From an uncultured virus (IMG/VR IMGVR_UViG_3300002835_000135) (lineage: Duplodnaviria > Heunggongvirae > Uroviricota > Caudoviricetes), in the IMG/VR virus record IMGVR_UViG_3300002835_000135: a stretch of 64,000 nt of DNA; one strand, 5' to 3'. Numbering within the stretch: position 1 is the stretch's first letter; each line of letters opens with the position of its first letter. Made by a program: the position numbers and the translations under genes. The notes beneath the pieces are model-generated. The model made no database searches. It saw only the letters and a program-made list of their open reading frames with translations, and was not told where the DNA came from. Positions 1 to 64,000 of the stretch are shown here, in pieces.

Positions 1-1
1 T

Positions 2-730
2 GATTGTGAAATATATAGTCAAGGAATAGACAATATTGGTTTTATTAATATTGAAAATCAAATTGGTACGATTTATCGTGAAAAGAAAAAAGAATATAAA
101 GAATTCAAAGAATTTCTATTAAAATCTCAACCAACCAATTCTCCAACCGAAAGAGCAATAAGGTATCATTTTGACATTACTAACTTGCAAAATTTTTTAA
201 AAATAAACGATATTAAATATCGATTTTTATTCTTTAATGCCTCATTAACTGGTTTTAATTTCGATAGGACAAGTACTCCCTTAAATGAGTTTGAAATCAA
301 AACGGTTGAAAAAATTGAAGGGGTTGAGAAAATTGAAGAAGTAGATAACACCAAATATATATTACCTAAAAAATGGAAAGATTCTATTTTGTACAACGAT
401 AAAAAGTGGTCAAAATATCGCAATCTAATTGATTGGGGTAATTTTATTTTATATAATAATGATAGAATTGAGTATGGTGGGATTGATGAATTTGCGTTAG
501 AAAATATCGGCACAATCGGGTACTTAACACATGGTGTTAAACCAGTATCCTTCGGAGATCATTTAAACCAATATGGTGACTTTAGATATGCTGTGGACTC
601 TGGTTTAATAGACCAAGTCAATAATGAATTCATAAAGGATTGGGATTATAAAAACAATAATTTTAAAGAAATAACAATTGATAATTATAAAAACTTAAAA
701 GAATATGGCGGCAAAGTTACACTTCTATGA
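2..730 (+). CDS. Hypothetical protein, 5'-truncated by the window edge
   Basis: Frame of ORF 185..730 is open back to position 2. Confidence 0.6.
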   Translation, partial: DCEIYSQGIDNIGFINIENQIGTIYREKKKEYKEFKEFLLKSQPTNSPTERAIRYHFDITNLQNFLKINDIKYRFLFFNASLTGFNFDRTSTPLNEFEIKTVEKIEGVEKIEEVDNTKYILPKKWKDSILYNDKKWSKYRNLIDWGNFILYNNDRIEYGGIDEFALENIGTIGYLTHGVKPVSFGDHLNQYGDFRYAVDSGLIDQVNNEFIKDWDYKNNNFKEITIDNYKNLKEYGGKVTLL

Positions 731-1991
731 AACCGAAGGGCATAATAGATTTATTGAAAAAGCAAAATACAATATTAATTCCCATAAATTTGTTGGGAAA
801 TTCAATCGTTTAATAGAATTGGGTTTAATTAAAAATCGAAACATTGCAAGTTATTTGGATAAATCAAATGACACTGTTATTATCTATAATCTAATGATTG
901 CTACAATGTTTACAGATAATGATATCACCCCTCCAGAAAGGTCAACAAATATGGAAGTGGCTATAGAAAAACTCATAAGTGAAGTTCCAGATGTAAATAA
1001 AATTATTTTTGAATTTTCATATATTGAATATTACAATCATGTATATCATGGAATATTGACTAAAATAATGGAAAAATATCCAAATATCAGATGGATTGTT
1101 TTTAGTTGTAATGCTCAATTAATTTGTGATTACCCACATAGAGTTTTCTTTTGGGATGATAAACCACATTCATACTGCCTAACACCAGACAATTTAAATT
1201 TCATACAATCTATGGTGTCAACAACTCAATTTAAAAAACAAAATAGATTTATATTTTTTAACCATCACCCCAAATTAACAAGATGGAGAGTTGTTAAGTT
1301 TATACACGAAAACGGTTTTGAAAATTTGGGTAAGATTTCTTTTCCGGATTTAAATATTTTTCCAGTAAACGAAACAGCAAAAATGTACAACTCGGATTAT
1401 GAGGTTGAATATATGTACAATCACCCATTTTCTAAAAAGTTTCCATTATTAATTGATTCAATGGCAGATGACGTAGTTGAAAAATCTGACACCGATTTTA
1501 TTGGAATGATGCGAGAAAGGGTAGAAAATAAACAAATTTTTACATTAAGACAAGTTGGTTTTCACACATCAAATCTTCCGTTGCAAATATCCACTTATTT
1601 TGAGATTTTTATTGAAACCTTTTTTGGGGTAAAAGATAGAACTTGGGTTAGTGAAAAGACCTGGAAACCACTTGCGTCATTCACACCTTTTTGTGGAATT
1701 AATAGTGAAAAATATTATCCATTTCTTAAAGAATCTGGATTTAGTTTTGATAACCCAATATATTTTAAGGATTATGAAAATAAAATTAAACATGTTGATC
1801 CATATGTTGAAAAAGAATATGTGTTATATTCATTTATGAATCACATAAAAAAATTATGTGAGTTAACTGATGATGAAATGCATAGTATGTATTTTTCAAA
1901 TTTTAAAGAAACATCACATAATACAGAACACTATCACCATAGGTTTGTTCCAACCATGACATTAAAACCATTTGAATTCATTGCAGAATAA
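705..1991 (+). CDS. Hypothetical protein, possibly glycosyltransferase-like
   Basis: 428-aa ORF; ET...SEKTWKPL..FTPF motif seen in phage sugar-modification clusters. Confidence 0.5.
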   Translation: MAAKLHFYETEGHNRFIEKAKYNINSHKFVGKFNRLIELGLIKNRNIASYLDKSNDTVIIYNLMIATMFTDNDITPPERSTNMEVAIEKLISEVPDVNKIIFEFSYIEYYNHVYHGILTKIMEKYPNIRWIVFSCNAQLICDYPHRVFFWDDKPHSYCLTPDNLNFIQSMVSTTQFKKQNRFIFFNHHPKLTRWRVVKFIHENGFENLGKISFPDLNIFPVNETAKMYNSDYEVEYMYNHPFSKKFPLLIDSMADDVVEKSDTDFIGMMRERVENKQIFTLRQVGFHTSNLPLQISTYFEIFIETFFGVKDRTWVSEKTWKPLASFTPFCGINSEKYYPFLKESGFSFDNPIYFKDYENKIKHVDPYVEKEYVLYSFMNHIKKLCELTDDEMHSMYFSNFKETSHNTEHYHHRFVPTMTLKPFEFIAE

Positions 1992-2727
1992 AATACTTTT
2001 TACTGGTTGTTCATATTCATGCGGAGATCCTAGTTTTCCACATGAATTTTCATTACTTGTTTATGACAAGACCTTAGGTGATTATTCTAAGGTTAAATCC
2101 TATGCATATCCAGGACAAAGTAATAATTTAATATTAAAAAAAATATATGACGCAATTAATCAAGAAGATTATAATAATTCGTTATTTATTTGTCAATTAA
2201 CTTTTTTACATAGAACAGGTGGATATCATGACATCATAAATTCTTGGGTTGATTATCAGCCAGAATTTATAAATTCAATCCCAATGATTAACGAATCAAG
2301 CGATGAATTAAAATTTCCTTTTCATATTGATTTTATTAAAAATGTTATACAATCAAGTTATGGTAAAATTGATAACAATATACCAGATGACATACTTAAT
2401 GAATTAAAAGTATCATATGAAACATACCTTAAATATGTTTTTAATGAACACGAATCTTTCATGTATCTAATGTATCAAATCGATGTGTTAAATGCATATG
2501 CTGAGAAATTTAATTCTAAAATTATTTTTATATATTGGCCAGAAATAAATAAAAATAAAGAATTATCCGAATTAAAAAAACGAGGGTTTTTCAATATTAA
2601 TGGGGATTATTCAATGCTTAAACATACTATTAAAAATAACTATTGCTTACCCACTGACTCTCATCTTTCGGTTTCGGGTATGAAGCATATCGCTAAAGAA
2701 TTACACAACTTTATCTATGTTAAATAA
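1972..2727 (+). CDS. SGNH/GDSL hydrolase-like protein
   Basis: N-terminal GCSYS, G-x-SN block, C-terminal DSH. Confidence 0.6.
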   Translation: MNSLQNKILFTGCSYSCGDPSFPHEFSLLVYDKTLGDYSKVKSYAYPGQSNNLILKKIYDAINQEDYNNSLFICQLTFLHRTGGYHDIINSWVDYQPEFINSIPMINESSDELKFPFHIDFIKNVIQSSYGKIDNNIPDDILNELKVSYETYLKYVFNEHESFMYLMYQIDVLNAYAEKFNSKIIFIYWPEINKNKELSELKKRGFFNINGDYSMLKHTIKNNYCLPTDSHLSVSGMKHIAKELHNFIYVK

Positions 2728-3487
2728 AAAATTTATTTTTGCTGGTGATTCATTTACTTGGGGACAAGGATTACAATACTATGGTGAATTTAACGATATT
2801 AAAATCATGCCATCAAATCATTATGTTAAAGAATTTTTAACCGATGAACATGTAGATTTTATAAAGAAAAATCGATATTCTAAAATTGTAGCTAATTACT
2901 TAAATAAAGTGGACATTGTTAAAGATGAGAATGGTGGTTCAGATTTCGAAAGTATTGAGTTTATAAAAAACAATATAGATGAAAATGTTGAATATGTATT
3001 ACTTCAAACAACACAACCATTTAGATCCCCATATCGTTATTTTTATAAAGGTGAAGAAAAATGGTTAGACGGGTCTAATTTACACGATAATAATCATAAA
3101 TTAAAAGAGTTTAAAGAATATCTAATTGAAGAAAAAATAAACATTGATGACTGGCTTTATGATCTTAAAAAACAAATAGTTTTAAATATAAAAGATTTGG
3201 CAATATATCTAGACAATAGAAATATAAAATTCAATATTATTTCTTGGACAAATGATTATCTTAATTTAATTAAAAATGATGAATTGTTATCTAAAAAATT
3301 TTTAAATTTAGAATATGGTGGATATACATTTAGTTGTTTTGACACGCTTTTTAGCATGTACCCATATATGACAATACATAAAGATTATGAATTTTTTGGT
3401 GAAGGTAAAACAATGCCAGATCACCATATGGGTTTAACTGGTCATAAGACGATTGCTGATATTATATTAAAAAATATTACCAGCTAA
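2717..3487 (+). CDS. SGNH/GDSL hydrolase-like protein
   Basis: GDSFTWG and C-terminal DHH...GHKTIA. Confidence 0.65.
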   Translation: MLNKKFIFAGDSFTWGQGLQYYGEFNDIKIMPSNHYVKEFLTDEHVDFIKKNRYSKIVANYLNKVDIVKDENGGSDFESIEFIKNNIDENVEYVLLQTTQPFRSPYRYFYKGEEKWLDGSNLHDNNHKLKEFKEYLIEEKINIDDWLYDLKKQIVLNIKDLAIYLDNRNIKFNIISWTNDYLNLIKNDELLSKKFLNLEYGGYTFSCFDTLFSMYPYMTIHKDYEFFGEGKTMPDHHMGLTGHKTIADIILKNITS

Positions 3488-3881
3488 TTTCCCAATCTTT
3501 GAAATCGGCAGCTAAACAATCTATTTTGTAATCTTTTCTACCGCCAACAATCTCTTGTATTTTATTTTTAGCGGTATTTCTAATACCATTAATTCCGTGG
3601 GTTAATTCTAGGTTATTACCGTCTTTAATACCTTTACGGTAATTTGATTCATTATGCCAAATGTGTAAATTCATTTGAGATAAAACAACAATCGCCCTAA
3701 TTGTTTCTGCGGTTATCGGTTGATCCGTATCATTTAAACACAACTGAATATCATGAACAATATCCTTTATTTCTTGTGAGTATTCCACTTTGTGTTCAGC
3801 TATAAACACCTCTTTTAATTGTGATATTGATAATCTATCAACTAATTCTGCTAAGGTTGGTAAATATTTTCTTTCTGTCAT
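3477..3881 (-). CDS. Hypothetical helical protein
   Basis: 134-aa ORF, last gene of the overlapping minus-strand run. Confidence 0.6.
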   Translation of the reverse strand: MTERKYLPTLAELVDRLSISQLKEVFIAEHKVEYSQEIKDIVHDIQLCLNDTDQPITAETIRAIVVLSQMNLHIWHNESNYRKGIKDGNNLELTHGINGIRNTAKNKIQEIVGGRKDYKIDCLAADFKDWEISW

Positions 3882-4249
3882 AATGTATTTCCTTTTTCTA
3901 TTCTATAACTATCACTATCGAAATGAGTTGTTGATACTTCAAAAATCTCACCATCTGTTAGTGCTATTAATTGGTGCGGTTGTCCTGGTCTTTGTCTAAC
4001 AACGTCACCTTTTTTTAAATTTATTTCTTTTGTTAATCCTTTTTCAGTATCGATAAATTTATAGATAAATTCCCCTGAATTAACATACCAAGTTTCATCC
4101 TTTAATAAATGATAATGCATTGAGAATCTACAACCGCTATTGAAAACTAAAATTTTACCGCAGTAAAGTTCATTATTCTCAATAATTAGTTCGTGCCCCC
4201 ATCCTTTTGGTATTTTACAACAATCAGTAATTTGTGGTTCTGGTAACAT
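3878..4249 (-). CDS. Cupin, mannose-6-phosphate isomerase-like
   Basis: KGWG, SMHYH..KDETWYV, PH, EVST cupin motifs. Confidence 0.8.
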   Translation of the reverse strand: MLPEPQITDCCKIPKGWGHELIIENNELYCGKILVFNSGCRFSMHYHLLKDETWYVNSGEFIYKFIDTEKGLTKEINLKKGDVVRQRPGQPHQLIALTDGEIFEVSTTHFDSDSYRIEKGNTL

Positions 4250-4640
4250 CGTTTTTACATTTATAAATTAAATTAGTGGTTGAGTACCCGTTAATTTTAT
4301 TAAAATATACAATTTCTTTTGCATATTGTGAACCAATTATTGGTTTATTCAGATAATCATCACCAATAATAAAATAATCTGGGTTATAATCCATAATTAA
4401 TTCAGATAATTCAATGTCTGAATTAAAAGATACTACCGAATCTACTCCATTGATATTAGATATAAACTCCATTCTATCCGATAGTGTGTTAAATGGTCTA
4501 AATAACCCTTTTTTTTCATTAATTCTTTTGTCTGTGTCCAAACCCACTCTTATAGAACCAAAGGATTTCCCAAAATTTATAAGACGTATGTGGCCAATAT
4601 GTAAAATATCAAATGACCCATTTATCCAAACTTTTTTCAT
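4224..4640 (-). CDS. rfaE2: Cytidylyl/adenylyltransferase, RfaE domain II (HldC)-like
   Basis: NGSFDILHIGH, KGLFRPFN...R, GDDY, GYSTT. Confidence 0.8.
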   Translation of the reverse strand: MKKVWINGSFDILHIGHIRLINFGKSFGSIRVGLDTDKRINEKKGLFRPFNTLSDRMEFISNINGVDSVVSFNSDIELSELIMDYNPDYFIIGDDYLNKPIIGSQYAKEIVYFNKINGYSTTNLIYKCKNDVTRTTNY

Positions 4641-5374
4641 AAAGTACTAACCCCTCTTTTTTGAATTACGATACCAGAACAATGATTGGCGAATCTAATT
4701 GAAACGTCTACGTCTTTATTTTTCACATATGAAACAACAAATGATGCCATAAAGGTATCTCCTGCACCACTAACATCCATTATAACTAATTCGTTTTCAG
4801 TTGGGTATGTTTTACCATTAAAAAAACAACCTTTACTAGATTTAGTGATAATTAGTTTTTCTTTCCAGTAGTTATAATCTAACCCTCCTTTTTCACAGTT
4901 TTGCCACTCAGTTTCGTTTATTTTTATGTATGAATATTTTATTGCCCAAGGACCTAATATTTTTTTCGTATCTAAAAATGTTAAATTATGTGAATTAGAT
5001 ATTAATTCCAAATCTTTAGTTGTCAAAAACCCCTTATCATAATCTGAAACAATAACTGCATCATATTTTTCAAAATCGATAGATTCAAACTTAAATGTGT
5101 TTTCAATAACATCATTATCGTCTACACGAATTAACATTTGATTTGATTTTTCATCAACATATCTAGTTTTCGTTATTTTTTCTTTATTTGATAGTAAATC
5201 AACTACCTCAACATCCAATGATAATAAATTATCATAGACATTACCAGCCATCCCTAAATTTCTAGTTACTTTTGTCGGTTTAAAAACCGGAACGGGTGCT
5301 TCAGGGCATAATCTTTCGCACACTCCGTAAATAAAAACGTCATCACAAACGTCTCCGATTACTAATATTTTCAT
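4637..5374 (-). CDS. rfaE1: PfkB-family kinase, RfaE domain I (heptose-7-P kinase, HldA)-like
   Basis: RLCPEAPVPV, GMAGNV, VSDYDKG, DVSGAGDTF; start moved to MKILVIGD. Confidence 0.8.
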   Translation of the reverse strand: MKILVIGDVCDDVFIYGVCERLCPEAPVPVFKPTKVTRNLGMAGNVYDNLLSLDVEVVDLLSNKEKITKTRYVDEKSNQMLIRVDDNDVIENTFKFESIDFEKYDAVIVSDYDKGFLTTKDLELISNSHNLTFLDTKKILGPWAIKYSYIKINETEWQNCEKGGLDYNYWKEKLIITKSSKGCFFNGKTYPTENELVIMDVSGAGDTFMASFVVSYVKNKDVDVSIRFANHCSGIVIQKRGVSTL

Positions 5375-5431
5375 ATTAATAATAATATTAAAAAAACACA
5401 AAAAAGTGAATTGTTTTAGATTAAAATAGCG

Positions 5432-6829
5432 TTATAATATAGCTCTAGTACCGATTAAGAAATTACTTAAGAATGGTGTTCCTGAAGCGGTATTTCCACT
5501 TAGTTTATAGTTAAAACTAAATCCAAACCTCTTACTAATTTTATAATCAAAGGAAGCACCTACCAAAAAGCCCATATGTCTATTTACCGTAGTTGTTCCA
5601 GCAACACTATTCCAAGATATTGGTGCAAACATCGTAAATAACTGAGGTGAAATGGTTAATTTTTTACTATACTGATATGGCTTGGTCCAAAATGCCACAA
5701 CAGAGGTTGACATGTTATAGTCATATGTGGTATCTGTCGATTTCAAAAATAAATTAATCAAACCTAAGTTATAACCAAAAACACCGTGTTTTGGGGTTGG
5801 TTTAATCCACGTATACCCCAATAAATTCATGTAATTACCATTCAAATAAGCAAATGCGCTTGAATACGAATGTATTGCGTTTAATTTGCCTCCATTGAAG
5901 TCCATCTTGGTATATCCACCGCTAACAATAAACGTCTTTAAATCGCTCATAATTACCGTATTTGCAGAATAACTTTTATCGCCACCTAACGATGATTTAG
6001 AAACACCAATAGTTGCTGATTGTAACCATCTACCGTCAGGCGATTCAATTGTTGACAAATCAGATGACAATAACATTGGATTAGTTACCGCCGCTTTTTC
6101 CTTTTTCTTTTCTTCCTTTTTTTCTTCTTTCTTTTCCTCTTTTTTCTCCTCTGATTTACTTTCTTCTTTCTTTTCTTCTTTAGTTTCTGATTTAGCTTCT
6201 TCTTTTTTCTCTTCAGATTTAGTTTCCGATTTTGATTCACTTTTACTTTCCGTCTTTGCTTCGGTTTTAGTTTCTGTTTTACTTTCCGATGATGATGACG
6301 ATGAACTACTAGAAGATGAACTACTAGAGGATGATGATCCACCACTTGTTGCAGGTGGTGTTGATGATGAACTTCCGCTTGATGGTGGTGGTGTCACTGG
6401 CGGTGGGGTTGACGCAGAACTAGCCGCGGCAGAACTTGCGGAACTACTAGCTGCGGAGCTTGCGGAACTACTAGCAGCGGAACTCGCAGCAGAACTAGCG
6501 GCTGAACTAGCAGCGGCGGATGCTGCCGAAGCCGCGGCGTTTGCTACAGCTTGTTGAACAACAGGGTTATTAATAACCGGACAAGTTAATGCTTCATATG
6601 TGGTTTTTGTTGTCAATAACCACGTTTGTACAACACCTGTTTGTACTTCTAATGGTGAAAAGGTTCTAACTTGATTGTAAAAAGACACTGTAGCATAACC
6701 ATTTATCATTGTTGTTGTGGCTATTTTTTTTTCACCACTACATTTATCGATAAATGTTTGACTGTATGTTTGCCCATACGATATTGAGGCAAAACAAAGA
6801 ATAATAAATAAAAAAATAATTTTTTTCAT
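5432..6829 (-). CDS. Secreted protein with Ala/Ser- and Glu/Lys-rich linker and probable C-terminal beta-barrel
   Basis: Signal peptide; low-complexity middle; amphipathic beta-strand C-terminal half. Confidence 0.6.
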   Translation of the reverse strand: MKKIIFLFIILCFASISYGQTYSQTFIDKCSGEKKIATTTMINGYATVSFYNQVRTFSPLEVQTGVVQTWLLTTKTTYEALTCPVINNPVVQQAVANAAASAASAAASSAASSAASSAASSSASSAASSSASSAAASSASTPPPVTPPPSSGSSSSTPPATSGGSSSSSSSSSSSSSSSSSESKTETKTEAKTESKSESKSETKSEEKKEEAKSETKEEKKEESKSEEKKEEKKEEKKEEKKKEKAAVTNPMLLSSDLSTIESPDGRWLQSATIGVSKSSLGGDKSYSANTVIMSDLKTFIVSGGYTKMDFNGGKLNAIHSYSSAFAYLNGNYMNLLGYTWIKPTPKHGVFGYNLGLINLFLKSTDTTYDYNMSTSVVAFWTKPYQYSKKLTISPQLFTMFAPISWNSVAGTTTVNRHMGFLVGASFDYKISKRFGFSFNYKLSGNTASGTPFLSNFLIGTRAIL

Positions 6830-6832
6830 TAA

Positions 6833-7684
6833 TTACTTATTATTAAGACCAATCGCTATTTGAGTGTATTTTCTTATTGGGTCGACGTCAAATTTGATAG
6901 TTAAAAAATTAAAATCTCTAATAACACCAATCTTGAATGTTGTAAAGTTTGTATTCGACTTTGGAAAAGATATTCCACCAATAGCATCTCTACCTTGATA
7001 TCTCAAAATTTCACGCCCAAAACCAATCATACCGTGAATTCCCAATTTGTTAATTCTTTTACCCGCGCCCAAATAAATTGCTGACTCTTTTTTAAAATCA
7101 TTATCACTAATTGGGAAGTCAGCTATAGCAATGTTGCCATATGGGTAATATTTATTTTGATCAATCTCATATGTCATCACATAATCTAAAATAAAATATC
7201 CCTTTTTACCTCCGACTGCTCCCCAATAAGACACTTGCTTATTATTGGTATGTCCAAAACCAAAAGTGGTATATGGCGATTCCTTTCTAATCGTGTCTCT
7301 TTTACCACTTTCATATATGTGAATTACACTTCTTTGTCTCCACCCTAAATCATCATACCAAATATATGGTAATGGTTGATACCACCCCCAATTACCCCAA
7401 TAATACCCAAATTGATTTTGCCTGTTCCAATTTTGAACACGTATTCTACCACGCGGGTCTGGATTAGGTTGTAATTGTTGTTGTGGTGGATTATTTCTCC
7501 AATTACTCACATCATTTCTTTGTGGGGCTGATTGTTGTGTTTTTGGTGTTTCAACTCTCGGTTGTGGTGTTGATTGTTGCGGTGGATTAGTTCTCCATGT
7601 TGATACCTGTCCGAACATTAAAGTTGGGAATAATAAAACTAAAAATAAAATTGTTTTCATACTGTTTTTTTTAAATTTTTTCAT
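6833..7684 (-). CDS. Secreted protein with Pro/Gln-rich N-region and probable beta-barrel
   Basis: Signal peptide; alternating beta-strand pattern at the C-terminus. Confidence 0.55.
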   Translation of the reverse strand: MKKFKKNSMKTILFLVLLFPTLMFGQVSTWRTNPPQQSTPQPRVETPKTQQSAPQRNDVSNWRNNPPQQQLQPNPDPRGRIRVQNWNRQNQFGYYWGNWGWYQPLPYIWYDDLGWRQRSVIHIYESGKRDTIRKESPYTTFGFGHTNNKQVSYWGAVGGKKGYFILDYVMTYEIDQNKYYPYGNIAIADFPISDNDFKKESAIYLGAGKRINKLGIHGMIGFGREILRYQGRDAIGGISFPKSNTNFTTFKIGVIRDFNFLTIKFDVDPIRKYTQIAIGLNNK

Positions 7685-7917
7685 AATATATTTTTTAAAA
7701 TAACTCTATCCAATTCTTCAGGTCTTAATGCTAAAGTTGATTCTACGTGACCACTTCCAGATAGAATATTAACCAAGTATAATCCTAACTTTTTTTCACT
7801 TATTTCAATTTGTTGCCCACATATAAAGCCCATCTCCATCATTTTTAACCTCAAACAAGGGACGCAATTTTCACAATCAACTTTTTGTGGTACATCTATA
7901 ACTTCACACACTCTCAT
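7681..7917 (-). CDS. FeoA (SH3-like) domain protein
   Basis: LRLKMMEMGF..GQQIEI...LALRPEE resembles FeoA. Confidence 0.65.
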   Translation of the reverse strand: MRVCEVIDVPQKVDCENCVPCLRLKMMEMGFICGQQIEISEKKLGLYLVNILSGSGHVESTLALRPEELDRVILKNIL

Positions 7918-7985
7918 ACTTATAAATATAAAAAAAAGGGGTTGTGGACCCCTTTTAATTTATTGTTAATTTCTTTTATTTTAAC

Positions 7986-8702
7986 TTATTCGGTAAAAAT
8001 CCCCTTTTTAATCATTCTATCTAGAATTCTTGCACAAGCAATGTCTAACGCTTTTTTTGTTGCAATTGAGATAGTTGACTGATTAAATTTAATCGGATCT
8101 ACTGTTGCGTCAGATAATAACGTTAATTGTCTATTTGTTACCGCCTCACCCAAACCAGACGCCCCGAATAATACTCCAGTTTCAGCGTCAGTGAATCTTA
8201 CCTGTAAACCAATACGTGTAACCATATTGTCTTTAACACCATCCTTTAAATTAACCGTTTCATCTTCAGAAATCGAATAATCATAACATTCTACTGTTAC
8301 AAAATACTTCGCTAGATTAATTTTACCCCTGCCATCTAGTTTGTTTTCTGATATCCCAGCTTGAGACGCCTGGAATTGTTTAACCATACGATTTTTTATT
8401 TCGGTCTTATCCTCAGTAAATTTGAATCTATTTAGGTTTTCAAGGTATTCCATTGTTATATTGGCAACGCCCAAACCAACTCTTTTTTCTTTAAGTTCTG
8501 GGTACATTTCGTACATTTCGTCACTGATACCCGCTTTAAGAATTTGTATTGGAATTTGCGGACCGTCGTAGTCCAAAAATTGACTTATGTCTATTTTTGT
8601 TTCAAAAGACGCTTTATAATTTTCCGTTTTAGTTGTGCCTATTGTTTGACTAAATGCCGTTATAGACACTAAAACTGCTAAAATTGTTAATATTAGTTTC
8701 AT
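7986..8702 (-). CDS. CsgG/HfaB-like secreted protein
   Basis: Signal peptide from MKLILTIL; L.NLNRFK..E, VRFTDAETG, KKALD pattern of the CsgG/TolB-N fold. Confidence 0.6.
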   Translation of the reverse strand: MKLILTILAVLVSITAFSQTIGTTKTENYKASFETKIDISQFLDYDGPQIPIQILKAGISDEMYEMYPELKEKRVGLGVANITMEYLENLNRFKFTEDKTEIKNRMVKQFQASQAGISENKLDGRGKINLAKYFVTVECYDYSISEDETVNLKDGVKDNMVTRIGLQVRFTDAETGVLFGASGLGEAVTNRQLTLLSDATVDPIKFNQSTISIATKKALDIACARILDRMIKKGIFTE

Positions 8703-8704
8703 GT

Positions 8705-8824
8705 TTAAATAATTGCCGTAATTGCTGCTGTTAATAATGTAAACCCACAATATAATATGAAGAAACCGAAACTCATGGCACCACATAATAATGAGAATTC
8801 GAAAATGTCTTGAAATTTTTTCAT
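8705..8824 (-). CDS. 39-aa hydrophobic membrane peptide (not in the ORF track)
   Basis: MKKFQDIFEFSLLCGAMSFGFFILYCGFTLLTAAITAII fills the gap between neighbours exactly. Confidence 0.5.
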   Translation of the reverse strand: MKKFQDIFEFSLLCGAMSFGFFILYCGFTLLTAAITAII

Positions 8825-8828
8825 TTTA

Positions 8829-9059
8829 TTATTTTTTTACTGGACCTTCGTACCAAATATTATCAGGATTATTTTTAAATGTTCCATCAATTTTCCAGTC
8901 AACTTCTTGACTTATTCGACTTGCCCTATCTTCTTGCCCGCTTAACATTAAGTAGACAAAAAATAATTGAACTGCTAGCGCGGTAAATATGAATAAACCC
9001 GCTAACATCAGGTATCCGGCAAAAATCTTTTCTCCTGCCTTTTTTAATGATATAACCAT
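8829..9059 (-). CDS. Small membrane protein
   Basis: One TM segment; upstream TATTTATA motif. Confidence 0.55.
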   Translation of the reverse strand: MVISLKKAGEKIFAGYLMLAGLFIFTALAVQLFFVYLMLSGQEDRASRISQEVDWKIDGTFKNNPDNIWYEGPVKK

Positions 9060-9193
9060 AACTTACTTTTATTATAAATATTGCCTTTTTAATAAAAAAA
9101 AAAGAGGAGTAAAACTCCCCTTTAAATTAACCTTATTTTTCTTCCATGTTGATATACAACTGCCATATCTATAAATGGTAAAAAAACATAATA

Positions 9194-9937
9194 TTAAGGA
9201 TTCCATTTATTTAATGCACTTATGTAATTACTTGTCATATGGTCTTTAACGGTCTGACCTGTAAAAACTGCTTTAAGATATTCAGTTACTCTTTTCGTAT
9301 CAATCATCCATTTTTTAATTTTACCCTCATCATCAATCCTTAATTCGGTATTAACGTGATAGTATCCAATATTTGGTGCGCGGGTAACCAAATCTAAATT
9401 ATGGACGATTCTTAAAGATTCAATTGATGATTTATCAAAGTTTTGTTTGAATATTTTATTTCCAACTCTTGGACTACCGATAGTACAACATATAATCTTA
9501 TTTGATTTATAAATTGAATAAATCTCATATGCGCATAAGGTAGAAACCGCGGCACCCAAACTGTGACCACAAACAATAATATTATCGACCTCACCTTCAC
9601 CACCTAACGTTGATAACGCCTTTTCAAATGCTTCGTATGTTTTGTCTTTTACAGAATCCCAAGACGATTTAAAACCAATATGAACTTTTTCACCATCTTG
9701 AACAAATGGTACTTTATCAATTGACGCGTCGTTTTGAAAATCTTTTTTAGATGAACTACCTCTCCAAACGATATAGATAGATTTGTCTTTTGTTGCAACA
9801 AACCCTTGTGTGTCTGATTTTTTATCCTCAATCCATTTAATTAATTTTAATCTTAGCGCTTTAAAATCAATGTCTTTTTCTTCTGAATATACTTTCTCGG
9901 TTAAACCAACATTGTATAGTATTTCGTTTTTTGTCAT
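9194..9937 (-). CDS. Lipase class 3 (alpha/beta hydrolase)
   Basis: VWRGS, VHIGF, GHSLGAA, GSPRVGN, DLV, DH. Confidence 0.9.
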   Translation of the reverse strand: MTKNEILYNVGLTEKVYSEEKDIDFKALRLKLIKWIEDKKSDTQGFVATKDKSIYIVWRGSSSKKDFQNDASIDKVPFVQDGEKVHIGFKSSWDSVKDKTYEAFEKALSTLGGEGEVDNIIVCGHSLGAAVSTLCAYEIYSIYKSNKIICCTIGSPRVGNKIFKQNFDKSSIESLRIVHNLDLVTRAPNIGYYHVNTELRIDDEGKIKKWMIDTKRVTEYLKAVFTGQTVKDHMTSNYISALNKWNP

Positions 9938-9991
9938 ATCTTATTTTATTATAAATACATAAAAAAAGGGAGTTAAAAACTCCCTTTCGTA

Positions 9992-10240
9992 TTAACCTTC
10001 TGTTTCTTCTTTCTTTTTATGAGAGAATTTATCCATTGTATCAGCACCCATTCCAATCCCTGTGATAATCATCACAGCATTCACCAATTCAGGTGATGGA
10101 GCAAATTCTGCGTGAGAGAACGAATTTAAGATCATAGTTACACATAGGAACATTGCCCCTACAAATGCTATAACTGGTTTTACTGAAATTGAACCTCTTT
10201 CGTCTTTGAAGAGTTCAATTGCCCATTGTTTGAAATTCAT
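9992..10240 (-). CDS. Small two-TM membrane protein (holin-like)
   Basis: Two hydrophobic helices, charged C-terminus. Confidence 0.55.
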   Translation of the reverse strand: MNFKQWAIELFKDERGSISVKPVIAFVGAMFLCVTMILNSFSHAEFAPSPELVNAVMIITGIGMGADTMDKFSHKKKEETEG

Positions 10241-10278
10241 AATTTTTGTTTTTGGTTTATATTGTTTATTTGGTCGTT

Positions 10279-10908
10279 TTATCCTTCCGCGGGCATTTCC
10301 GCGTAATCATCTCGAATTTTACCACATTTTAAACATTCTTCAGTACCGTCTCCGTCTAAGTCACCCCAAACGTGTTCACATTGTCTATGTGCAAAATACG
10401 CATCAATTTTACCATCACCATCAAAATCAATACCATCCATTATACCATCACCATCTTCATCAACTTCAATACCTGTTCTTGGTTGTGTAGTTGGTACTTG
10501 TTCAAACGTATCGTTTACCTTTTCTATTTTTGAGTTTTCAATAGCGTTTTGAAACGCTTCAGGTATGATTGGTGTGTTGTTTGGCGGAGTTACAGGTAAA
10601 TCTGCGGTATTGCTTAATGCAGTACCATCTTCCTCATCCATTTTTTGAACTAACATCTTATCCTTATCTGTATCACTAAACCAATAGTCGATTATTTTAC
10701 CATAACTACCGATAAATGCACCCAATAATAATAATAAAAGTTCTTTCCATTCTCCTTCGATTGCTGATTTATTTAATATAGCAAAGAACATTCCACCTAT
10801 AATAAACATAAATCCCCCCAATACCAATGCTGTGATGTACCATCTTCTGGCCATCATGTTACTTAATAAATCTTTAAAACCACTTGGTGGTTGCTTGTTT
10901 TCTACCAT
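10279..10908 (-). CDS. Two-TM membrane protein with DxDGDG calcium-binding-type motifs
   Basis: DEDGDG, DFDGDG, DLDGDG and a CxxC. Confidence 0.6.
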   Translation of the reverse strand: MVENKQPPSGFKDLLSNMMARRWYITALVLGGFMFIIGGMFFAILNKSAIEGEWKELLLLLLGAFIGSYGKIIDYWFSDTDKDKMLVQKMDEEDGTALSNTADLPVTPPNNTPIIPEAFQNAIENSKIEKVNDTFEQVPTTQPRTGIEVDEDGDGIMDGIDFDGDGKIDAYFAHRQCEHVWGDLDGDGTEECLKCGKIRDDYAEMPAEG

Positions 10909-10922
10909 TTTTTAATATGTTT

Positions 10923-11228
10923 TTACCACTTAGGTGCTTCTTCTTTAAATTCGTCACCCTCTTTTTTCTTAGGTTTAGGTGCTGGTGCTGAAGTTGCCCC
11001 TTTTTCTTTAATTATTACTGTTTTACCACCACCCGCTGCTTGTTGCTGTGTTTGTGAGTTGGTAATGTTAATTACAGGCGCCGCTTGTACGGGTGCCGGT
11101 TCTGCTTTGTCACCACCTAAAAGTGTTGATAACCATACTCCACCTGCCGTCACTAATGTAGTTGCAACCCCAACTATTGTCTTTTTTAAACCTGACCAGG
11201 TTCCATCTTGTTCTTGTTCTTCTGCCAT
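10923..11228 (-). CDS. Hypothetical single-TM protein
   Basis: 101-aa ORF. Confidence 0.6.
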   Translation of the reverse strand: MAEEQEQDGTWSGLKKTIVGVATTLVTAGGVWLSTLLGGDKAEPAPVQAAPVINITNSQTQQQAAGGGKTVIIKEKGATSAPAPKPKKKEGDEFKEEAPKW

Positions 11229-11266
11229 TGTATTTGTTTTTAGTTTTTTAGTTTATTTTGTTAACA

Positions 11267-11950
11267 TTATGCCCCAAACGCCTTAGTAAACCCTTCAGGA
11301 CAAGTTTTTTTACATATCAAATCTGCAATAACAGGTGCAAAAGCCGCCCCAATTGCAATACCAACTCCAGCCGGTGTTGCCCATAACGCCGCAGAATCTA
11401 AACTCTTTGCTAAACAATTTGAAATTATATTTTTTAATAGTGTGTGGTCAATACTATCACTAACATATGGCATTAGTAAAAATGCATCTTTTATAATTTC
11501 ACTCATTTCTCCCACTACCGCAACTTTAACCGCCATACTAGTGATGGTTGATGCCATTACCGATAAAGTTGTTGATGTTGCCACCGCTGTTGGATTTGCT
11601 GGTTCTGGCGTGAATGCGTAAACAATTCCAGCCGAGATTGCTGCCGTTACTGCTATATTGCAAGCATTTGCATCTGCCCAGTTGTACGCATCTATTACAC
11701 CCTCTTTTACTTCTTCATAAGTTTCTTTAAAAATTGGAACAACTTTATCATCCCACTCTCCACCCACGACATCTTCAATTCTGTGATTTATTTCAGGATG
11801 GTCGTGAATGTATCTTATTGCTTTATCGGTAAGTCCCCATGTTTCACATGTTGAACAAGGACCATCACCACCAAATCCATAAAATCTTACATAGTTATCT
11901 CCACAATCTGAGCGATGATATACTATTCCGTCTCCGTTTCTGTCTGCCAT
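11267..11950 (-). CDS. Hypothetical protein with hydrophobic helices
   Basis: 227-aa ORF. Confidence 0.6.
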   Translation of the reverse strand: MADRNGDGIVYHRSDCGDNYVRFYGFGGDGPCSTCETWGLTDKAIRYIHDHPEINHRIEDVVGGEWDDKVVPIFKETYEEVKEGVIDAYNWADANACNIAVTAAISAGIVYAFTPEPANPTAVATSTTLSVMASTITSMAVKVAVVGEMSEIIKDAFLLMPYVSDSIDHTLLKNIISNCLAKSLDSAALWATPAGVGIAIGAAFAPVIADLICKKTCPEGFTKAFGA

Positions 11951-11969
11951 AATATTTGTTTTTATATAA

Positions 11970-12347
11970 TTATTGTATTTTATTAAAATCGGTAATTCCT
12001 AATTGTTTTCCATTAGAATCAAATAATCCAATTCTATATGCTGATGATGGTAAAGCACTAGTGTATACCTTTAAAAGATTGTCGCCAGCAACCACGTTTA
12101 AGGTTTCTTTTGAAACAACCCTATTTCCTATATCGAATATTTTAACCGTAACCGAACCTGCTGTTTCAGTTTTAACATTCATTGCCACTTCCGAGGTAAC
12201 AAATGCCGTTTGTAACTTAATACCCACCGAACTTGTCATCTTAAGTTCTTCAGATACTGATTGTGGTGTTGGCATAATATCATCTTTATAACAACCTGTT
12301 AAAACCACACATAATAATACTATTGTGAGAATTTTTTTCATTTTCAT
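11970..12347 (-). CDS. Lipoprotein resembling a T9SS type-A C-terminal sorting domain
   Basis: Lipobox LTGC; VKIFDIGNRVV...SALPSSAYRI pattern. Confidence 0.55.
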   Translation of the reverse strand: MKMKKILTIVLLCVVLTGCYKDDIMPTPQSVSEELKMTSSVGIKLQTAFVTSEVAMNVKTETAGSVTVKIFDIGNRVVSKETLNVVAGDNLLKVYTSALPSSAYRIGLFDSNGKQLGITDFNKIQ

Positions 12348-12352
12348 TAATT

Positions 12353-12694
12353 TTAGTTTATAATTATTTTTGTCTTTTTTAATTGGTTTTTATCTACATC
12401 CTCAAGTACTAGATATAAATATCCTTTAGGTAAAGAATTGGTATAAATCTTCTTAATATTTTCACCATTTTGCCCAATAAATTTTTCTCGGCTAACTACT
12501 TGATTCGTCGTTGCATCAATTAAGGTTAACATATAGGTTCCGGATGATGGTAAATCAAAATATATTGATTGACCATTTGTTACCTTACTTTCATCCACAT
12601 TGAATATCTTTTCAACCGGCATATCTGGTGTTGGTATTTCCACTTTTGAACATCCAGCTAATAAAATCAATGATATTAATATTATCTTCTTCAT
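12353..12694 (-). CDS. Lipoprotein resembling a T9SS type-A C-terminal sorting domain (paralog)
   Basis: Lipobox LAGC; LTLID..NQVV...NSLPKGYLYL...KIIIN. Confidence 0.55.
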   Translation of the reverse strand: MKKIILISLILLAGCSKVEIPTPDMPVEKIFNVDESKVTNGQSIYFDLPSSGTYMLTLIDATTNQVVSREKFIGQNGENIKKIYTNSLPKGYLYLVLEDVDKNQLKKTKIIIN

Positions 12695-13587
12695 TAGAAT
12701 TGAAAATTTGTTCCAATCATAAACATTATTGGGTTACTCTTTTTATATCCAACCGATTCACTTAGTTTATCCCAAGTTGTGTTATATCTGATATTAGTAT
12801 TTAACACAAATCTTTTAGTTATCTTCCAGTCAATAGATGTTCCATAATACAAATCCAAATTGAAATCATTTAGATATGCTAAATCAGACGCCGTTCCGTC
12901 TTTAAATACTTTATAGATATCACTCATTGCAAATATCTGTGGTGAGATGTTTACCCTCTTTGTTTTCAATGTATATGTGTACATCACCATACCTCTATAA
13001 CTCATTTCACTAGATGCTGGCATTTGTGGATATATTAAATCTTTAAAATCACCATTTTCATCTACCGTATATTTTCCTTCCCACTTACCAGGGTAAGTCC
13101 CCCAAAAAGATTTTGATGCGGTTAAACTATAACCAAACGTACCCCACTTCTTAGTTCTAAACACATCAATAAACGATAAGGTTACATCTTTTTGAAAATC
13201 AAAATCGGTTGAGTAAAATGTTTGTATTGTAGTTGTTCTTTTTTCTGAATTTCTACTGAGGCCATATCCCACGCCATAATAATTCCATATAGGATTTATG
13301 GATGCCGCATATGTATGTCCCCATTGTCCGCTCATAGATGATTTATGATACCCCAAATTAAGAGTAGTAGACACTTGCTTTCCTATTACACCTACTGAAA
13401 GGTTTGACGACGAAAGTACATCTTTTGAAAAATTAACATACGATTGTAATATACTCACATCGTTCCAATCATCACTTTCTCCAAATAGTTCTTTTGCCGA
13501 TAGTTGTAATGTATCTGGTTTTACAATTTGTGCGTTTGTAACAAATGTTATCGAAATTAGTGACAGAATTATTATTAGTTTTTTCAT
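12694..13587 (-). CDS. Outer-membrane beta-barrel-like protein
   Basis: Signal peptide; C-terminal Phe (GTNFQF). Confidence 0.6.
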   Translation of the reverse strand: MKKLIIILSLISITFVTNAQIVKPDTLQLSAKELFGESDDWNDVSILQSYVNFSKDVLSSSNLSVGVIGKQVSTTLNLGYHKSSMSGQWGHTYAASINPIWNYYGVGYGLSRNSEKRTTTIQTFYSTDFDFQKDVTLSFIDVFRTKKWGTFGYSLTASKSFWGTYPGKWEGKYTVDENGDFKDLIYPQMPASSEMSYRGMVMYTYTLKTKRVNISPQIFAMSDIYKVFKDGTASDLAYLNDFNLDLYYGTSIDWKITKRFVLNTNIRYNTTWDKLSESVGYKKSNPIMFMIGTNFQF

Positions 13588-15881
13588 CAGTTTATTTTTA
13601 CTTTTAATTGTGTTCCATTTTTATTAACGGCATCTGTTGTTGATACCGACGTCAACCCCAGCGTACCATTTAATCCTATTACAGGTAAGAATGTTACTTT
13701 ATATTCCGTTGTTTTATCCAATGTAGTTGAGCCGTCAGTTATCAACGAACCTAATGTTATTGATGAACCCCTATTAGTTCCAAAATTAGTTGGATTACCT
13801 TTTGTGGTAAATTCTACCTTTTCAAACTTTAAAGCGGTATTATCGTAGTTTAAATTGAATTGTGTACCAACTAATTCTTGTTGTAATGGGTCTACTGATA
13901 TTGTTACAACCAACTTACCACCAACATTTTCACCCATTAGATACGCGTTAATTTGATTAGAAACTGAATTAGTTGATAAACTCATTGTTCTTATTGAGTT
14001 TGTAGTAACACTACTTTGAGTTTGTTTTGCCGAATGAGATAAGTTTATATCACCTATCCAGGTCACGTTCACATTATATGTGTTATTAAGTGTCCCAGTG
14101 TTTAAACTAAACGGAAATAAACTTCTTGTGTTATTAAATTGTGTGCCCCAATTAGTTTTAGTAATCGCGTCATAATCAGATTTACTATAAAGTTTCATCA
14201 AATAAGTTAATGCAGAATATTGTGTAAGTGGTTGGACACCTGTCAAATATTGTAATAATTTATATGTATCCGCCTCATTGAAAATCCCATTACCATCCAC
14301 GTCTGCGTTCATATATTGAATACCAGAGGTGAATTCATTCCCACTTTCATTTCCAAATAAACCACCACTCGATAATTCCTTAAAAGCTATGAATACATCC
14401 GATACGGTTACAACACTATTATATAAGGTGTTTAAATCTGTTTGATTGGTGTATGATAAATCTATTCCGTGTTGTTTGTAATTTTGGGTTTGCGCGAATG
14501 TGTATTCAACCCTAACACCATACCAGCTATCTTGTGCCCTTATTTTCGATTGGTTGGTGGAATTAGTTATGTTACTTGAAATATTACCAGGTATTAAATA
14601 AGTAATCCAACTGCCAGCAGATCCTTGTTTAAATTCCACGGGTCCGTTATAAATGTCCAATAACTGAAGTGATGTAATACTTGAATAAGAAACTCCTGTT
14701 CCATCAAATTCTCTACTATCTACCAATAAAGTATGCCCACCTAATGTTGCATTATAACTATACAATATACACCATTCTACTTCGCCACCAGTCGTTGATG
14801 CTTTATATCCACCACTAAGTATTTTAGTAGTATCTAAATCGTTTGTAATATCAACTTTACCCAATCCACTTATCGCTCTCGATGTATTAGTTGTTGTACT
14901 CCATAGATTATTTACATATCTGTTCGCTTTTGCTGAGAATTTAGTTTCATCTACATTACCACCGAAATCAAAATTGAATCTAGCAGTTAGGACTTCTCCA
15001 TTTGAGTGGGTTACTGAATTGGTATAAAACTCCGTAAATGTTGCATCATCAGGGTTAGACCAAGTTCCATATTCAATTACATACGGATTTGAAAAATGGT
15101 TTGGTAAATCATTCCATTGAGAACCACCGCCCCATTTAGTTACTGCGTAATCTTCATCACCACTATTGTTTGGTTCACCACCTGCCCAGTTATTATATTG
15201 ACCTGGAATATTTCCGTTTGTTTGTCCGTTATTTATTTTGATAAGAGTTCCTTTTTCAGGTCCAGCATCTATCGTCCATCTAGCTTCACTTGCTTCATCC
15301 GTTAATGCAAACCAAATATTACCTTGAGGGACATTCGCAAATATAAAAGCATCTTCATCTGCCGAAGTGATTGTTACTAAATAACCCGTCTGTCCTTTGA
15401 ATGTGGTTAATAAAGATGCGGCTCTTGCGTTTGTGTATGTTGCCGTTGTTGTTATTGGTCTGTAAAAGTGACCGTTTACACCATTGTAATAATATCCCGT
15501 CGGGTTTATCGTTGCGGCTACTGATAATGCAACATTACCTCTTATCGAACCTGTATTTACTTTTAGGGACGCTAATGCGGTGTTGATATTAGACATTGTG
15601 CCCGTTACCACCAAACGAGTTTTATTGCCACTTAAAGTAAATCCACTTGCAGCAGTTAAACCTGTTGTTGTGTTTAATACAAATGTAGTACCTGATGGTG
15701 GGTTTACTAAACTGATTGACGCTAATAGGGTTGATGTCGTGCTAAATCCACTTAATACGAATCCACTTGCGTCTTGTCCGGTTGTAGACGGTATAAATGA
15801 TTTAGAGTCCGGAGCAGATACACTCTGTCCGAACCCTAAAACTGAAATTAGTAAAAAATATATTACTAATAATTTCTTCAT
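13587..15881 (-). CDS. Secreted protein: C-type lectin + dockerin-like + cohesin-like domains
   Basis: NWAGGEPNN...WND (CTL); ADVDGNGIFNEADTYKLLQY (dockerin/EF); GTQFNLNYD..ALKF (cohesin). Confidence 0.7.
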   Translation of the reverse strand: MKKLLVIYFLLISVLGFGQSVSAPDSKSFIPSTTGQDASGFVLSGFSTTSTLLASISLVNPPSGTTFVLNTTTGLTAASGFTLSGNKTRLVVTGTMSNINTALASLKVNTGSIRGNVALSVAATINPTGYYYNGVNGHFYRPITTTATYTNARAASLLTTFKGQTGYLVTITSADEDAFIFANVPQGNIWFALTDEASEARWTIDAGPEKGTLIKINNGQTNGNIPGQYNNWAGGEPNNSGDEDYAVTKWGGGSQWNDLPNHFSNPYVIEYGTWSNPDDATFTEFYTNSVTHSNGEVLTARFNFDFGGNVDETKFSAKANRYVNNLWSTTTNTSRAISGLGKVDITNDLDTTKILSGGYKASTTGGEVEWCILYSYNATLGGHTLLVDSREFDGTGVSYSSITSLQLLDIYNGPVEFKQGSAGSWITYLIPGNISSNITNSTNQSKIRAQDSWYGVRVEYTFAQTQNYKQHGIDLSYTNQTDLNTLYNSVVTVSDVFIAFKELSSGGLFGNESGNEFTSGIQYMNADVDGNGIFNEADTYKLLQYLTGVQPLTQYSALTYLMKLYSKSDYDAITKTNWGTQFNNTRSLFPFSLNTGTLNNTYNVNVTWIGDINLSHSAKQTQSSVTTNSIRTMSLSTNSVSNQINAYLMGENVGGKLVVTISVDPLQQELVGTQFNLNYDNTALKFEKVEFTTKGNPTNFGTNRGSSITLGSLITDGSTTLDKTTEYKVTFLPVIGLNGTLGLTSVSTTDAVNKNGTQLKVKIN

Positions 15882-15882
15882 A

Positions 15883-17535
15883 TTATTCGACGATTAAATC
15901 AACTTTATTTCCTTTCGCGTCAACAGCATCAGATAAAACAAAGTAGAATAAACCGGCGGTATTTGTTAAAGTTGTTTTTGGTGTGAAAATTAATTTGTAC
16001 GGAGTACCAACTTTAATTCTAGCACTTTTTAATTGATCCATAGAACCAAATGTTAATCTACCATTTTCGTGTGTTGAAAAGTTAGTAACACTAGAGCCCG
16101 CATCAAATATTATGTTGTCTAATGTTAATTTAGATTCATCATAATTCATAATTACCTGTAAACCCGCCAATTCTGCTTTTGTTAATGTGGTTGTTAATAC
16201 AACTTTACCATTTTCTAATGCTGAAGATACTCCCAATTTAGCCGTTTCAACTGCTGCTGTTTGATATGCCATTTGTGTTGATATACTCATGGTTTTCAAT
16301 GCATTTACCTCACCATTTATTGAGTTAGTGTATATTCCAGAACTTATTCTACTAGCAATCACCGACGGATCTGATGAATGTGACCAGTTTAAGTCGCCAC
16401 CCCAGGCAAATACTGCGTGAACTTCTTTTATTGGAGTATCAATTAATACCCTATTCTTAACCACGCCATCTAACCAGCTCTGATTTAATAATCCACTATA
16501 CCACCTTACGGATGTTGAAGTATTGGTTGGAATCATTGCGGTTGTTGACATGTTTTGTCCCATTACATGTGCAAATAAAGCGTATGAATCTGCTTCACCA
16601 AATGCGTTTGTGTTAAGTGTAACCTTACCAACTTTCTTTTCTAATGCTGGTAATGTAAAATAATTTGCGGTTCCACTAATATCTGTTTGTGAATGCCCCA
16701 AGAATGCTTTATAAGCATCAGATACCGTTACAATGTTATTCATCCATGCTTTAGTCATTGCGGGGCTAACAAATACACCAACAGAATCACCCACTTTAAC
16801 TTGTGTGGTAAATAACACTTCACCACTAGCATCTAATGGTAATTGTGCAATAGGTTGTTGCGTCCAATCAATATCTCCGCTACCATCTGATTTTAATTTC
16901 ATCAATTGGATATTATGGTCGGTAATGGTATATCCTTGTGGAAAAAGAACTTTTACTTTAAATTGTGATGTGTTACCAACTACACCAGTTAGAGATGACC
17001 AACCACTACCATATATTGTTCCAACATTAGTACCGTCTGTGTCCGTACCTGTAGCTAAATCTAATCTAAAAATATTATTATAGCTGTTCTGATCCTTTAA
17101 TATGTATTTTTGAGTTGCAATTAAATCTGTGATTGAAGCATCTGCTCTTTGAACTGTCAACTGCCCAGCATTCCAATCAGCATTTGCCGAATAAGCCCAA
17201 GGTGTTAACCCATATTGAACGTTTAAATTGTTATCACTTGTGCCACTATTTGGTGTGAATTTATAGTTATTCCAACCAGTGTAGAATGTTTGTGATGATG
17301 TTCCTTGATTAAACACTGTTGAAACATATGTCAATGCTTTATTGTTGTGTTGATATCTAAACCAAAGATAACGAGGGTTCTTAATTACTGTTCCCTTTGT
17401 TAATGTATACTTAACAGTAATAGTATCACCAACCTTTAAACCAGATGCTGGGGTTAATGATTGACTGATTGTTAATTGACCAAAAGATGTAATAGCGACT
17501 AATAGGAAAATGCCGATAAATAATAGTTTTTTCAT
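15883..17535 (-). CDS. Secreted protein with degenerate dockerin and cohesin-like domain; partial paralog of the neighbour
   Basis: Shared VTVSD..AF, EAD.Y, W.GD.N.SHS; GLQVIMNYDESKL. Confidence 0.6.
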   Translation of the reverse strand: MKKLLFIGIFLLVAITSFGQLTISQSLTPASGLKVGDTITVKYTLTKGTVIKNPRYLWFRYQHNNKALTYVSTVFNQGTSSQTFYTGWNNYKFTPNSGTSDNNLNVQYGLTPWAYSANADWNAGQLTVQRADASITDLIATQKYILKDQNSYNNIFRLDLATGTDTDGTNVGTIYGSGWSSLTGVVGNTSQFKVKVLFPQGYTITDHNIQLMKLKSDGSGDIDWTQQPIAQLPLDASGEVLFTTQVKVGDSVGVFVSPAMTKAWMNNIVTVSDAYKAFLGHSQTDISGTANYFTLPALEKKVGKVTLNTNAFGEADSYALFAHVMGQNMSTTAMIPTNTSTSVRWYSGLLNQSWLDGVVKNRVLIDTPIKEVHAVFAWGGDLNWSHSSDPSVIASRISSGIYTNSINGEVNALKTMSISTQMAYQTAAVETAKLGVSSALENGKVVLTTTLTKAELAGLQVIMNYDESKLTLDNIIFDAGSSVTNFSTHENGRLTFGSMDQLKSARIKVGTPYKLIFTPKTTLTNTAGLFYFVLSDAVDAKGNKVDLIVE

Positions 17536-18071
17536 TTTTTAGTTGTTAATAATTTATTAATTAATGTTTCACAAGTTTTCTTAGTGGCGGAAGAAAGTGC
17601 TTGTTGATTTATTTTACCACTACCCTCATCAGTTATTAAAGTTGATGTTGATATTTCGGTGCTAGATTCCTCTGCGACCGCTTCTTTTATTTTTTTACCA
17701 TTTTTATCACTTAGTGTACCCCTCATAGTTACTAGAGTTTCCTCAACGTCCGAATGGAATACTGAAATGTTTCTTTTTGTTCTGTTTACATCAAAAAACA
17801 AAATTTCAACATTCAAAACATAATCAGCGTTTTCTAACGACTCAACAATCGCAAAATCTTTATCTTGTAAGATTTCTTGGAAAATGTTTTTACACCCAAA
17901 TGCCAAGTTTTTATTAGCCGTTAGTCGACCTATTTTAATTTTGTTCTCAACACTAGCTACATATACATTTTTTTGTTGTGGCGTTCTATTATCCGTAAAC
18001 GGGATTAATAACAAAAAAAGGCACAATAATGGTAGTAACGATACATACAAACTGCCGGAATTATATTTCAT
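17532..18071 (-). CDS. Membrane-anchored/secreted protein, CsgG/LptE-like fold possible
   Basis: N-terminal hydrophobic segment; ADYVLNVEI. Confidence 0.5.
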   Translation of the reverse strand: MKYNSGSLYVSLLPLLCLFLLLIPFTDNRTPQQKNVYVASVENKIKIGRLTANKNLAFGCKNIFQEILQDKDFAIVESLENADYVLNVEILFFDVNRTKRNISVFHSDVEETLVTMRGTLSDKNGKKIKEAVAEESSTEISTSTLITDEGSGKINQQALSSATKKTCETLINKLLTTKK

Positions 18072-18254
18072 ATCAATAAATACTCGGCAAGGCAACTTAG
18101 GTATATATATTGCCGGAAAATTGCCCGAAATATGTTATAATATAATATATGTTTAACACCCCTTATCAGACCTTATTGGGAATACTTTACACATTATTTG
18201 GTTTTTGCTTTACATTTTATAAAAATCGTTTTACCTTTAATAAAAAATAGAGAT

Positions 18255-19037
18255 ATGTCAAATTTTAAACATCTTAGTGACTTAGAAGTCCAGCAAATTA
18301 CATTTGACTGGAGACATCGCGGATTTACTGTTTTAGAGTTATTAACCGAGAATGAATGTGATGAAATAAACGAGGAATTGAATAGGTTAAGAAACGAAAG
18401 AACCGGTACCGAAGCGCCAGACGGTAAAACATGGGGCGAGTGGGACCCATTTGCTTATCCGCATAAACTTTCAGATAAATTGGCGAAACTATTTGCGCAC
18501 CCTAAAGTATTGGAAGCCGTGGAGTTTTTAATGGAAGGTGAAATCCAGGGTATGCAAAGTTGGTGTTATTTTAAACCGCCAGGACAATTAGGTAGAGACC
18601 AACATCAAAATGCGTTTTATACAAAATGTGGTCATAACGAAATTATTAACACTGCATTAGCATTAGATAATCATGACCCAGAAAATGGTGCTGTGTGGAA
18701 CTATGAGGGTTCTCATCGTTTACCAGTATTACCAATTGAGGTGGATGAGGAACGAACAAAAACAAACCCAGCGTTTTGGAGTAATGAAAGAGGTAAACCA
18801 TGTGTAATGCCTGAAGGACACGACTTCCGTAAGGTGGAAGGTTACTTAAGAAAAGGTCAAGTGGTGTTACTGCACTCGCATTGTGTTCACGGATCAGAAG
18901 CAAATAACTCAAATAGAATGAGAAGAAACTTCTTAGGTGGTTATCTTAAAAAAGGCGCTAATTTCTCAAAAGGTGGACATATGAAACGCGAACCAATTGA
19001 TATGTATGAATTAAGAAAAAACCACTGGGGTGAGTAA
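18255..19037 (+). CDS. Phytanoyl-CoA dioxygenase (PhyH)-family 2OG-Fe(II) oxygenase
   Basis: FKPPG, HQN, ALD...ENG...GSH, HGSEAN.S..RR; start moved to MSNF. Confidence 0.85.
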   Translation: MSNFKHLSDLEVQQITFDWRHRGFTVLELLTENECDEINEELNRLRNERTGTEAPDGKTWGEWDPFAYPHKLSDKLAKLFAHPKVLEAVEFLMEGEIQGMQSWCYFKPPGQLGRDQHQNAFYTKCGHNEIINTALALDNHDPENGAVWNYEGSHRLPVLPIEVDEERTKTNPAFWSNERGKPCVMPEGHDFRKVEGYLRKGQVVLLHSHCVHGSEANNSNRMRRNFLGGYLKKGANFSKGGHMKREPIDMYELRKNHWGE

Positions 19038-19074
19038 TTTTTAAACTTTTCTTTATTTTACGAATACTTATTAG

Positions 19075-19082
19075 TATCTTTG
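19075..19082 (+). promoter_or_regulatory. Bacteroidota-type -7 promoter element upstream of leader 1
   Basis: TATCTTTG matches TAnnTTTG. Confidence 0.6.
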
Positions 19083-19111
19083 CAAAAAGATTTAAACATT
19101 AAACAAATTCA

Positions 19112-19210
19112 ATGAGACAACAAAAACATACAATGTCGTTTATTATCTGCTCAAAATGGGCGGATGAGCGCGCTATGTCCATATGTCTCGATGATACTGA
19201 TGTCGGTTAA
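19112..19210 (+). CDS. Leader peptide 1 (32 aa), putative attenuator of tRNA array 1
   Basis: MRQQKHTMSFIICSKWADERAMSICLDDTDVG; codons match array-1 tRNAs; followed by a terminator. Confidence 0.8.
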   Translation: MRQQKHTMSFIICSKWADERAMSICLDDTDVG

Positions 19211-19235
19211 ATAAAAGTTTAACTTAAAATATTAG

Positions 19236-19266
19236 AAAACCTCGGGACAAAATCTCGGGGTTTTTT
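19236..19266 (+). terminator. Intrinsic terminator between leader 1 and tRNA array 1
   Basis: AAAACCTCGGGA-caaaa-TCTCGGGGTTTT + T run. Confidence 0.85.
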
Positions 19267-19349
19267 GTTTTATATGAGTTTTGGCTGGTTATAATTTTTT
19301 ATACTCAGCCAAAAGTGCCAAAAAATTAACGATTTGGCACAATATAAAT

Positions 19350-19419
19350 GGGCCGGATGTCAATGGCAGACCACCTGATTTGCAATCAGAGTGAAAGGGT
19401 TCGATTCCCTACGTGTCCA
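19350..19419 (+). tRNA. tRNA-Ala(UGC), acceptor stem imperfect
   Basis: Loop TT-TGC-AA, G3:U70, A73, GTTCGA; two acceptor mismatches. Confidence 0.65.
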
Positions 19420-19426
19420 CAGAAAT

Positions 19427-19500
19427 TGAAATATAGCTCAGTTGGTTAGAGCGTCATCCTGATACGGTGAATGTCGATGGTTCGAGTCCATCTATTTCAA
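19427..19500 (+). tRNA. tRNA-Ile(GAU)
   Basis: Cloverleaf, CT-GAT-AC. Confidence 0.9.
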
Positions 19501-19505
19501 CATTT

Positions 19506-19578
19506 GGAACTTTTGTATAGCTGGTGCGTACGTCGGACTGAAAATCCGAAGGAACAAGTTCGATTCTTGTAGGTTCCA
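19506..19578 (+). tRNA. tRNA-Phe(GAA)
   Basis: Cloverleaf, CT-GAA-AA. Confidence 0.9.
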
Positions 19579-19584
19579 CATAAT

Positions 19585-19658
19585 GACCTCGTAGCTCAGT
19601 TGGTTAGAGCACATCACTTTTAATGATGGGGCCGACAGTTCGAATCTGTCCGGGGTCA
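19585..19658 (+). tRNA. tRNA-Lys(UUU)
   Basis: Cloverleaf, CT-TTT-AA. Confidence 0.92.
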
Positions 19659-19663
19659 CACAC

Positions 19664-19734
19664 GCGGGTATGGTGCAACGGCAGCATACGGGTCTCCAAA
19701 ACCCTCGATGGGAGTTCGAATCTCTCTACCCGTG
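19664..19734 (+). tRNA. tRNA-Trp(CCA)
   Basis: Cloverleaf, CT-CCA-AA, G73. Confidence 0.9.
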
Positions 19735-19741
19735 CAAATAA

Positions 19742-19813
19742 GGTCTCTTGGTGTAACGGATAGCACGAAACACTACGGATGTTTTGGTAAAGGTTCGAAT
19801 CCTTTAGAGACCT
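19742..19813 (+). tRNA. tRNA-Arg(ACG)
   Basis: Cloverleaf, CT-ACG-GA. Confidence 0.9.
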
Positions 19814-19868
19814 CGATGTTCACAAAAGTTGCTTGTTCACGGTTCGTGAACAGAGAACAAAAGTGAAC

Positions 19869-19960
19869 AACACCGCCAAAGTCGGAAGTAAAACACCGCC
19901 AAAGTCGGAAGTAAAACACCGCCAAAGTCGGAAGTAAAACACCGCCAAAGTCGGAAGTAA
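19869..19960. repeat. Perfect tandem repeat, 4 x 23 bp
   Basis: AACACCGCCAAAGTCGGAAGTAA x4, no spacers. Confidence 0.95.
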
Positions 19961-19963
19961 TTA

Positions 19964-20034
19964 GTCAGGTTGGCCGAGTGGCTAGGCAGAGGTCTGCAAA
20001 ACCTCGTACATTGGTTCGAATCCAATACCTGACT
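19964..20034 (+). tRNA. tRNA-Cys(GCA)
   Basis: Cloverleaf, CT-GCA-AA, U73. Confidence 0.92.
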
Positions 20035-20036
20035 CT

Positions 20037-20113
20037 GTGATTGATGCTCGTATGGTAGAGCACTAGCTTGTGGCGCTAGAATAAAGCGAGTTCGAATCTC
20101 GTCAATCACCCCA
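20037..20113 (+). tRNA. tRNA-His(GUG)
   Basis: TT-GTG-GC loop, C73, encoded CCA. Confidence 0.88.
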
Positions 20114-20116
20114 TAT

Positions 20117-20184
20117 TGCGGGGAGAATGGTTTCCCACCGGTCTCATAAGCCGAGTGTTCCAGGTTCGACTCCTGGCCCCGCAA
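20117..20184 (+). tRNA. tRNA-Met(CAU) with shortened D arm
   Basis: TGCGGGG/CCCCGCA acceptor, CT-CAT-AA, GTTCGA. Confidence 0.75.
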
Positions 20185-20195
20185 CAAAAATGTAT

Positions 20196-20226
20196 TTTGA
20201 ATTTTAAAAAATTTAATTTATATTTG
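20196..20226 (+). promoter_or_regulatory. Bacteroidota-type promoter inside array 1
   Basis: TTTG-N19-TATATTTG. Confidence 0.6.
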
Positions 20227-20227
20227 T

Positions 20228-20416
20228 ATAACAGGTGACGACGGTGGTGAAACCCCACTGTCTATAAATCTCAACACCCGCCTTGATTCGCGGTATTATA
20301 GCGGTGAGAGTAGAGTTACTACAAGTCGGGAATAATTACCCCAATGACGAAAGTGTAGCCACCAACGTAGGGATATGTTGGTTATGATGTACGAATGGGT
20401 GCGAAAAACTTGTTAT
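20228..20416 (+). ncRNA. Unassigned structured RNA (~190 nt)
   Basis: Closing stem ATAACAGGT/ACTTGTTAT with several internal hairpins; no ORF. Confidence 0.5.
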
Positions 20417-20422
20417 TTTTTT

Positions 20423-20499
20423 TTGATACTAACTCAACGAGGACTTTGTCAACCAGAGCTATGACTCGGATGGTGCAACTTAAGGTGAGTTAGAATCAA
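20423..20499 (+). ncRNA. Unassigned structured RNA (~75 nt)
   Basis: Closing stem TTGATACTAACTCA/TGAGTTAGAATCAA. Confidence 0.4.
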
Positions 20500-20503
20500 T
20501 TTT

Positions 20504-20577
20504 GGATTGTTGGTGAAGTTGGTTATCATGCTACCCTGTCACGGTAGAGTTCACGGGTTCGAGTCCCGTACAGTCCG
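20504..20577 (+). tRNA. tRNA-Asp(GUC)
   Basis: Cloverleaf, CT-GTC-AC, G73. Confidence 0.92.
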
Positions 20578-20580
20578 CAA

Positions 20581-20671
20581 ATCATATCTTCAGGTACCCA
20601 TACAGCGGTGAGATGGGCTAAGTTAGATACAATTCCTCGGAGCTGGGAGTAGAATGTCTGTTTGATGTGAT
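20581..20671 (+). ncRNA. Unassigned structured RNA (~90 nt)
   Basis: Closing stem ATCATATC/GATGTGAT with two internal hairpins. Confidence 0.4.
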
Positions 20672-20676
20672 AATTT

Positions 20677-20762
20677 GGAGAGATGGCAGAGTTGGTCTAT
20701 CGCGTCGGTCTTGAAAACCGAAGTTCTGAAAGGAACCGTGGGTTCGAATCCTACTCTCTCCG
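20677..20762 (+). tRNA. tRNA-Ser(UGA)
   Basis: Long variable arm, CT-TGA-AA, G73. Confidence 0.93.
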
Positions 20763-20963
20763 CACGATTCGTTTAGTCGTCGAATAATATGCCCAATATG
20801 ATGAGAAACGGTTTGACAACCGTATGGGAACGTACATAGACGTATAGGAATAACGTCTGGGTTTATCAGCCCGACCTCGTGAGGACGAAATGATTATTCC
20901 TAACCTGACATTTGTCGGGGACAACTAAGGCACCTGTAAGCTGGATAAATTATGGTGTCACTT

Positions 20964-21035
20964 GCTCAGTTCGACTAAGGGTTAGGTCACCTCCCTTTCA
21001 CGGAGGTAATACGGGTTCGAATCCCGTACTGAGTA
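20964..21035 (+). tRNA. tRNA-Glu(UUC)
   Basis: Cloverleaf, CT-TTC-AC. Confidence 0.9.
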
Positions 21036-21113
21036 CAATCTTTTTATATATTAAACTATTGATTCCCAATATTTTATTTTGTATTTTTACCATATTATTA
21101 ATATTTATAATAT

Positions 21114-21416
21114 ATGATAGATAAAATCACATTATCGTTAATGTTATTTTTTAACACATTAACATCCTCTATCGACCCAAGTTTTTCCGACGAAAGAAAG
21201 ACCTACAATCAAATTAAAAAAGAGATTAAAGCTCTTGAAAGAAAAATTGAATGGGTTGAAGCAACAGATGATAATTACGCTAGCAGGGCCGTCAAAACCA
21301 AAGAAATCACGGACGAGATTACCAAATTGAATGGTAAAATTGTAAAGATTGAGAAGGTTGTTATTTTAAAAGATAAGTGGGCTAAGGAAGATTCCTTAAC
21401 CAAATCAAAAAAATGA
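21114..21416 (+). CDS. Hypothetical coiled-coil protein with N-terminal hydrophobic segment
   Basis: 100-aa ORF after TATTTATA. Confidence 0.6.
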   Translation: MIDKITLSLMLFFNTLTSSIDPSFSDERKTYNQIKKEIKALERKIEWVEATDDNYASRAVKTKEITDEITKLNGKIVKIEKVVILKDKWAKEDSLTKSKK

Positions 21417-21862
21417 AAAAAATTATTTTAATGCTAACGTTACTTTTGGGAGTGGAAGTCGTGGCAAATGGACAAGAGTGGTTTATAACCGCCACTCGAA
21501 AAGGTGGTCCATCAGATGGTTATATAACAGGTGCTTTTATGAAGAAAGGTTGGGGATTCTATGCTGGTCTTCCATATGGCGAATTGGGTGGTCAAAACGG
21601 TGGAATTGTAATTCCCCCTGGTGTCAACACCAAAACAGGAAACGTATCCGATAACATGAAGTTTGGTGTTCTTAGACAAGTAAAAGAGGACAAAGCGATT
21701 GTTGGGTTTGGATTACAACCAACACTTAATGGAAATAAACCTAATTTTCTTATAATGTACAATCCACTTAGACCAAGTAGTGTTATAAATCTATGGACAA
21801 TTGGAAATATAATTGGTGATGATTTCACATTAGGGCTTGGATTATCATATAAAGTGAAATAA
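21413..21862 (+). CDS. Secreted small beta-barrel-like protein
   Basis: Signal peptide; GLGLSYKVK end. Confidence 0.55.
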   Translation: MKKIILMLTLLLGVEVVANGQEWFITATRKGGPSDGYITGAFMKKGWGFYAGLPYGELGGQNGGIVIPPGVNTKTGNVSDNMKFGVLRQVKEDKAIVGFGLQPTLNGNKPNFLIMYNPLRPSSVINLWTIGNIIGDDFTLGLGLSYKVK

Positions 21863-21887
21863 TTTTATTAACTATTGATAATTTTAA

Positions 21888-21895
21888 TATATTTG
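21888..21895 (+). promoter_or_regulatory. Bacteroidota-type -7 promoter element upstream of leader 2
   Basis: TATATTTG. Confidence 0.6.
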
Positions 21896-21913
21896 CATAT
21901 ACTTATTAAAACG

Positions 21914-22021
21914 ATGAAGAATATAAATAACATATCAACGAGTACGAGACCCCTTAATAATGGTAATGGGTATGGTGTGCAACCGTTATGTTACATATGT
22001 TCGGATATCAATAAAGGATAA
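21914..22021 (+). CDS. Leader peptide 2 (35 aa), putative attenuator of tRNA array 2
   Basis: MKNINNISTSTRPLNNGNGYGVQPLCYICSDINKG; codons match array-2 tRNAs; followed by a terminator. Confidence 0.8.
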   Translation: MKNINNISTSTRPLNNGNGYGVQPLCYICSDINKG

Positions 22022-22044
22022 ATAAATTTTTTAAACTAATATCG

Positions 22045-22077
22045 AGACCCGAACAACTAAAAATGTTCGGGTTTTTT
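22045..22077 (+). terminator. Intrinsic terminator between leader 2 and tRNA array 2
   Basis: AGACCCGAACA-actaaaaa-TGTTCGGGTTT + T run. Confidence 0.88.
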
Positions 22078-22097
22078 GTTTTACAATTTATTATCTT

Positions 22098-22123
22098 TAT
22101 ATTTGAAAAGGAGTTCTTTGACA
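22098..22123 (+). promoter_or_regulatory. Possible -7 promoter element plus boxA-like antitermination site
   Basis: TATATTTG then GTTCTTTGACA. Confidence 0.5.
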
Positions 22124-22138
22124 TATTGAGAAAGAAAT

Positions 22139-22223
22139 GCTCGAGTGGTGTAATGGTAGCCACGAGGGACTTAAAATCCCTTGGACAGAAACGTCCGTGC
22201 CGGTTCGAGTCCGGCCTCGAGTA
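22139..22223 (+). tRNA. tRNA-Leu(UAA)
   Basis: Long variable arm, CT-TAA-AA. Confidence 0.93.
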
Positions 22224-22224
22224 C

Positions 22225-22334
22225 AATGTAATGACCTAGTAATAGGTGACGGAACAGACGCTATGTATGAAATGGAAACTTTTGAAGCGCGTACAAAGGT
22301 GCTGATTAGATACAAACCGTACAGACATTACATT
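22225..22334 (+). ncRNA. Unassigned structured RNA (~110 nt)
   Basis: Closing stem AATGTAATG/CATTACATT; internal ACCTA-gtaa-TAGGT hairpin. Confidence 0.45.
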
Positions 22335-22339
22335 AAATT

Positions 22340-22413
22340 GGTTCCATAGCTCAATTGGATAGAGCACAATCCTTCTAAGATTGGGGTTTCAGGTTCGATC
22401 CCTGATGGGATCA
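22340..22413 (+). tRNA. tRNA-Arg(UCU)
   Basis: Cloverleaf, CT-TCT-AA. Confidence 0.92.
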
Positions 22414-22421
22414 CAATAAAT

Positions 22422-22496
22422 AGGGTAATGGACTAATGGCTAAGTCACTTGCTTTGGGAGCAAGGCATCATGGAGGTTCGAGTCCTCTTTACCCTA
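22422..22496 (+). tRNA. tRNA-Pro(UGG)
   Basis: Cloverleaf, TT-TGG-GA. Confidence 0.9.
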
Positions 22497-22501
22497 CAAT
22501 C

Positions 22502-22574
22502 GCTTTCTTAGCTCAGTTGGTAGAGCACATCACTGTTAATGATGGAGTCGGGGGATCGTGACCCTCAGGGAGCG
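22502..22574 (+). tRNA. tRNA-Asn(GUU)
   Basis: Cloverleaf, CT-GTT-AA; variant T loop GATCG. Confidence 0.85.
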
Positions 22575-22581
22575 CAATAAT

Positions 22582-22662
22582 GGCCGAGTGGTGTAATGGG
22601 AGCCACGCTAGTTTTAGGCACTAGTGTCGAAAGACGTGAGAGTTCGAATCTCTCCTTGGTCA
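22582..22662 (+). tRNA. tRNA-Leu(UAG)
   Basis: Variable arm, TT-TAG-GC. Confidence 0.92.
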
Positions 22663-22667
22663 CATAT

Positions 22668-22748
22668 TGGGATATCGCATAGTGGCAATTGCGGCTGACT
22701 GTAAATCAGCTCTCTTTGAGTTCGGCGGTTCGAGTCCGTCTATCCCAA
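22668..22748 (+). tRNA. tRNA-Tyr(GUA)
   Basis: Variable arm, CT-GTA-AA. Confidence 0.92.
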
Positions 22749-22872
22749 CATAAAAATATGAATAGAGAACAATATTTACAAGAAACTTTTCCAACTAAAG
22801 ACGGAAAAACTTACATCCAATCATTAGATGAATTTAATTCAAAAAAAGAGGAAGATGTAAAAGAAGATACAT

Positions 22873-22986
22873 GCCGGAGTGGCGGAATAAACAACGATGC
22901 TGACGAGTAATGTTGAGACGTGTCGCATTCTAGAAGATGAGTACTCCGAAAGGACCTCGTGGAGGTAATCAATCCTTTCTCCGGCA
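22873..22986 (+). ncRNA. Enlarged tRNA-Leu-like RNA with D-loop hairpin insert and broken anticodon arm
   Basis: GCCGGAG/CTCCGGC-A acceptor, TGGCGGAA..AGACG D arm, variable hairpin, non-canonical T loop. Confidence 0.6.
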
Positions 22987-23041
22987 CCTATTAATCGTCA
23001 ATATAGACGATAACAGATTTTATCGTTAGATTAAACGATAT

Positions 23042-23115
23042 GGACTTATAGCTCAGATGGTTAGAGCAGGTCGCTCATAACGACAAGGTCACAGGTTCGA
23101 ATCCTGTTTGGTCCA
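23042..23115 (+). tRNA. tRNA-Ile2(CAU), lysidine type reading AUA
   Basis: CT-CAT-AA; GGACTTA-TAGCTCAG...GGTCC-A body resembles bacterial Ile2 rather than Met. Confidence 0.75.
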
Positions 23116-23120
23116 CACAT

Positions 23121-23193
23121 AGAAGATTAGCTCAGTTGGGAGAGCGCTTGTTTTACATGCAAGATGTCACTGGTTCGATTCCGGTATCTTCTA
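23121..23193 (+). tRNA. tRNA-Val(UAC)
   Basis: Cloverleaf, TT-TAC-AT. Confidence 0.9.
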
Positions 23194-23199
23194 CAATAA

Positions 23200-23271
23200 G
23201 CTCCTAAAGCATTGCAGGCGATGCGCATGACTTGTAATCATGATAACTTGGTTCGATTCCGAGTGGGAGCT
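23200..23271 (+). tRNA. tRNA-Thr(UGU)
   Basis: Cloverleaf, CT-TGT-AA. Confidence 0.88.
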
Positions 23272-23325
23272 CATGGGACTCCGATGGAAGTCCGCAAGAA
23301 GAATAGATGTTTTTCATCCATCAAA

Positions 23326-23398
23326 GCGAGTATAGTATAATGGCTTATTATGCCTTCCTTCCAAGTAGGATATGTCAGTTCGATTCTGACTACTCGCT
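23326..23398 (+). tRNA. tRNA-Gly(UCC)
   Basis: Cloverleaf, CT-TCC-AA, U73. Confidence 0.9.
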
Positions 23399-23461
23399 CA
23401 ATCATCAAAGAGACCGCTAAATCGAGTTAGTGAAAATCTACATTCTCAATGATGATTAAAT

Positions 23462-23532
23462 TGTCCTTTGGTGTAACGGTAGCACAACTGTTTTTGGTGC
23501 AGTTTGTTTAGGTTCGAATCCTAGAGGGACAA
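23462..23532 (+). tRNA. tRNA-Gln(UUG)
   Basis: U1:A72, TT-TTG-GT. Confidence 0.9.
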
Positions 23533-23536
23533 CAAT

Positions 23537-23622
23537 GGAGAGTTACCCAAGTTGGTGAAGGGGGCAGTTTGCTAAACTGTTAGGTCGTTTGCGGCGCAAG
23601 GGTTCGAGTCCCTTACTCTCCG
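23537..23622 (+). tRNA. tRNA-Ser(GCU)
   Basis: Long variable arm, TT-GCT-AA, G73. Confidence 0.92.
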
Positions 23623-23637
23623 CAGTAAAAGTACCCT

Positions 23638-24237
23638 ATGAAACACACAAAAAATGAAATGATTTTTCTTAATCATGTAAAGACATCATGTAAAATCTAT
23701 GGAATTAAATGTCTATTAAAAAAAACAAAAACAGTTAAAATGGACGACAACGTTAAATGTTCTGGTTATTTTGATGAAACTGGAAAAGTATTAGTTGTTG
23801 CAATGAATCGACCAGATTGGGTTGAAATTTTAGCGCATGAATATTCGCATTTAACTCAATGGGTTGAAAAAATACCAGTATGGTTAGACGCGGAAAACTC
23901 ATTAGGTAAGGTATGGGAATGGTTAGATGGTAAAAACGTTAGAAACATTGATACGCACATAGCGGTAGCGCGTGATTTAGAATTAGATAACGAAAAAAGG
24001 TCCGTAAAAGTCATTAAGAAATTTAATTTAAAAGTGGATCTTGAAAATTACGTGAGAAAAGCGAACGCGTATGTAATGTTTTACAATTGGCTTAGAAAAA
24101 CCAGAAAATGGTCAAGACCCAATAATAGCCCATATAAAAATAAAAATGTTAAATCTGCGATGTCGACAAAATTCAATATGAATTATAAAACGTTATCGCC
24201 TAGATTAGAAAAAATATTTAGAGAAGAAGACATCTAA
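23638..24237 (+). CDS. HExxH zinc metallopeptidase-like protein
   Basis: LAHEYSH, downstream ELDNE. Confidence 0.65.
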   Translation: MKHTKNEMIFLNHVKTSCKIYGIKCLLKKTKTVKMDDNVKCSGYFDETGKVLVVAMNRPDWVEILAHEYSHLTQWVEKIPVWLDAENSLGKVWEWLDGKNVRNIDTHIAVARDLELDNEKRSVKVIKKFNLKVDLENYVRKANAYVMFYNWLRKTRKWSRPNNSPYKNKNVKSAMSTKFNMNYKTLSPRLEKIFREEDI

Positions 24238-24243
24238 ATAAAT

Positions 24244-24414
24244 TGTCAGGTGTTGAAATTTGATTGGTACGCGTATCAATCTAGGCAGACAAGCGCTCCT
24301 GTCTCGAGCGTGGTGACAAAGAAATAGGTAATTAATATGGGGTAGACCACCAAGCCGGCCGGCAGATGTTAATTACTGAATCTCACCGTGGTGGTTCGAG
24401 TCCATCCCTGACAG
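24244..24414 (+). ncRNA. Giant (171 nt) tRNA-like RNA with expanded D loop and variable region
   Basis: TGTCAGG/CCTGACA-G acceptor; CGCTC-ctgtctc-GAGCG arm; GGTGG-TTCGAGT-CCATC T arm. Confidence 0.7.
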
Positions 24415-24444
24415 CTAAACAATAATTATAATAAATGAAATGAA

Positions 24445-24906
24445 ATGAAAAAATTTAGAACTCTCTATGGAACTCCAATTCCAGATGCTATTGAATACAT
24501 CAGAGAGTACATCTCAACAAGAGAGAATGTGGAAATTCTTATCGGTTCTGACTCACAATGTTACGGAAATAAAAAAACAATCTTTGGTGTTGTTGTTGCA
24601 TTATATACTAAAGGTAAAGGCGCTCACGTGTTATGTACGCGTGAAACATTACCTATGGAACATAACACACCTTCGCGTTTACTAGGTGAAGTTTGGAAAT
24701 CTTTAGAGATGGCTGAATTTTTAAAAGAAAATGGTTTACCTAAACCAACCTGGATTGATATAGACCTTAATCCAGACCCAAAATACAAATCAAACTCAGT
24801 TCTTAGACAAGCTGTTGGTATGGTTGAAGGTATGGGTTACAAGGTAAGGTATAAGCACGTTGGGGCATTAATGACTTATGCTGCAAATCATTTAGTTAGG
24901 TTATAG
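24445..24906 (+). CDS. RNase H-like YkuK (DUF458) family protein
   Basis: IGSDSQ, RL..EV.KS, IDIDLN, YAANH. Confidence 0.8.
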   Translation: MKKFRTLYGTPIPDAIEYIREYISTRENVEILIGSDSQCYGNKKTIFGVVVALYTKGKGAHVLCTRETLPMEHNTPSRLLGEVWKSLEMAEFLKENGLPKPTWIDIDLNPDPKYKSNSVLRQAVGMVEGMGYKVRYKHVGALMTYAANHLVRL

Positions 24907-24963
24907 TTTTTTTTTCGGATATTATTCATTATATTAGATAACAATTAAACATGGAGGTAAACT

Positions 24964-25185
24964 ATGAAATGTATTAAAGCAATCAAATCAACCAAAAACA
25001 CTGAGGTTGGTACTATGACAAGAATAAACGATGTTGATGCCGAATCTAAAGTTAAAACTGGATCATGGGCGTATATTCCAAAAACGGAATATAAATCGTG
25101 GAAAAATGGACAACCTAAAGCGGAAGTCACTAATGTTAGTCACGACATGGGCGGAAGCTATGAAGTGAAAAAACGTAAAAAATAA
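24964..25185 (+). CDS. Hypothetical protein
   Basis: 73-aa ORF. Confidence 0.6.
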   Translation: MKCIKAIKSTKNTEVGTMTRINDVDAESKVKTGSWAYIPKTEYKSWKNGQPKAEVTNVSHDMGGSYEVKKRKK

Positions 25186-25189
25186 TATT

Positions 25190-26011
25190 GTGTTAGGAAT
25201 ATATCTCCCAAAAAGAAATGTTGGGTTTATTATGACACATAGAAGTGGTTCGCGATTAATGCTTACCACTTTAAAATATTTCTTTGATATTATTAAAATG
25301 GAATATGAGTTTATCAATTATTATGATTTACTTAAATTTACCACAAAATATAAAAGAAGAAAATTTTTCATATTAACGCGCAATCCTATTGAAAGATTTG
25401 TTTCAGGGTATACTTGGTTGAAAAAAAATTTAGATAAAAGATATCTGGAATATTTTAAAACCTTTAATGTAAGGACAATTAGTGACTATGTAACAAATTA
25501 TGTTGAAATTTGTGACAAATTACCTGACGCACATTTCTTACCACAAACGCATGGTATATTAGGTCTAAACACTGAAGAAATTAATTTTGAAGGTTTCCAG
25601 GAGTTAAATTTTAGAAAAAGTTTTGATGAATTGTTTTACCATTACAAAATAATTCACGTTGAGGATATTGACTTGTTGGCAAAAAAAGATGAATTAGGTT
25701 CAACATCAAAGCACGTTGAAAATAGCGAGGGATTAATAAATTTGTATTGTAACGAAATGTTACATATCTTTGACGAGTTCTACGATTTAACTGATGAAGA
25801 AAAGATAACATTTAATTTTTCATACAACTATAGTAAACGATTATTAGATGGGTTTCATCACATTAATAAACGTGAAGAATTATCTGAAACCAATCTTTTG
25901 ACATTAAATGATATATTTAAAAAAGAATATCTTTTCTACGGATATGACATTAAAAAACCAAATATTGATGTTGTTAAACCGCCAGAAAAAATAAATTTAA
26001 GTTTAGTTTGA
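25190..26011 (+). CDS. Sulfotransferase family 2-like protein
   Basis: HRSGSR, RNPIERFVSGY, HFLPQ. Confidence 0.7.
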   Translation: MLGIYLPKRNVGFIMTHRSGSRLMLTTLKYFFDIIKMEYEFINYYDLLKFTTKYKRRKFFILTRNPIERFVSGYTWLKKNLDKRYLEYFKTFNVRTISDYVTNYVEICDKLPDAHFLPQTHGILGLNTEEINFEGFQELNFRKSFDELFYHYKIIHVEDIDLLAKKDELGSTSKHVENSEGLINLYCNEMLHIFDEFYDLTDEEKITFNFSYNYSKRLLDGFHHINKREELSETNLLTLNDIFKKEYLFYGYDIKKPNIDVVKPPEKINLSLV

Positions 26012-26042
26012 AAAAACACTTGATTTTTTGACAAACATTACT

Positions 26043-26075
26043 TATCTTTGCAAAAGAAATAAATTAGTTCTTTGA
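26043..26075 (+). promoter_or_regulatory. -7 promoter element and boxA-like site before the large ncRNA
   Basis: TATCTTTG (26043-50), GTTCTTTGA (26067-75). Confidence 0.55.
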
Positions 26076-26085
26076 TTTAAAAATA

Positions 26086-26885
26086 TTGGCCGCCTATGGT
26101 CAACAAAATAAACCATGAAAGTGGGATAAAGTGGTCTGGTTTGGTTAAATCAGATTGCGGTTTCAGCAATGGAACTTGAGTAGGCAAACAGAATATCATT
26201 GAACCTTAATTACTGAGGGTAACACTGTAGGGAAAGTGGTTCGATGATCAAGCAATCCGAGTTGTTTGGTTGAGGTGGGAACACCAATAAGAATAATCTG
26301 TAGAGTTATTACAAGAAGTAGGATTTCCAATCTTACAATTGTGTGATTCAATATGATGGGAATCTTAAAACCGAAAGGTATGGTGAAGTACGAGTGGTGT
26401 CGTTATCATCCTTAATTAAACTCTACCAAGGGTTTAGTTTTGAAGGGGTCCAAAAATATGGTAGCAGGGATGTTACAGAGAGTAGTTTAGTATCGGGTCG
26501 TTCAAAAGATGACTTGGCTGGCAGATGGGCCGCTACTTTCCAAATTCGGAACCAACTCAATTGTTAATTCAGGTTTAACAACTTAAAAAACAAGGAAAAG
26601 TGCCCATCAGTCGTTGGAGACAGGTGACTACACAGTCGAGAGGGGTTCTCGGCCATGAAGGGTCCCAAGCCCAACATGATTTTTAAGAAAGTTCTCTAAT
26701 CCCGCAAGGATGCGTTGGGGTGGCAACCTCGAAGAGTAATGAGTATTAAAAGAGTATTCGACGACTAAAGGATTGGTTAATCTAATTGACCGTCACTGAT
26801 TGGTACTACTCAAAAGGTAGTGGATAAGAGAAGAAAAGATAATGTCTCTAAAGTCAATCGCTAAATGGTGTAATCTCAGCCCTTT
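26086..26885 (+). ncRNA. Large structured ncRNA, probably GOLLD
   Basis: ~800 nt without a credible ORF, many GNRA-capped hairpins, tRNA-array context; 3' end ...GTAATCTCAG recalled from GOLLD RNAs. Confidence 0.7.
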
Positions 26886-26967
26886 TTAAAAACATTGTTT
26901 CCTGGTTTTGAAAAATCATGGTGGTGGAATCTCGGAAAAATTTTATTGAAAAACCAACGAGCCCCTT

Positions 26968-26995
26968 AGTCAGAAGAAATTCTGACTTTTTTTTT
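26968..26995 (+). terminator. Intrinsic terminator after the large ncRNA
   Basis: AGTCAGAA-gaaa-TTCTGACT + T run. Confidence 0.75.
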
Positions 26996-27027
26996 GTTTT
27001 TATAATAAATTTATTTATATTAGTTGA

Positions 27028-27780
27028 ATGAGAATAGTTTGTATATCTGACACACATAGTTTACATAAACTAATGGAACATGAGTTACCTAAAGGTGATG
27101 TATTAATCCATTCTGGCGATATTTCCAATAAAGGTGGTGAGGTTGATGTTACAAATTTTATATATTGGTTTCAAAACATACAAGGATTTGATGCTAAAAT
27201 ATTCATCGCCGGTAATCATGACTTTTGTTTTGAGAGAGTTAATCAACCACACCATAAAGGTGACTACAATTGGTTAAACAATCTAATGGCTCCTGAAAAT
27301 CTAGCACAATCTGATGTATATTATTTAGAGGATAATTTTATGATAATTGAACGTCCAGAGTTTTCTCGTCCAATTAAAATTTATGGATCTCCTTGGCAAC
27401 CTAACTTTTATGATTGGGCTTTTAACCTACCAAGAATGGGTGAGGAAATGAAAAGCAAATGGGATATGATTCCTGACGATACTGACGTTTTAATAACACA
27501 TGGACCGCCACATGAAATTAGAGATTTTGTGAGTAATTGGAGACAAGGAGATATGAATGTGGGCTGTGAATTATTAAGACATCAATTAGATGATAGAATT
27601 AAACCATCATTACACGTATTTGGACATATTCACGGAGCATACGGTGCTATGTATAATAAAGAAACTCTTTATGTAAATGCATCCACATGTACTGAACAAT
27701 ATAACCCGTCAAATAAACCAATCATTGTAGATTTAAACGAATACGATGGCCAAATTGTTGCAACCTATGTCGAAGAATAA
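27028..27780 (+). CDS. Calcineurin-like metallophosphoesterase (MPPED/239FB-like)
   Basis: SDTH, HSGD, AGNHD, THGPP, FGHIH. Confidence 0.9.
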   Translation: MRIVCISDTHSLHKLMEHELPKGDVLIHSGDISNKGGEVDVTNFIYWFQNIQGFDAKIFIAGNHDFCFERVNQPHHKGDYNWLNNLMAPENLAQSDVYYLEDNFMIIERPEFSRPIKIYGSPWQPNFYDWAFNLPRMGEEMKSKWDMIPDDTDVLITHGPPHEIRDFVSNWRQGDMNVGCELLRHQLDDRIKPSLHVFGHIHGAYGAMYNKETLYVNASTCTEQYNPSNKPIIVDLNEYDGQIVATYVEE

Positions 27781-28450
27781 TTACCCAGTAAGTGTTGTTA
27801 TATCAACAAGAAAAATTGATGATGAATATCTTAAACATGTTAGTAAGATGTTTTCACATCCAAAAACAGAAATCTTGGTTTATGAAAATGAAGGTGAATA
27901 TTCTTTACCTCAACTTTATAACGTTGGTTTAAGGGATTCTCAATATGATGATGTTGTTTTTATGCATGATGATTTAACAATTGAAACGGTTAATGTCACA
28001 AAAAAAATAACTAGGTTATTTGATAATAACCCTGAATTTGGAATCATTGGAATTGCTGGTACTAATAACTTAATTAGCGGTATGTGGTGGCAAGACAGAG
28101 CATCTATGTTCGGACAAGTAAAACACGAACATTTAGGTAAAATACATAGGAACAGTTATTCTGGATTATTAGGCGAAGATTTGAAAAAAGTGGTGATTGT
28201 TGATGGTTTGTTTTTCGCAGTTCGCAAATCGCGAATCGCGAACGGGTTTGATGAGGGTTTTCCAGGGTTTCACTTTTACGACATCCCATTCTGTGTGTCA
28301 AACTATTTGGCCGGTGTTAAAATAGGTGTAACGACTAAAATAACAGTTGTTCATAAATCAATTGGAATGGTAAATGAACAATGGAAACAAAATAAAGAAT
28401 TATTTGAAACTAAATTTGGGGCACATCTACCACTGGTAGCAATCCCCTGA
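27767..28450 (+). CDS. GT-A glycosyltransferase (GT2-like)
   Basis: YN.G, FMHDD, VDGLF, FDE.F.GFHFYD. Confidence 0.8.
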   Translation: MSKNNYPVSVVISTRKIDDEYLKHVSKMFSHPKTEILVYENEGEYSLPQLYNVGLRDSQYDDVVFMHDDLTIETVNVTKKITRLFDNNPEFGIIGIAGTNNLISGMWWQDRASMFGQVKHEHLGKIHRNSYSGLLGEDLKKVVIVDGLFFAVRKSRIANGFDEGFPGFHFYDIPFCVSNYLAGVKIGVTTKITVVHKSIGMVNEQWKQNKELFETKFGAHLPLVAIP

Positions 28451-28490
28451 TTTTCATAAAAATGCAAATATTTATATAAAAACGACTATC

Positions 28491-28685
28491 ATGAAAAAAA
28501 TTTTTGATCTTATTAAACAACTTTTAAGCGGTGGTAATGCGGCTCAAAAAGCAGTACAAATGAAACAATTAGAAGTTGAAGTGAAACAAGAAGTTGAAGC
28601 AGTAAAAGAAGTTGTTGCTGAAGTTAAATCTAAAGTTAAAAAAGCAACTACAAAGAAATCTGCAACAAAGAAACCAACAAAATAA
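28491..28685 (+). CDS. Small Lys-rich protein
   Basis: 64-aa ORF after TATTTATA. Confidence 0.55.
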   Translation: MKKIFDLIKQLLSGGNAAQKAVQMKQLEVEVKQEVEAVKEVVAEVKSKVKKATTKKSATKKPTK

Positions 28686-28765
28686 GAACAAACTTATTCT
28701 TTTATGTTAAAAGTGGGATTTTCTCACTTTTTTTGTCTAAATTTGTTTTAAGTTCTTTATCATAT

Positions 28766-29176
28766 GGGGGTGCCTGGCATTGATTTCAGGTATCGGGAAT
28801 AAATGGCACGTAGTCAGAATTCATCTATGACTTAAATCTACGGTGAAACAATTCAAACGGCAACGTTTACAACAACATGGAAATTGCAGGTTTACTTGCA
28901 ACTTCCAAAGTAGCTGCCTAACCAAGTTAGGTACTACAATCGGGTCGACGAGCATGTAACCTAGGAACAGAAGCTCTTAAGGTGTGATTTCTACCCAAAA
29001 AGAAATAAACGGTCTTGTTCAGAGGGCTACCGTAACAAAAGTGAACTCGACACAGTTGTTGGTAACGATGTCAAAATAGGAACCAAATATTTGTCAGTTG
29101 TGAACTAATTGAATAAACGTGTAGTCATTTATTGTTGAGCAGGAAAGACACGGGTTCGAGTCCCGTCACCTCCACC
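28766..29176 (+). ncRNA. ssrA: tmRNA; predicted tag (A)GNVYNNMEIAGLLATSKVAA
   Basis: GGGGGTG/CACCTCC-A acceptor with G3:U, T arm GGGTTCGAGTCCC, internal ORF 28859-28921 ending AA-stop. Confidence 0.92.
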
Positions 29177-29178
29177 TT

Positions 29179-29204
29179 AACCCATCTTCGGATGGGTTTT
29201 TTTT
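29179..29204 (+). terminator. Intrinsic terminator after tmRNA
   Basis: AACCCATC-ttcg-GATGGGTT + T run. Confidence 0.85.
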
Positions 29205-29330
29205 GGTACCTATATAAACGAGCAAAGAGGCCTTTAGAGCCCCTTTGTCGAGATTTAAATACCTCCTTTTCGTTTTGTAATCATTATCGTTTAATGGCGA
29301 CCAAACCATCAAACTCTATTAATAAATATC

Positions 29331-30311
29331 TTATTTAATCAGTTTATTCAAACCCTTCTTGATATTTTTTCTAATTTTTTCTTCACTTAATTGTAAATCA
29401 AAGTATTGTACTCTATTTCTTTCGCTACATTTCCATTGACCTATTTTATAATCACCGTTAGAAATGAATGTACCATTTTTTCTAAGATACATTTCACAAC
29501 TAAATGGTCCTTGTAAATCTAAGTCACAATCTTCAAACTTGAAAACACACGCTTCTTTTTTAATTTCATATCCTTTTTCGGTATTCTTAGCTAAAAAATC
29601 ATCGGCACCTGCTTGATCCTTAAAATATGTTACAGGAATATCTTTTTTATCCGTTATGATGTATATATTTTTTTGTTGTGTTCTTTGTACACATGCTGGC
29701 CATCCACTTATAGATCCTGTAATTTGTGAACCACTAGATGAACCACTAGATGCTTGAGGATTAATTGCTGGAACTGATGAACTACTGCTACCGCCACTAG
29801 TACTTGCGGTAACGCCAATCTTAGTAGCTTTCACTGATTGACCGCCAACTTCCGCAGTAAGGCCAATAACTTTACCAGATGAATCTCTTAAAAATTCGCA
29901 TCTTCCAGTTTGTCCAAATCCAGCAACATCAAAAAGATCTTTGCTGGTTTTTGTAAATTTAAATGATATTCCTTGAATATTGGCTTTTAAACCCGCTCCG
30001 TCTATTTTTATTTCAGATTCTTCCCCATTTTCTGATTTATACTTTCCAACATAATCGTTTAAATCGGTACTTACAGGTGCTGGGTTGGTAGTGGTGTTGG
30101 TGTTGGTATTGGTGTTGGTATTGGTTACAACTTTTGCTTTAGCTAAATAAACAATATTTGCCCCCGAACCAACTGTTTCATAATCAAATTTAGTTGGTTC
30201 AGAATTATATTTTCTAGTGGTAATTACCTCATAACCATTAGTTTTCAAATTTTCTAATTTAGATTTATCCCTAGTTGAAAGTTGTTCTAATATTAAGTTC
30301 TTGATTTTCAT
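29331..30311 (-). CDS. Hypothetical (probable virion) protein
   Basis: MKIKNLILEQ start; Thr/Asn and Ser-rich linkers. Confidence 0.6.
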   Translation of the reverse strand: MKIKNLILEQLSTRDKSKLENLKTNGYEVITTRKYNSEPTKFDYETVGSGANIVYLAKAKVVTNTNTNTNTNTTTNPAPVSTDLNDYVGKYKSENGEESEIKIDGAGLKANIQGISFKFTKTSKDLFDVAGFGQTGRCEFLRDSSGKVIGLTAEVGGQSVKATKIGVTASTSGGSSSSSVPAINPQASSGSSSGSQITGSISGWPACVQRTQQKNIYIITDKKDIPVTYFKDQAGADDFLAKNTEKGYEIKKEACVFKFEDCDLDLQGPFSCEMYLRKNGTFISNGDYKIGQWKCSERNRVQYFDLQLSEEKIRKNIKKGLNKLIK

Positions 30312-30315
30312 GTTA

Positions 30316-32223
30316 TTATTCTTTTCCATTTGATGTTATAGCTATTTCCCCACTAACTAATTTTGCGATGAATTTATAACCATCTTTGTCAATGCCGTCG
30401 TAACTATCCTTGTTATCTTCATTTGGTGTAAATCTTATAGGGGCAACATAGCCATGAGTACTACTAACCGCTTTTGCCTCAACTTCTGCCCTAGTCATCG
30501 TTGTTTTTACTACTGGTGCAGGCGCGGGTGCTGGTGTATTACCACCTGCGTTAGCATTGGCGTCTACAGCATCTGGTGGAATTGGTTGTCCTTTTTTCAT
30601 TGCAACCAATTGCTTATCTTTTATTCTTAAAGCATAATCACCAATGTTAACATCATCAATAAAAACAGTTCTTGAGTATTCCGCATATTTAGTATTTTGA
30701 GTAGCAATTTCCGCAACTCTTACTGTTGAAGTTGTTTTAATACCTAAGAGTTTTCTAACCTCATCTGTTGAAGGTTTTCTATATTCATTTAATAAAAAAT
30801 CACTACTAATATCAAACCCAACAAATATATGACCAATACCCGGTAAAATTGTTTTAATTAATGCTTTTGTTGGATGTAATAAATTTGCCGCTTTTTCCAT
30901 ATCACCATTTCCTGGTATATTGTCCCATCCAATATTTTCTTTATCATATAGGAGTTTCTTTGTTATTACGGCACCTTCGATAATAGCAGAAATACCAACA
31001 GCTTTTATATAATTGTAAAAAAATTGTTTTGGACCTGGATACACACCTGTTGATGGCACCTTACCAGTAAAATAATTTTCCCAGAACGCCACCGTATTCA
31101 TTCTAAACTTAGCCCCAAGTTCAGTTTTTGCTAACGCTTTTTGTACAAACTTAGCTTGTGCACTTGGGTTTGTTCCAATATTATTCCACATTTTTTCAAC
31201 TTTAGCAATAGCTGCTGGATCATTAAATGCCGCATCAATTTTTTTAGTTTCATCAGTAATTGCCTTATTATAGGTATTAACGAAATCCGCTTGAATCTCT
31301 CTAATCACAGCATCTTTTTTCTTCGCCGATAAAGACCTAAACAATCTAGATTCGTTTGCAACATTTTCTATAGATTGGGAAAAGGCCTTAGCAAGTTCTG
31401 GTTCAGGTTCAAGAGATTTTGTTAATGCATCATAATCAATGTCATCAATAATTTTCTCAACTTCAATATCTGGTACATCATTTGTGTTATAATCACTAAA
31501 ATCAAATTTAATATCATCCGGATTTGGTGCCTCTGAACCGTTAATATTAATTGGTTCGTCGGGGTTGAAAAAAGGTTCAGGTTCTGGCGTATTTGTGTCA
31601 TCAACCTTTGGTCCGTTAACATCGATATCATCAAAAGCGTTATCAACTTTTTTCATTTCAGTACTTTTCTTAACATACTGAACAGCTTCGTTATCTTTAC
31701 CAAATCTCAATTCTAATTGAGCAATCAAATCATCAGCCGCTTTTCTAACATCCGGAATAGTAAAATCTGCGCTAAGTAAGTTTTCAATCGTTTCACTTAC
31801 ACTAACACCATTGGATAAATTACCTAATCTATCAAAATAATCTACCACCGATTCTTTAGCCAAATCAGCTAAATCAGGATCTGTGAATACTTTTTTTCTA
31901 AATGCTTTAACAATGGATTTCTCAACATCGGTAGGTATTTTACGTGTTGCGGTACCAGCTTCGTCAAATAAATTCTTTTCTAACGTCTCAATTGAATTAA
32001 TTCCAAGTTTTTGTAAACGCTTCATAATTTGAGGTGCGTTTCCACCAAGCATGTCGCTTAACTTTGTTTCAGGCGCATTCCCAACAATCCACTTAATAAC
32101 ACGGTTAAGAAATGGTATTCTTTCCGCAGCTTCATTTAAAACAACAGGTTTTAATCCCATTAATTCTCTTTGTCTTCTAATTTCTGAAATTACCCTTGTT
32201 TCAATTATTAATCCTTTTTTCAT
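30316..32223 (-). CDS. Large hypothetical (probable virion/ejection) protein
   Basis: 635 aa; ISEIRRQRELMGL..LNE N-terminal motif. Confidence 0.6.
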   Translation of the reverse strand: MKKGLIIETRVISEIRRQRELMGLKPVVLNEAAERIPFLNRVIKWIVGNAPETKLSDMLGGNAPQIMKRLQKLGINSIETLEKNLFDEAGTATRKIPTDVEKSIVKAFRKKVFTDPDLADLAKESVVDYFDRLGNLSNGVSVSETIENLLSADFTIPDVRKAADDLIAQLELRFGKDNEAVQYVKKSTEMKKVDNAFDDIDVNGPKVDDTNTPEPEPFFNPDEPININGSEAPNPDDIKFDFSDYNTNDVPDIEVEKIIDDIDYDALTKSLEPEPELAKAFSQSIENVANESRLFRSLSAKKKDAVIREIQADFVNTYNKAITDETKKIDAAFNDPAAIAKVEKMWNNIGTNPSAQAKFVQKALAKTELGAKFRMNTVAFWENYFTGKVPSTGVYPGPKQFFYNYIKAVGISAIIEGAVITKKLLYDKENIGWDNIPGNGDMEKAANLLHPTKALIKTILPGIGHIFVGFDISSDFLLNEYRKPSTDEVRKLLGIKTTSTVRVAEIATQNTKYAEYSRTVFIDDVNIGDYALRIKDKQLVAMKKGQPIPPDAVDANANAGGNTPAPAPAPVVKTTMTRAEVEAKAVSSTHGYVAPIRFTPNEDNKDSYDGIDKDGYKFIAKLVSGEIAITSNGKE

Positions 32224-32250
32224 TGTAATTTTTATTTTATAAATATTTCG

Positions 32251-34509
32251 TTATTCTTTATTATCTATATTTTGTGATGGTGTTTGTTTATTTGTGCTCG
32301 GGTTTGCTTTATTCTTTTTGAAAATGTCATTATATGTTGCAACTTTTTTAGCCAATTCAGTATCATTTACAATCTCTTTTTTAACATCTTCTGTGGTTTT
32401 TGCGTTAATTTCCCTAGCGTGGTCATCAATTGATTCAACAATCGTATTAGTTGCTTCCTCAAATGTTTTCTTATTTTTAAGGTCATTTTTCAATTGAACA
32501 TCATCAAAAACAGCATTAGCTACCGCAATTTGTTTAACTTTAGTTTCCTCGTCTGTTTTACCTTTTATACTTTGTAAGTGCGCCTCAACCATTTTTCTAC
32601 TTTTGTCTAACGATTCTGCGTCCCACTCAATCATTGGTGTACTATCAACAATAAAACCTGTAAGTGTATTTGCAATTTGTGCGGCCGCCGGCACACCAAA
32701 CTCTAACCCCAATTCTTTTAAGAATGGTTTACCCCAAGTTTTAAATGATGTTTTAGCGATTTCGATACCTTCTTTAGCGGCAACAGCGTTTATATCCTTT
32801 AATATTAAATCAAAACCTTTTTGTATTTCTTCTTTAGGTAAAGACATAACGTTTCTAAAAATGTATCGTTCTTCTTCACTTAATAACGCAATAAAATTAC
32901 TTAAACTTTGTTTATCGGTCAATAAACCACTGGTATTACGTATTTTGGTAGCTAATTTTACAGCAGATTCTTGACTAATTTTACCTACGTTAAAACCATA
33001 CTTAGCAACTGGTAAAAACGCACATATAAACGATATTAATGCTTCAGAATCTTGCCCTCTATTTGCCTGATATGCGCCCACCAATGCGTTAAATGTCGCG
33101 TCAGCTACGGTTGGCGCTAATGCTCTAACAGCGCCTGCTGCTACACCTCTAAATATACCTGCAATACCACCACTAGCAACAACCAATCCAATATTTACAA
33201 CAATTTGAACTAATGTACCCCATTTATCCCACCACTCATCAAATGCTTTACCCAATACACTAGGTTTCCAATAATCGTAACCCCAAGTTGTTCTTAGTAG
33301 TTCATACTCTTGATTCCTTTTGGTTGTTAATTGATTTAGCTGTTCGCTTACTTCATCGTAATTAGCATCATATAATGGCATACCAGATAAATCATAACTA
33401 ACCATATTAGCTAATCTATCTTGCAACGCTCCAATTTGAGGGTCATATTTTTGGTCAAATTTAGCTTTCATTTTCATGAACGCCTCTCTTGATGCTGGAT
33501 CAATACCATAACTAAATTCAGGAACACCGCCCTCACCTAATGGGCTCATATATTGAGCATCCAATTGTGCCAACTGTTTATTTACCAATAATGCTGGGTT
33601 ATCTTGATTTTCGCTCTTGAGAATACGGTCTTTTTTATAAAGATATTCATCATATAAATTTGGATTCATTCCCTTAGGAACTTCCTTACCTGAGTACGAC
33701 ATTCTATCGAAATAACGTTTTACCTCATCCTCTTTCGTGTATTTTGTTTTTACAAAATCATCATATTCACCAGAAATTTTACTTCTAGTTATACCCATAA
33801 ACGATTCTGGTTCACCAAGAGGTGACCCGGACTCATTTTTTTGTGGATAATTAAGATATGCGTATTTTGGTATCCATTGATAATTTTCAGGGCTACTACT
33901 TTCAACACTAGTACCACCTAAATTATTACTTACCATCTTAGCATTTAAATCTCTCAATGAAAGGATTGAATGATATGTTTTGTTTGTTTTTAAATCTATT
34001 ATATATTGAATGGTATCATCTGGGAACACTTTTCTTAAGTAACCCTCAAGTGGGGCTTCTCTCTCGTATGTTTTACCACCTCTAGTTACTTCCCATTTAC
34101 CATTCGCATTTAAACCACCAAAAGCATCTATTCTACTAATCACAGGTGACCATAATGCAACTTTAAAATTTTCATTTGGAATTTCAATAGATTCGCCCCA
34201 GAATGTTTTGTATGTGGTATTACCGACTTTAGTACCAATAGGCGGTGCTGATTGCTCAGATAATGGGTTTGCTTTACCTCTTTTTAAGGTTGAACCAACA
34301 ATGTCTGACCATTTGGTCACACCAATTTGATTAGCTGGTCCTCTAGTTACTCCGCTTTCCCATTTTGTTGCGCCAGTTTTCTTTTCACCATCACCACTAG
34401 TACCAGTTTCTGGGGCACCAGTTCCTGGCTCATCCTCCATAAGTTCTTGGTTTTTTGCTAGTTTGGTGATAAGACCTTCTAACTGACTTTGCTTTAATAA
34501 TAACCGCAT
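32251..34509 (-). CDS. Large hypothetical (probable virion/ejection) protein with Gly/Ala-rich hydrophobic region
   Basis: 752 aa; LKQSQLEGLI N-terminal motif. Confidence 0.6.
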   Translation of the reverse strand: MRLLLKQSQLEGLITKLAKNQELMEDEPGTGAPETGTSGDGEKKTGATKWESGVTRGPANQIGVTKWSDIVGSTLKRGKANPLSEQSAPPIGTKVGNTTYKTFWGESIEIPNENFKVALWSPVISRIDAFGGLNANGKWEVTRGGKTYEREAPLEGYLRKVFPDDTIQYIIDLKTNKTYHSILSLRDLNAKMVSNNLGGTSVESSSPENYQWIPKYAYLNYPQKNESGSPLGEPESFMGITRSKISGEYDDFVKTKYTKEDEVKRYFDRMSYSGKEVPKGMNPNLYDEYLYKKDRILKSENQDNPALLVNKQLAQLDAQYMSPLGEGGVPEFSYGIDPASREAFMKMKAKFDQKYDPQIGALQDRLANMVSYDLSGMPLYDANYDEVSEQLNQLTTKRNQEYELLRTTWGYDYWKPSVLGKAFDEWWDKWGTLVQIVVNIGLVVASGGIAGIFRGVAAGAVRALAPTVADATFNALVGAYQANRGQDSEALISFICAFLPVAKYGFNVGKISQESAVKLATKIRNTSGLLTDKQSLSNFIALLSEEERYIFRNVMSLPKEEIQKGFDLILKDINAVAAKEGIEIAKTSFKTWGKPFLKELGLEFGVPAAAQIANTLTGFIVDSTPMIEWDAESLDKSRKMVEAHLQSIKGKTDEETKVKQIAVANAVFDDVQLKNDLKNKKTFEEATNTIVESIDDHAREINAKTTEDVKKEIVNDTELAKKVATYNDIFKKNKANPSTNKQTPSQNIDNKE

Positions 34510-34593
34510 AATAGATAAATATCAAAAAGTTTTGGTTTCTTTACCCGATAACAAGAAAATATCCCATTTTTATGGGACATTTTAAAGTGTAAA

Positions 34594-34962
34594 TTACTCG
34601 TCGTAGATTGTTTCGTCTAATTTTGAAAACATCTTGATAAATTGACCGGCTTTAGCATTCGCCTCATCTTCAATCTCACCACCGATATCTGGTGGTTTCA
34701 CTTTTAATCGACCCTGCTCATATTGTTTATGATGTACCAACTCGTGAGCGATACTTCTCATAACGTCAACTAACAACCTGTTTTTAGCTGTTACTTTAAT
34801 AACCTTAACCTCTAAGTTATAATTGTAATTTGCAGTCGTTTTAAGCCCATTACGATTGTTTTGAATAACAATCTTGGGTACTTGATCTAATTCAAGTTCA
34901 TCTTTAACAAATTTAACGAATTTGTTAAGTTTTTCCTTCTGTTCGTCTGTTAAAAAACTCAT
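34594..34962 (-). CDS. HExxH zinc metallopeptidase-like protein
   Basis: SIAHELVH...EDEANAKAG. Confidence 0.7.
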   Translation of the reverse strand: MSFLTDEQKEKLNKFVKFVKDELELDQVPKIVIQNNRNGLKTTANYNYNLEVKVIKVTAKNRLLVDVMRSIAHELVHHKQYEQGRLKVKPPDIGGEIEDEANAKAGQFIKMFSKLDETIYDE

Positions 34963-34973
34963 ATTAATAAATA

Positions 34974-35222
34974 TCACAAACTTTGTTCTTCGGGTAAATC
35001 ATTATCCTTCAAGTATTCAACAAGTATTTCTAATGTAAATTCCTCGTCAATTGTGTATAAATCATCCTCAGTTATTATTGTCGGAGAGTAGAATTCAATC
35101 TCCTCAATTGAGAGCCAAAGCCCGCGATAGTATTCATCACCGTCCTCATCAGTTGAAAATTCAACATATAAAGTCCTAGTATTCTCGTTAAAATTTAAGT
35201 TTCGTATTATCATTTTAAACAT
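34974..35222 (-). CDS. Acidic hypothetical protein
   Basis: 82-aa ORF. Confidence 0.55.
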   Translation of the reverse strand: MFKMIIRNLNFNENTRTLYVEFSTDEDGDEYYRGLWLSIEEIEFYSPTIITEDDLYTIDEEFTLEILVEYLKDNDLPEEQSL

Positions 35223-35318
35223 TTATAAGTATTATAATATTTTTCAAAAAACTAATTATTTTTTAATAAAAACAGGTTATTTATGGATAAAATAAAGAAC
35301 ATTTTTTATTTTATAGTT

Positions 35319-35648
35319 ATGTTAGATTGGTATACCATAAAGTATTTGTATCCATCCGCCTTTACTAGGTTTAGTGAAGTGATGTTCCCAAATATTGGAG
35401 TTGAGAGTGTTTCCACATTGGAATTGTATGATATTAAAAAGTTGTACCATTTCTTTGACAAAGAAGGTATTTTCCTAATCATAGAAATGTATTCAAAAAG
35501 TAACTGGGATTATTGTATCTCGTTAAGTAATGGTTTTAGTTTTGGACCATCCAAAGAAACTAAAAGAACCAGAGAAGAAATTGAATCGGATGGTTTTATT
35601 GAATGTTTTAGATTTTTAGATAAAAAAATCGGTGAGGTTGTTGTTTAG
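35319..35648 (+). CDS. Hypothetical protein
   Basis: ORF; start moved to MLDWY. Confidence 0.55.
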   Translation: MLDWYTIKYLYPSAFTRFSEVMFPNIGVESVSTLELYDIKKLYHFFDKEGIFLIIEMYSKSNWDYCISLSNGFSFGPSKETKRTREEIESDGFIECFRFLDKKIGEVVV

Positions 35649-35659
35649 TATTTATTAGT

Positions 35660-35950
35660 ATGTCTATTTCTTTTTTATTGCAAGCTACAAGAATTTTACA
35701 TAAAGGAAACTATGATGACAATGAGGTACACATGATATATGATTATCTCAAAAGCATTGACAATGAGACCTTATATGAGTATTATTGTACTTGTAGCGTT
35801 TTAAGTTACGACAATGATTTAGAACTTTTCATTGAAATACTTGGTACAGCAATTAAGGTATTAGAGGAAAAAGAAGAATATGAAAAATGCCAAGCATTAC
35901 AATTTAAAAAACTGGAATGTGAAGGAATAAAAAAACAAAAAACATTTTAA
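35660..35950 (+). CDS. Hypothetical protein with UVR-like EEYEKC motif
   Basis: 96-aa ORF. Confidence 0.55.
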   Translation: MSISFLLQATRILHKGNYDDNEVHMIYDYLKSIDNETLYEYYCTCSVLSYDNDLELFIEILGTAIKVLEEKEEYEKCQALQFKKLECEGIKKQKTF

Positions 35951-35951
35951 A

Positions 35952-36104
35952 ATGAACTCAATTTTTAGCATGTCTGAAGAAGACAAAAAAAGAATCCTCG
36001 ATAAACATAAAGAGGCAACAAAAGGTCACTACATCAAAAAAGATGAAACCAAGAAAGGTTTACAAAAACCAGAAGAAAAGTTAACGAAAAAGAAAAAGAA
36101 ATAA
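35952..36104 (+). CDS. 50-aa protein with SEEDKKRILDKH motif (not in the ORF track)
   Basis: Motif resembles TEEEKTRMRKLH of 59036..59734. Confidence 0.5.
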   Translation: MNSIFSMSEEDKKRILDKHKEATKGHYIKKDETKKGLQKPEEKLTKKKKK

Positions 36105-36117
36105 AAAAAACCCCAAA

Positions 36118-36360
36118 TTATGGGGTTTCTTTTTTATTTAAGTACTTGGTAAGTAATATATAAGAACACCAAAAACAAGCGGAAATTGAATAAAAAACGA
36201 TATCGGCAACCCAATACGAACCACTCAAATCCATTATTAATTTGAATAAGGCGTCGTACCCAAATGGGAGAAAGAACATCGCTAACATTAGAGACGTATC
36301 TTTGTAGAAAGTTATTCTTTTGTTTTTCTCTCTTAGAGATTTTATTTTTTTTATCACCAT
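36118..36360 (-). CDS. Small two-TM membrane protein
   Basis: Two hydrophobic helices. Confidence 0.55.
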   Translation of the reverse strand: MVIKKIKSLREKNKRITFYKDTSLMLAMFFLPFGYDALFKLIMDLSGSYWVADIVFYSISACFWCSYILLTKYLNKKETP

Positions 36361-36406
36361 CAGGGTCCATCTATGTCGCGTTTATCTGTTTATGTTTTTA
36401 AAATGG

Positions 36407-36646
36407 TTATTCAACCACTTCAGCAACTTCGTGAACCTGGAAGAAATCATATGCAACATCGTTGTGATGAAACCTTAAAGCCATATAATGCTCGTTAGTT
36501 TCTTCATTATCAAACATATCCCAAGTAAAATTCGTGGTTATATATGTATGAGCTTCATCTCTTGTTGCAAATGTTTGATCAATTGTTTCTTTGGTTAAAC
36601 CGCTTTCTTCTGAAGCGTTAATACCGATTACTTTAAATTGTGCCAT
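36407..36646 (-). CDS. Hypothetical protein
   Basis: 79-aa ORF after TATTTATA. Confidence 0.6.
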   Translation of the reverse strand: MAQFKVIGINASEESGLTKETIDQTFATRDEAHTYITTNFTWDMFDNEETNEHYMALRFHHNDVAYDFFQVHEVAEVVE

Positions 36647-36679
36647 AGTTTTTTTTTACATATAAATATCACGATATTT

Positions 36680-38365
36680 TCAATTCTCTCTTCTTTCTGT
36701 TCCAGGATAAAATTCAAATCTATCATGTTTAATTGGTGAAAGCAGTAAAACCGCGGATTTTATTTTATTATCTTTTTGCATTTGAAACACATTACTCATC
36801 CAAGTTTGTTCAAATGGGTGATTCCATTTGGTTTCCAAAAACAATTTATTATTACCATCTCTAGATACCCATAGTGGCCAATTACAATAATGAACCTCAC
36901 CTTCCAAATATGTAACGTCTTGGTATTTTTTCATTAAAGAAAAATTGGTTCTAGGCGCATCTGGGTCAAAACCCTTCAATGGTAATCTTCTTTTCTCTGG
37001 AAAATACTTATCCCTAATATTTTGTGGAATATTATACCATGCCCATTGAACCATATTGTCACCAAAGAATTCTGAAAATGATAACTTTAAATAATCGTAT
37101 TCATTTTCATATATGATTCTAACTGACTTACTAAATAAATTTTCTTTATATCTTGAAAACCCTGAACCACAAACTTCATTTGTTTTTGGGTGTAGATTCA
37201 TATCATCCTCAAAAAATATATAGTAATCAGAATCACTGGCTTCAAAATCTTCAGCAACCCATTGTCTACCACCGCATATGCCTATGTTATCTTTTTTAAC
37301 TTCTTCAAACCCATATTTCTCACATAACATTCTATAATCTTCATCAGTAGTTCTATCGATTGAATTATTTAATAAAACTTTTCTTGGTTTAGACAAAAAA
37401 TCATGATCAACTTCCTCAAATGATTTAATTAATGTTTCAAATTGTTTTGGCGAATTATATGTCAACACATAAAGAGTTGTTTTCACATCTGAAAATGGTT
37501 TCAAACCTCTTTTAGTTTTCTTTACAGTTTCTCTAATTGTTTTTAGATTCTCAAAAAATGGCCACACTAAACCATTACCTTCAATTTCAAACCTATGGAT
37601 TATATCTGGATGTCTATGACAAAGTATTGTAAATAAACATTCATCAGCACCCATATAACCCGACTTAATGGTTGTTTCTAAAACACTATAATACAAGCCA
37701 TTCATTTGAGATATTATGGACTTTCTACCCCCAAAGAAACCACCTCTTGCAACGTAATCAACAAAGTCAACACCGCAATATTCGGCCATCTTTTTTCTTT
37801 CAAACCCATGTATTTCATCGTTTGCGGTATATGGGTATGTTATGTGAACAAACTTTTCAGTTAACTCACAATAGTAATCTAGATTATCTAATACGTTATC
37901 TTTTGTGAAATATCCTTTAGGTACTGTTGATGTTAAACCGCCATCAATCCAAAAGAAATAATCAGATGCAAATGGATCAAAGATTGTTGTGTCGTTTAAC
38001 ATAAACATCTTTGTCATCATCATTGGGTTATAAAACTCCAACGCCGCTTGTGGTGATTCTGGTAACCATCCAGCAAAATTTCTCCATTCCTCATTTGTTC
38101 TTATTTTTTGTAATTCATTAAAAAATGGAAACCAAGTTTTAAAATCTTCAACTTCTTTTATGTAAACTCGTGTATTTTCTTTATTTCGAATTTTCCAAAC
38201 ATCTTCTTCTAAATCTTTTGGTATCCAAATAACCATATTGGCATCTGTTTCTAATAATTCAAAAAACTTTGTTTTATACTGTTGAAAATCTCTTTTAGCC
38301 CATCCATCAATTGAGCCCCTTCCAAGGTCCCATAATCCTGTTACTATTGTTACGTTTCGATTCAT
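36680..38365 (-). CDS. HtrL/WlaTC-like glycosyltransferase fused to a second GT-A domain
   Basis: TIVTGLWDLGR, FFWIDGG, GGFFGG; then FFEDD. Confidence 0.75.
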   Translation of the reverse strand: MNRNVTIVTGLWDLGRGSIDGWAKRDFQQYKTKFFELLETDANMVIWIPKDLEEDVWKIRNKENTRVYIKEVEDFKTWFPFFNELQKIRTNEEWRNFAGWLPESPQAALEFYNPMMMTKMFMLNDTTIFDPFASDYFFWIDGGLTSTVPKGYFTKDNVLDNLDYYCELTEKFVHITYPYTANDEIHGFERKKMAEYCGVDFVDYVARGGFFGGRKSIISQMNGLYYSVLETTIKSGYMGADECLFTILCHRHPDIIHRFEIEGNGLVWPFFENLKTIRETVKKTKRGLKPFSDVKTTLYVLTYNSPKQFETLIKSFEEVDHDFLSKPRKVLLNNSIDRTTDEDYRMLCEKYGFEEVKKDNIGICGGRQWVAEDFEASDSDYYIFFEDDMNLHPKTNEVCGSGFSRYKENLFSKSVRIIYENEYDYLKLSFSEFFGDNMVQWAWYNIPQNIRDKYFPEKRRLPLKGFDPDAPRTNFSLMKKYQDVTYLEGEVHYCNWPLWVSRDGNNKLFLETKWNHPFEQTWMSNVFQMQKDNKIKSAVLLLSPIKHDRFEFYPGTERREN

Positions 38366-38367
38366 AT

Positions 38368-39327
38368 TTAAAACTTAAAATTTAGTGTCATTCCTTCATT
38401 TGTGCCAATTTTAAAAATTTTTTCAGGTTCACTTTCTGGCGAAAATTCCAGCATTAAAAACTTTTTTGTCATATAAATTGGGTCACCGCCCATAATGTCA
38501 TTATTTACGTGGATATTAAATTGTAAATTATTTTCTTTTTCAAGTAAACCTTTTACAATTTCAGTTACATCCTTTGCTATATCAAGAACTGAATTAGTAT
38601 AACCCTCATCTATTTCAAATGATGGTGTGCCGTATATTGCTTTATGAAGAATAATTTTTTGTCCTTTGTAAATTGCTTCCTCTTTATACCATGATTCGTC
38701 AATATTTGTAACGTATGGGTGGTAAGTGAATTTAAAAAATTCATAATTCTTCACATCATTAACACCTTCATTTAACCACGCCTCATATGCCCATCTAGTT
38801 CCCGCAGTAACTTCATTTGTTCTTTGAAGATGTTTTGTTTGTGTCCACCAAAAATTACCCCAAAACCATCCGTTAATACATGTAACACCAACGTTATCAT
38901 ATTCATCTAATTTTTCAACTGATTCTTCCCATTTATCTATTAGATAATATTCCAAACATTCTTTCCATGCAAGTATGTTGTTAATTTTATCTGTAGATGT
39001 TTCTTTTGATGAGTATTTTGAATAAGTGTTACTTACTCCTTTAGCATGGAAATATAAAATTTTTACATCTTTTGATAATCCAATTTCTCTTACCTTTTTA
39101 ACCGCAGGATACTCTGCTGCATTATTGGTAAAAAATTCTTTATTTAATTTATCATATTCTTTTGTGACTTCATTAAATTCATCTTCTGTTCCCTCAGAAA
39201 GATTTATCGTCACGTATATAGATTCGGCAGCGTCATATAACCCCGATTTTTTTAATCTCAATAATTGATTGGAAACAATGTGTTTCCAATTACCAACCAA
39301 ATAACAATGGTAAACTATATTAATCAT
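38368..39327 (-). CDS. Putative glycosyltransferase-like protein
   Basis: ILYFHAKG, GNFWW motifs, GT cluster context. Confidence 0.5.
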   Translation of the reverse strand: MINIVYHCYLVGNWKHIVSNQLLRLKKSGLYDAAESIYVTINLSEGTEDEFNEVTKEYDKLNKEFFTNNAAEYPAVKKVREIGLSKDVKILYFHAKGVSNTYSKYSSKETSTDKINNILAWKECLEYYLIDKWEESVEKLDEYDNVGVTCINGWFWGNFWWTQTKHLQRTNEVTAGTRWAYEAWLNEGVNDVKNYEFFKFTYHPYVTNIDESWYKEEAIYKGQKIILHKAIYGTPSFEIDEGYTNSVLDIAKDVTEIVKGLLEKENNLQFNIHVNNDIMGGDPIYMTKKFLMLEFSPESEPEKIFKIGTNEGMTLNFKF

Positions 39328-40650
39328 TTATTTCTTTTTTATAACACTTGTAATGCTCCAATCTGGTTTTGATTGGTATATCTCAACACTTTCAATATTA
39401 TTATTTAGATAGTTCATTTCATCTTCTGTCATATAATCTGAAATAATTTTACCATTACGTTGGTATTCCTTTAACATATCTAAGGTGATTGTTTTATTTG
39501 GGTCTCCCCACCCGCACCAATTCTTTTCCGGATTCACCGCTTCTAAACTAGTATGTAAATCTTCGATTATGAAAATTCCACCAGGTTTTAATGATTTAAA
39601 CATTTTAGCAAAAGTGATTTGTTGGTCATACATTCTATGTGAACCATCATCTAAAATAATATCAATATCATTATGGGTCAATGAAAATGAATCAACGTTA
39701 TCAGCATTTGATTGGTCCATTTTAATTAATGTCAACCTATCTCTATTTGTTGAAACTAATTTATTGTCGGCGTTTTCAGGATTAATATCCAAACCATAGA
39801 TTTCTGCATTGGTAAAATAATCTAACCACAATCTAATAGATTCGCCGTCATACATCCCAATCTCAACAAACTTTTTAACATCATTCCTTAACGGTTTAAA
39901 CAGTTCGCTATAAATTAAATTGAAGAAGTCGTGCTCATGATGTTTATCCGTCATGTAGTGGTCAATCATGTCAATTATTTCAACGCCCTCAGGTTTAGTA
40001 ATATTAAAAATTGAATAGTATGCGGTGTCTAATGTTCTATTTTTAACTAAACCATATGAGAACGCATGGAAAATAAAGTTCTTATTTTGTAGGTCTCTAA
40101 AAACTCTACCATTTAAAACTTTGTTACCAATTATTTTTATCTTAGAATTATATCCCTCGTTGTCGTATAGATACCCAAAACAGGTTTGGTCGTGCCACAA
40201 ACCATTATTATAATACCCTTTTGCTTGATTATTTGGTCCCGTTAATTCTTCACTAACATCCCACCACCTTTGTAAGAATTCTTTTGTCCATTCGGAATTT
40301 TTAAAAAGTAAAACACCTGCATTCATTCTACTTGGACCGTAGTCCATAGTAACAACACAATCATAGTCCTTATCAATAAAATCTTCTATTCTGTATGAAT
40401 CATCACTAACAATAGCATCTGCGTCTAAAAATAGGATATAATCGGGATTATGATTCTCAATTATATCTAAAATGAATTTAGGTTTATACCAAGTAAGGGA
40501 TCTTCCAACAATAGAACTTTTTATTTTATCATCATCATCTTCAACCTGATAGATATAGTTCTGTTCGTTGCAATATTTTTCATTAATTGCTTTTGTGTAT
40601 TTTGCATAGGACAAATTTTTTGTCCAAAATTGTGCAACAACAATCTTCAT
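39328..40650 (-). CDS. GT34-like glycosyltransferase fused to class I SAM methyltransferase
   Basis: FLDADA, NAGV, DQ; VEIG, GLDI, DDGSH, LKPGGIFIIED. Confidence 0.8.
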   Translation of the reverse strand: MKIVVAQFWTKNLSYAKYTKAINEKYCNEQNYIYQVEDDDDKIKSSIVGRSLTWYKPKFILDIIENHNPDYILFLDADAIVSDDSYRIEDFIDKDYDCVVTMDYGPSRMNAGVLLFKNSEWTKEFLQRWWDVSEELTGPNNQAKGYYNNGLWHDQTCFGYLYDNEGYNSKIKIIGNKVLNGRVFRDLQNKNFIFHAFSYGLVKNRTLDTAYYSIFNITKPEGVEIIDMIDHYMTDKHHEHDFFNLIYSELFKPLRNDVKKFVEIGMYDGESIRLWLDYFTNAEIYGLDINPENADNKLVSTNRDRLTLIKMDQSNADNVDSFSLTHNDIDIILDDGSHRMYDQQITFAKMFKSLKPGGIFIIEDLHTSLEAVNPEKNWCGWGDPNKTITLDMLKEYQRNGKIISDYMTEDEMNYLNNNIESVEIYQSKPDWSITSVIKKK

Positions 40651-40664
40651 ATATTTTTTTATTA

Positions 40665-41918
40665 TTATAAATTACCTTCAAATCTATCACACCAATCCTT
40701 AGATTCTGAATGTGGCCAGATTACCCATTTTACAGGTTTTTCTTTTATGTTAAATGTTCTCCATACTTTATAATAACCATCGGGGTCATTCTTTAATCTA
40801 GCGATTTCATTTTTATCCGCATCTTGTCTAAAAATGGTTTCACCTTTACTGTTTTCAAACGCAACTACCCAGAAGTCATAATCCTCAAAAGGTACTTGAG
40901 TTGGGAACACATCTATACAATGTTTAAATATGCTTAAAAACGATTCTTCGTACTCTTTAGGGTCATCAATAATTGGGTTAGGTGCGTAGTTTCTATCTAA
41001 GGTATGTTGTTGTATTGCCCTCTTTTTAAATGAAATACCAGCATATCTTTCGTAATCTTCAAGCGTTCTAACCGAACCAAAGTCATAAACACCAAAATCA
41101 ATATCTCTCACTTCACCGTCCATCTCAAATAACTTTCTATTTCTTTTGTGTGATTCGACATTCTTAGTTACCCATGCTCTATCATCATCCCATTGTTTTT
41201 TTCTACCCTTTCTAGTGTATTCATGCCAAACAACTACTTTGTGTGGGTGAAATAAATCATATCCCCAAGTATACGCCCTAACAGCAATTGAAATTTCCTC
41301 ACCATGAAAATAATAATTTGGGTCATGTGGAACTTCTTTAACGAAATCACCAGTAGTAAACGCGAAGTGCGCCGAATAAAATCTAGATGGTACTGGCGCT
41401 GTTAATTCTTTGTAATTATCGATAGATGCTGGTAAAAAGAAGATAGCACCTTCAGGGATAAATCTATCAAAGTCCATTTTCCAAGGAATCGCATGTCTTT
41501 CTTCCGGATCTTTTTCTGGATTAAAAGATGACACATAACCAGTAAGTAATGGTTTTGCGTGCCCCATAGCTTGCAGTTGCTTATACATTGAAATCAACTC
41601 AACGTCCCAATCCTTAATAAATCTATGATGTGAATCTAACTGTAATGTGTATTGTTCACCGTTATATTGTTGTTGTAACTGATTCCTAGCCCAACAAGCG
41701 CCTCTAGAATCTTCATAATTGATATCTACTATCTTAAAACGTTTATCTTTCTTATAAAGCGATAAATCGTCCCAGACATCATCTTTTGAATGTTGCCAAG
41801 CAATTGAGAAAACTAAATTTTTAGGGTACTTTGCATTTGCGATACAATTCTCAATTGTTGGAATTAATTGAGGATCTCGATACGACGCAATTTGAATGAA
41901 AATCTTTGAATTAGCCAT
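40665..41918 (-). CDS. GT60-like polypeptide GlcNAc transferase
   Basis: IFIQIASYRD, GACWAR, LQLDSHHRF, FHGEE. Confidence 0.8.
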   Translation of the reverse strand: MANSKIFIQIASYRDPQLIPTIENCIANAKYPKNLVFSIAWQHSKDDVWDDLSLYKKDKRFKIVDINYEDSRGACWARNQLQQQYNGEQYTLQLDSHHRFIKDWDVELISMYKQLQAMGHAKPLLTGYVSSFNPEKDPEERHAIPWKMDFDRFIPEGAIFFLPASIDNYKELTAPVPSRFYSAHFAFTTGDFVKEVPHDPNYYFHGEEISIAVRAYTWGYDLFHPHKVVVWHEYTRKGRKKQWDDDRAWVTKNVESHKRNRKLFEMDGEVRDIDFGVYDFGSVRTLEDYERYAGISFKKRAIQQHTLDRNYAPNPIIDDPKEYEESFLSIFKHCIDVFPTQVPFEDYDFWVVAFENSKGETIFRQDADKNEIARLKNDPDGYYKVWRTFNIKEKPVKWVIWPHSESKDWCDRFEGNL

Positions 41919-42011
41919 ATTTTTTCTTTTGACTAATATAAGTAAATAATTCTTATTTTTGAACCCTTTTCATTATGCTTTTTTTTACTTATATTGTTAA
42001 AAAATAGATGA

Positions 42012-42392
42012 ATGTCAAAAATTACGTATCAACCAATTGTAATTGAAAAAGCGAATGTTATAATAGATGAATTAATATATTCAAATTTTTTTAAGGATAA
42101 TGAAATAATGGATATTAGTTTTGCTATTAAAACGATTTCGGATAAATTAACCGAAAAGTTCATAAATGGGGAACTAGAGAATGAGGATTTATTCGTAAGT
42201 GGTGAATTTGTGGGTATGCTCCAAATGATTATAGCTGAAAACGTGCTTCGAGAATTACAAAAGAAAGGATTAATCACTTCTTATGAAGACGAAAATACAG
42301 AAGAAGTATTTTTTTTAACTGAACTTGGTAAACAAGTTAAAGACATAGAAGCAATGGAAGAAATTAATACTTTAAGTGGAAAAACTAACTAG
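42012..42392 (+). CDS. Hypothetical protein with winged-helix-like C-terminus
   Basis: LRELQKKGLI...FLTELGK. Confidence 0.55.
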   Translation: MSKITYQPIVIEKANVIIDELIYSNFFKDNEIMDISFAIKTISDKLTEKFINGELENEDLFVSGEFVGMLQMIIAENVLRELQKKGLITSYEDENTEEVFFLTELGKQVKDIEAMEEINTLSGKTN

Positions 42393-42715
42393 TTCTTGTT
42401 TTTCTTTTCATCAACTTGTTGAGCAAAAGCCCCTCTTTTTAAGGTTTTAACTTTTTCTTTAACTGATGATATTGTTTTTTGTGAGGTTGTTAAAGTATTC
42501 ATTAATGTGGATAACTTACCACCAATAGAACCCTTTAGCCCCGTTGGTAGTGAATCTTCAACTTTTCTCAATTCTTTAATAGTTTCATTTAACGAACTAC
42601 TAAAATCATCTAATTTAAATTGTACACGGTTATATTCCTGTCTAGACACTTTTTCCTCATTTAGTATCTTAGATAGGATTTCCTTGATTTTTTCTTCGCT
42701 AATTATATTGTGCAT
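42389..42715 (-). CDS. Hypothetical coiled-coil protein
   Basis: ISEEKIKEILSKILNE motif. Confidence 0.6.
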   Translation of the reverse strand: MHNIISEEKIKEILSKILNEEKVSRQEYNRVQFKLDDFSSSLNETIKELRKVEDSLPTGLKGSIGGKLSTLMNTLTTSQKTISSVKEKVKTLKRGAFAQQVDEKKNKN

Positions 42716-42797
42716 ATTTTAACTATTCTATTGTGCATATTTTAACTATTCTATTGTGCATATTTTAACTATTCTATTGTGCATATTTTAACTATTC
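42706..42797. repeat. Perfect tandem repeat, 4 x 23 bp, at a stop/start junction
   Basis: TATTGTGCATATTTTAACTATTC x4. Confidence 0.95.
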
Positions 42798-43043
42798 GAT
42801 GTTAAAATCTTTGTATTCTTGATCTGAAAGTTCTTTATCTCTTTTCATACCCTCTTTAATGTAACCTCTAATTAACTTAGATACTGTCACATCTTTCTTA
42901 TCTGCAACCTTCTCAATTTCCTTAAAATACGCCGGAACGACTCTAAATGATAACATTTGGATTAATTGCTTATGCTTTGGTTTGTCCGAGCCGATATTAT
43001 CTTTTCGGTTTTTTTGCATTTCTTGATATTTTTTGGAAGCCAT
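42792..43043 (-). CDS. Ribbon-helix-helix-like DNA-binding protein
   Basis: MLSFRV...EIEKVA...TVSKLIR. Confidence 0.55.
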   Translation of the reverse strand: MASKKYQEMQKNRKDNIGSDKPKHKQLIQMLSFRVVPAYFKEIEKVADKKDVTVSKLIRGYIKEGMKRDKELSDQEYKDFNIE

Positions 43044-43116
43044 TTTAAATCTTGATTTATTATAAATATTTGGTATTTTCCTTTTTTTTGTTTATTTTAG
43101 TTAAAAACACAAATAT

Positions 43117-43467
43117 ATGTCAGAAGAAAAACCATCAGTCATTAAACAATGCGAAGAAAAGTACCCAGAAACCACCGCAGAGTTCAAAAAAATCTTAAAA
43201 GAACAGTACGAGATTTTTTGTAGAAAACAGTTAAATTACGGCCCAGATAACATATCTGTTGGTACAAGATTGGAAACCCCAGAGGAAGTTAAATTATCGC
43301 AAACTGGACTTTGGTTCAGAATGAACGATAAGGTTCAACGTTTAAAACAATTAGTTTTATTAGGTAAACCAGATACTGTTGGTGAAGCAATCGAAGATAC
43401 GTATCAAGATTTATCTGTATATAACATTATAGCACAAATTGTTATTAGAGGAAAATGGGCTAAGTAA
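43117..43467 (+). CDS. DUF1599 / nucleotide-modification-associated domain 1 protein
   Basis: K..NYG, RMNDKVQRL, EDT..DL.VY.II. Confidence 0.75.
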   Translation: MSEEKPSVIKQCEEKYPETTAEFKKILKEQYEIFCRKQLNYGPDNISVGTRLETPEEVKLSQTGLWFRMNDKVQRLKQLVLLGKPDTVGEAIEDTYQDLSVYNIIAQIVIRGKWAK

Positions 43468-43508
43468 AAAACAAGGTTTGGGTGTATTTATCTTAAACGT
43501 ATTCCCAA

Positions 43509-43865
43509 ATGAATTTAAATACGAATCACCCATCGATAATTAGATTTTTAATTGAAGTTTCAGACCATATTCTTGGTAATATTTCAGTTGAACATTATTT
43601 TGGGTTACCTAACGAAAAGCGGACGGCGGTTCTTTATGCGGTTTTTAAACTCATAAAATCTTCCACCGCTTTTCATGTTAAATTAAGCGATGACGAATTA
43701 AGGGCGTTTATTGTTGCATTATGGAAAAAAAATGAGGAAATTGAGAACTATGAATTTGCTGGTATATTAAAGGACATATCAAATAACTTTGATTCCATTA
43801 ATGATATCACCAAGCCAACTAAAAGGGTAAAAAAAGAAATAAAAAAAGAGAGAAAAAGTGAATAA
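43509..43865 (+). CDS. Hypothetical protein
   Basis: 118-aa ORF. Confidence 0.55.
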   Translation: MNLNTNHPSIIRFLIEVSDHILGNISVEHYFGLPNEKRTAVLYAVFKLIKSSTAFHVKLSDDELRAFIVALWKKNEEIENYEFAGILKDISNNFDSINDITKPTKRVKKEIKKERKSE

Positions 43866-44248
43866 TGGCACGCCGAGTAATGGATATCGAATCTAAGAAG
43901 TGGTATGCACAACAGACCTTCAAATGGTGTAAAAAATTTTTGGGTACAAACCTGAGAAAGAAAAAGCCAATCAAACTCTCATTAATCAAACAGGATAAAG
44001 ATAATTTTGGGTCTTACGACGCGGAAAAGAATAAGATAATAATATATCATGAGAATTGTCTTACGGTCAAAGACATTGTTTCAACGGTAATTCACGAATA
44101 CACCCATTATTTACAATCAAATAAAGGTTATTTTATGTTTATGGAGTATTATGACTACCAAAGTCATCCATTTGAACAAGAAGCCAGGATAAACGAACAA
44201 AAATACACAAATCGTTGCGTTAGATATATAAGACGATATTTATTATAA
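43865..44248 (+). CDS. HExxH zinc metallopeptidase-like protein
   Basis: VIHEYTHYLQ...PFEQEA. Confidence 0.7.
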   Translation: MARRVMDIESKKWYAQQTFKWCKKFLGTNLRKKKPIKLSLIKQDKDNFGSYDAEKNKIIIYHENCLTVKDIVSTVIHEYTHYLQSNKGYFMFMEYYDYQSHPFEQEARINEQKYTNRCVRYIRRYLL

Positions 44249-44260
44249 AATACTAAAATC

Positions 44261-44782
44261 ATGTTACTAGAAGATTTAATCAAAAGAGAATTAAAAAACC
44301 TAATCGAAGCTAAAGAAGCCAAAGGTAGTGTTGCTAAACATTTAGATGAATTCTCAGCAATTCATGAGCAATTAACTAAATTGAAAGCGCAAGTAAAAGC
44401 CCTTGAAAATGACCCAAAATACAAAGCAAGTAAAGAAAAAGTTACTGAAATTATGGAGGAATTAAAAGCGACTGGTGAAAAAACAATTGAAACTAAGAAA
44501 TTTATTGTATCCGTTACAAGATCAGGTAGCCAAAGTGAAACAGTTAGGTATACCGCGGTATTAGAGGAATTTCTACCTAAAGTATCAATTAGGTTAAGAG
44601 AGGTGTTTGATAAATTAAAAGCCGCTCATTCATCAATTAAGACCGTTAGTCCATCAATCGAAGTTAGTAAGAAAGAAGTTAAAGAAAGCGGAAAAGCCGC
44701 GCCATCGTTATCAGGTGTTTTATCTGGTATTAAAAGTGTTGGTTCAATGATGGATAGATTAAAATCTAAATTTAGCAAATAA
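44261..44782 (+). CDS. Hypothetical coiled-coil protein
   Basis: 173-aa ORF. Confidence 0.6.
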   Translation: MLLEDLIKRELKNLIEAKEAKGSVAKHLDEFSAIHEQLTKLKAQVKALENDPKYKASKEKVTEIMEELKATGEKTIETKKFIVSVTRSGSQSETVRYTAVLEEFLPKVSIRLREVFDKLKAAHSSIKTVSPSIEVSKKEVKESGKAAPSLSGVLSGIKSVGSMMDRLKSKFSK

Positions 44783-44972
44783 CCTCAGCATCACTTATTT
44801 CCCTTAGAAATAAAAAAACCTCACCTTGTGGGGTTTTTTGTTTTAACACAATATCACAATACCAGAATTCTTTTAAATCCTGAATACGTTCCTCAATAAC
44901 TTGTCCTTGATTTACTTTACGATATGTCCAATATAATCTATCTTGATATTTTACAAAATCTCTAGGTATCAT
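44772..44972 (-). CDS. Hypothetical protein
   Basis: 66-aa ORF. Confidence 0.55.
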   Translation of the reverse strand: MIPRDFVKYQDRLYWTYRKVNQGQVIEERIQDLKEFWYCDIVLKQKTPQGEVFLFLREISDAEVIC

Positions 44973-44977
44973 TTAGG

Positions 44978-45610
44978 TTATTTAAATTTAAAACCCGTAA
45001 GTTTCTCAATATCAGCAAGTTCAACTTTATTATTATTCAAACCATCTGCTTTGGTTGTGTTGTTATCAAAAATAAACGCCATCCACTCATTTGATTTTTT
45101 AGCGTACACAACCTTCCAGCACTGTATTGGAACCGCTGTTGTCCCTATACGCTTTGCAACACCAATTGAACCAGCCCAAATGTGAACTGAATCTTCTTTG
45201 ATAGCGATTTCACGTGACCACATCTCTAATTCCTTCCAATCACCTCTATTTAATGCTGGGTACTGAGCTGTCATATTACTAAAAAAGAAAGATTCTTCGT
45301 TTGCCACTTTGTCACAAGATGCATCTGCCGCTGGAAAATTATGTCCACGATCAAAGCCAGAGCCGGTATAATCCGCCTGTAAACTTGTCTCAGAAGGTAA
45401 CTTTGGGTCAGGAATAAACTTGTCTCCACGTTTAACTTTAACAGCGCACGTTAACCCTGCTTTGGTAATCCACCACTCTACCATTACTGGATAATGCTTA
45501 GATTTACTATAATGGGTGGTAAATGCTTTGTGTGTTAATTTAACGACGTCTTGACCGTTAACTGTTAATGTGAATAGAAATAATGTAATAAATAATAAAA
45601 ATTTTCTCAT
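44978..45610 (-). CDS. Secreted DNA/RNA non-specific endonuclease (NucA-like)
   Basis: Signal peptide; DRGH, SNM..Q...LN.G.W..LE. Confidence 0.9.
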   Translation of the reverse strand: MRKFLLFITLFLFTLTVNGQDVVKLTHKAFTTHYSKSKHYPVMVEWWITKAGLTCAVKVKRGDKFIPDPKLPSETSLQADYTGSGFDRGHNFPAADASCDKVANEESFFFSNMTAQYPALNRGDWKELEMWSREIAIKEDSVHIWAGSIGVAKRIGTTAVPIQCWKVVYAKKSNEWMAFIFDNNTTKADGLNNNKVELADIEKLTGFKFK

Positions 45611-46161
45611 AAATTGTTTTGCTTTATATAGTTAAATATCTCCATAGGAGTATTATCACTAATAGCAAACTCAATAAAGGGAATATTATTGGTTATTAAT
45701 TTATTCTTAATCTCCTCGTCAATTTCTTTGGATTCATTTAGATTTTGAAATCTACCATTACCATCATAAGATTCATCATCTCTTTTAAGTAAAACATTTA
45801 AACTATTGTATTTTTTAAAAAGGTTTAGAATGAATAAGTCAAAGGTGTCATCGTAAAACATTCCAGGATATTCAGGTGTGTCATTGTATCTTTCTTTATA
45901 CACGGTTCCAAGGATAATTGGGGAGTCAACTATGATATATTTTACTTTACCATATAAACGACTAATGTTTCTATGTTGATTAGCTGTAATGTAGAACTGA
46001 TCCTTGACCGCCGAGTAGTTTTCCTCCCAAGCCATAATTTTAGGAAATTCATATGTCAATTCAACATCCATATGATTTTTTTTCATCTCGGTAAACAAAC
46101 CGGCCGATTGTGTAGATTTACCAATACTTGGTCCCCCAAAAAAATTAACGATTATGCTCAT
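45607..46161 (-). CDS. P-loop NTPase/kinase (NadR/AAA_28-like)
   Basis: GGPSIGKST, IVDSP, GRFQ. Confidence 0.75.
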   Translation of the reverse strand: MSIIVNFFGGPSIGKSTQSAGLFTEMKKNHMDVELTYEFPKIMAWEENYSAVKDQFYITANQHRNISRLYGKVKYIIVDSPIILGTVYKERYNDTPEYPGMFYDDTFDLFILNLFKKYNSLNVLLKRDDESYDGNGRFQNLNESKEIDEEIKNKLITNNIPFIEFAISDNTPMEIFNYIKQNNL

Positions 46162-46242
46162 ACCTCTAATATACTAAAAAAACGGGATTTTAAGAAATAC
46201 ACCTCAATTTTTTTTATTATAAACGTTGTATTTATATAACAT

Positions 46243-46575
46243 ATGGATAGCGTATCGATTTATACAGTTTTAATAACAGCATTAACGGTTTTGGGTTCAA
46301 CTGGCGCTTGGCGTTTTTATGAAAAGAGAGCCATAAATAAAGAGAAATCTGAAAATTTCATGAAAGACGAATGTCGAGAGCGTATTGTTAAATTAGAGGT
46401 CTTATTAGAAAGATCATCTAAAGAAAAAGACGAGATGAGACAAGAAATCTTAAAACTTACTAGTGAGGTTTCAGAATTGAGAGTTAAAGTTGATTTTTTT
46501 CAAAAAGAAAACGACGACTTAGCAGCTAATAAAAGAAAACCTAGAACACCTAGAACAACAACAAAAACAAAGTAA
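46243..46575 (+). CDS. TM + coiled-coil protein (possible holin/lysis accessory)
   Basis: N-terminal TM then heptads. Confidence 0.5.
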   Translation: MDSVSIYTVLITALTVLGSTGAWRFYEKRAINKEKSENFMKDECRERIVKLEVLLERSSKEKDEMRQEILKLTSEVSELRVKVDFFQKENDDLAANKRKPRTPRTTTKTK

Positions 46576-46578
46576 TAT

Positions 46579-46989
46579 ATGAAAAAATATGTATTAACCG
46601 AATCACAGGTTAAAAGAGTAATTGACCAGTTAATCAACGAACAATTTAGCGGAACAGATTCACCAGAAGATATGCACTGGATTCAACAAGCATTGAACAA
46701 ATATTTTAAAGCAAAGAATATTAGAGGTGTTTGGTCGGATTATGAATTCAAATTAAGCCCTAACGCACCAGTTATCATCATTAGTGCTGACGGGGCTTGG
46801 AAAGAAAAATCATCTGCTGCGTTAAAGATATTCCAAAAAAATAACGGATTAAATGTTGATGGTATGGTTGGATGTTGCTCTACAAATAAATTAGTTAGAA
46901 TGGGTTATTTGGGTCGCGATTTGTTTGATAGCTTCTTAAGTTTATTTGGTTGGGAACCAAATTGTGGTGATGACTGCGCTAGCAAGTAG
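46579..46989 (+). CDS. Peptidoglycan-binding-domain protein
   Basis: IQQALN...ALKIFQKNNGLNVDGMVG. Confidence 0.75.
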   Translation: MKKYVLTESQVKRVIDQLINEQFSGTDSPEDMHWIQQALNKYFKAKNIRGVWSDYEFKLSPNAPVIIISADGAWKEKSSAALKIFQKNNGLNVDGMVGCCSTNKLVRMGYLGRDLFDSFLSLFGWEPNCGDDCASK

Positions 46990-47551
46990 ATGATATTTTA
47001 TCAAAAATTTTAATTATATCATCTAACCCAGTGTAATCAAAACATTCAGAATAACCAGAAAAAGATTCCATAAGAGGTCTGTATTTTTTTACAGACCTTT
47101 TTTTATTTAACAACTCTTTAATTTCTGTTTCATATTTTTCAGCGTCAGGGGTGTCAACTCGCCTTAATATTGATTCTAAAATGTATCCATCATAACCGTA
47201 TGCTTTACTAAACCTGCGCATAATAAATCTCTTTGAGGTTATCCCAACCTTAACAAATGTTTTACCAGAAGCGACTTCTTTTATCAGCACCAAATACAAT
47301 GATTTTGGTAAGGTTTTTAGTATATCCTCTTTCCTCTTTTTTTGTTTTATTAGTTTTAAACCAACGTATTCTTTTGCTTTTTCTAGTGTTTTAAAGGTTT
47401 TCTTATCTCGGTATGGGTTTACGATATACTTCTTAAATCTCGCAACGAACAGATATTGACCGCTATCAACTTCATATTTTATAACTGCTTTTTCGGTTAT
47501 TTTATTGATTTCATAATAACCTTTTTTTAACACCAGCTCCTTTTTACTCAT
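46979..47551 (-). CDS. GIY-YIG/T5orf172-like nuclease domain protein
   Basis: LYLV...KVGIT...RRF...GYSECF. Confidence 0.55.
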   Translation of the reverse strand: MSKKELVLKKGYYEINKITEKAVIKYEVDSGQYLFVARFKKYIVNPYRDKKTFKTLEKAKEYVGLKLIKQKKRKEDILKTLPKSLYLVLIKEVASGKTFVKVGITSKRFIMRRFSKAYGYDGYILESILRRVDTPDAEKYETEIKELLNKKRSVKKYRPLMESFSGYSECFDYTGLDDIIKIFDKISSTC

Positions 47552-47644
47552 AACTAATTGATTATCAATCTACTTTACTTTTTTTGATGAAAAGTTTTTT
47601 TTTATGATTTTATAATTTATCTTTGCATCCATAAATAAATAACT

Positions 47645-47974
47645 ATGGCGAATATCGAAGAAAAACAATGTGCAGGGTGTAAAGACCCAAAAACCCAAAA
47701 TGAGTTTTATAAGAATAAAGCTAATGGGGATGGATTAAGTACCTATTGTAAAGAATGTACCAAATTAAACGCTAAAAAATCTTATCAGAAGAAATTGATA
47801 AAAGCGGTTAAAAAGGAGACCATCTTACGAAAAAACCTAAAATCCGTTAATGTTTCGGCGCCAAGTACGTCTGGTATTGAAACGTCGTTAAAAATTGCTT
47901 TAATGGAGCGACATTTAGCCACAGCGTTAAATTTACTACAAGAGTATAAACAAGAGCGAGAGCTTTTTGGCTAA
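47645..47974 (+). CDS. Zinc-finger protein
   Basis: CAGC...FYKNK...DGL..YCKEC. Confidence 0.65.
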   Translation: MANIEEKQCAGCKDPKTQNEFYKNKANGDGLSTYCKECTKLNAKKSYQKKLIKAVKKETILRKNLKSVNVSAPSTSGIETSLKIALMERHLATALNLLQEYKQERELFG

Positions 47975-48069
47975 TAAAATTGGTCAAGCATATATATAAA
48001 CCAAGCCCCATTTTATTAATTAATTTGGGGCTTTTATTTTATCTTCAATATTTATATATAAAAATTACA

Positions 48070-49218
48070 ATGAGGTTTAAGTCCATTTTAACGGATGTTT
48101 TAGTTGAAGCACAAAAACACGAGACAATACAAAAGGTTTTTGGATTTTCAAGTCAATGGGCTGAAGAGTTCGTGTCTGTTAATGAAAAGTTATCTATATG
48201 GATTGCTAATAGTTTTATAAACGATTTAATAACGAAACAACCAACTAAAAAGAAAGAAGATATTGTTGCTAAATTAAACCGTATGGCTTTGCATGGTTAT
48301 GCCCCATGGTTAAATGTTTATAAACCAAGGTATGTTTATATTTTTGAATGGTTAAGAAACGTTGCAAACGCACAAAATTTAAATTTTAAAACTTTATCAT
48401 ATCAAGAGGCACTTAACCAAGCTGAGGAATGGCACGATAGTTTAGAATCTAAAAAAAGCGAGAACTATCAAGAAAAAAATGAGATAGTGATTGACTATCG
48501 AGTTGATGGTGTTGGGTTTTATTGGGCAAACTTAAATGCTTCTACATCTGAAGAAGAAAAAACGAGAATGGGTCACTGCGGATCAAAATATGGTACAACG
48601 TTATTCTCATTAAGAAAAATACACCCTAATGGCGACGGTGAATCATATGTTACCTTAGCTAGAACTCCTGAAGGTATTGTTAGTGAAGTACATGGTAAAA
48701 GAAATAGTAAACCCAAACAAATATATCGTCAATATATTATCGACTTTTTATTAAACAAAAAATATTCAGTTAAAGGGTTAACACTTCAAGGTGTTTATAA
48801 ACCAGAAGATAATTTTCAATTAGAGGATTTAACACCTGAAGAATTGAAAATGTTGTTTGATAAAAATAGAGAAATTAAATTTAATTATATTTTTGGTGAT
48901 ACTCAAATAGTGGCTTACCTAGAAGATTCTAATGACACTATCGCTTTGGCTGTTAGAAAAAAGATGTACGGTTTAGTTAATTTAGAAACAATTGAATTGG
49001 TTAAACCAATTAAATATAAAATGGATTATGATAGTGTATATACCGAGTTTGTCACAATTGATGATGATTACTTAATAATGAGACATTACAAGGATGATGA
49101 AGGTAATGGTTTCATTACTGTGGGGGATTTTAACATGAAAAATCCTAAACAATATTTTAAAATAATACCACTAGATACAGCAAAAAAATTAATAGAAAAT
49201 GAAAATGGGGGCGATTAA
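48070..49218 (+). CDS. Hypothetical protein with PcfJ-like domain; paralog of 52488..54047
   Basis: WHDSL, RMGHCG, FSLR, G..NSKPK. Confidence 0.55.
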   Translation: MRFKSILTDVLVEAQKHETIQKVFGFSSQWAEEFVSVNEKLSIWIANSFINDLITKQPTKKKEDIVAKLNRMALHGYAPWLNVYKPRYVYIFEWLRNVANAQNLNFKTLSYQEALNQAEEWHDSLESKKSENYQEKNEIVIDYRVDGVGFYWANLNASTSEEEKTRMGHCGSKYGTTLFSLRKIHPNGDGESYVTLARTPEGIVSEVHGKRNSKPKQIYRQYIIDFLLNKKYSVKGLTLQGVYKPEDNFQLEDLTPEELKMLFDKNREIKFNYIFGDTQIVAYLEDSNDTIALAVRKKMYGLVNLETIELVKPIKYKMDYDSVYTEFVTIDDDYLIMRHYKDDEGNGFITVGDFNMKNPKQYFKIIPLDTAKKLIENENGGD

Positions 49219-49228
49219 CCCCCATTTT

Positions 49229-50071
49229 TTATGCTAGTAAAGAATAATATTCTTTAAAGTGTTTGATACGATCCGGTAGTCCAATTGTTCCACCATTTAC
49301 TCTTTTAGTGATTTTAGTTACCACAACATCACTTGAACCCTCATCAGCTATTTTATGTAATCCGTTTTTACTGAAGAACCAAGCGGCGGATAATAACGCA
49401 TAATTTGATGCAACTTTATCTGGATTAGATAATATATCTTCGTTTATTGATTTACCAAATGCGGTGTAGTTTTCTTTTCCTGTTAATTGAATATAACCAC
49501 GTCCACAAAACTTTGCGCCTTCTCCTGACGATTCAGGTCCATTACCCATTCTTCCACCATATACTTTATTCGCAATTTTATCAGGTTTTCTCTCATAAGG
49601 AATTGCGGATTCAAGTGTTGGAAAATATTTCTTAAATGTACCATTCAATCCTTTAGCTGAATAGTTTAAATTTTCTTTTGTTAATCTAAATCCACCACTC
49701 TCATGTCCACATTGTGCCAAGAAATGGGCTAACCTTAACGGGGTGTCTATTTGAAACTTAGCCGCGGTATCAGGAATCATAGAGATGACACTATCTGGAA
49801 TATGACCTTTTAATTTTTCTAATTTTAACCCACCAACACTCTTAACTGGCGCTGGTTCGGTTATTACTGTTGGTGCAGAAACAACACCCTCATTGAACAT
49901 TTTAGCCCATGTAGCGTCCCCAACAATTCCATCTGCCGTTAAACCATTCGCCGATTGCCACGCCTTTACCGCAATATCGGTTTTTGGTCCAAACTTACCT
50001 ATTGGGTCAACACCCAATTTAACCTGGAGTTTTTTAACATCTTCTCCTTCAGATCCTATTTTTAATAACAT
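49229..50071 (-). CDS. Endolysin: PG-binding domain + GH19
   Basis: LAHFLAQCGHESGGF, ENLNYS, GRGYIQLTG, VNGG..GL.DR. Confidence 0.92.
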   Translation of the reverse strand: MLLKIGSEGEDVKKLQVKLGVDPIGKFGPKTDIAVKAWQSANGLTADGIVGDATWAKMFNEGVVSAPTVITEPAPVKSVGGLKLEKLKGHIPDSVISMIPDTAAKFQIDTPLRLAHFLAQCGHESGGFRLTKENLNYSAKGLNGTFKKYFPTLESAIPYERKPDKIANKVYGGRMGNGPESSGEGAKFCGRGYIQLTGKENYTAFGKSINEDILSNPDKVASNYALLSAAWFFSKNGLHKIADEGSSDVVVTKITKRVNGGTIGLPDRIKHFKEYYSLLA

Positions 50072-50153
50072 ATTTTATATTTTTTTTTGTTTATTATTCT
50101 TAAATAAATATTACGACTTCTTGCCATGTAAACCTCTTTTTTGGTTTTGTTTT

Positions 50154-50708
50154 CTAGAAGCGTTGGATATTTTTTTGAGTTTCTTCTTTTTTTCTTTTGA
50201 TTGATTCTTCATATTGGTCAATTGCTTTAATCATTTTAGGGTTATTACCACGATACTCCACATTAATAATATATCTATGTAAATTTGGAATTCTATCCGT
50301 CATTACCCTTTCTTCAAATTCCTTATTCTTTGTTATAGGGATTCCATGATACTTGTCTAAAGCATCGTAATTAAATGGTTCAATTTTATATTTGGATTTT
50401 AATTTATCCGAATTCAAGACAAATATTACATTTAAATTGTCACCCCAGGCGTCAGGGTCCTCATCCTGTGGCTTATTAGCCAAGTTTAACCCTTTGGTAT
50501 TCAATAACTTATCTCTAGTTAAAGATATCGCGTTTCTTGATTTAGAGGCACCTAGTCGTTTATCTAATTGTAAATAATATTCATTCTTTTCACCAGCCAG
50601 CATTTCATCCATTTCCATGATTTTCAATGCGTTAGCTTCCGTAGTGAAATGGTATAATTTTGGGGCGTACTCCCTAATCATCGCCTCAATAATTGAAATT
50701 AATTTCAT
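50154..50708 (-). CDS. ADP-ribosyltransferase-fold-like protein
   Basis: LYHFT...ISLTRD...EFEE pattern. Confidence 0.5.
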   Translation of the reverse strand: MKLISIIEAMIREYAPKLYHFTTEANALKIMEMDEMLAGEKNEYYLQLDKRLGASKSRNAISLTRDKLLNTKGLNLANKPQDEDPDAWGDNLNVIFVLNSDKLKSKYKIEPFNYDALDKYHGIPITKNKEFEERVMTDRIPNLHRYIINVEYRGNNPKMIKAIDQYEESIKRKKEETQKNIQRF

Positions 50709-50783
50709 ACTAATAAATATAAAATAAAAATTAATTTTTGATTTCAATAAAATATCCTATTTTCGCTGTCTAAATCATAAAAA

Positions 50784-51179
50784 ATGAAAAAAACATTAAT
50801 GTTATTATCTACGGTGTTCTTCGTATCTGTTGCATTTTCGCAAACTTGGATAGCACCTGCTGACACTTCTTTTGGTTCTGATTTTGGTCGAAAAGATTTT
50901 TACTATTATTTAACAAATACCGATAAAGAACTTTTCTTGGGTGGCTTAAAAAAACTAGGTATAGATACGTTGAATTGTAATGTGGTGGAGTCGGGCTCTG
51001 TTGGGTATCATGATATTATAAAAGCGCCACACACAACCTATTTCATTGAAAGTATAAATGGAAATGTTGTTGAAGGTTTAAAATGTGGTAAAGGGATATA
51101 TACAAAAAAAACAACCCTATACATTACTTATTGGAAAAGCAACGATAGGGTTCAGTTTTATTTTTATTTTAAAGATTGA
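50784..51179 (+). CDS. Secreted hypothetical protein
   Basis: Signal peptide AFS-Q. Confidence 0.55.
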   Translation: MKKTLMLLSTVFFVSVAFSQTWIAPADTSFGSDFGRKDFYYYLTNTDKELFLGGLKKLGIDTLNCNVVESGSVGYHDIIKAPHTTYFIESINGNVVEGLKCGKGIYTKKTTLYITYWKSNDRVQFYFYFKD

Positions 51180-52409
51180 TTACTTGTCTAAAATCAAATC
51201 AACCTTTCTATAGTTTGAGTAGTTTGCGGCATCTGGAGCCATACCAGGTTTCCATTCGTCTCCGATAGAACCTAAAGCGATTAACTCGTGTGGTACACTT
51301 TTTAATTGCGGGAATATGTTTAACAATTCTAGATATAAGTTATATGCTCTAGCTTTTGTTAATTGTAAGTTACCTGTTTTATCATCGTTGTTACCAACGG
51401 CTGCGGTATCATAATTTTTATTGTCACGCCATAAACCGCTGTTCTTGTCGTTCTCAACAGATCCGGCTGGAACTTTTGACGCTGACGCCTTAATTGTTAT
51501 TTTCTTCAATGTACCACCAGCATTAAAGAATTCAGTTAATTTCTTAACAAACTCAGAACTTGTTGGTACTTTAATCGCTGAAACGTTGTTCGGGAAATAT
51601 TCACCAAATGGAACAACTTCTGGTAATTTAGGTATTGGTTTTTTATTACAGTTTTGTCTTGCTTCCGCGGCTGTCTTGTATGGGCCAGTTCCAGATTTAA
51701 TGACCTCATTGTGTGTTGGGTCTTTAGCCCCTACAAAATCCTCTACGTTAACTTTTTCGTTTGGTTCATATTCTGCTGATACGACCGTATTTTTACCACC
51801 TTCTGTTTGAACGCAGAAATAATATCTCGTTACCTTATTACCTCCATCATCTTCAGACGGAACATAATCTCCATCTAATATAAATTGACCCGAAATTGCA
51901 TAGTTCTCACTTCTAGTTTTTCCAGCAATAATTTCTGAACCATTTTTTTCACTAACCATTTGTAATTCATCAAGTTTAAATGGCATACCATCAGAAGGTA
52001 ATACGTTTATTTTCATAAAATATGGTAAATTATATTTAATATCATCCCAACAAACAACATAAAAACCCAAACCACCATACTTTTGATAATTAAACCCTAG
52101 TTCAGTTAAGTACTCAGCCAATTCAATTCCAAATCTTGTATTATCATCAGGTACTGGCTTTTTATTTTTATTTATGATAATTTTAATCTCACTCAACCTT
52201 ACCAATTCCTCTAATTCTTTAGTTTCAGGATTAATAACGTAAGGTTGACCATTCTTATAAAGCACACCAAGTGAGCCATTATATCCGTTAAAAGAATAAC
52301 GACGTTCTTTAGTATTATCTGCACTATTTGGGTCTGCAACATTTTGTTCGTTAATGATTAAACCAACTAGTTTCTTTGCTTGTTCCTCGGTAATTACTAT
52401 TTTTTTCAT
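51180..52409 (-). CDS. Protein with C-terminal OmpA-like domain
   Basis: F..N, NLQLTKARA, YRKVDL. Confidence 0.55.
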   Translation of the reverse strand: MKKIVITEEQAKKLVGLIINEQNVADPNSADNTKERRYSFNGYNGSLGVLYKNGQPYVINPETKELEELVRLSEIKIIINKNKKPVPDDNTRFGIELAEYLTELGFNYQKYGGLGFYVVCWDDIKYNLPYFMKINVLPSDGMPFKLDELQMVSEKNGSEIIAGKTRSENYAISGQFILDGDYVPSEDDGGNKVTRYYFCVQTEGGKNTVVSAEYEPNEKVNVEDFVGAKDPTHNEVIKSGTGPYKTAAEARQNCNKKPIPKLPEVVPFGEYFPNNVSAIKVPTSSEFVKKLTEFFNAGGTLKKITIKASASKVPAGSVENDKNSGLWRDNKNYDTAAVGNNDDKTGNLQLTKARAYNLYLELLNIFPQLKSVPHELIALGSIGDEWKPGMAPDAANYSNYRKVDLILDK

Positions 52410-52487
52410 ATATCCTGTATAATATTGTTTCTATAAATATTTATAACTTAAGAATGTTACCATTTTTTGGTATATTAGTAAAGAAAT

Positions 52488-54047
52488 ATGAAATTTAAAT
52501 CCCTAGTTCAGACCATTTTAGTTGAAGCGAGCAAAAAAGACGTGCTAATGAATAAATTAGGGGTTGAGGAAAGTGCTGCGGATGAACTAGTATCTCTATG
52601 TGGACCTTTAGCTGTTTTTATGGCCAATAAACTTATAGAAGCTCAAATGGCGATATATAAAAGTTGGGAAGGGGAAGTCGGACGACCAATTCATACTAAA
52701 AAAGATGCGGTTGAAAATTTATTTAAATTAGTTGGTCACAAAAAAAATGAGATTACCTCAATAATGGACTGGGTTAGGGTTGGTTTAAACGGTAATGTCA
52801 AAGAGTATGAGAATCAACCATTTGTGGGGTTATATCGTTTATCTAAAGATTGGCACGACAGTTTAGGTGTTGGTGAAGGACAATTGAATTATATTGAGGA
52901 AAGTGAAATTATAATAGATTTTAGAAAAGACGGTATTGGTCTTTATTGGGTTAATTTAGACACAAACTATTCACCAGAAGAATGTGATAGAATGGGTCAT
53001 TGTGGTAGAACTAATAATAGTAATAACATATTCTCACTTAGGGAAACTAAGCGTCTAAATGACAAGTACACATTAAACAAAAGTCACCTAACTGCAGCTG
53101 TTGGTATTGAAGATAAAAAAATGTACCAACTAAAAGGACCTAAAAATTCAAAACCTAAAACAGAGTATCATCAATTTATTATACCATTCCTATTAACAGA
53201 ATACGTTGAAGGTTTTGGTTCGGAATATCAATCTGCAAATGATTTTAAAATTGGTGATTTAACACTAGATGAAGTTAAATCGTTGTATGAACAAAAACCT
53301 ATTTTATTTGAAGGGTTTGGTGAACGTCGTTTTCTATGGCAAAACAAAATCATTGAAAAACCAGAAATGAATTTTACATTAACATTCGATAGATATGATT
53401 TAGATAGATACGTGGATGGTGACTATGTAATCCGTCAATTTAAAAATGAACAAACTGGTCAAACAAAAAAATACTATATGTTTGATGCCATTCTTGATGG
53501 TGATACTTGGGAGTTATGGGATTCACATTCATATGATGGTGATTGGGAAACTGGTATAAAATACCACACCAACAAGAATACTGAGGATAGGTTATGGGCA
53601 ATGATTAAAGAGTGGGCTGAAAAAGACGGTATTGAATTAGATGATAATATTGATTTAGTTCAAGCAATAGAAGAGGTGGATAGAAATGGTGAAATACAAT
53701 CTGCTATAAGAAGCGCGCTAAGTGATTGTGAATCTGATTCATACGCAAGTTATTTATACAATGAGTTAAAAGATGCGGCATCTGAATTGGGTATTGTTAG
53801 TGGGTGGGGTGAAAACAATATCAACATTGATATTGACTTAGAGGAAATGGTTATCGAACATACAACATGGGATACTTATGAAGAAGCGTTAGAAAGGTGT
53901 GAGGGTGATTTTTCATGTACATTCGATGAATTGATTTCTAATGGTGATATTGAAAAACCAAAGTTTGATCCTGATGAAAGATTCACACCAGATGTTGATG
54001 ATAATTTGTTTAACGAAATATTAATTGATAGATTAAATGAAATTTAG
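52488..54047 (+). CDS. Hypothetical protein with PcfJ-like domain and acidic C-terminus
   Basis: WHDSL, RMGHCG, FSLR, KG.KNSKPK. Confidence 0.55.
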   Translation: MKFKSLVQTILVEASKKDVLMNKLGVEESAADELVSLCGPLAVFMANKLIEAQMAIYKSWEGEVGRPIHTKKDAVENLFKLVGHKKNEITSIMDWVRVGLNGNVKEYENQPFVGLYRLSKDWHDSLGVGEGQLNYIEESEIIIDFRKDGIGLYWVNLDTNYSPEECDRMGHCGRTNNSNNIFSLRETKRLNDKYTLNKSHLTAAVGIEDKKMYQLKGPKNSKPKTEYHQFIIPFLLTEYVEGFGSEYQSANDFKIGDLTLDEVKSLYEQKPILFEGFGERRFLWQNKIIEKPEMNFTLTFDRYDLDRYVDGDYVIRQFKNEQTGQTKKYYMFDAILDGDTWELWDSHSYDGDWETGIKYHTNKNTEDRLWAMIKEWAEKDGIELDDNIDLVQAIEEVDRNGEIQSAIRSALSDCESDSYASYLYNELKDAASELGIVSGWGENNINIDIDLEEMVIEHTTWDTYEEALERCEGDFSCTFDELISNGDIEKPKFDPDERFTPDVDDNLFNEILIDRLNEI

Positions 54048-55902
54048 AGAAATAATTAATGGATTATTAAACGAAGCAACACCTGATGAAATATATATAA
54101 AATATTATTCAGATATTGACCCAACAACATTTTATAGGGTTGTTACGTTAGATCCAAAAACGCAAACTAGTTTTGATAAAATAACTAGAATAGGTAAGTA
54201 CGCAAAAGTGTTATTGAAACTTCATAAGTTAAATCAATTAAAAAGTGAAGATTACCCAAAGGCAACTGAATATTTAAATTACGCATACAATCATCAAATC
54301 CCGATTGTTGACACAACGATTAATAGTTTAGGTGATTTATACAACGCAATCAAACATAAAATAGCTAATGCAAGTCAACCATTAAATACCATATTGGAAT
54401 TATTGACTAAAGAAGAATATGAGTTCGTACTTAACGGTGAAAATTGGTTAATCTACATACCTAAAACAGAAAAAGCCGCGGCGTACATTGGCGTTAACAC
54501 TCAATGGTGTACCACTTGGGGTGAATTCTCGTTAAACCCATCATACAAAGATAGATCATCTCATTTTAACTCACATAATAGAAAGGGATCACTTTACATT
54601 ATAATAAATAAAAAGGATGAAAGTGATAAGTACCAATTTCATTTTGAGAGCAAACAATTCATGGACCCCGCAGATAGAAGAATTGATACTGCGTCTTTCT
54701 TAGATAAGAATCAAGAAATTGAAAGTTTCTTTTTCCCCGCATTATACAATGAAAATGCAACAATAAGACAATTCGATGATGCTATTGCTAAATCATTTGT
54801 TTTAAATGGTAATAAAACAAATTTATTAATTTCAAAATATATTGATGTTAGCATTGACACGCCAAGCGACGCCAATCGGTTAGCACAATTAATCGTTAAA
54901 ACACCTTCCACATGGCGCGAAAGACCAGAATTTATTGGCATTATAAATGACGATTCACTTGATGATTTAATTATTACAAATGAACACATTGAATTTGATT
55001 TAAAAAACCCAGGCGGTGAATTAAATAAGGTCGAGGATTTAATTAATTCATATGAACGTGCAGTTGAATATTCATATGAAAATGTAAAAGATAACGCCTT
55101 TTATGATAGAGAATATTCCACCGAAGCCATAAAAGAAATGTTGGGGGAATATTATGATCAAGAAAAAGATTTAATGGTTAAGTGGTTTGGTAAAACCGCA
55201 AAAACTAAAGAGTTATTTTTGCACTGGTATTCTAAACATATTCTAGATAATGATAAGGTTTTTGAAAAATATGTTGACGTATATTCCGACGCAACATCAA
55301 CCGAATTAGAAAATGCATATCGTTCTGAAATCGACGATATTAAAAAATACATTGATTTTGATGGTTATAGCGGTGGAAATAAAACTGTAAAAGTTTCTAA
55401 AGTTTATTTCATCTTATTCATATTAAGAAAAAATATTAGTACAATTGGTGAAGGTTATCGACATGAATATGTTGAGGATGTTATTAATCTATATATTGAT
55501 GAATACAATATCCCAACCGATTATGACGAAGAACCTGAATATGATTACATATACCCAGTATTAAAAGATATGGAGGGTATTTTCAGTGATGTGTTAGGTG
55601 ATTTAGCACCAAGTGAAGACGATGATGAACACAATGAATGTCTTAAGAAGAAAAAAGAACTTCAAGATATCCTTGGAGAATATTTTGACGAAAATTTTAA
55701 ATTTGAAAACGATAATGTATATGTTGAGGTTAAAAGACCTTGGCTAGAGAATTTTGATTGTGAAAAAGGTATTGAGATTGGTTTTAAAAACAAACAAAAA
55801 AACACGTCATACTTTGGATATGTTCAAGTAGAGAATCTTGTAAAATACATTACAAATTATGATTTGTTTGAATCGGTATTAAAAATCAAGAACCGTCTTT
55901 AA
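54037..55902 (+). CDS. Large hypothetical protein
   Basis: 621 aa; TQWCTT, LYIII, KYQFHF motifs. Confidence 0.6.
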   Translation: MKFREIINGLLNEATPDEIYIKYYSDIDPTTFYRVVTLDPKTQTSFDKITRIGKYAKVLLKLHKLNQLKSEDYPKATEYLNYAYNHQIPIVDTTINSLGDLYNAIKHKIANASQPLNTILELLTKEEYEFVLNGENWLIYIPKTEKAAAYIGVNTQWCTTWGEFSLNPSYKDRSSHFNSHNRKGSLYIIINKKDESDKYQFHFESKQFMDPADRRIDTASFLDKNQEIESFFFPALYNENATIRQFDDAIAKSFVLNGNKTNLLISKYIDVSIDTPSDANRLAQLIVKTPSTWRERPEFIGIINDDSLDDLIITNEHIEFDLKNPGGELNKVEDLINSYERAVEYSYENVKDNAFYDREYSTEAIKEMLGEYYDQEKDLMVKWFGKTAKTKELFLHWYSKHILDNDKVFEKYVDVYSDATSTELENAYRSEIDDIKKYIDFDGYSGGNKTVKVSKVYFILFILRKNISTIGEGYRHEYVEDVINLYIDEYNIPTDYDEEPEYDYIYPVLKDMEGIFSDVLGDLAPSEDDDEHNECLKKKKELQDILGEYFDENFKFENDNVYVEVKRPWLENFDCEKGIEIGFKNKQKNTSYFGYVQVENLVKYITNYDLFESVLKIKNRL

Positions 55903-56801
55903 ACCTGGAATATATTAATATCATATTCTGGGCGATTCATTTTAAATTCTTTGAAACGAATTATCTGGTCATCCATGTCGTCAAAAATATTAATAGTTTT
56001 AATTGACGGGTTATTCTTAAGAATTTCTAAAATCCTATCTGGTTTTTCTCTCCCATCATTTTTAAAATCATAGCTATCAAATTTCGGGTAGTACGGCGCC
56101 AATTTTTCTTTGACCACTTTTTCAAACTTTGCAATTCTATTTGTCATTATAACATTTAAGGAATTTGGAATGCTTGAATATTCAATGTACAATTCCCTAT
56201 TCTTTTCAATAGGTTTCACGTGAAACGGCGCTAAACTATCTAATTGACCCCACCACCCTCTATGTGGCCATTCACCGCCAGTCATTTCTTTATACATCTC
56301 CTTTCCTAGTTCTGGCATCGGGGAGTCCATTAATGTTCCGTCAAAATCAAAAACGTTTAACACGGTAGAATTCTTATCCGATTTAAATGATGGTTTAAAC
56401 ATCACCTCTTCAATCCTACCTTTTACCGTAAAAGTTTCTTCTAGTGGAACCCATTCGCTAATCTCGTTAGAATCCTTCGGTTTAGCCCCGTTTAAGGCGT
56501 TAATTGCCACGGTGATATGTGGAATAGCATTCTGTGATAAAGGTGTCTCTACACCCACCGCAATGGCTTTATCCGACTTACCTAGTTTAGTTACCTGTAG
56601 AGTAACTGTGTGTCCAATCTTTTCTTTAAGATTTTCGGGTAATTCACCCATTTTAATGGTCATATGATGACATATAACTTTCCAGTCATTAGGAATCGCT
56701 AAGTGGTTAAGAATACGCTCTCTAGAGCCGTTATCTAAAACAACTGCGCTGTACGATACCTTATAATCGGTATTTTCTCTAATAATGTCAAAAAATTTCA
56801 T
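55899..56801 (-). CDS. 2H phosphoesterase + HAD phosphatase fusion (RNA end-healing type)
   Basis: HMT and HIT 2H motifs; FDFDGTL...WW, MTNR, FDD. Confidence 0.75.
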   Translation of the reverse strand: MKFFDIIRENTDYKVSYSAVVLDNGSRERILNHLAIPNDWKVICHHMTIKMGELPENLKEKIGHTVTLQVTKLGKSDKAIAVGVETPLSQNAIPHITVAINALNGAKPKDSNEISEWVPLEETFTVKGRIEEVMFKPSFKSDKNSTVLNVFDFDGTLMDSPMPELGKEMYKEMTGGEWPHRGWWGQLDSLAPFHVKPIEKNRELYIEYSSIPNSLNVIMTNRIAKFEKVVKEKLAPYYPKFDSYDFKNDGREKPDRILEILKNNPSIKTINIFDDMDDQIIRFKEFKMNRPEYDINIFQV

Positions 56802-56822
56802 AATTGCAAATATAGAATAAAA

Positions 56823-57728
56823 TTATAACTTTATGATTTTTAACCAAAATTCATTTACTCCGGATTGGATTAAAATATTATAACCACCTACGCCTTCGGC
56901 GGTTTTTTTGTCAAGAATTATGGCTGTTTCATTCGCTTTAAATAATGGTTTACCGTCTTCATTGTACAACATAACCATCGTATTTCCAGGGGAACTTGAT
57001 AAAACTTTCATACCATATATTATTCCTTTATCGCTTTTAACAAAATAACCACCAACCACTAATTCGGGACCAGTATTTTTAGTCACTTCTTTCTTTGTTT
57101 CTTCCCCTTTCTTAACAACTTCTTTTTTGGGTTCTTCTTTCTTTGGTTCTTCCGCTTTCTTAACAACTTCTTTATTTGAACTTGTTTTAATAGGGTAATC
57201 TTGTAAATTTCTCCAACAAAAGAAATATTCAGTCATATCGGAAAGACCTGTAGATTTCAAGGTTTCGGTATAAAACATTGGTCTAGTTTTAGCACTATTG
57301 AATTCCGTTGTATCAATTCCACCTTCACCGCCACCCATACTACCTCTTTGATTAATACTAGTAATGGCTTTATCTTCTGTTGTTTTTTCTAATGGAATTG
57401 AAATTTTATAATAATTCTTTTTTCTTTCCAATGTTACACCTTTTAAGTTTGGTCTAACATATGTCCCTGCTTTATATAATTCCTTAAGATATGGTCCACA
57501 TTCATGGAAAACAGTTATTCCCGCTAATTGATGGACACTATCACCTTTATTTCCTTCAGCACTTTGAATACAAAATCCGGATTCTGGTCCTTCATATGTG
57601 CCAGTAACCTTAGTTTCAGTTTTTTCAATTGTAATCTTTGGTGTTTTTACGCCATCACCATTTACAAAGGTATTATCTTTCCATTGACTACAGGCGGTGG
57701 CTTCAGTTATTAAATTGTATAATTTCAT
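56823..57728 (-). CDS. Hypothetical protein
   Basis: 301 aa, MKLYNLITEA start. Confidence 0.6.
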   Translation of the reverse strand: MKLYNLITEATACSQWKDNTFVNGDGVKTPKITIEKTETKVTGTYEGPESGFCIQSAEGNKGDSVHQLAGITVFHECGPYLKELYKAGTYVRPNLKGVTLERKKNYYKISIPLEKTTEDKAITSINQRGSMGGGEGGIDTTEFNSAKTRPMFYTETLKSTGLSDMTEYFFCWRNLQDYPIKTSSNKEVVKKAEEPKKEEPKKEVVKKGEETKKEVTKNTGPELVVGGYFVKSDKGIIYGMKVLSSSPGNTMVMLYNEDGKPLFKANETAIILDKKTAEGVGGYNILIQSGVNEFWLKIIKL

Positions 57729-57737
57729 AATATTTTG

Positions 57738-57989
57738 TTAGTTATGTTTACCGCACCAAGGACAAATTGGTAGTGATTTCTTTTTCTTATATGTTGTTTG
57801 AGTGTATAGTTTCCTACACGCACCACATTTTAAAAATTTCGCATCTTTATTTAAATCGTCAATACTTTTAATCTGTTTGTCGGTCAAAGTTGTGTAAACG
57901 TCTTTTCTCTCCACATCATCCTCTTTAACATCTTTTTGTTTAGATTTGATGATATTTTTTAATTGGGTCTCGGTAACGACTAATTTCAT
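57738..57989 (-). CDS. Small zinc-ribbon protein
   Basis: CGAC...CPWC; VTETQLKNII motif. Confidence 0.6.
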   Translation of the reverse strand: MKLVVTETQLKNIIKSKQKDVKEDDVERKDVYTTLTDKQIKSIDDLNKDAKFLKCGACRKLYTQTTYKKKKSLPICPWCGKHN

Positions 57990-58081
57990 ATAGATAAATA
58001 TTATAGTTGTGTTAAACGGTGCAAATATATAAAAAAACCCCCGATTTCTCGAGGGTTCTTAGGTATATGTGATTTTGCGTT

Positions 58082-59005
58082 TTATTTTGCTCTAAGATTG
58101 ATGCTGATTTTGTCACCAACAACTCTAACAGTTCCTTTTTGTAATTCAGATCTTCTACATGCTTCATCTAAACTATCGGCTATTGAATGTAGTGTGTCCA
58201 TGTCGTCAAATAATTGAGAGTTTAAAAAACCTTCTAAACTACTAAATCTAGGGTCTCTTTGTGCCGCAATAGCATCATTTAAGTCAATGATGTCAGAATA
58301 TGTCTTAATAGCCATAAGCGCCCTTTCAATTCTATCTTCATCAACTAAATCCAAAAATCCAGTGTTAATAATACTTGATGCAGCGTTTAATTCACCTTGC
58401 ACATTTTGAATATCTTTAGTGTCTAATCCCATAACCTCTACTTGGAACAATGTTACACGTGCAAATCTTAATTTCGCATCCTCTGGGACTTTTGTTGGGT
58501 CTTTTAAATTTCTGTTTACTTTTGCTGGTTGGTAATCTGATTTACTATTACCCACAACAAATCGTTTAGCCATATCGGCACGATATCCGCCTTTTATAAA
58601 AGCATCTTCAATAAGTTTTGTAAAGTAATCTATTCTACCTTGACCTACAGATGCATTTTCAGCATCGCTACCAGTAGCATCTGTTCCAACATTAATTTTA
58701 ATGAATACTGGTAATTTATTTACATCATCATCAAAGAATTTTTCAATTGCTTGAAAGTTATAATCAATAATTTCAGAAACCGCTTGCACTAAATTTTTTC
58801 TTACCGCCTCACTTACTTTTTGACCATTCCACATATTAGGTACTGTGGCGCCTTTATCAAAGTAAAAAGTTCCAGTTCCGATAGGACCTCTAAGAATTGG
58901 TTCCTTACCTACAGCGTCCTCATTTATTAAGTTCTTTTTCGCCTTGATAACTTTGTTAACAATTTTCAAAAGATCAGATTCATTTAATTTAATAATTTTT
59001 CTCAT
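58082..59005 (-). CDS. Hypothetical protein, degenerate OmpA-like region
   Basis: LNESDLLKIV motif; FDKG...TDATGS..EN..VG..R. Confidence 0.55.
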   Translation of the reverse strand: MRKIIKLNESDLLKIVNKVIKAKKNLINEDAVGKEPILRGPIGTGTFYFDKGATVPNMWNGQKVSEAVRKNLVQAVSEIIDYNFQAIEKFFDDDVNKLPVFIKINVGTDATGSDAENASVGQGRIDYFTKLIEDAFIKGGYRADMAKRFVVGNSKSDYQPAKVNRNLKDPTKVPEDAKLRFARVTLFQVEVMGLDTKDIQNVQGELNAASSIINTGFLDLVDEDRIERALMAIKTYSDIIDLNDAIAAQRDPRFSSLEGFLNSQLFDDMDTLHSIADSLDEACRRSELQKGTVRVVGDKISINLRAK

Positions 59006-59035
59006 TTCCGAATGTTTAGTATATAAATATGTTTA

Positions 59036-59734
59036 TTATGTTAAATTTCCTGCTATTGGTCTAACAACGTCAAAATATTGTTTAGATTCTTGTAATAGCA
59101 TCTCAAGTTCATTTAATCCCTTTTGAATTTCTTTTACTTTCACCTTTGACTTTAATAATCTAATTTTATTAATAATAGCCGGTATTACTTCAATAATCTC
59201 ACTTCCCACAATTCTAGACATCGCCAAAAAGAAATTATATTTCCACCCGCTCTTGCTTAGTAATATTAATGTTTTTTCGTAAATCCCTAATCTTTTAGCC
59301 ATTAGTAAAATCTCTACTGGGGTGTGTCTAATTATTCTTTTAATACCTTGTCTAGCTACAATATTAATTGAATTTCCAGCCATTGGTAGTGAACTAGTTG
59401 CAAATGTTAAAATAGCCAAACAAGCGTATTCAACTTTCTTATCCTCATCTTCTTCGAAAAAAAATCTAACAGCATAAGCCGAAGCGTGTGTAACATCAAT
59501 ACCCGCTGATACCACTTGACCAATACCTGGAATACCGTCTATTAAACCAGATATAACATCTATTGTGTCATCAATCGTGAGTGATGATGCCAAATCTCTA
59601 AGTTCTCTATTAAATTTTTGGGCTTTATCGGGATCAGAATATATTGTGTTATAGCGATTACCATCTAATGAACTTTGTTCAAGATGTAATTTTCGCATTC
59701 TAGTTTTTTCTTCTTCGGTTATTATAAATCTCAT
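59036..59734 (-). CDS. Hypothetical protein with hydrophobic helical region
   Basis: ITEEEKTRMRKLH motif; IPGIG..VSAGID. Confidence 0.6.
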   Translation of the reverse strand: MRFIITEEEKTRMRKLHLEQSSLDGNRYNTIYSDPDKAQKFNRELRDLASSLTIDDTIDVISGLIDGIPGIGQVVSAGIDVTHASAYAVRFFFEEDEDKKVEYACLAILTFATSSLPMAGNSINIVARQGIKRIIRHTPVEILLMAKRLGIYEKTLILLSKSGWKYNFFLAMSRIVGSEIIEVIPAIINKIRLLKSKVKVKEIQKGLNELEMLLQESKQYFDVVRPIAGNLT

Positions 59735-59737
59735 TGT

Positions 59738-60280
59738 TTAACTTTTTTCTAATATAACAAAATATTGTATTGTCCCATTTGGGTGATCACAATATGTTAT
59801 ATCAATCAATTCACTTCCAAAACTAGCGTTATTTTTTTTCAATTTTTTTAATATAATAGTTCTAGCGGCCATTTCAGCCATTTGTTGTGCTATATTATCA
59901 TCTTTACTAGTACCAGTCCCAAACCCCTTGAAGTTTGTCATATCAGTGTTTACAGCGGACCATTCTTTCATTAATGCTTCAACTTGTTCTGGTTGAATAC
60001 AATTAACATACGGATGTCTACATTTTTTTTGTGTTGGGGTTGTTTGCTGTTGTTGCTCAGGTTTTTTTGTCATATCAGCAATTTTTTGACTTGCATTATG
60101 AACCCCTGTTTGAACAGCGTTACCAACCTTTTGGGCTGTCGGTTTTACTTTGTTTTTCCAAAAGTCACCCAATTTGTCTTTAACTGTTTGTTCCTGAAGA
60201 CCCATTATAACACGCATTCTATTCACCTCTTCGTTTACAACGCTAGGTTTATTATTGTGTTCGTATTTTACTTTTTTCAT
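59738..60280 (-). CDS. Hypothetical protein
   Basis: VNEEVNRMRVIMGL motif. Confidence 0.55.
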   Translation of the reverse strand: MKKVKYEHNNKPSVVNEEVNRMRVIMGLQEQTVKDKLGDFWKNKVKPTAQKVGNAVQTGVHNASQKIADMTKKPEQQQQTTPTQKKCRHPYVNCIQPEQVEALMKEWSAVNTDMTNFKGFGTGTSKDDNIAQQMAEMAARTIILKKLKKNNASFGSELIDITYCDHPNGTIQYFVILEKS

Positions 60281-60281
60281 A

Positions 60282-60749
60282 TTAATAATCGTCGCGCTCG
60301 TATTCGTAATCCTCAGTTGAATCATAGTCGCCTGCGCTTTCGCCTAATTTTTCGTCAATACACATCATTATTTTTTCGTCGTGTGTAAATGCTAGCATTT
60401 CACTATCAGTTAACTTACGATTCTCTTCACCAACAGTTACGCCTCCAATGTAATCATAAGTCAAATCTGGACCACTAGGTGGGTCATAGTATGAACCACT
60501 ATCACCTGGGGTATAACGATAATTCATTAGTAATTCATATTCCTTGTAATCATCTGCTTCATTGTCAAAATATAATACAACATTTGCATATGCTCTTGAG
60601 CCAGATGAAACTGTTACATCACATTCAAAATCAACATAGTTTAATTCTTCAGGTTCTGGTTGTACGGGTCTGTCAATGTCTTCATTAACAAGTTTCTTCA
60701 TTAAATCTTTAATGCGTTCAACACCCTCATTGATTTGTTTTTTTTCCAT
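60282..60749 (-). CDS. Acidic hypothetical protein
   Basis: INEGVERIKDLM motif. Confidence 0.6.
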   Translation of the reverse strand: MEKKQINEGVERIKDLMKKLVNEDIDRPVQPEPEELNYVDFECDVTVSSGSRAYANVVLYFDNEADDYKEYELLMNYRYTPGDSGSYYDPPSGPDLTYDYIGGVTVGEENRKLTDSEMLAFTHDEKIMMCIDEKLGESAGDYDSTEDYEYERDDY

Positions 60750-60766
60750 TTGTTTAATATAATGTT

Positions 60767-61054
60767 TTATAAAAATCTTTTAAATTGTTCTTTGATTTTT
60801 TCTTTTTGTTCGTATATGTCATGCCAATGATCTTGAGAATGTACTGGTTCATCTGGTGCATACATTGGGTCAGATGGTTTTGGTGGTAATCTTAATCTTT
60901 CTTTAGATAATATTGGAGCTAAATCCTGTATATGGTCATCAGGGTATATTACCTTTATTCTATCATCCTTAATTACTACGTGTGTTAAGCCAGCGTCAAC
61001 TGCTTTTTGCAATCTAGTTATAAGGTTTTTAATTCTCATTTGATTTTGTCCCAT
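60767..61054 (-). CDS. Hypothetical protein
   Basis: ORF; start moved to MGQNQ. Confidence 0.5.
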   Translation of the reverse strand: MGQNQMRIKNLITRLQKAVDAGLTHVVIKDDRIKVIYPDDHIQDLAPILSKERLRLPPKPSDPMYAPDEPVHSQDHWHDIYEQKEKIKEQFKRFL

Positions 61055-61175
61055 GACTAAAAATTGTGTTTTTATATAAATATAAGAAAAAAGGGATGTG
61101 AGTAGCGAATTCACATCCCAACGGGATTAGTAACTAGTCCCGGCCCTAAGTCCGGTCTTCAAACCGGAGGTATCT

Positions 61176-61712
61176 TTAATCTCTTCCAAATCTAACACTA
61201 TAACCTACTGATTTTCTACCAGTACACCAATCGGTTACGTTCCTTATAATATGGATTCCAAATATTGAAAGAATTCCGTTTAAAATCAATAAGAATAAAA
61301 ACCCATAAAGAAAAATTACAAATCCAAGTGGCATTTGAATTCCTATTACAGTGTATAAGGTTCCAGTAAACGCTTGTTCGTTCTGTTGTTGTTTTGACTG
61401 ATTCTTTAAATCTTTAAGTTGTTTTTTTGCTTGTTTTAAACCATCTATGTCTCTAGCTTTTACCATTTCCTTTACCTTTACTTTAAACTCTTCAAACTTT
61501 TGTTTGTGTTCGTTAGTGGTATCTGTTGGTAATTCTATACTATCTGGGCTAGTACACGCAACTTCTTGAAGTTCATCAGGCGTAAGGTCTTCTTCCGCTT
61601 TCTCATTAAATTCTTGAGTTGCTTGTTGCAACATAGCCATTTGTTGATCATCTTCATTGATGTTCATCATTGACTTAATTCTACCGATTTGTTCGTTAAG
61701 AGTTTGTTTCAT
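61176..61712 (-). CDS. Hypothetical protein with C-terminal TM
   Basis: MKQTLNEQIGRIKSMM start. Confidence 0.6.
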   Translation of the reverse strand: MKQTLNEQIGRIKSMMNINEDDQQMAMLQQATQEFNEKAEEDLTPDELQEVACTSPDSIELPTDTTNEHKQKFEEFKVKVKEMVKARDIDGLKQAKKQLKDLKNQSKQQQNEQAFTGTLYTVIGIQMPLGFVIFLYGFLFLLILNGILSIFGIHIIRNVTDWCTGRKSVGYSVRFGRD

Positions 61713-62289
61713 TTTCTTCTTCTTTTTCTTTTTTTCTTCTTGCCATGACAATGTCATATGTTAAGTTTGCTTTTTCTTTTTCATATTCAACAAACTTAGG
61801 GTTTATATCTTCAACAGCAATTATTTCAATATTATCTAGGTATACGGATAATTCTTTATAATTATACCCCATATCACTACTGCGCCAAAAATCTGATTTA
61901 TCGATTTCCTCGGTTTTCATATGCACATATGGTCTCGGTGGTTCATCTTGTGAGTAATGTATATAAGGAAATAACCAACCAATCTCTCCAGCATTTTCAG
62001 CATCCCTTTTTGATGGTTGACCTTGAGCATCCACATTCTTAACACGAACCTTAGTTTCCATAAACCCAAATGTCCCACCGTTTTGTTTGTACCATTCTAT
62101 TGGTGTAATTCTGTCAGTATCATTAACCATAATGTCCAATGATATTTTTTCTTTTGCTGGAAGGTCATTATAATGTGCCCCTTGATCTAATTTAGATAGC
62201 GCTGAATCTAAATATTGATTTTCAGTATCTTCATTCAAACCCATCATGGATTTGATTCTAGATACCTGCTCGTTAAGGGTTTGCTTCAT
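61696..62289 (-). CDS. Hypothetical protein
   Basis: MKQTLNEQVSRIKSMMGL start. Confidence 0.6.
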   Translation of the reverse strand: MKQTLNEQVSRIKSMMGLNEDTENQYLDSALSKLDQGAHYNDLPAKEKISLDIMVNDTDRITPIEWYKQNGGTFGFMETKVRVKNVDAQGQPSKRDAENAGEIGWLFPYIHYSQDEPPRPYVHMKTEEIDKSDFWRSSDMGYNYKELSVYLDNIEIIAVEDINPKFVEYEKEKANLTYDIVMARRKKEKEEENETNS

Positions 62290-62350
62290 GTTAAATAAAT
62301 ATCTTTATATAAATAAAAACCCCGATATCGCTATCAGGGTTTAGGTTATT

Positions 62351-63265
62351 TTAGTATTTCTTTGCTTTTATAAATTTATTACCTTGGTCCGTAGGGTCGT
62401 CGAATGAAACTTGATCCTGTGACAAACCAAAACGTTCTCTAACTTTTTGAACCATATATGAATTATACCCTTGTCTTCTTGCTTTGGGGTTAACGGTCAT
62501 CATATCAATATAAACAATGTTCTTTTCCTCATCGTACCAACCCTTAATAACTCCGATTAAATGTTCGGAACCTTTATGTCGTTTTTGATAATCTTTTGAC
62601 CATATTTTGGTTAATAGATTCTGACCGCCAATTCTCATGGGTCCGCTCGGTGGAAAAAACACGGCATCAAATTCTCTGTTGTTTAATTTCTCCTGTGCAT
62701 CTGGAATATCATAAAGCCAAGCGTATACGGTTCCCTTTTCAAATATAAAACTTCTATCACTTTCTTCAACATAAATGATAGGTTGTTGCATAACATTTTC
62801 AGATATGAGTTTTCTCTCGGTAATATGTTCGTCGTTCCATTTACCGTGTTTATGGTGTGTATAAATTTCGTCAAGTATCTCGGTAATCCTATTATTGATG
62901 TATTTGTCGTTGGTAAACATATCAATGAACATTTCATCCAACGGTTTCTCTTCTGGATATAATTGAACGATTTTATCAATGTACCAATTCTCAACCCATC
63001 CAAGATCCTCAACATAATGTCCGTTTTCAGAATCTCTATTATCCCCGCCGGTGGTGAAATCAACGTACATCATGAACTCGTTTCTATTAGGACTTTCAAT
63101 ATCACCATCTTCGCTGGTTATCATCATCACTTCTGTGGATGCGCCATCTGGCATGTGCCACTCAACATCATCTGTGTCATAAATGAATTCTGTCGCATAT
63201 TCTGACTTCTCCTCATTTTCGACCAATAACTTTTTTAACTGTGACTCGGTTATTACTATTTTCAT
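62351..63265 (-). CDS. Protein with C-terminal GNAT-like domain
   Basis: IDMMTVNPKARRQG. Confidence 0.55.
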   Translation of the reverse strand: MKIVITESQLKKLLVENEEKSEYATEFIYDTDDVEWHMPDGASTEVMMITSEDGDIESPNRNEFMMYVDFTTGGDNRDSENGHYVEDLGWVENWYIDKIVQLYPEEKPLDEMFIDMFTNDKYINNRITEILDEIYTHHKHGKWNDEHITERKLISENVMQQPIIYVEESDRSFIFEKGTVYAWLYDIPDAQEKLNNREFDAVFFPPSGPMRIGGQNLLTKIWSKDYQKRHKGSEHLIGVIKGWYDEEKNIVYIDMMTVNPKARRQGYNSYMVQKVRERFGLSQDQVSFDDPTDQGNKFIKAKKY

Positions 63266-63996
63266 ATTAAATTAAATCTTTGTTTAAGGTATTGCATAAC
63301 ATCACCAAACTTATCGAATGATTCTCTTTCTTCTTCGCCAAGATCATAGAAACTTAATTCCAACTGATACATTTTATACCCATGGTCGTGATATAAGTCA
63401 AGATATACAACACCAAATTCTGTATTTGCTATCGCGTCTGTTGACCCATTTAAACCACCGTATTCATCAATCTCAAATGCTCTATCCCATCTCCAATAAT
63501 CATTCTCATCACTATCGTTGTTAACCACCTCTAGGAAATCAAGCATAATCTCTTTCATATCCTTATTGTTATCAAACACTTCAGGATATATGGTTTTCAT
63601 ATAAACCTCAATATTACCGAATCTATCCTTGTCAAAATTTGCATCAGGATATTTGTTGTTTAAGAATCTGAAATAAGTTTTCATTCTGATTGGATCGATG
63701 AATGGTAGGTTGCTATCCGTTTCACCTCTCGCGCCACTGAATACGATTTTCTTAATTCTGTATTTAACAACCGCTTCTTTAACAATTGCGTCAACGGTAT
63801 ATAGAACGGTATTCAAATGCTTTACATCTTTTCCTGTTCTATAAGTGGAGTCGTTTTCGCCAGCAACACCAAAGCCAAGTTCATACACTTGTTTATCTTC
63901 GGTTCCAAGTAGTGTCACGACGTATTCAATATCGCCAACATTAAAAGAATAATCTAGTCGACTACCTCTTTCGGTTGTCAGTGTATAGGGTTGCAC
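63262..63996 (-). CDS. Hypothetical protein, probably 5'-truncated by the window edge
   Basis: ORF runs to the window end. Confidence 0.55.
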   Translation of the reverse strand: MQPYTLTTERGSRLDYSFNVGDIEYVVTLLGTEDKQVYELGFGVAGENDSTYRTGKDVKHLNTVLYTVDAIVKEAVVKYRIKKIVFSGARGETDSNLPFIDPIRMKTYFRFLNNKYPDANFDKDRFGNIEVYMKTIYPEVFDNNKDMKEIMLDFLEVVNNDSDENDYWRWDRAFEIDEYGGLNGSTDAIANTEFGVVYLDLYHDHGYKMYQLELSFYDLGEEERESFDKFGDVMQYLKQRFNLI

Positions 63997-64000
63997 CTCA

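Follow-up and report, generated by a model that had tools for sequence, protein, structure and literature searches.

This locus raises the question of what a 171-nt, tRNA-shaped RNA with inserted domains, encoded beside a large tRNA array, could do for a phage. The window, that is, the whole stretch of 64,000 nucleotides analyzed here, is part of a 71.7-kb virus record, and window positions are used throughout. A previous examination of the letters without database searches (hereafter, the sequence-only reading) took the element for a tRNA mimic, for example, a decoy for anticodon nucleases or a protein scaffold. The element is a phage-borne version of a tRNA-shaped RNA gene of Bacteroidota, and the reading that we prefer, with a probability of roughly 0.55, is that the RNA would be a carrier that takes no part in decoding, receives Asp, has it amidated to Asn by GatCAB and stands in for asparagine synthetase. 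The relevant features are as follows:

19427..23623, plus strand: 22 ordinary tRNA genes in an array that shares the strand of the RNA
24244..24414, plus strand: the whole tRNA-shaped RNA gene, 171 nt, folding into a tRNA frame (positions 1-73)
24244..24250, plus strand: 5' strand of the acceptor stem, with U1, G2 and U3; 7 of 7 positions paired with 24407-24413
24253..24292, plus strand: D arm of the tRNA-Leu type (class II), with a 3-bp stem, A14-A15, G18-G19 and C20-A20a, matching the D arm of an ordinary phage tRNA-Leu
24262..24281, plus strand: optional hairpin inserted at D-loop positions 16-17, from the fold and the family counts
24294..24310, plus strand: anticodon arm; loop CUGUCUC at 24299-24305, with GUC at 24301-24303, U37 at 24304 and C38 at 24305
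24311..24389, plus strand: variable arm, 79 nt, delineated by covariation
24312-24316/24383-24387, plus strand: basal stem of the variable arm
24323-24326/24378-24380, plus strand: conserved A-rich internal loop of the variable arm, with two A's (24379-24380) invariant in 56 diverse sequences
24328-24338/24366-24376, plus strand: long stem of the variable arm, followed by a junction with two hairpins
24339..24351, plus strand: conserved hairpin in the distal part of the variable arm, with the motif GG..GACCA, which is present in 147 of 239 sequences among the matches listed
24354..24363, plus strand: perfect 10-nt palindrome with a self-complementary loop, the predicted homodimer contact
24390..24406, plus strand: T arm, with G49-C65, G50-U64 and U51-A63
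24407..24414, plus strand: 3' strand of the acceptor stem, with A72 (24413) and the discriminator G73 (24414)
24445..24906, plus strand: RNase H-like (YkuK) gene (PF04308, E 1e-17), starting 30 nt downstream of the RNA

Re-reading of 24244-24414 recovered all the stems and arms that the sequence-only reading had listed: the RNA has the 7/5 stems of a cloverleaf, G18-G19 and a canonical T loop. Two of its dimensions needed correction: the D-loop hairpin is present at 24262-24281 but consists of 8 bp with a CGCG loop, not 9 bp with a 2-nt loop, and the variable region is branched as described but measures 79 nt, not about 75. CCA is not encoded (C-T-A follows G73) and would be added after trimming. 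ARAGORN finds no tRNA at 24244-24414; the Rfam search that the sequence-only reading had proposed, run at the gathering score and at E values up to 10, produced no tRNA-clan or other meaningful match over the RNA; and blastn against 50,697 phage records returned T-arm fragments only, none covering more than 18% of the query. The single-sequence fold modestly beats shuffled sequences (z = -2.16; 8 of 200 shuffles were equally good), so that the reality of the structure rests on covariation.

Family patterns were built from the D and anticodon arms. The scan of viral sequences was complete and gave 34 loci; at least 120 metagenomic loci (about 400 estimated) and at least 124 loci in bacterial genomes (about 910 estimated) were listed. 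Altogether, 274 of the 310 listed matches parse as cloverleaves, yielding 239 distinct sequences of 108-196 nt; the 36 that did not parse (chance matches or cut contigs) were dropped before the family counts. The parser required a paired acceptor stem and UG at positions 8-9 and left the letters at positions 1-3 and 73 free. Almost all bacterial-genome matches listed come from Cytophagales, Saprospiraceae, Chitinophagales and Flavobacteriales, and include cultured, harmless strains (Algoriphagus, Spirosoma, Cyclobacterium, Flectobacillus). The pattern matches outside Bacteroidota (L338, L350, L390, L408) and the taxonomically unplaced L401 do not match the family model and were discarded as chance.

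The family covaries. In 56 diverse sequences, 24 of the 31 pairs change on both sides, a count reached in none of 500 shuffles, and the proposed pairs are 91.6% paired compared with 50-58% for slid-pairing controls. The distal, phage-type variable arm covaries too; in the 239 sequences from the matches listed, acceptor pairs 4-7 covary, while pairs 1-3 are near fixed. The selection on structure that had been surmised from intact stems is thereby borne out, and the 171-nt cloverleaf is confirmed as real. The window RNA scores 116.6 bits against the covariance model, by construction. No Rfam family and no annotated phage homologue matches the family, and the open-access main texts searched yielded no description of it; the window RNA belongs to a new, uncatalogued RNA family of Bacteroidota chromosomes and their phages. 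A family missed by both ARAGORN and Rfam needs cataloguing even if the mechanism proposed here is wrong.

Within the matches listed, the variable arm ranges from 39 to 127 nt, the T stem is bulged in 45 of the 239 sequences, and pair 51-63 is never G-C in the 194 unbulged members. The D-loop hairpin occurs in 12 of 28 viral, 24 of 91 metagenomic and 0 of 119 bacterial-genome distinct sequences (pattern-found, among the matches listed), with one shorter D-loop insert in the model-found locus L522; from this distribution, it appears to be an optional phage addition. Another feature of the phage clade is a palindrome of at least 10 nt, centered on GGCC or UGCA and found in 49 of 50 phage-type sequences, which are related to one another, whereas shuffling predicts 8.9 with a palindrome of at least 8 nt. 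Such palindromes are not general (at least 8 nt in 50 of the 189 other members, against 33 expected). The phage-clade palindrome suggests that the RNA may form a homodimer. When co-folded with itself, the window RNA gives -127.7 vs -108.2 kcal/mol, via exchange of strands within the stems of the acceptor and the D insert; the predicted dimer pairing thus lies elsewhere than the palindrome, and co-folding was dropped as support for a palindrome contact. Separately, degenerate or GAU-loop partial tandem copies lie just upstream of the main intact copy at L354, L391 and L412, suggesting frequent duplication. A long-armed tRNA-like gene with the loop CUAGGUA (L103 208-327) scores 44 bits against the family model and is probably a different oddity.

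Four RNA runs contain parts of the window region. In three of these, from three studies, contigs of 155-158 nt span 24255/6-24410/2 with 0-1 differences and cross both inserts with no gap, joint or loose end; run X2 has no contig over the RNA and is uninformative either way. The protein-coding stretch 12000-19160 is almost uncovered by RNA contigs, and the GOLLD RNA and tmRNA of the window are covered. At the level of contigs, which give no strand, ends or level, the window RNA is a discrete, unspliced transcript. Removal of the inserts to give a normal tRNA, which the sequence-only reading had named as an outcome that would speak against a mimic, is therefore not what the three runs display. 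An intron-containing tRNA was rejected, given that the contigs retain the inserts; they are still compatible with a minor spliced form.

The covariance model, built from homologs as the sequence-only reading had suggested, was run on 150 genomes of the class of G001, the genome chosen as the center. Members scoring 91-139 bits were found in 26 of these, roughly one sixth of the genomes sampled from this class, compared with at most 60 bits for ordinary tRNA-Leu; in an earlier phylum-wide pattern sample, the RNA was present in 17 of 241 genomes, all 17 gatB-positive. One further member, at L524 1501-1576, is 76 nt long, with a short variable loop and the anticodon AUC; it scores 71 bits, sits in genome G159, which has asnA, and is possibly a minimal or derived form of the family.

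Examination of the fixed positions points to particular enzymes. In the pattern-found set, among the matches listed, G73 and G2-C71 are present in 239 of 239 sequences, U1-A72 in 235 and U3-A70 in 234; in the best copies from the 26 model-found genomes, U1-A72 and G2-C71 occur in 26 of 26 and U3-A70 in 25, whereas in the anticodon loop and at the discriminator, U35, C36, C38 and G73 are each found in 26 of 26 and G34 in 25. Passages of PMC9976931 give the Asp identity set as G73, G34, U35, C36 and C38, with G2-C71 minor, and state that amidation requires U1-A72 and is blocked by G1-C72 and by U20a. The window RNA itself holds all five Asp marks, and, by these criteria, the fixed set is the Asp identity set combined with the GatCAB determinant. 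A scan of viral sequences blind to the anticodon loop produced 44 matches, of which 33 are family members, all with GUC and C38; 32 have the loop CUGUCUC, and the divergent L469 has CAGUCCC, changed at both 33 and 37. Some lineages do replace anticodon letters: AUC is present in L524 and in all three copies of G219, and UUC, a Glu-type anticodon, in both copies of G139. The variant copies of G139 and G219 (loci L650 1570-1900, L647 and L648) keep U1-A72, C38 and G73, with asnC opposite.

Positions required by the ribosome behave differently. Position 37 in the 26 best copies is U in 20, G in 5, C in 1 and A in none, in agreement with the earlier remark that the pyrimidine there (U37 in the window RNA) sets the element apart from a working tRNA-Asp; U33 is lost in 4 of the 26, and pair 51-63 is A-U in all of them. 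All 22 ordinary tRNAs of the window have U33 and a purine at 37. Thus, the positions read by the synthetase are fixed, whereas those needed by the ribosome drift. An unusual but working tRNA-Asp isoacceptor, for which one could cite the full 7/5 cloverleaf, G18-G19, the canonical T loop, GUC and the G37 of 5 of the 26 copies, is hardly credible: no copy has A37, 4 of 26 copies as well as L469 have lost U33, the T stem is bulged in 45 of 239 sequences among the matches listed, and the phage already has a normal tRNA-Asp(GUC), with G1-C72 and A37, at 20504 (the array also includes a tRNA-Asn at 22502). Furthermore, U1-A72 would expose such an isoacceptor to GatCAB and hence to misreading as Asn; a true tRNA-Asp carries G1-C72, which prevents amidation. 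Compared with tRNA-Asp(GUC) (Rfam RF00005), the family shares G73, G34, U35, C36, C38 and G2-C71, and differs by U1-A72, the lack of A37, the mostly missing G10, the Leu-type D arm and the giant variable arm. The description as a mimic rather than a working tRNA-Asp is accordingly upheld by the family covariation and by the identity and loop counts.

Several marks run against a charged and amidated carrier. Only 4 of the 26 best copies have G10, one of the determinants for Asp in bacteria (the window RNA has U10), and the family lacks G1-C72, a pair said in passages of PMC9976931 to help position the 3' end in E. coli AspRS; G34 is replaced in some lineages. The D loop is of class II, with A20a in 26 of 26 best copies and, in phages, the added hairpin, and a supernumerary D-loop base is rejected by GatCAB according to a passage in PMC2330236. 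The relevant passages differ, one naming U20a (PMC9976931) and the other any supernumerary base (PMC2330236), and the members carry A20a, not U20a.

The family does not belong to any of the known classes with which it was compared, namely tRNA-Asp, tRNA-Asn, tRNA-Leu, tRNA-Ser/allo-tRNA, YrlA and T4 RNA C/D. C36 in 26 of 26 copies distinguishes it from tRNA-Asn, which has GUU (U36). The nearest neighbor under the family model is tRNA-Leu (up to 60 bits), which has a near-identical D arm, A15-U48, A20a, a variable arm starting with U44-G45 and a long arm; unlike tRNA-Leu, the family has G73 instead of A73, an Asp anticodon and an arm two to four times longer. With the allo-tRNAs and selC* tRNAs, it shares a long variable arm, G73 and GUC, which is among their common anticodons, but these have 8/4 or 9/3 stems, diverse anticodons and Ser or Ala identity and come from other phyla, as far as described in the texts of PMC5389517 and PMC7609411, whereas the family has 7/5 stems and a fixed Asp set; the string 'Bacteroid' does not occur in the main texts of these two papers. 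Membership in tRNA-Ser/allo-tRNA was rejected on A72, U11-A24 and the 7/5 stems. The Y RNA YrlA, T4 RNA C/D and GOLLD are likewise tRNA-like or tRNA-array-associated noncoding RNAs of bacteria or phages. YrlA, however, has a closed acceptor loop and a Ro60 partner in the account given in PMC4201824, whereas the acceptor stem of the family is open, and no TROVE/Ro60 gene was found among the 27 neighbor clusters scanned. T4 RNA C/D, invoked earlier as loose precedents, are not supported as relatives, the family model giving no match in the T4 region (L209). GOLLD, reported in part of PMC12286853 to form RNA-only oligomers, is a separate gene 2 kb downstream of the RNA in the window. Resemblances to a hammerhead, a T-box, an anti-Shine-Dalgarno sequence and a tetraloop receptor were considered by eye and dropped.

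Another line of evidence comes from the enzymes encoded in the 150 genomes. All 26 RNA-positive genomes have gatB, as do 85 of the 124 without the RNA, and asnA or asnB is present in 0 of 26 and 22 of 124, respectively; gatA and asnS are each found in 26 of 26 RNA-positive genomes. The RNA occurs in 14 of the 15 genomes with stand-alone GatB and GlnRS, where, GlnRS being present, GatCAB has no glutamine job, compared with 12 of 92 with GatB and without GlnRS, and it is missing from all 39 that lack GatB and from all 4 in which GatB is fused to a second AspRS; the Fisher tests of these associations ignore kinship, and many of the genomes are incomplete assemblies. The tallies include one unpublished genome, G317 (RNA-negative, gatB-positive), on which alone no claim rests. 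Bacteroidetes are listed with AsnRS, GlnRS and GatCAB but no Asn synthetase in a part of PMC4206432. The one exception in the GlnRS group, G175, has gatA, gatB, glnS and asnS, and neither the RNA nor an asnC-like gene, asnA or asnB was found in it. Most of the 80 RNA-negative genomes that have GatB but not GlnRS also lack asnA and asnB, and therefore obtain Asn in some other way.

The RNA-positive genomes are not one clade: on a quick AspRS tree of 56 rows, for which the careful search was unfinished, the RNA label requires 14 changes, at least 8 of them forced. The genomes with both GlnRS and the RNA fall in about six places on this tree, and G021 (asnB-positive, gatB-negative, RNA-negative) is sister to two RNA-positive genomes. 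The GatB-AspRS fusions (L605 2762-6121, L606 2438-5767, L656 and L658) are about 1110-1120 aa long and lie downstream of gatA-like genes; domains were scanned in two of the four, and the other two were recognized separately. The genomes with fusions also keep a stand-alone AspRS and have neither the RNA nor an asnC-like gene. A His at a candidate AspRS site, which we take to be the mark of a non-discriminating enzyme (a rule that we did not find in the papers searched), is present in 4 of 4 fused domains and 0 of 61 stand-alone enzymes. This site shows no separation between RNA-positive and RNA-negative genomes, and AspRS type was rejected as a separator. Loss of U1-A72 from host tRNA-Asn was likewise considered and proved wrong: of ten RNA-positive genomes searched, nine could be parsed, and 9 of 9 keep this pair, so that the classical tRNA-dependent route may still be open to these hosts.

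In cells, the RNA is linked by position to a regulator. Of the 26 model-found loci, 22 have a gene of the Lrp family head-to-head with the RNA, and what lies on the other side varies; the remaining 4 RNA-positive genomes carry an AsnC-like gene elsewhere, so that all 26 have one, compared with only 4 of 36 RNA-negative genomes tested. The same arrangement is seen in 46 of 112 pattern-found genome loci (among the matches listed; about 40 have short flanks). The best NCBIfam match of the regulator is AsnC, at 161-194 bits in 5 of 5 proteins, with the next family at 91 or less; all five fall below the cut-off of the AsnC equivalog NF008384 (227 bits), although AsnC is the best family by more than 70 bits. 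Among PDB entries, E. coli AsnC (2CG4) is the best match (143 vs 79 bits), and the stretch YTTG-YSIF is common to both. When an upstream-motif profile trained on asnC-adjacent loci is applied to 50 other loci, 30 exceed the 95th percentile set by 159 AT-rich control boxes; short flanks in many of these 50 may conceal an adjacent asnC, and the controls are not established as promoters, so that the shared motif is no more than a hint. In E. coli, asnC and asnA presumably lie head-to-head, as do asnC and the RNA here. According to a part of PMC4482635, AsnC of E. coli turns on asnA except when asparagine is present. In 10 of the 14 RNA-negative loci L528-L541, a Pfam search of 13 neighbor ORFs did not reveal asnC facing asnA or asnB; no RNA copy is present in any of the 14.

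The route that we propose would start with AsnC turning the RNA gene on when asparagine is low, followed by maturation by RNase P, 3' trimming and CCA addition. Host AspRS would charge the RNA through G73, U35, C36, C38 and G34, and GatCAB would amidate the Asp-RNA through U1-A72. The loop without A37 and often without U33, a T stem that is bulged or has an A-U-type pair at 51-63, and the giant arm would keep the RNA off the ribosome, so that Asp codons are not misread as Asn. Hydrolysis would then set Asn free, although no release factor was identified, and AsnRS would load it onto tRNA-Asn. In the phage, the RNA would be transcribed with the tRNA array and thereby raise the asparagine supply for an Asn-rich proteome (6.85% Asn in window ORFs vs 4.31% at host loci, a crude comparison), and the phage-clade palindrome would likely dimerize the phage RNA. 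Tentatively, and at slightly less than even odds, the whole scenario can be put as follows: the RNA gene replaces asparagine synthetase, as a purpose-built Asp/Asn chimera on a tRNA-Leu frame that, with a discriminating AspRS and GatCAB, makes free Asn in asnA's place under AsnC; large phages would have taken it up as an RNA auxiliary metabolic gene whose product dimerizes.

In its mode of action, the family probably resembles the Asp-tRNA-Asn intermediate. In tRNA-dependent Asn synthesis, described in passages of PMC4206432 and PMC2330236 for Thermus, Deinococcus, S. aureus and Bdellovibrio, an AspRS of the non-discriminating type (ND-AspRS), tRNA-Asn and GatCAB are involved; the resemblance extends to the same enzymes in the genome, the absence of AsnA and AsnB, and U1-A72 and G73 on the carrier. 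Here, in contrast, the proposed carrier is not tRNA-Asn, having the C36 of an Asp anticodon, a class II body and an arm of 39-127 nt; it also seems unsuited to decoding, and a gene of its own, opposite asnC, encodes it. Our verdict is that the family would represent a new variety of the dedicated non-proteinogenic tRNAs, acting in transamidation. If so, this would be a third route to asparagine beside AsnA/AsnB and ND-AspRS/tRNA-Asn, with a dedicated noncoding RNA as the catalytic carrier; the retention of GatCAB by many Bacteroidota that have both GlnRS and AsnRS, a gap noted in a passage of PMC4206432, would then be explained, and the phage copy would be an auxiliary metabolic gene made of RNA. 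The retention of U1-A72 in host tRNA-Asn, genome G175, the asnA of G159 and the regulator scores below the cut-off count against the proposal.

Some of the same observations would fit a different role, in which the RNA binds AspRS and GatCAB and assembles, stabilizes or titrates the transamidosome on ordinary tRNA-Asn, without being the main source of Asn. Such a scaffold or regulator explains the co-occurrence and the identity marks equally, accommodates the U1-A72 of host tRNA-Asn and the G34 and G10 deviations, and would give a purpose to the conserved internal loop and hairpin of the giant arm, which a plain carrier would not need, and to the dimers suggested by the phage palindrome. We consider it unlikely, though still a serious competitor, because the stand-alone AspRSs lack the His of the fused enzymes, which, if the His rule holds, suggests that they do not charge tRNA-Asn, because, as in a true substrate, the discriminator G73 and the first three pairs of the acceptor are fixed, and because a 76-nt member without the giant arm exists.

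Carriage of Asp for amidation also has to be weighed against donation of an aminoacyl group, whereby Asp-RNA, or Ser-RNA by virtue of G73 and the long arm, would feed a tRNA-dependent transferase that modifies lipids, the cell wall or proteins. Against a Ser-RNA, U35, C36 and C38 are fixed although the anticodon plays no part in recognition by SerRS. The Ser marks C72 and C11-G24 fail as well, A72 being present in 236 and U11 in 229 of 239 sequences among the matches listed, even though G73, G2-C71, R4-Y69 and the large variable arm do overlap the Ser identity set given in a passage of PMC9976931. The precedent is the S. aureus non-proteinogenic tRNA-Gly, as described in the same source: this is also a dedicated tRNA gene apparently out of translation, with altered T-stem pairs implicated, but it donates glycine to peptidoglycan, is of normal size and has no regulator link (PMC9976931). 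No transferase gene recurs beside the RNA in the neighbor clusters scanned, and a donor role leaves the tie to asnC, gatA and gatB unexplained; we regard it as distinctly improbable.

In phages, the RNA is an associate of tRNA arrays, with a tRNA within 1 kb in 32 of 35 viral loci (duplicates included), and ARAGORN misses it in 35 of 35. This location, together with the extra hairpins and palindromes that are mostly missing from cellular copies, would fit a role of at least the phage copies as decoys against anticodon nucleases or other tRNA-targeting defense. Yet most members are chromosomal genes at housekeeping loci, the phage copies keep the cellular set of U1-A72, G73, GUC and C38, and no defense gene recurs among the 27 commonest neighbor clusters scanned. 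A decoy is very unlikely, and as the main role, put forward in the sequence-only reading, it does not hold for a family that is chiefly chromosomal in Bacteroidota and tied to an AsnC-like regulator and GatCAB. The YkuK gene was correctly placed directly downstream, 30 nt away, but the implied link fails: YkuK lies near the RNA in 11 of 35 viral, 5 of 99 metagenomic and 0 of 112 bacterial-genome loci (the latter two among the matches listed). It was rejected as a functional partner and is a bystander.

The surroundings of the RNA contain several other elements. By reading, the window tRNA-Asn (22501-22574) has G1-C72, so that GatCAB would not act on it, in contrast to the products of most tRNA-Asn genes of hosts. 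The sequence TAnnTTTG, which we take to be a Bacteroidota promoter box, was tried as a host marker and is uninformative in the window (102 sites vs 105 expected). A GOLLD RNA lies at about 26050-26882 (Rfam, 318 bits at 26478-26882); in all four runs, very deep RNA contigs also cover about 400 nt upstream of the Rfam match, which probably represent the 5' half of a complete GOLLD, a part that the Rfam model leaves out. A phage tmRNA at 28766-29177 (Rfam, 83.9 bits) was missed by ARAGORN and is covered by RNA contigs. Two weak tRNA-like genes, found by Rfam only, lie at 20117-20184 and 19350-19419 (33.4 and 29.7 bits) and have shortened D arms and loops centered on CAU and GCA, and, by eye, four tandem copies of a 21-nt unit are present within the tRNA array at about 19870-19960.
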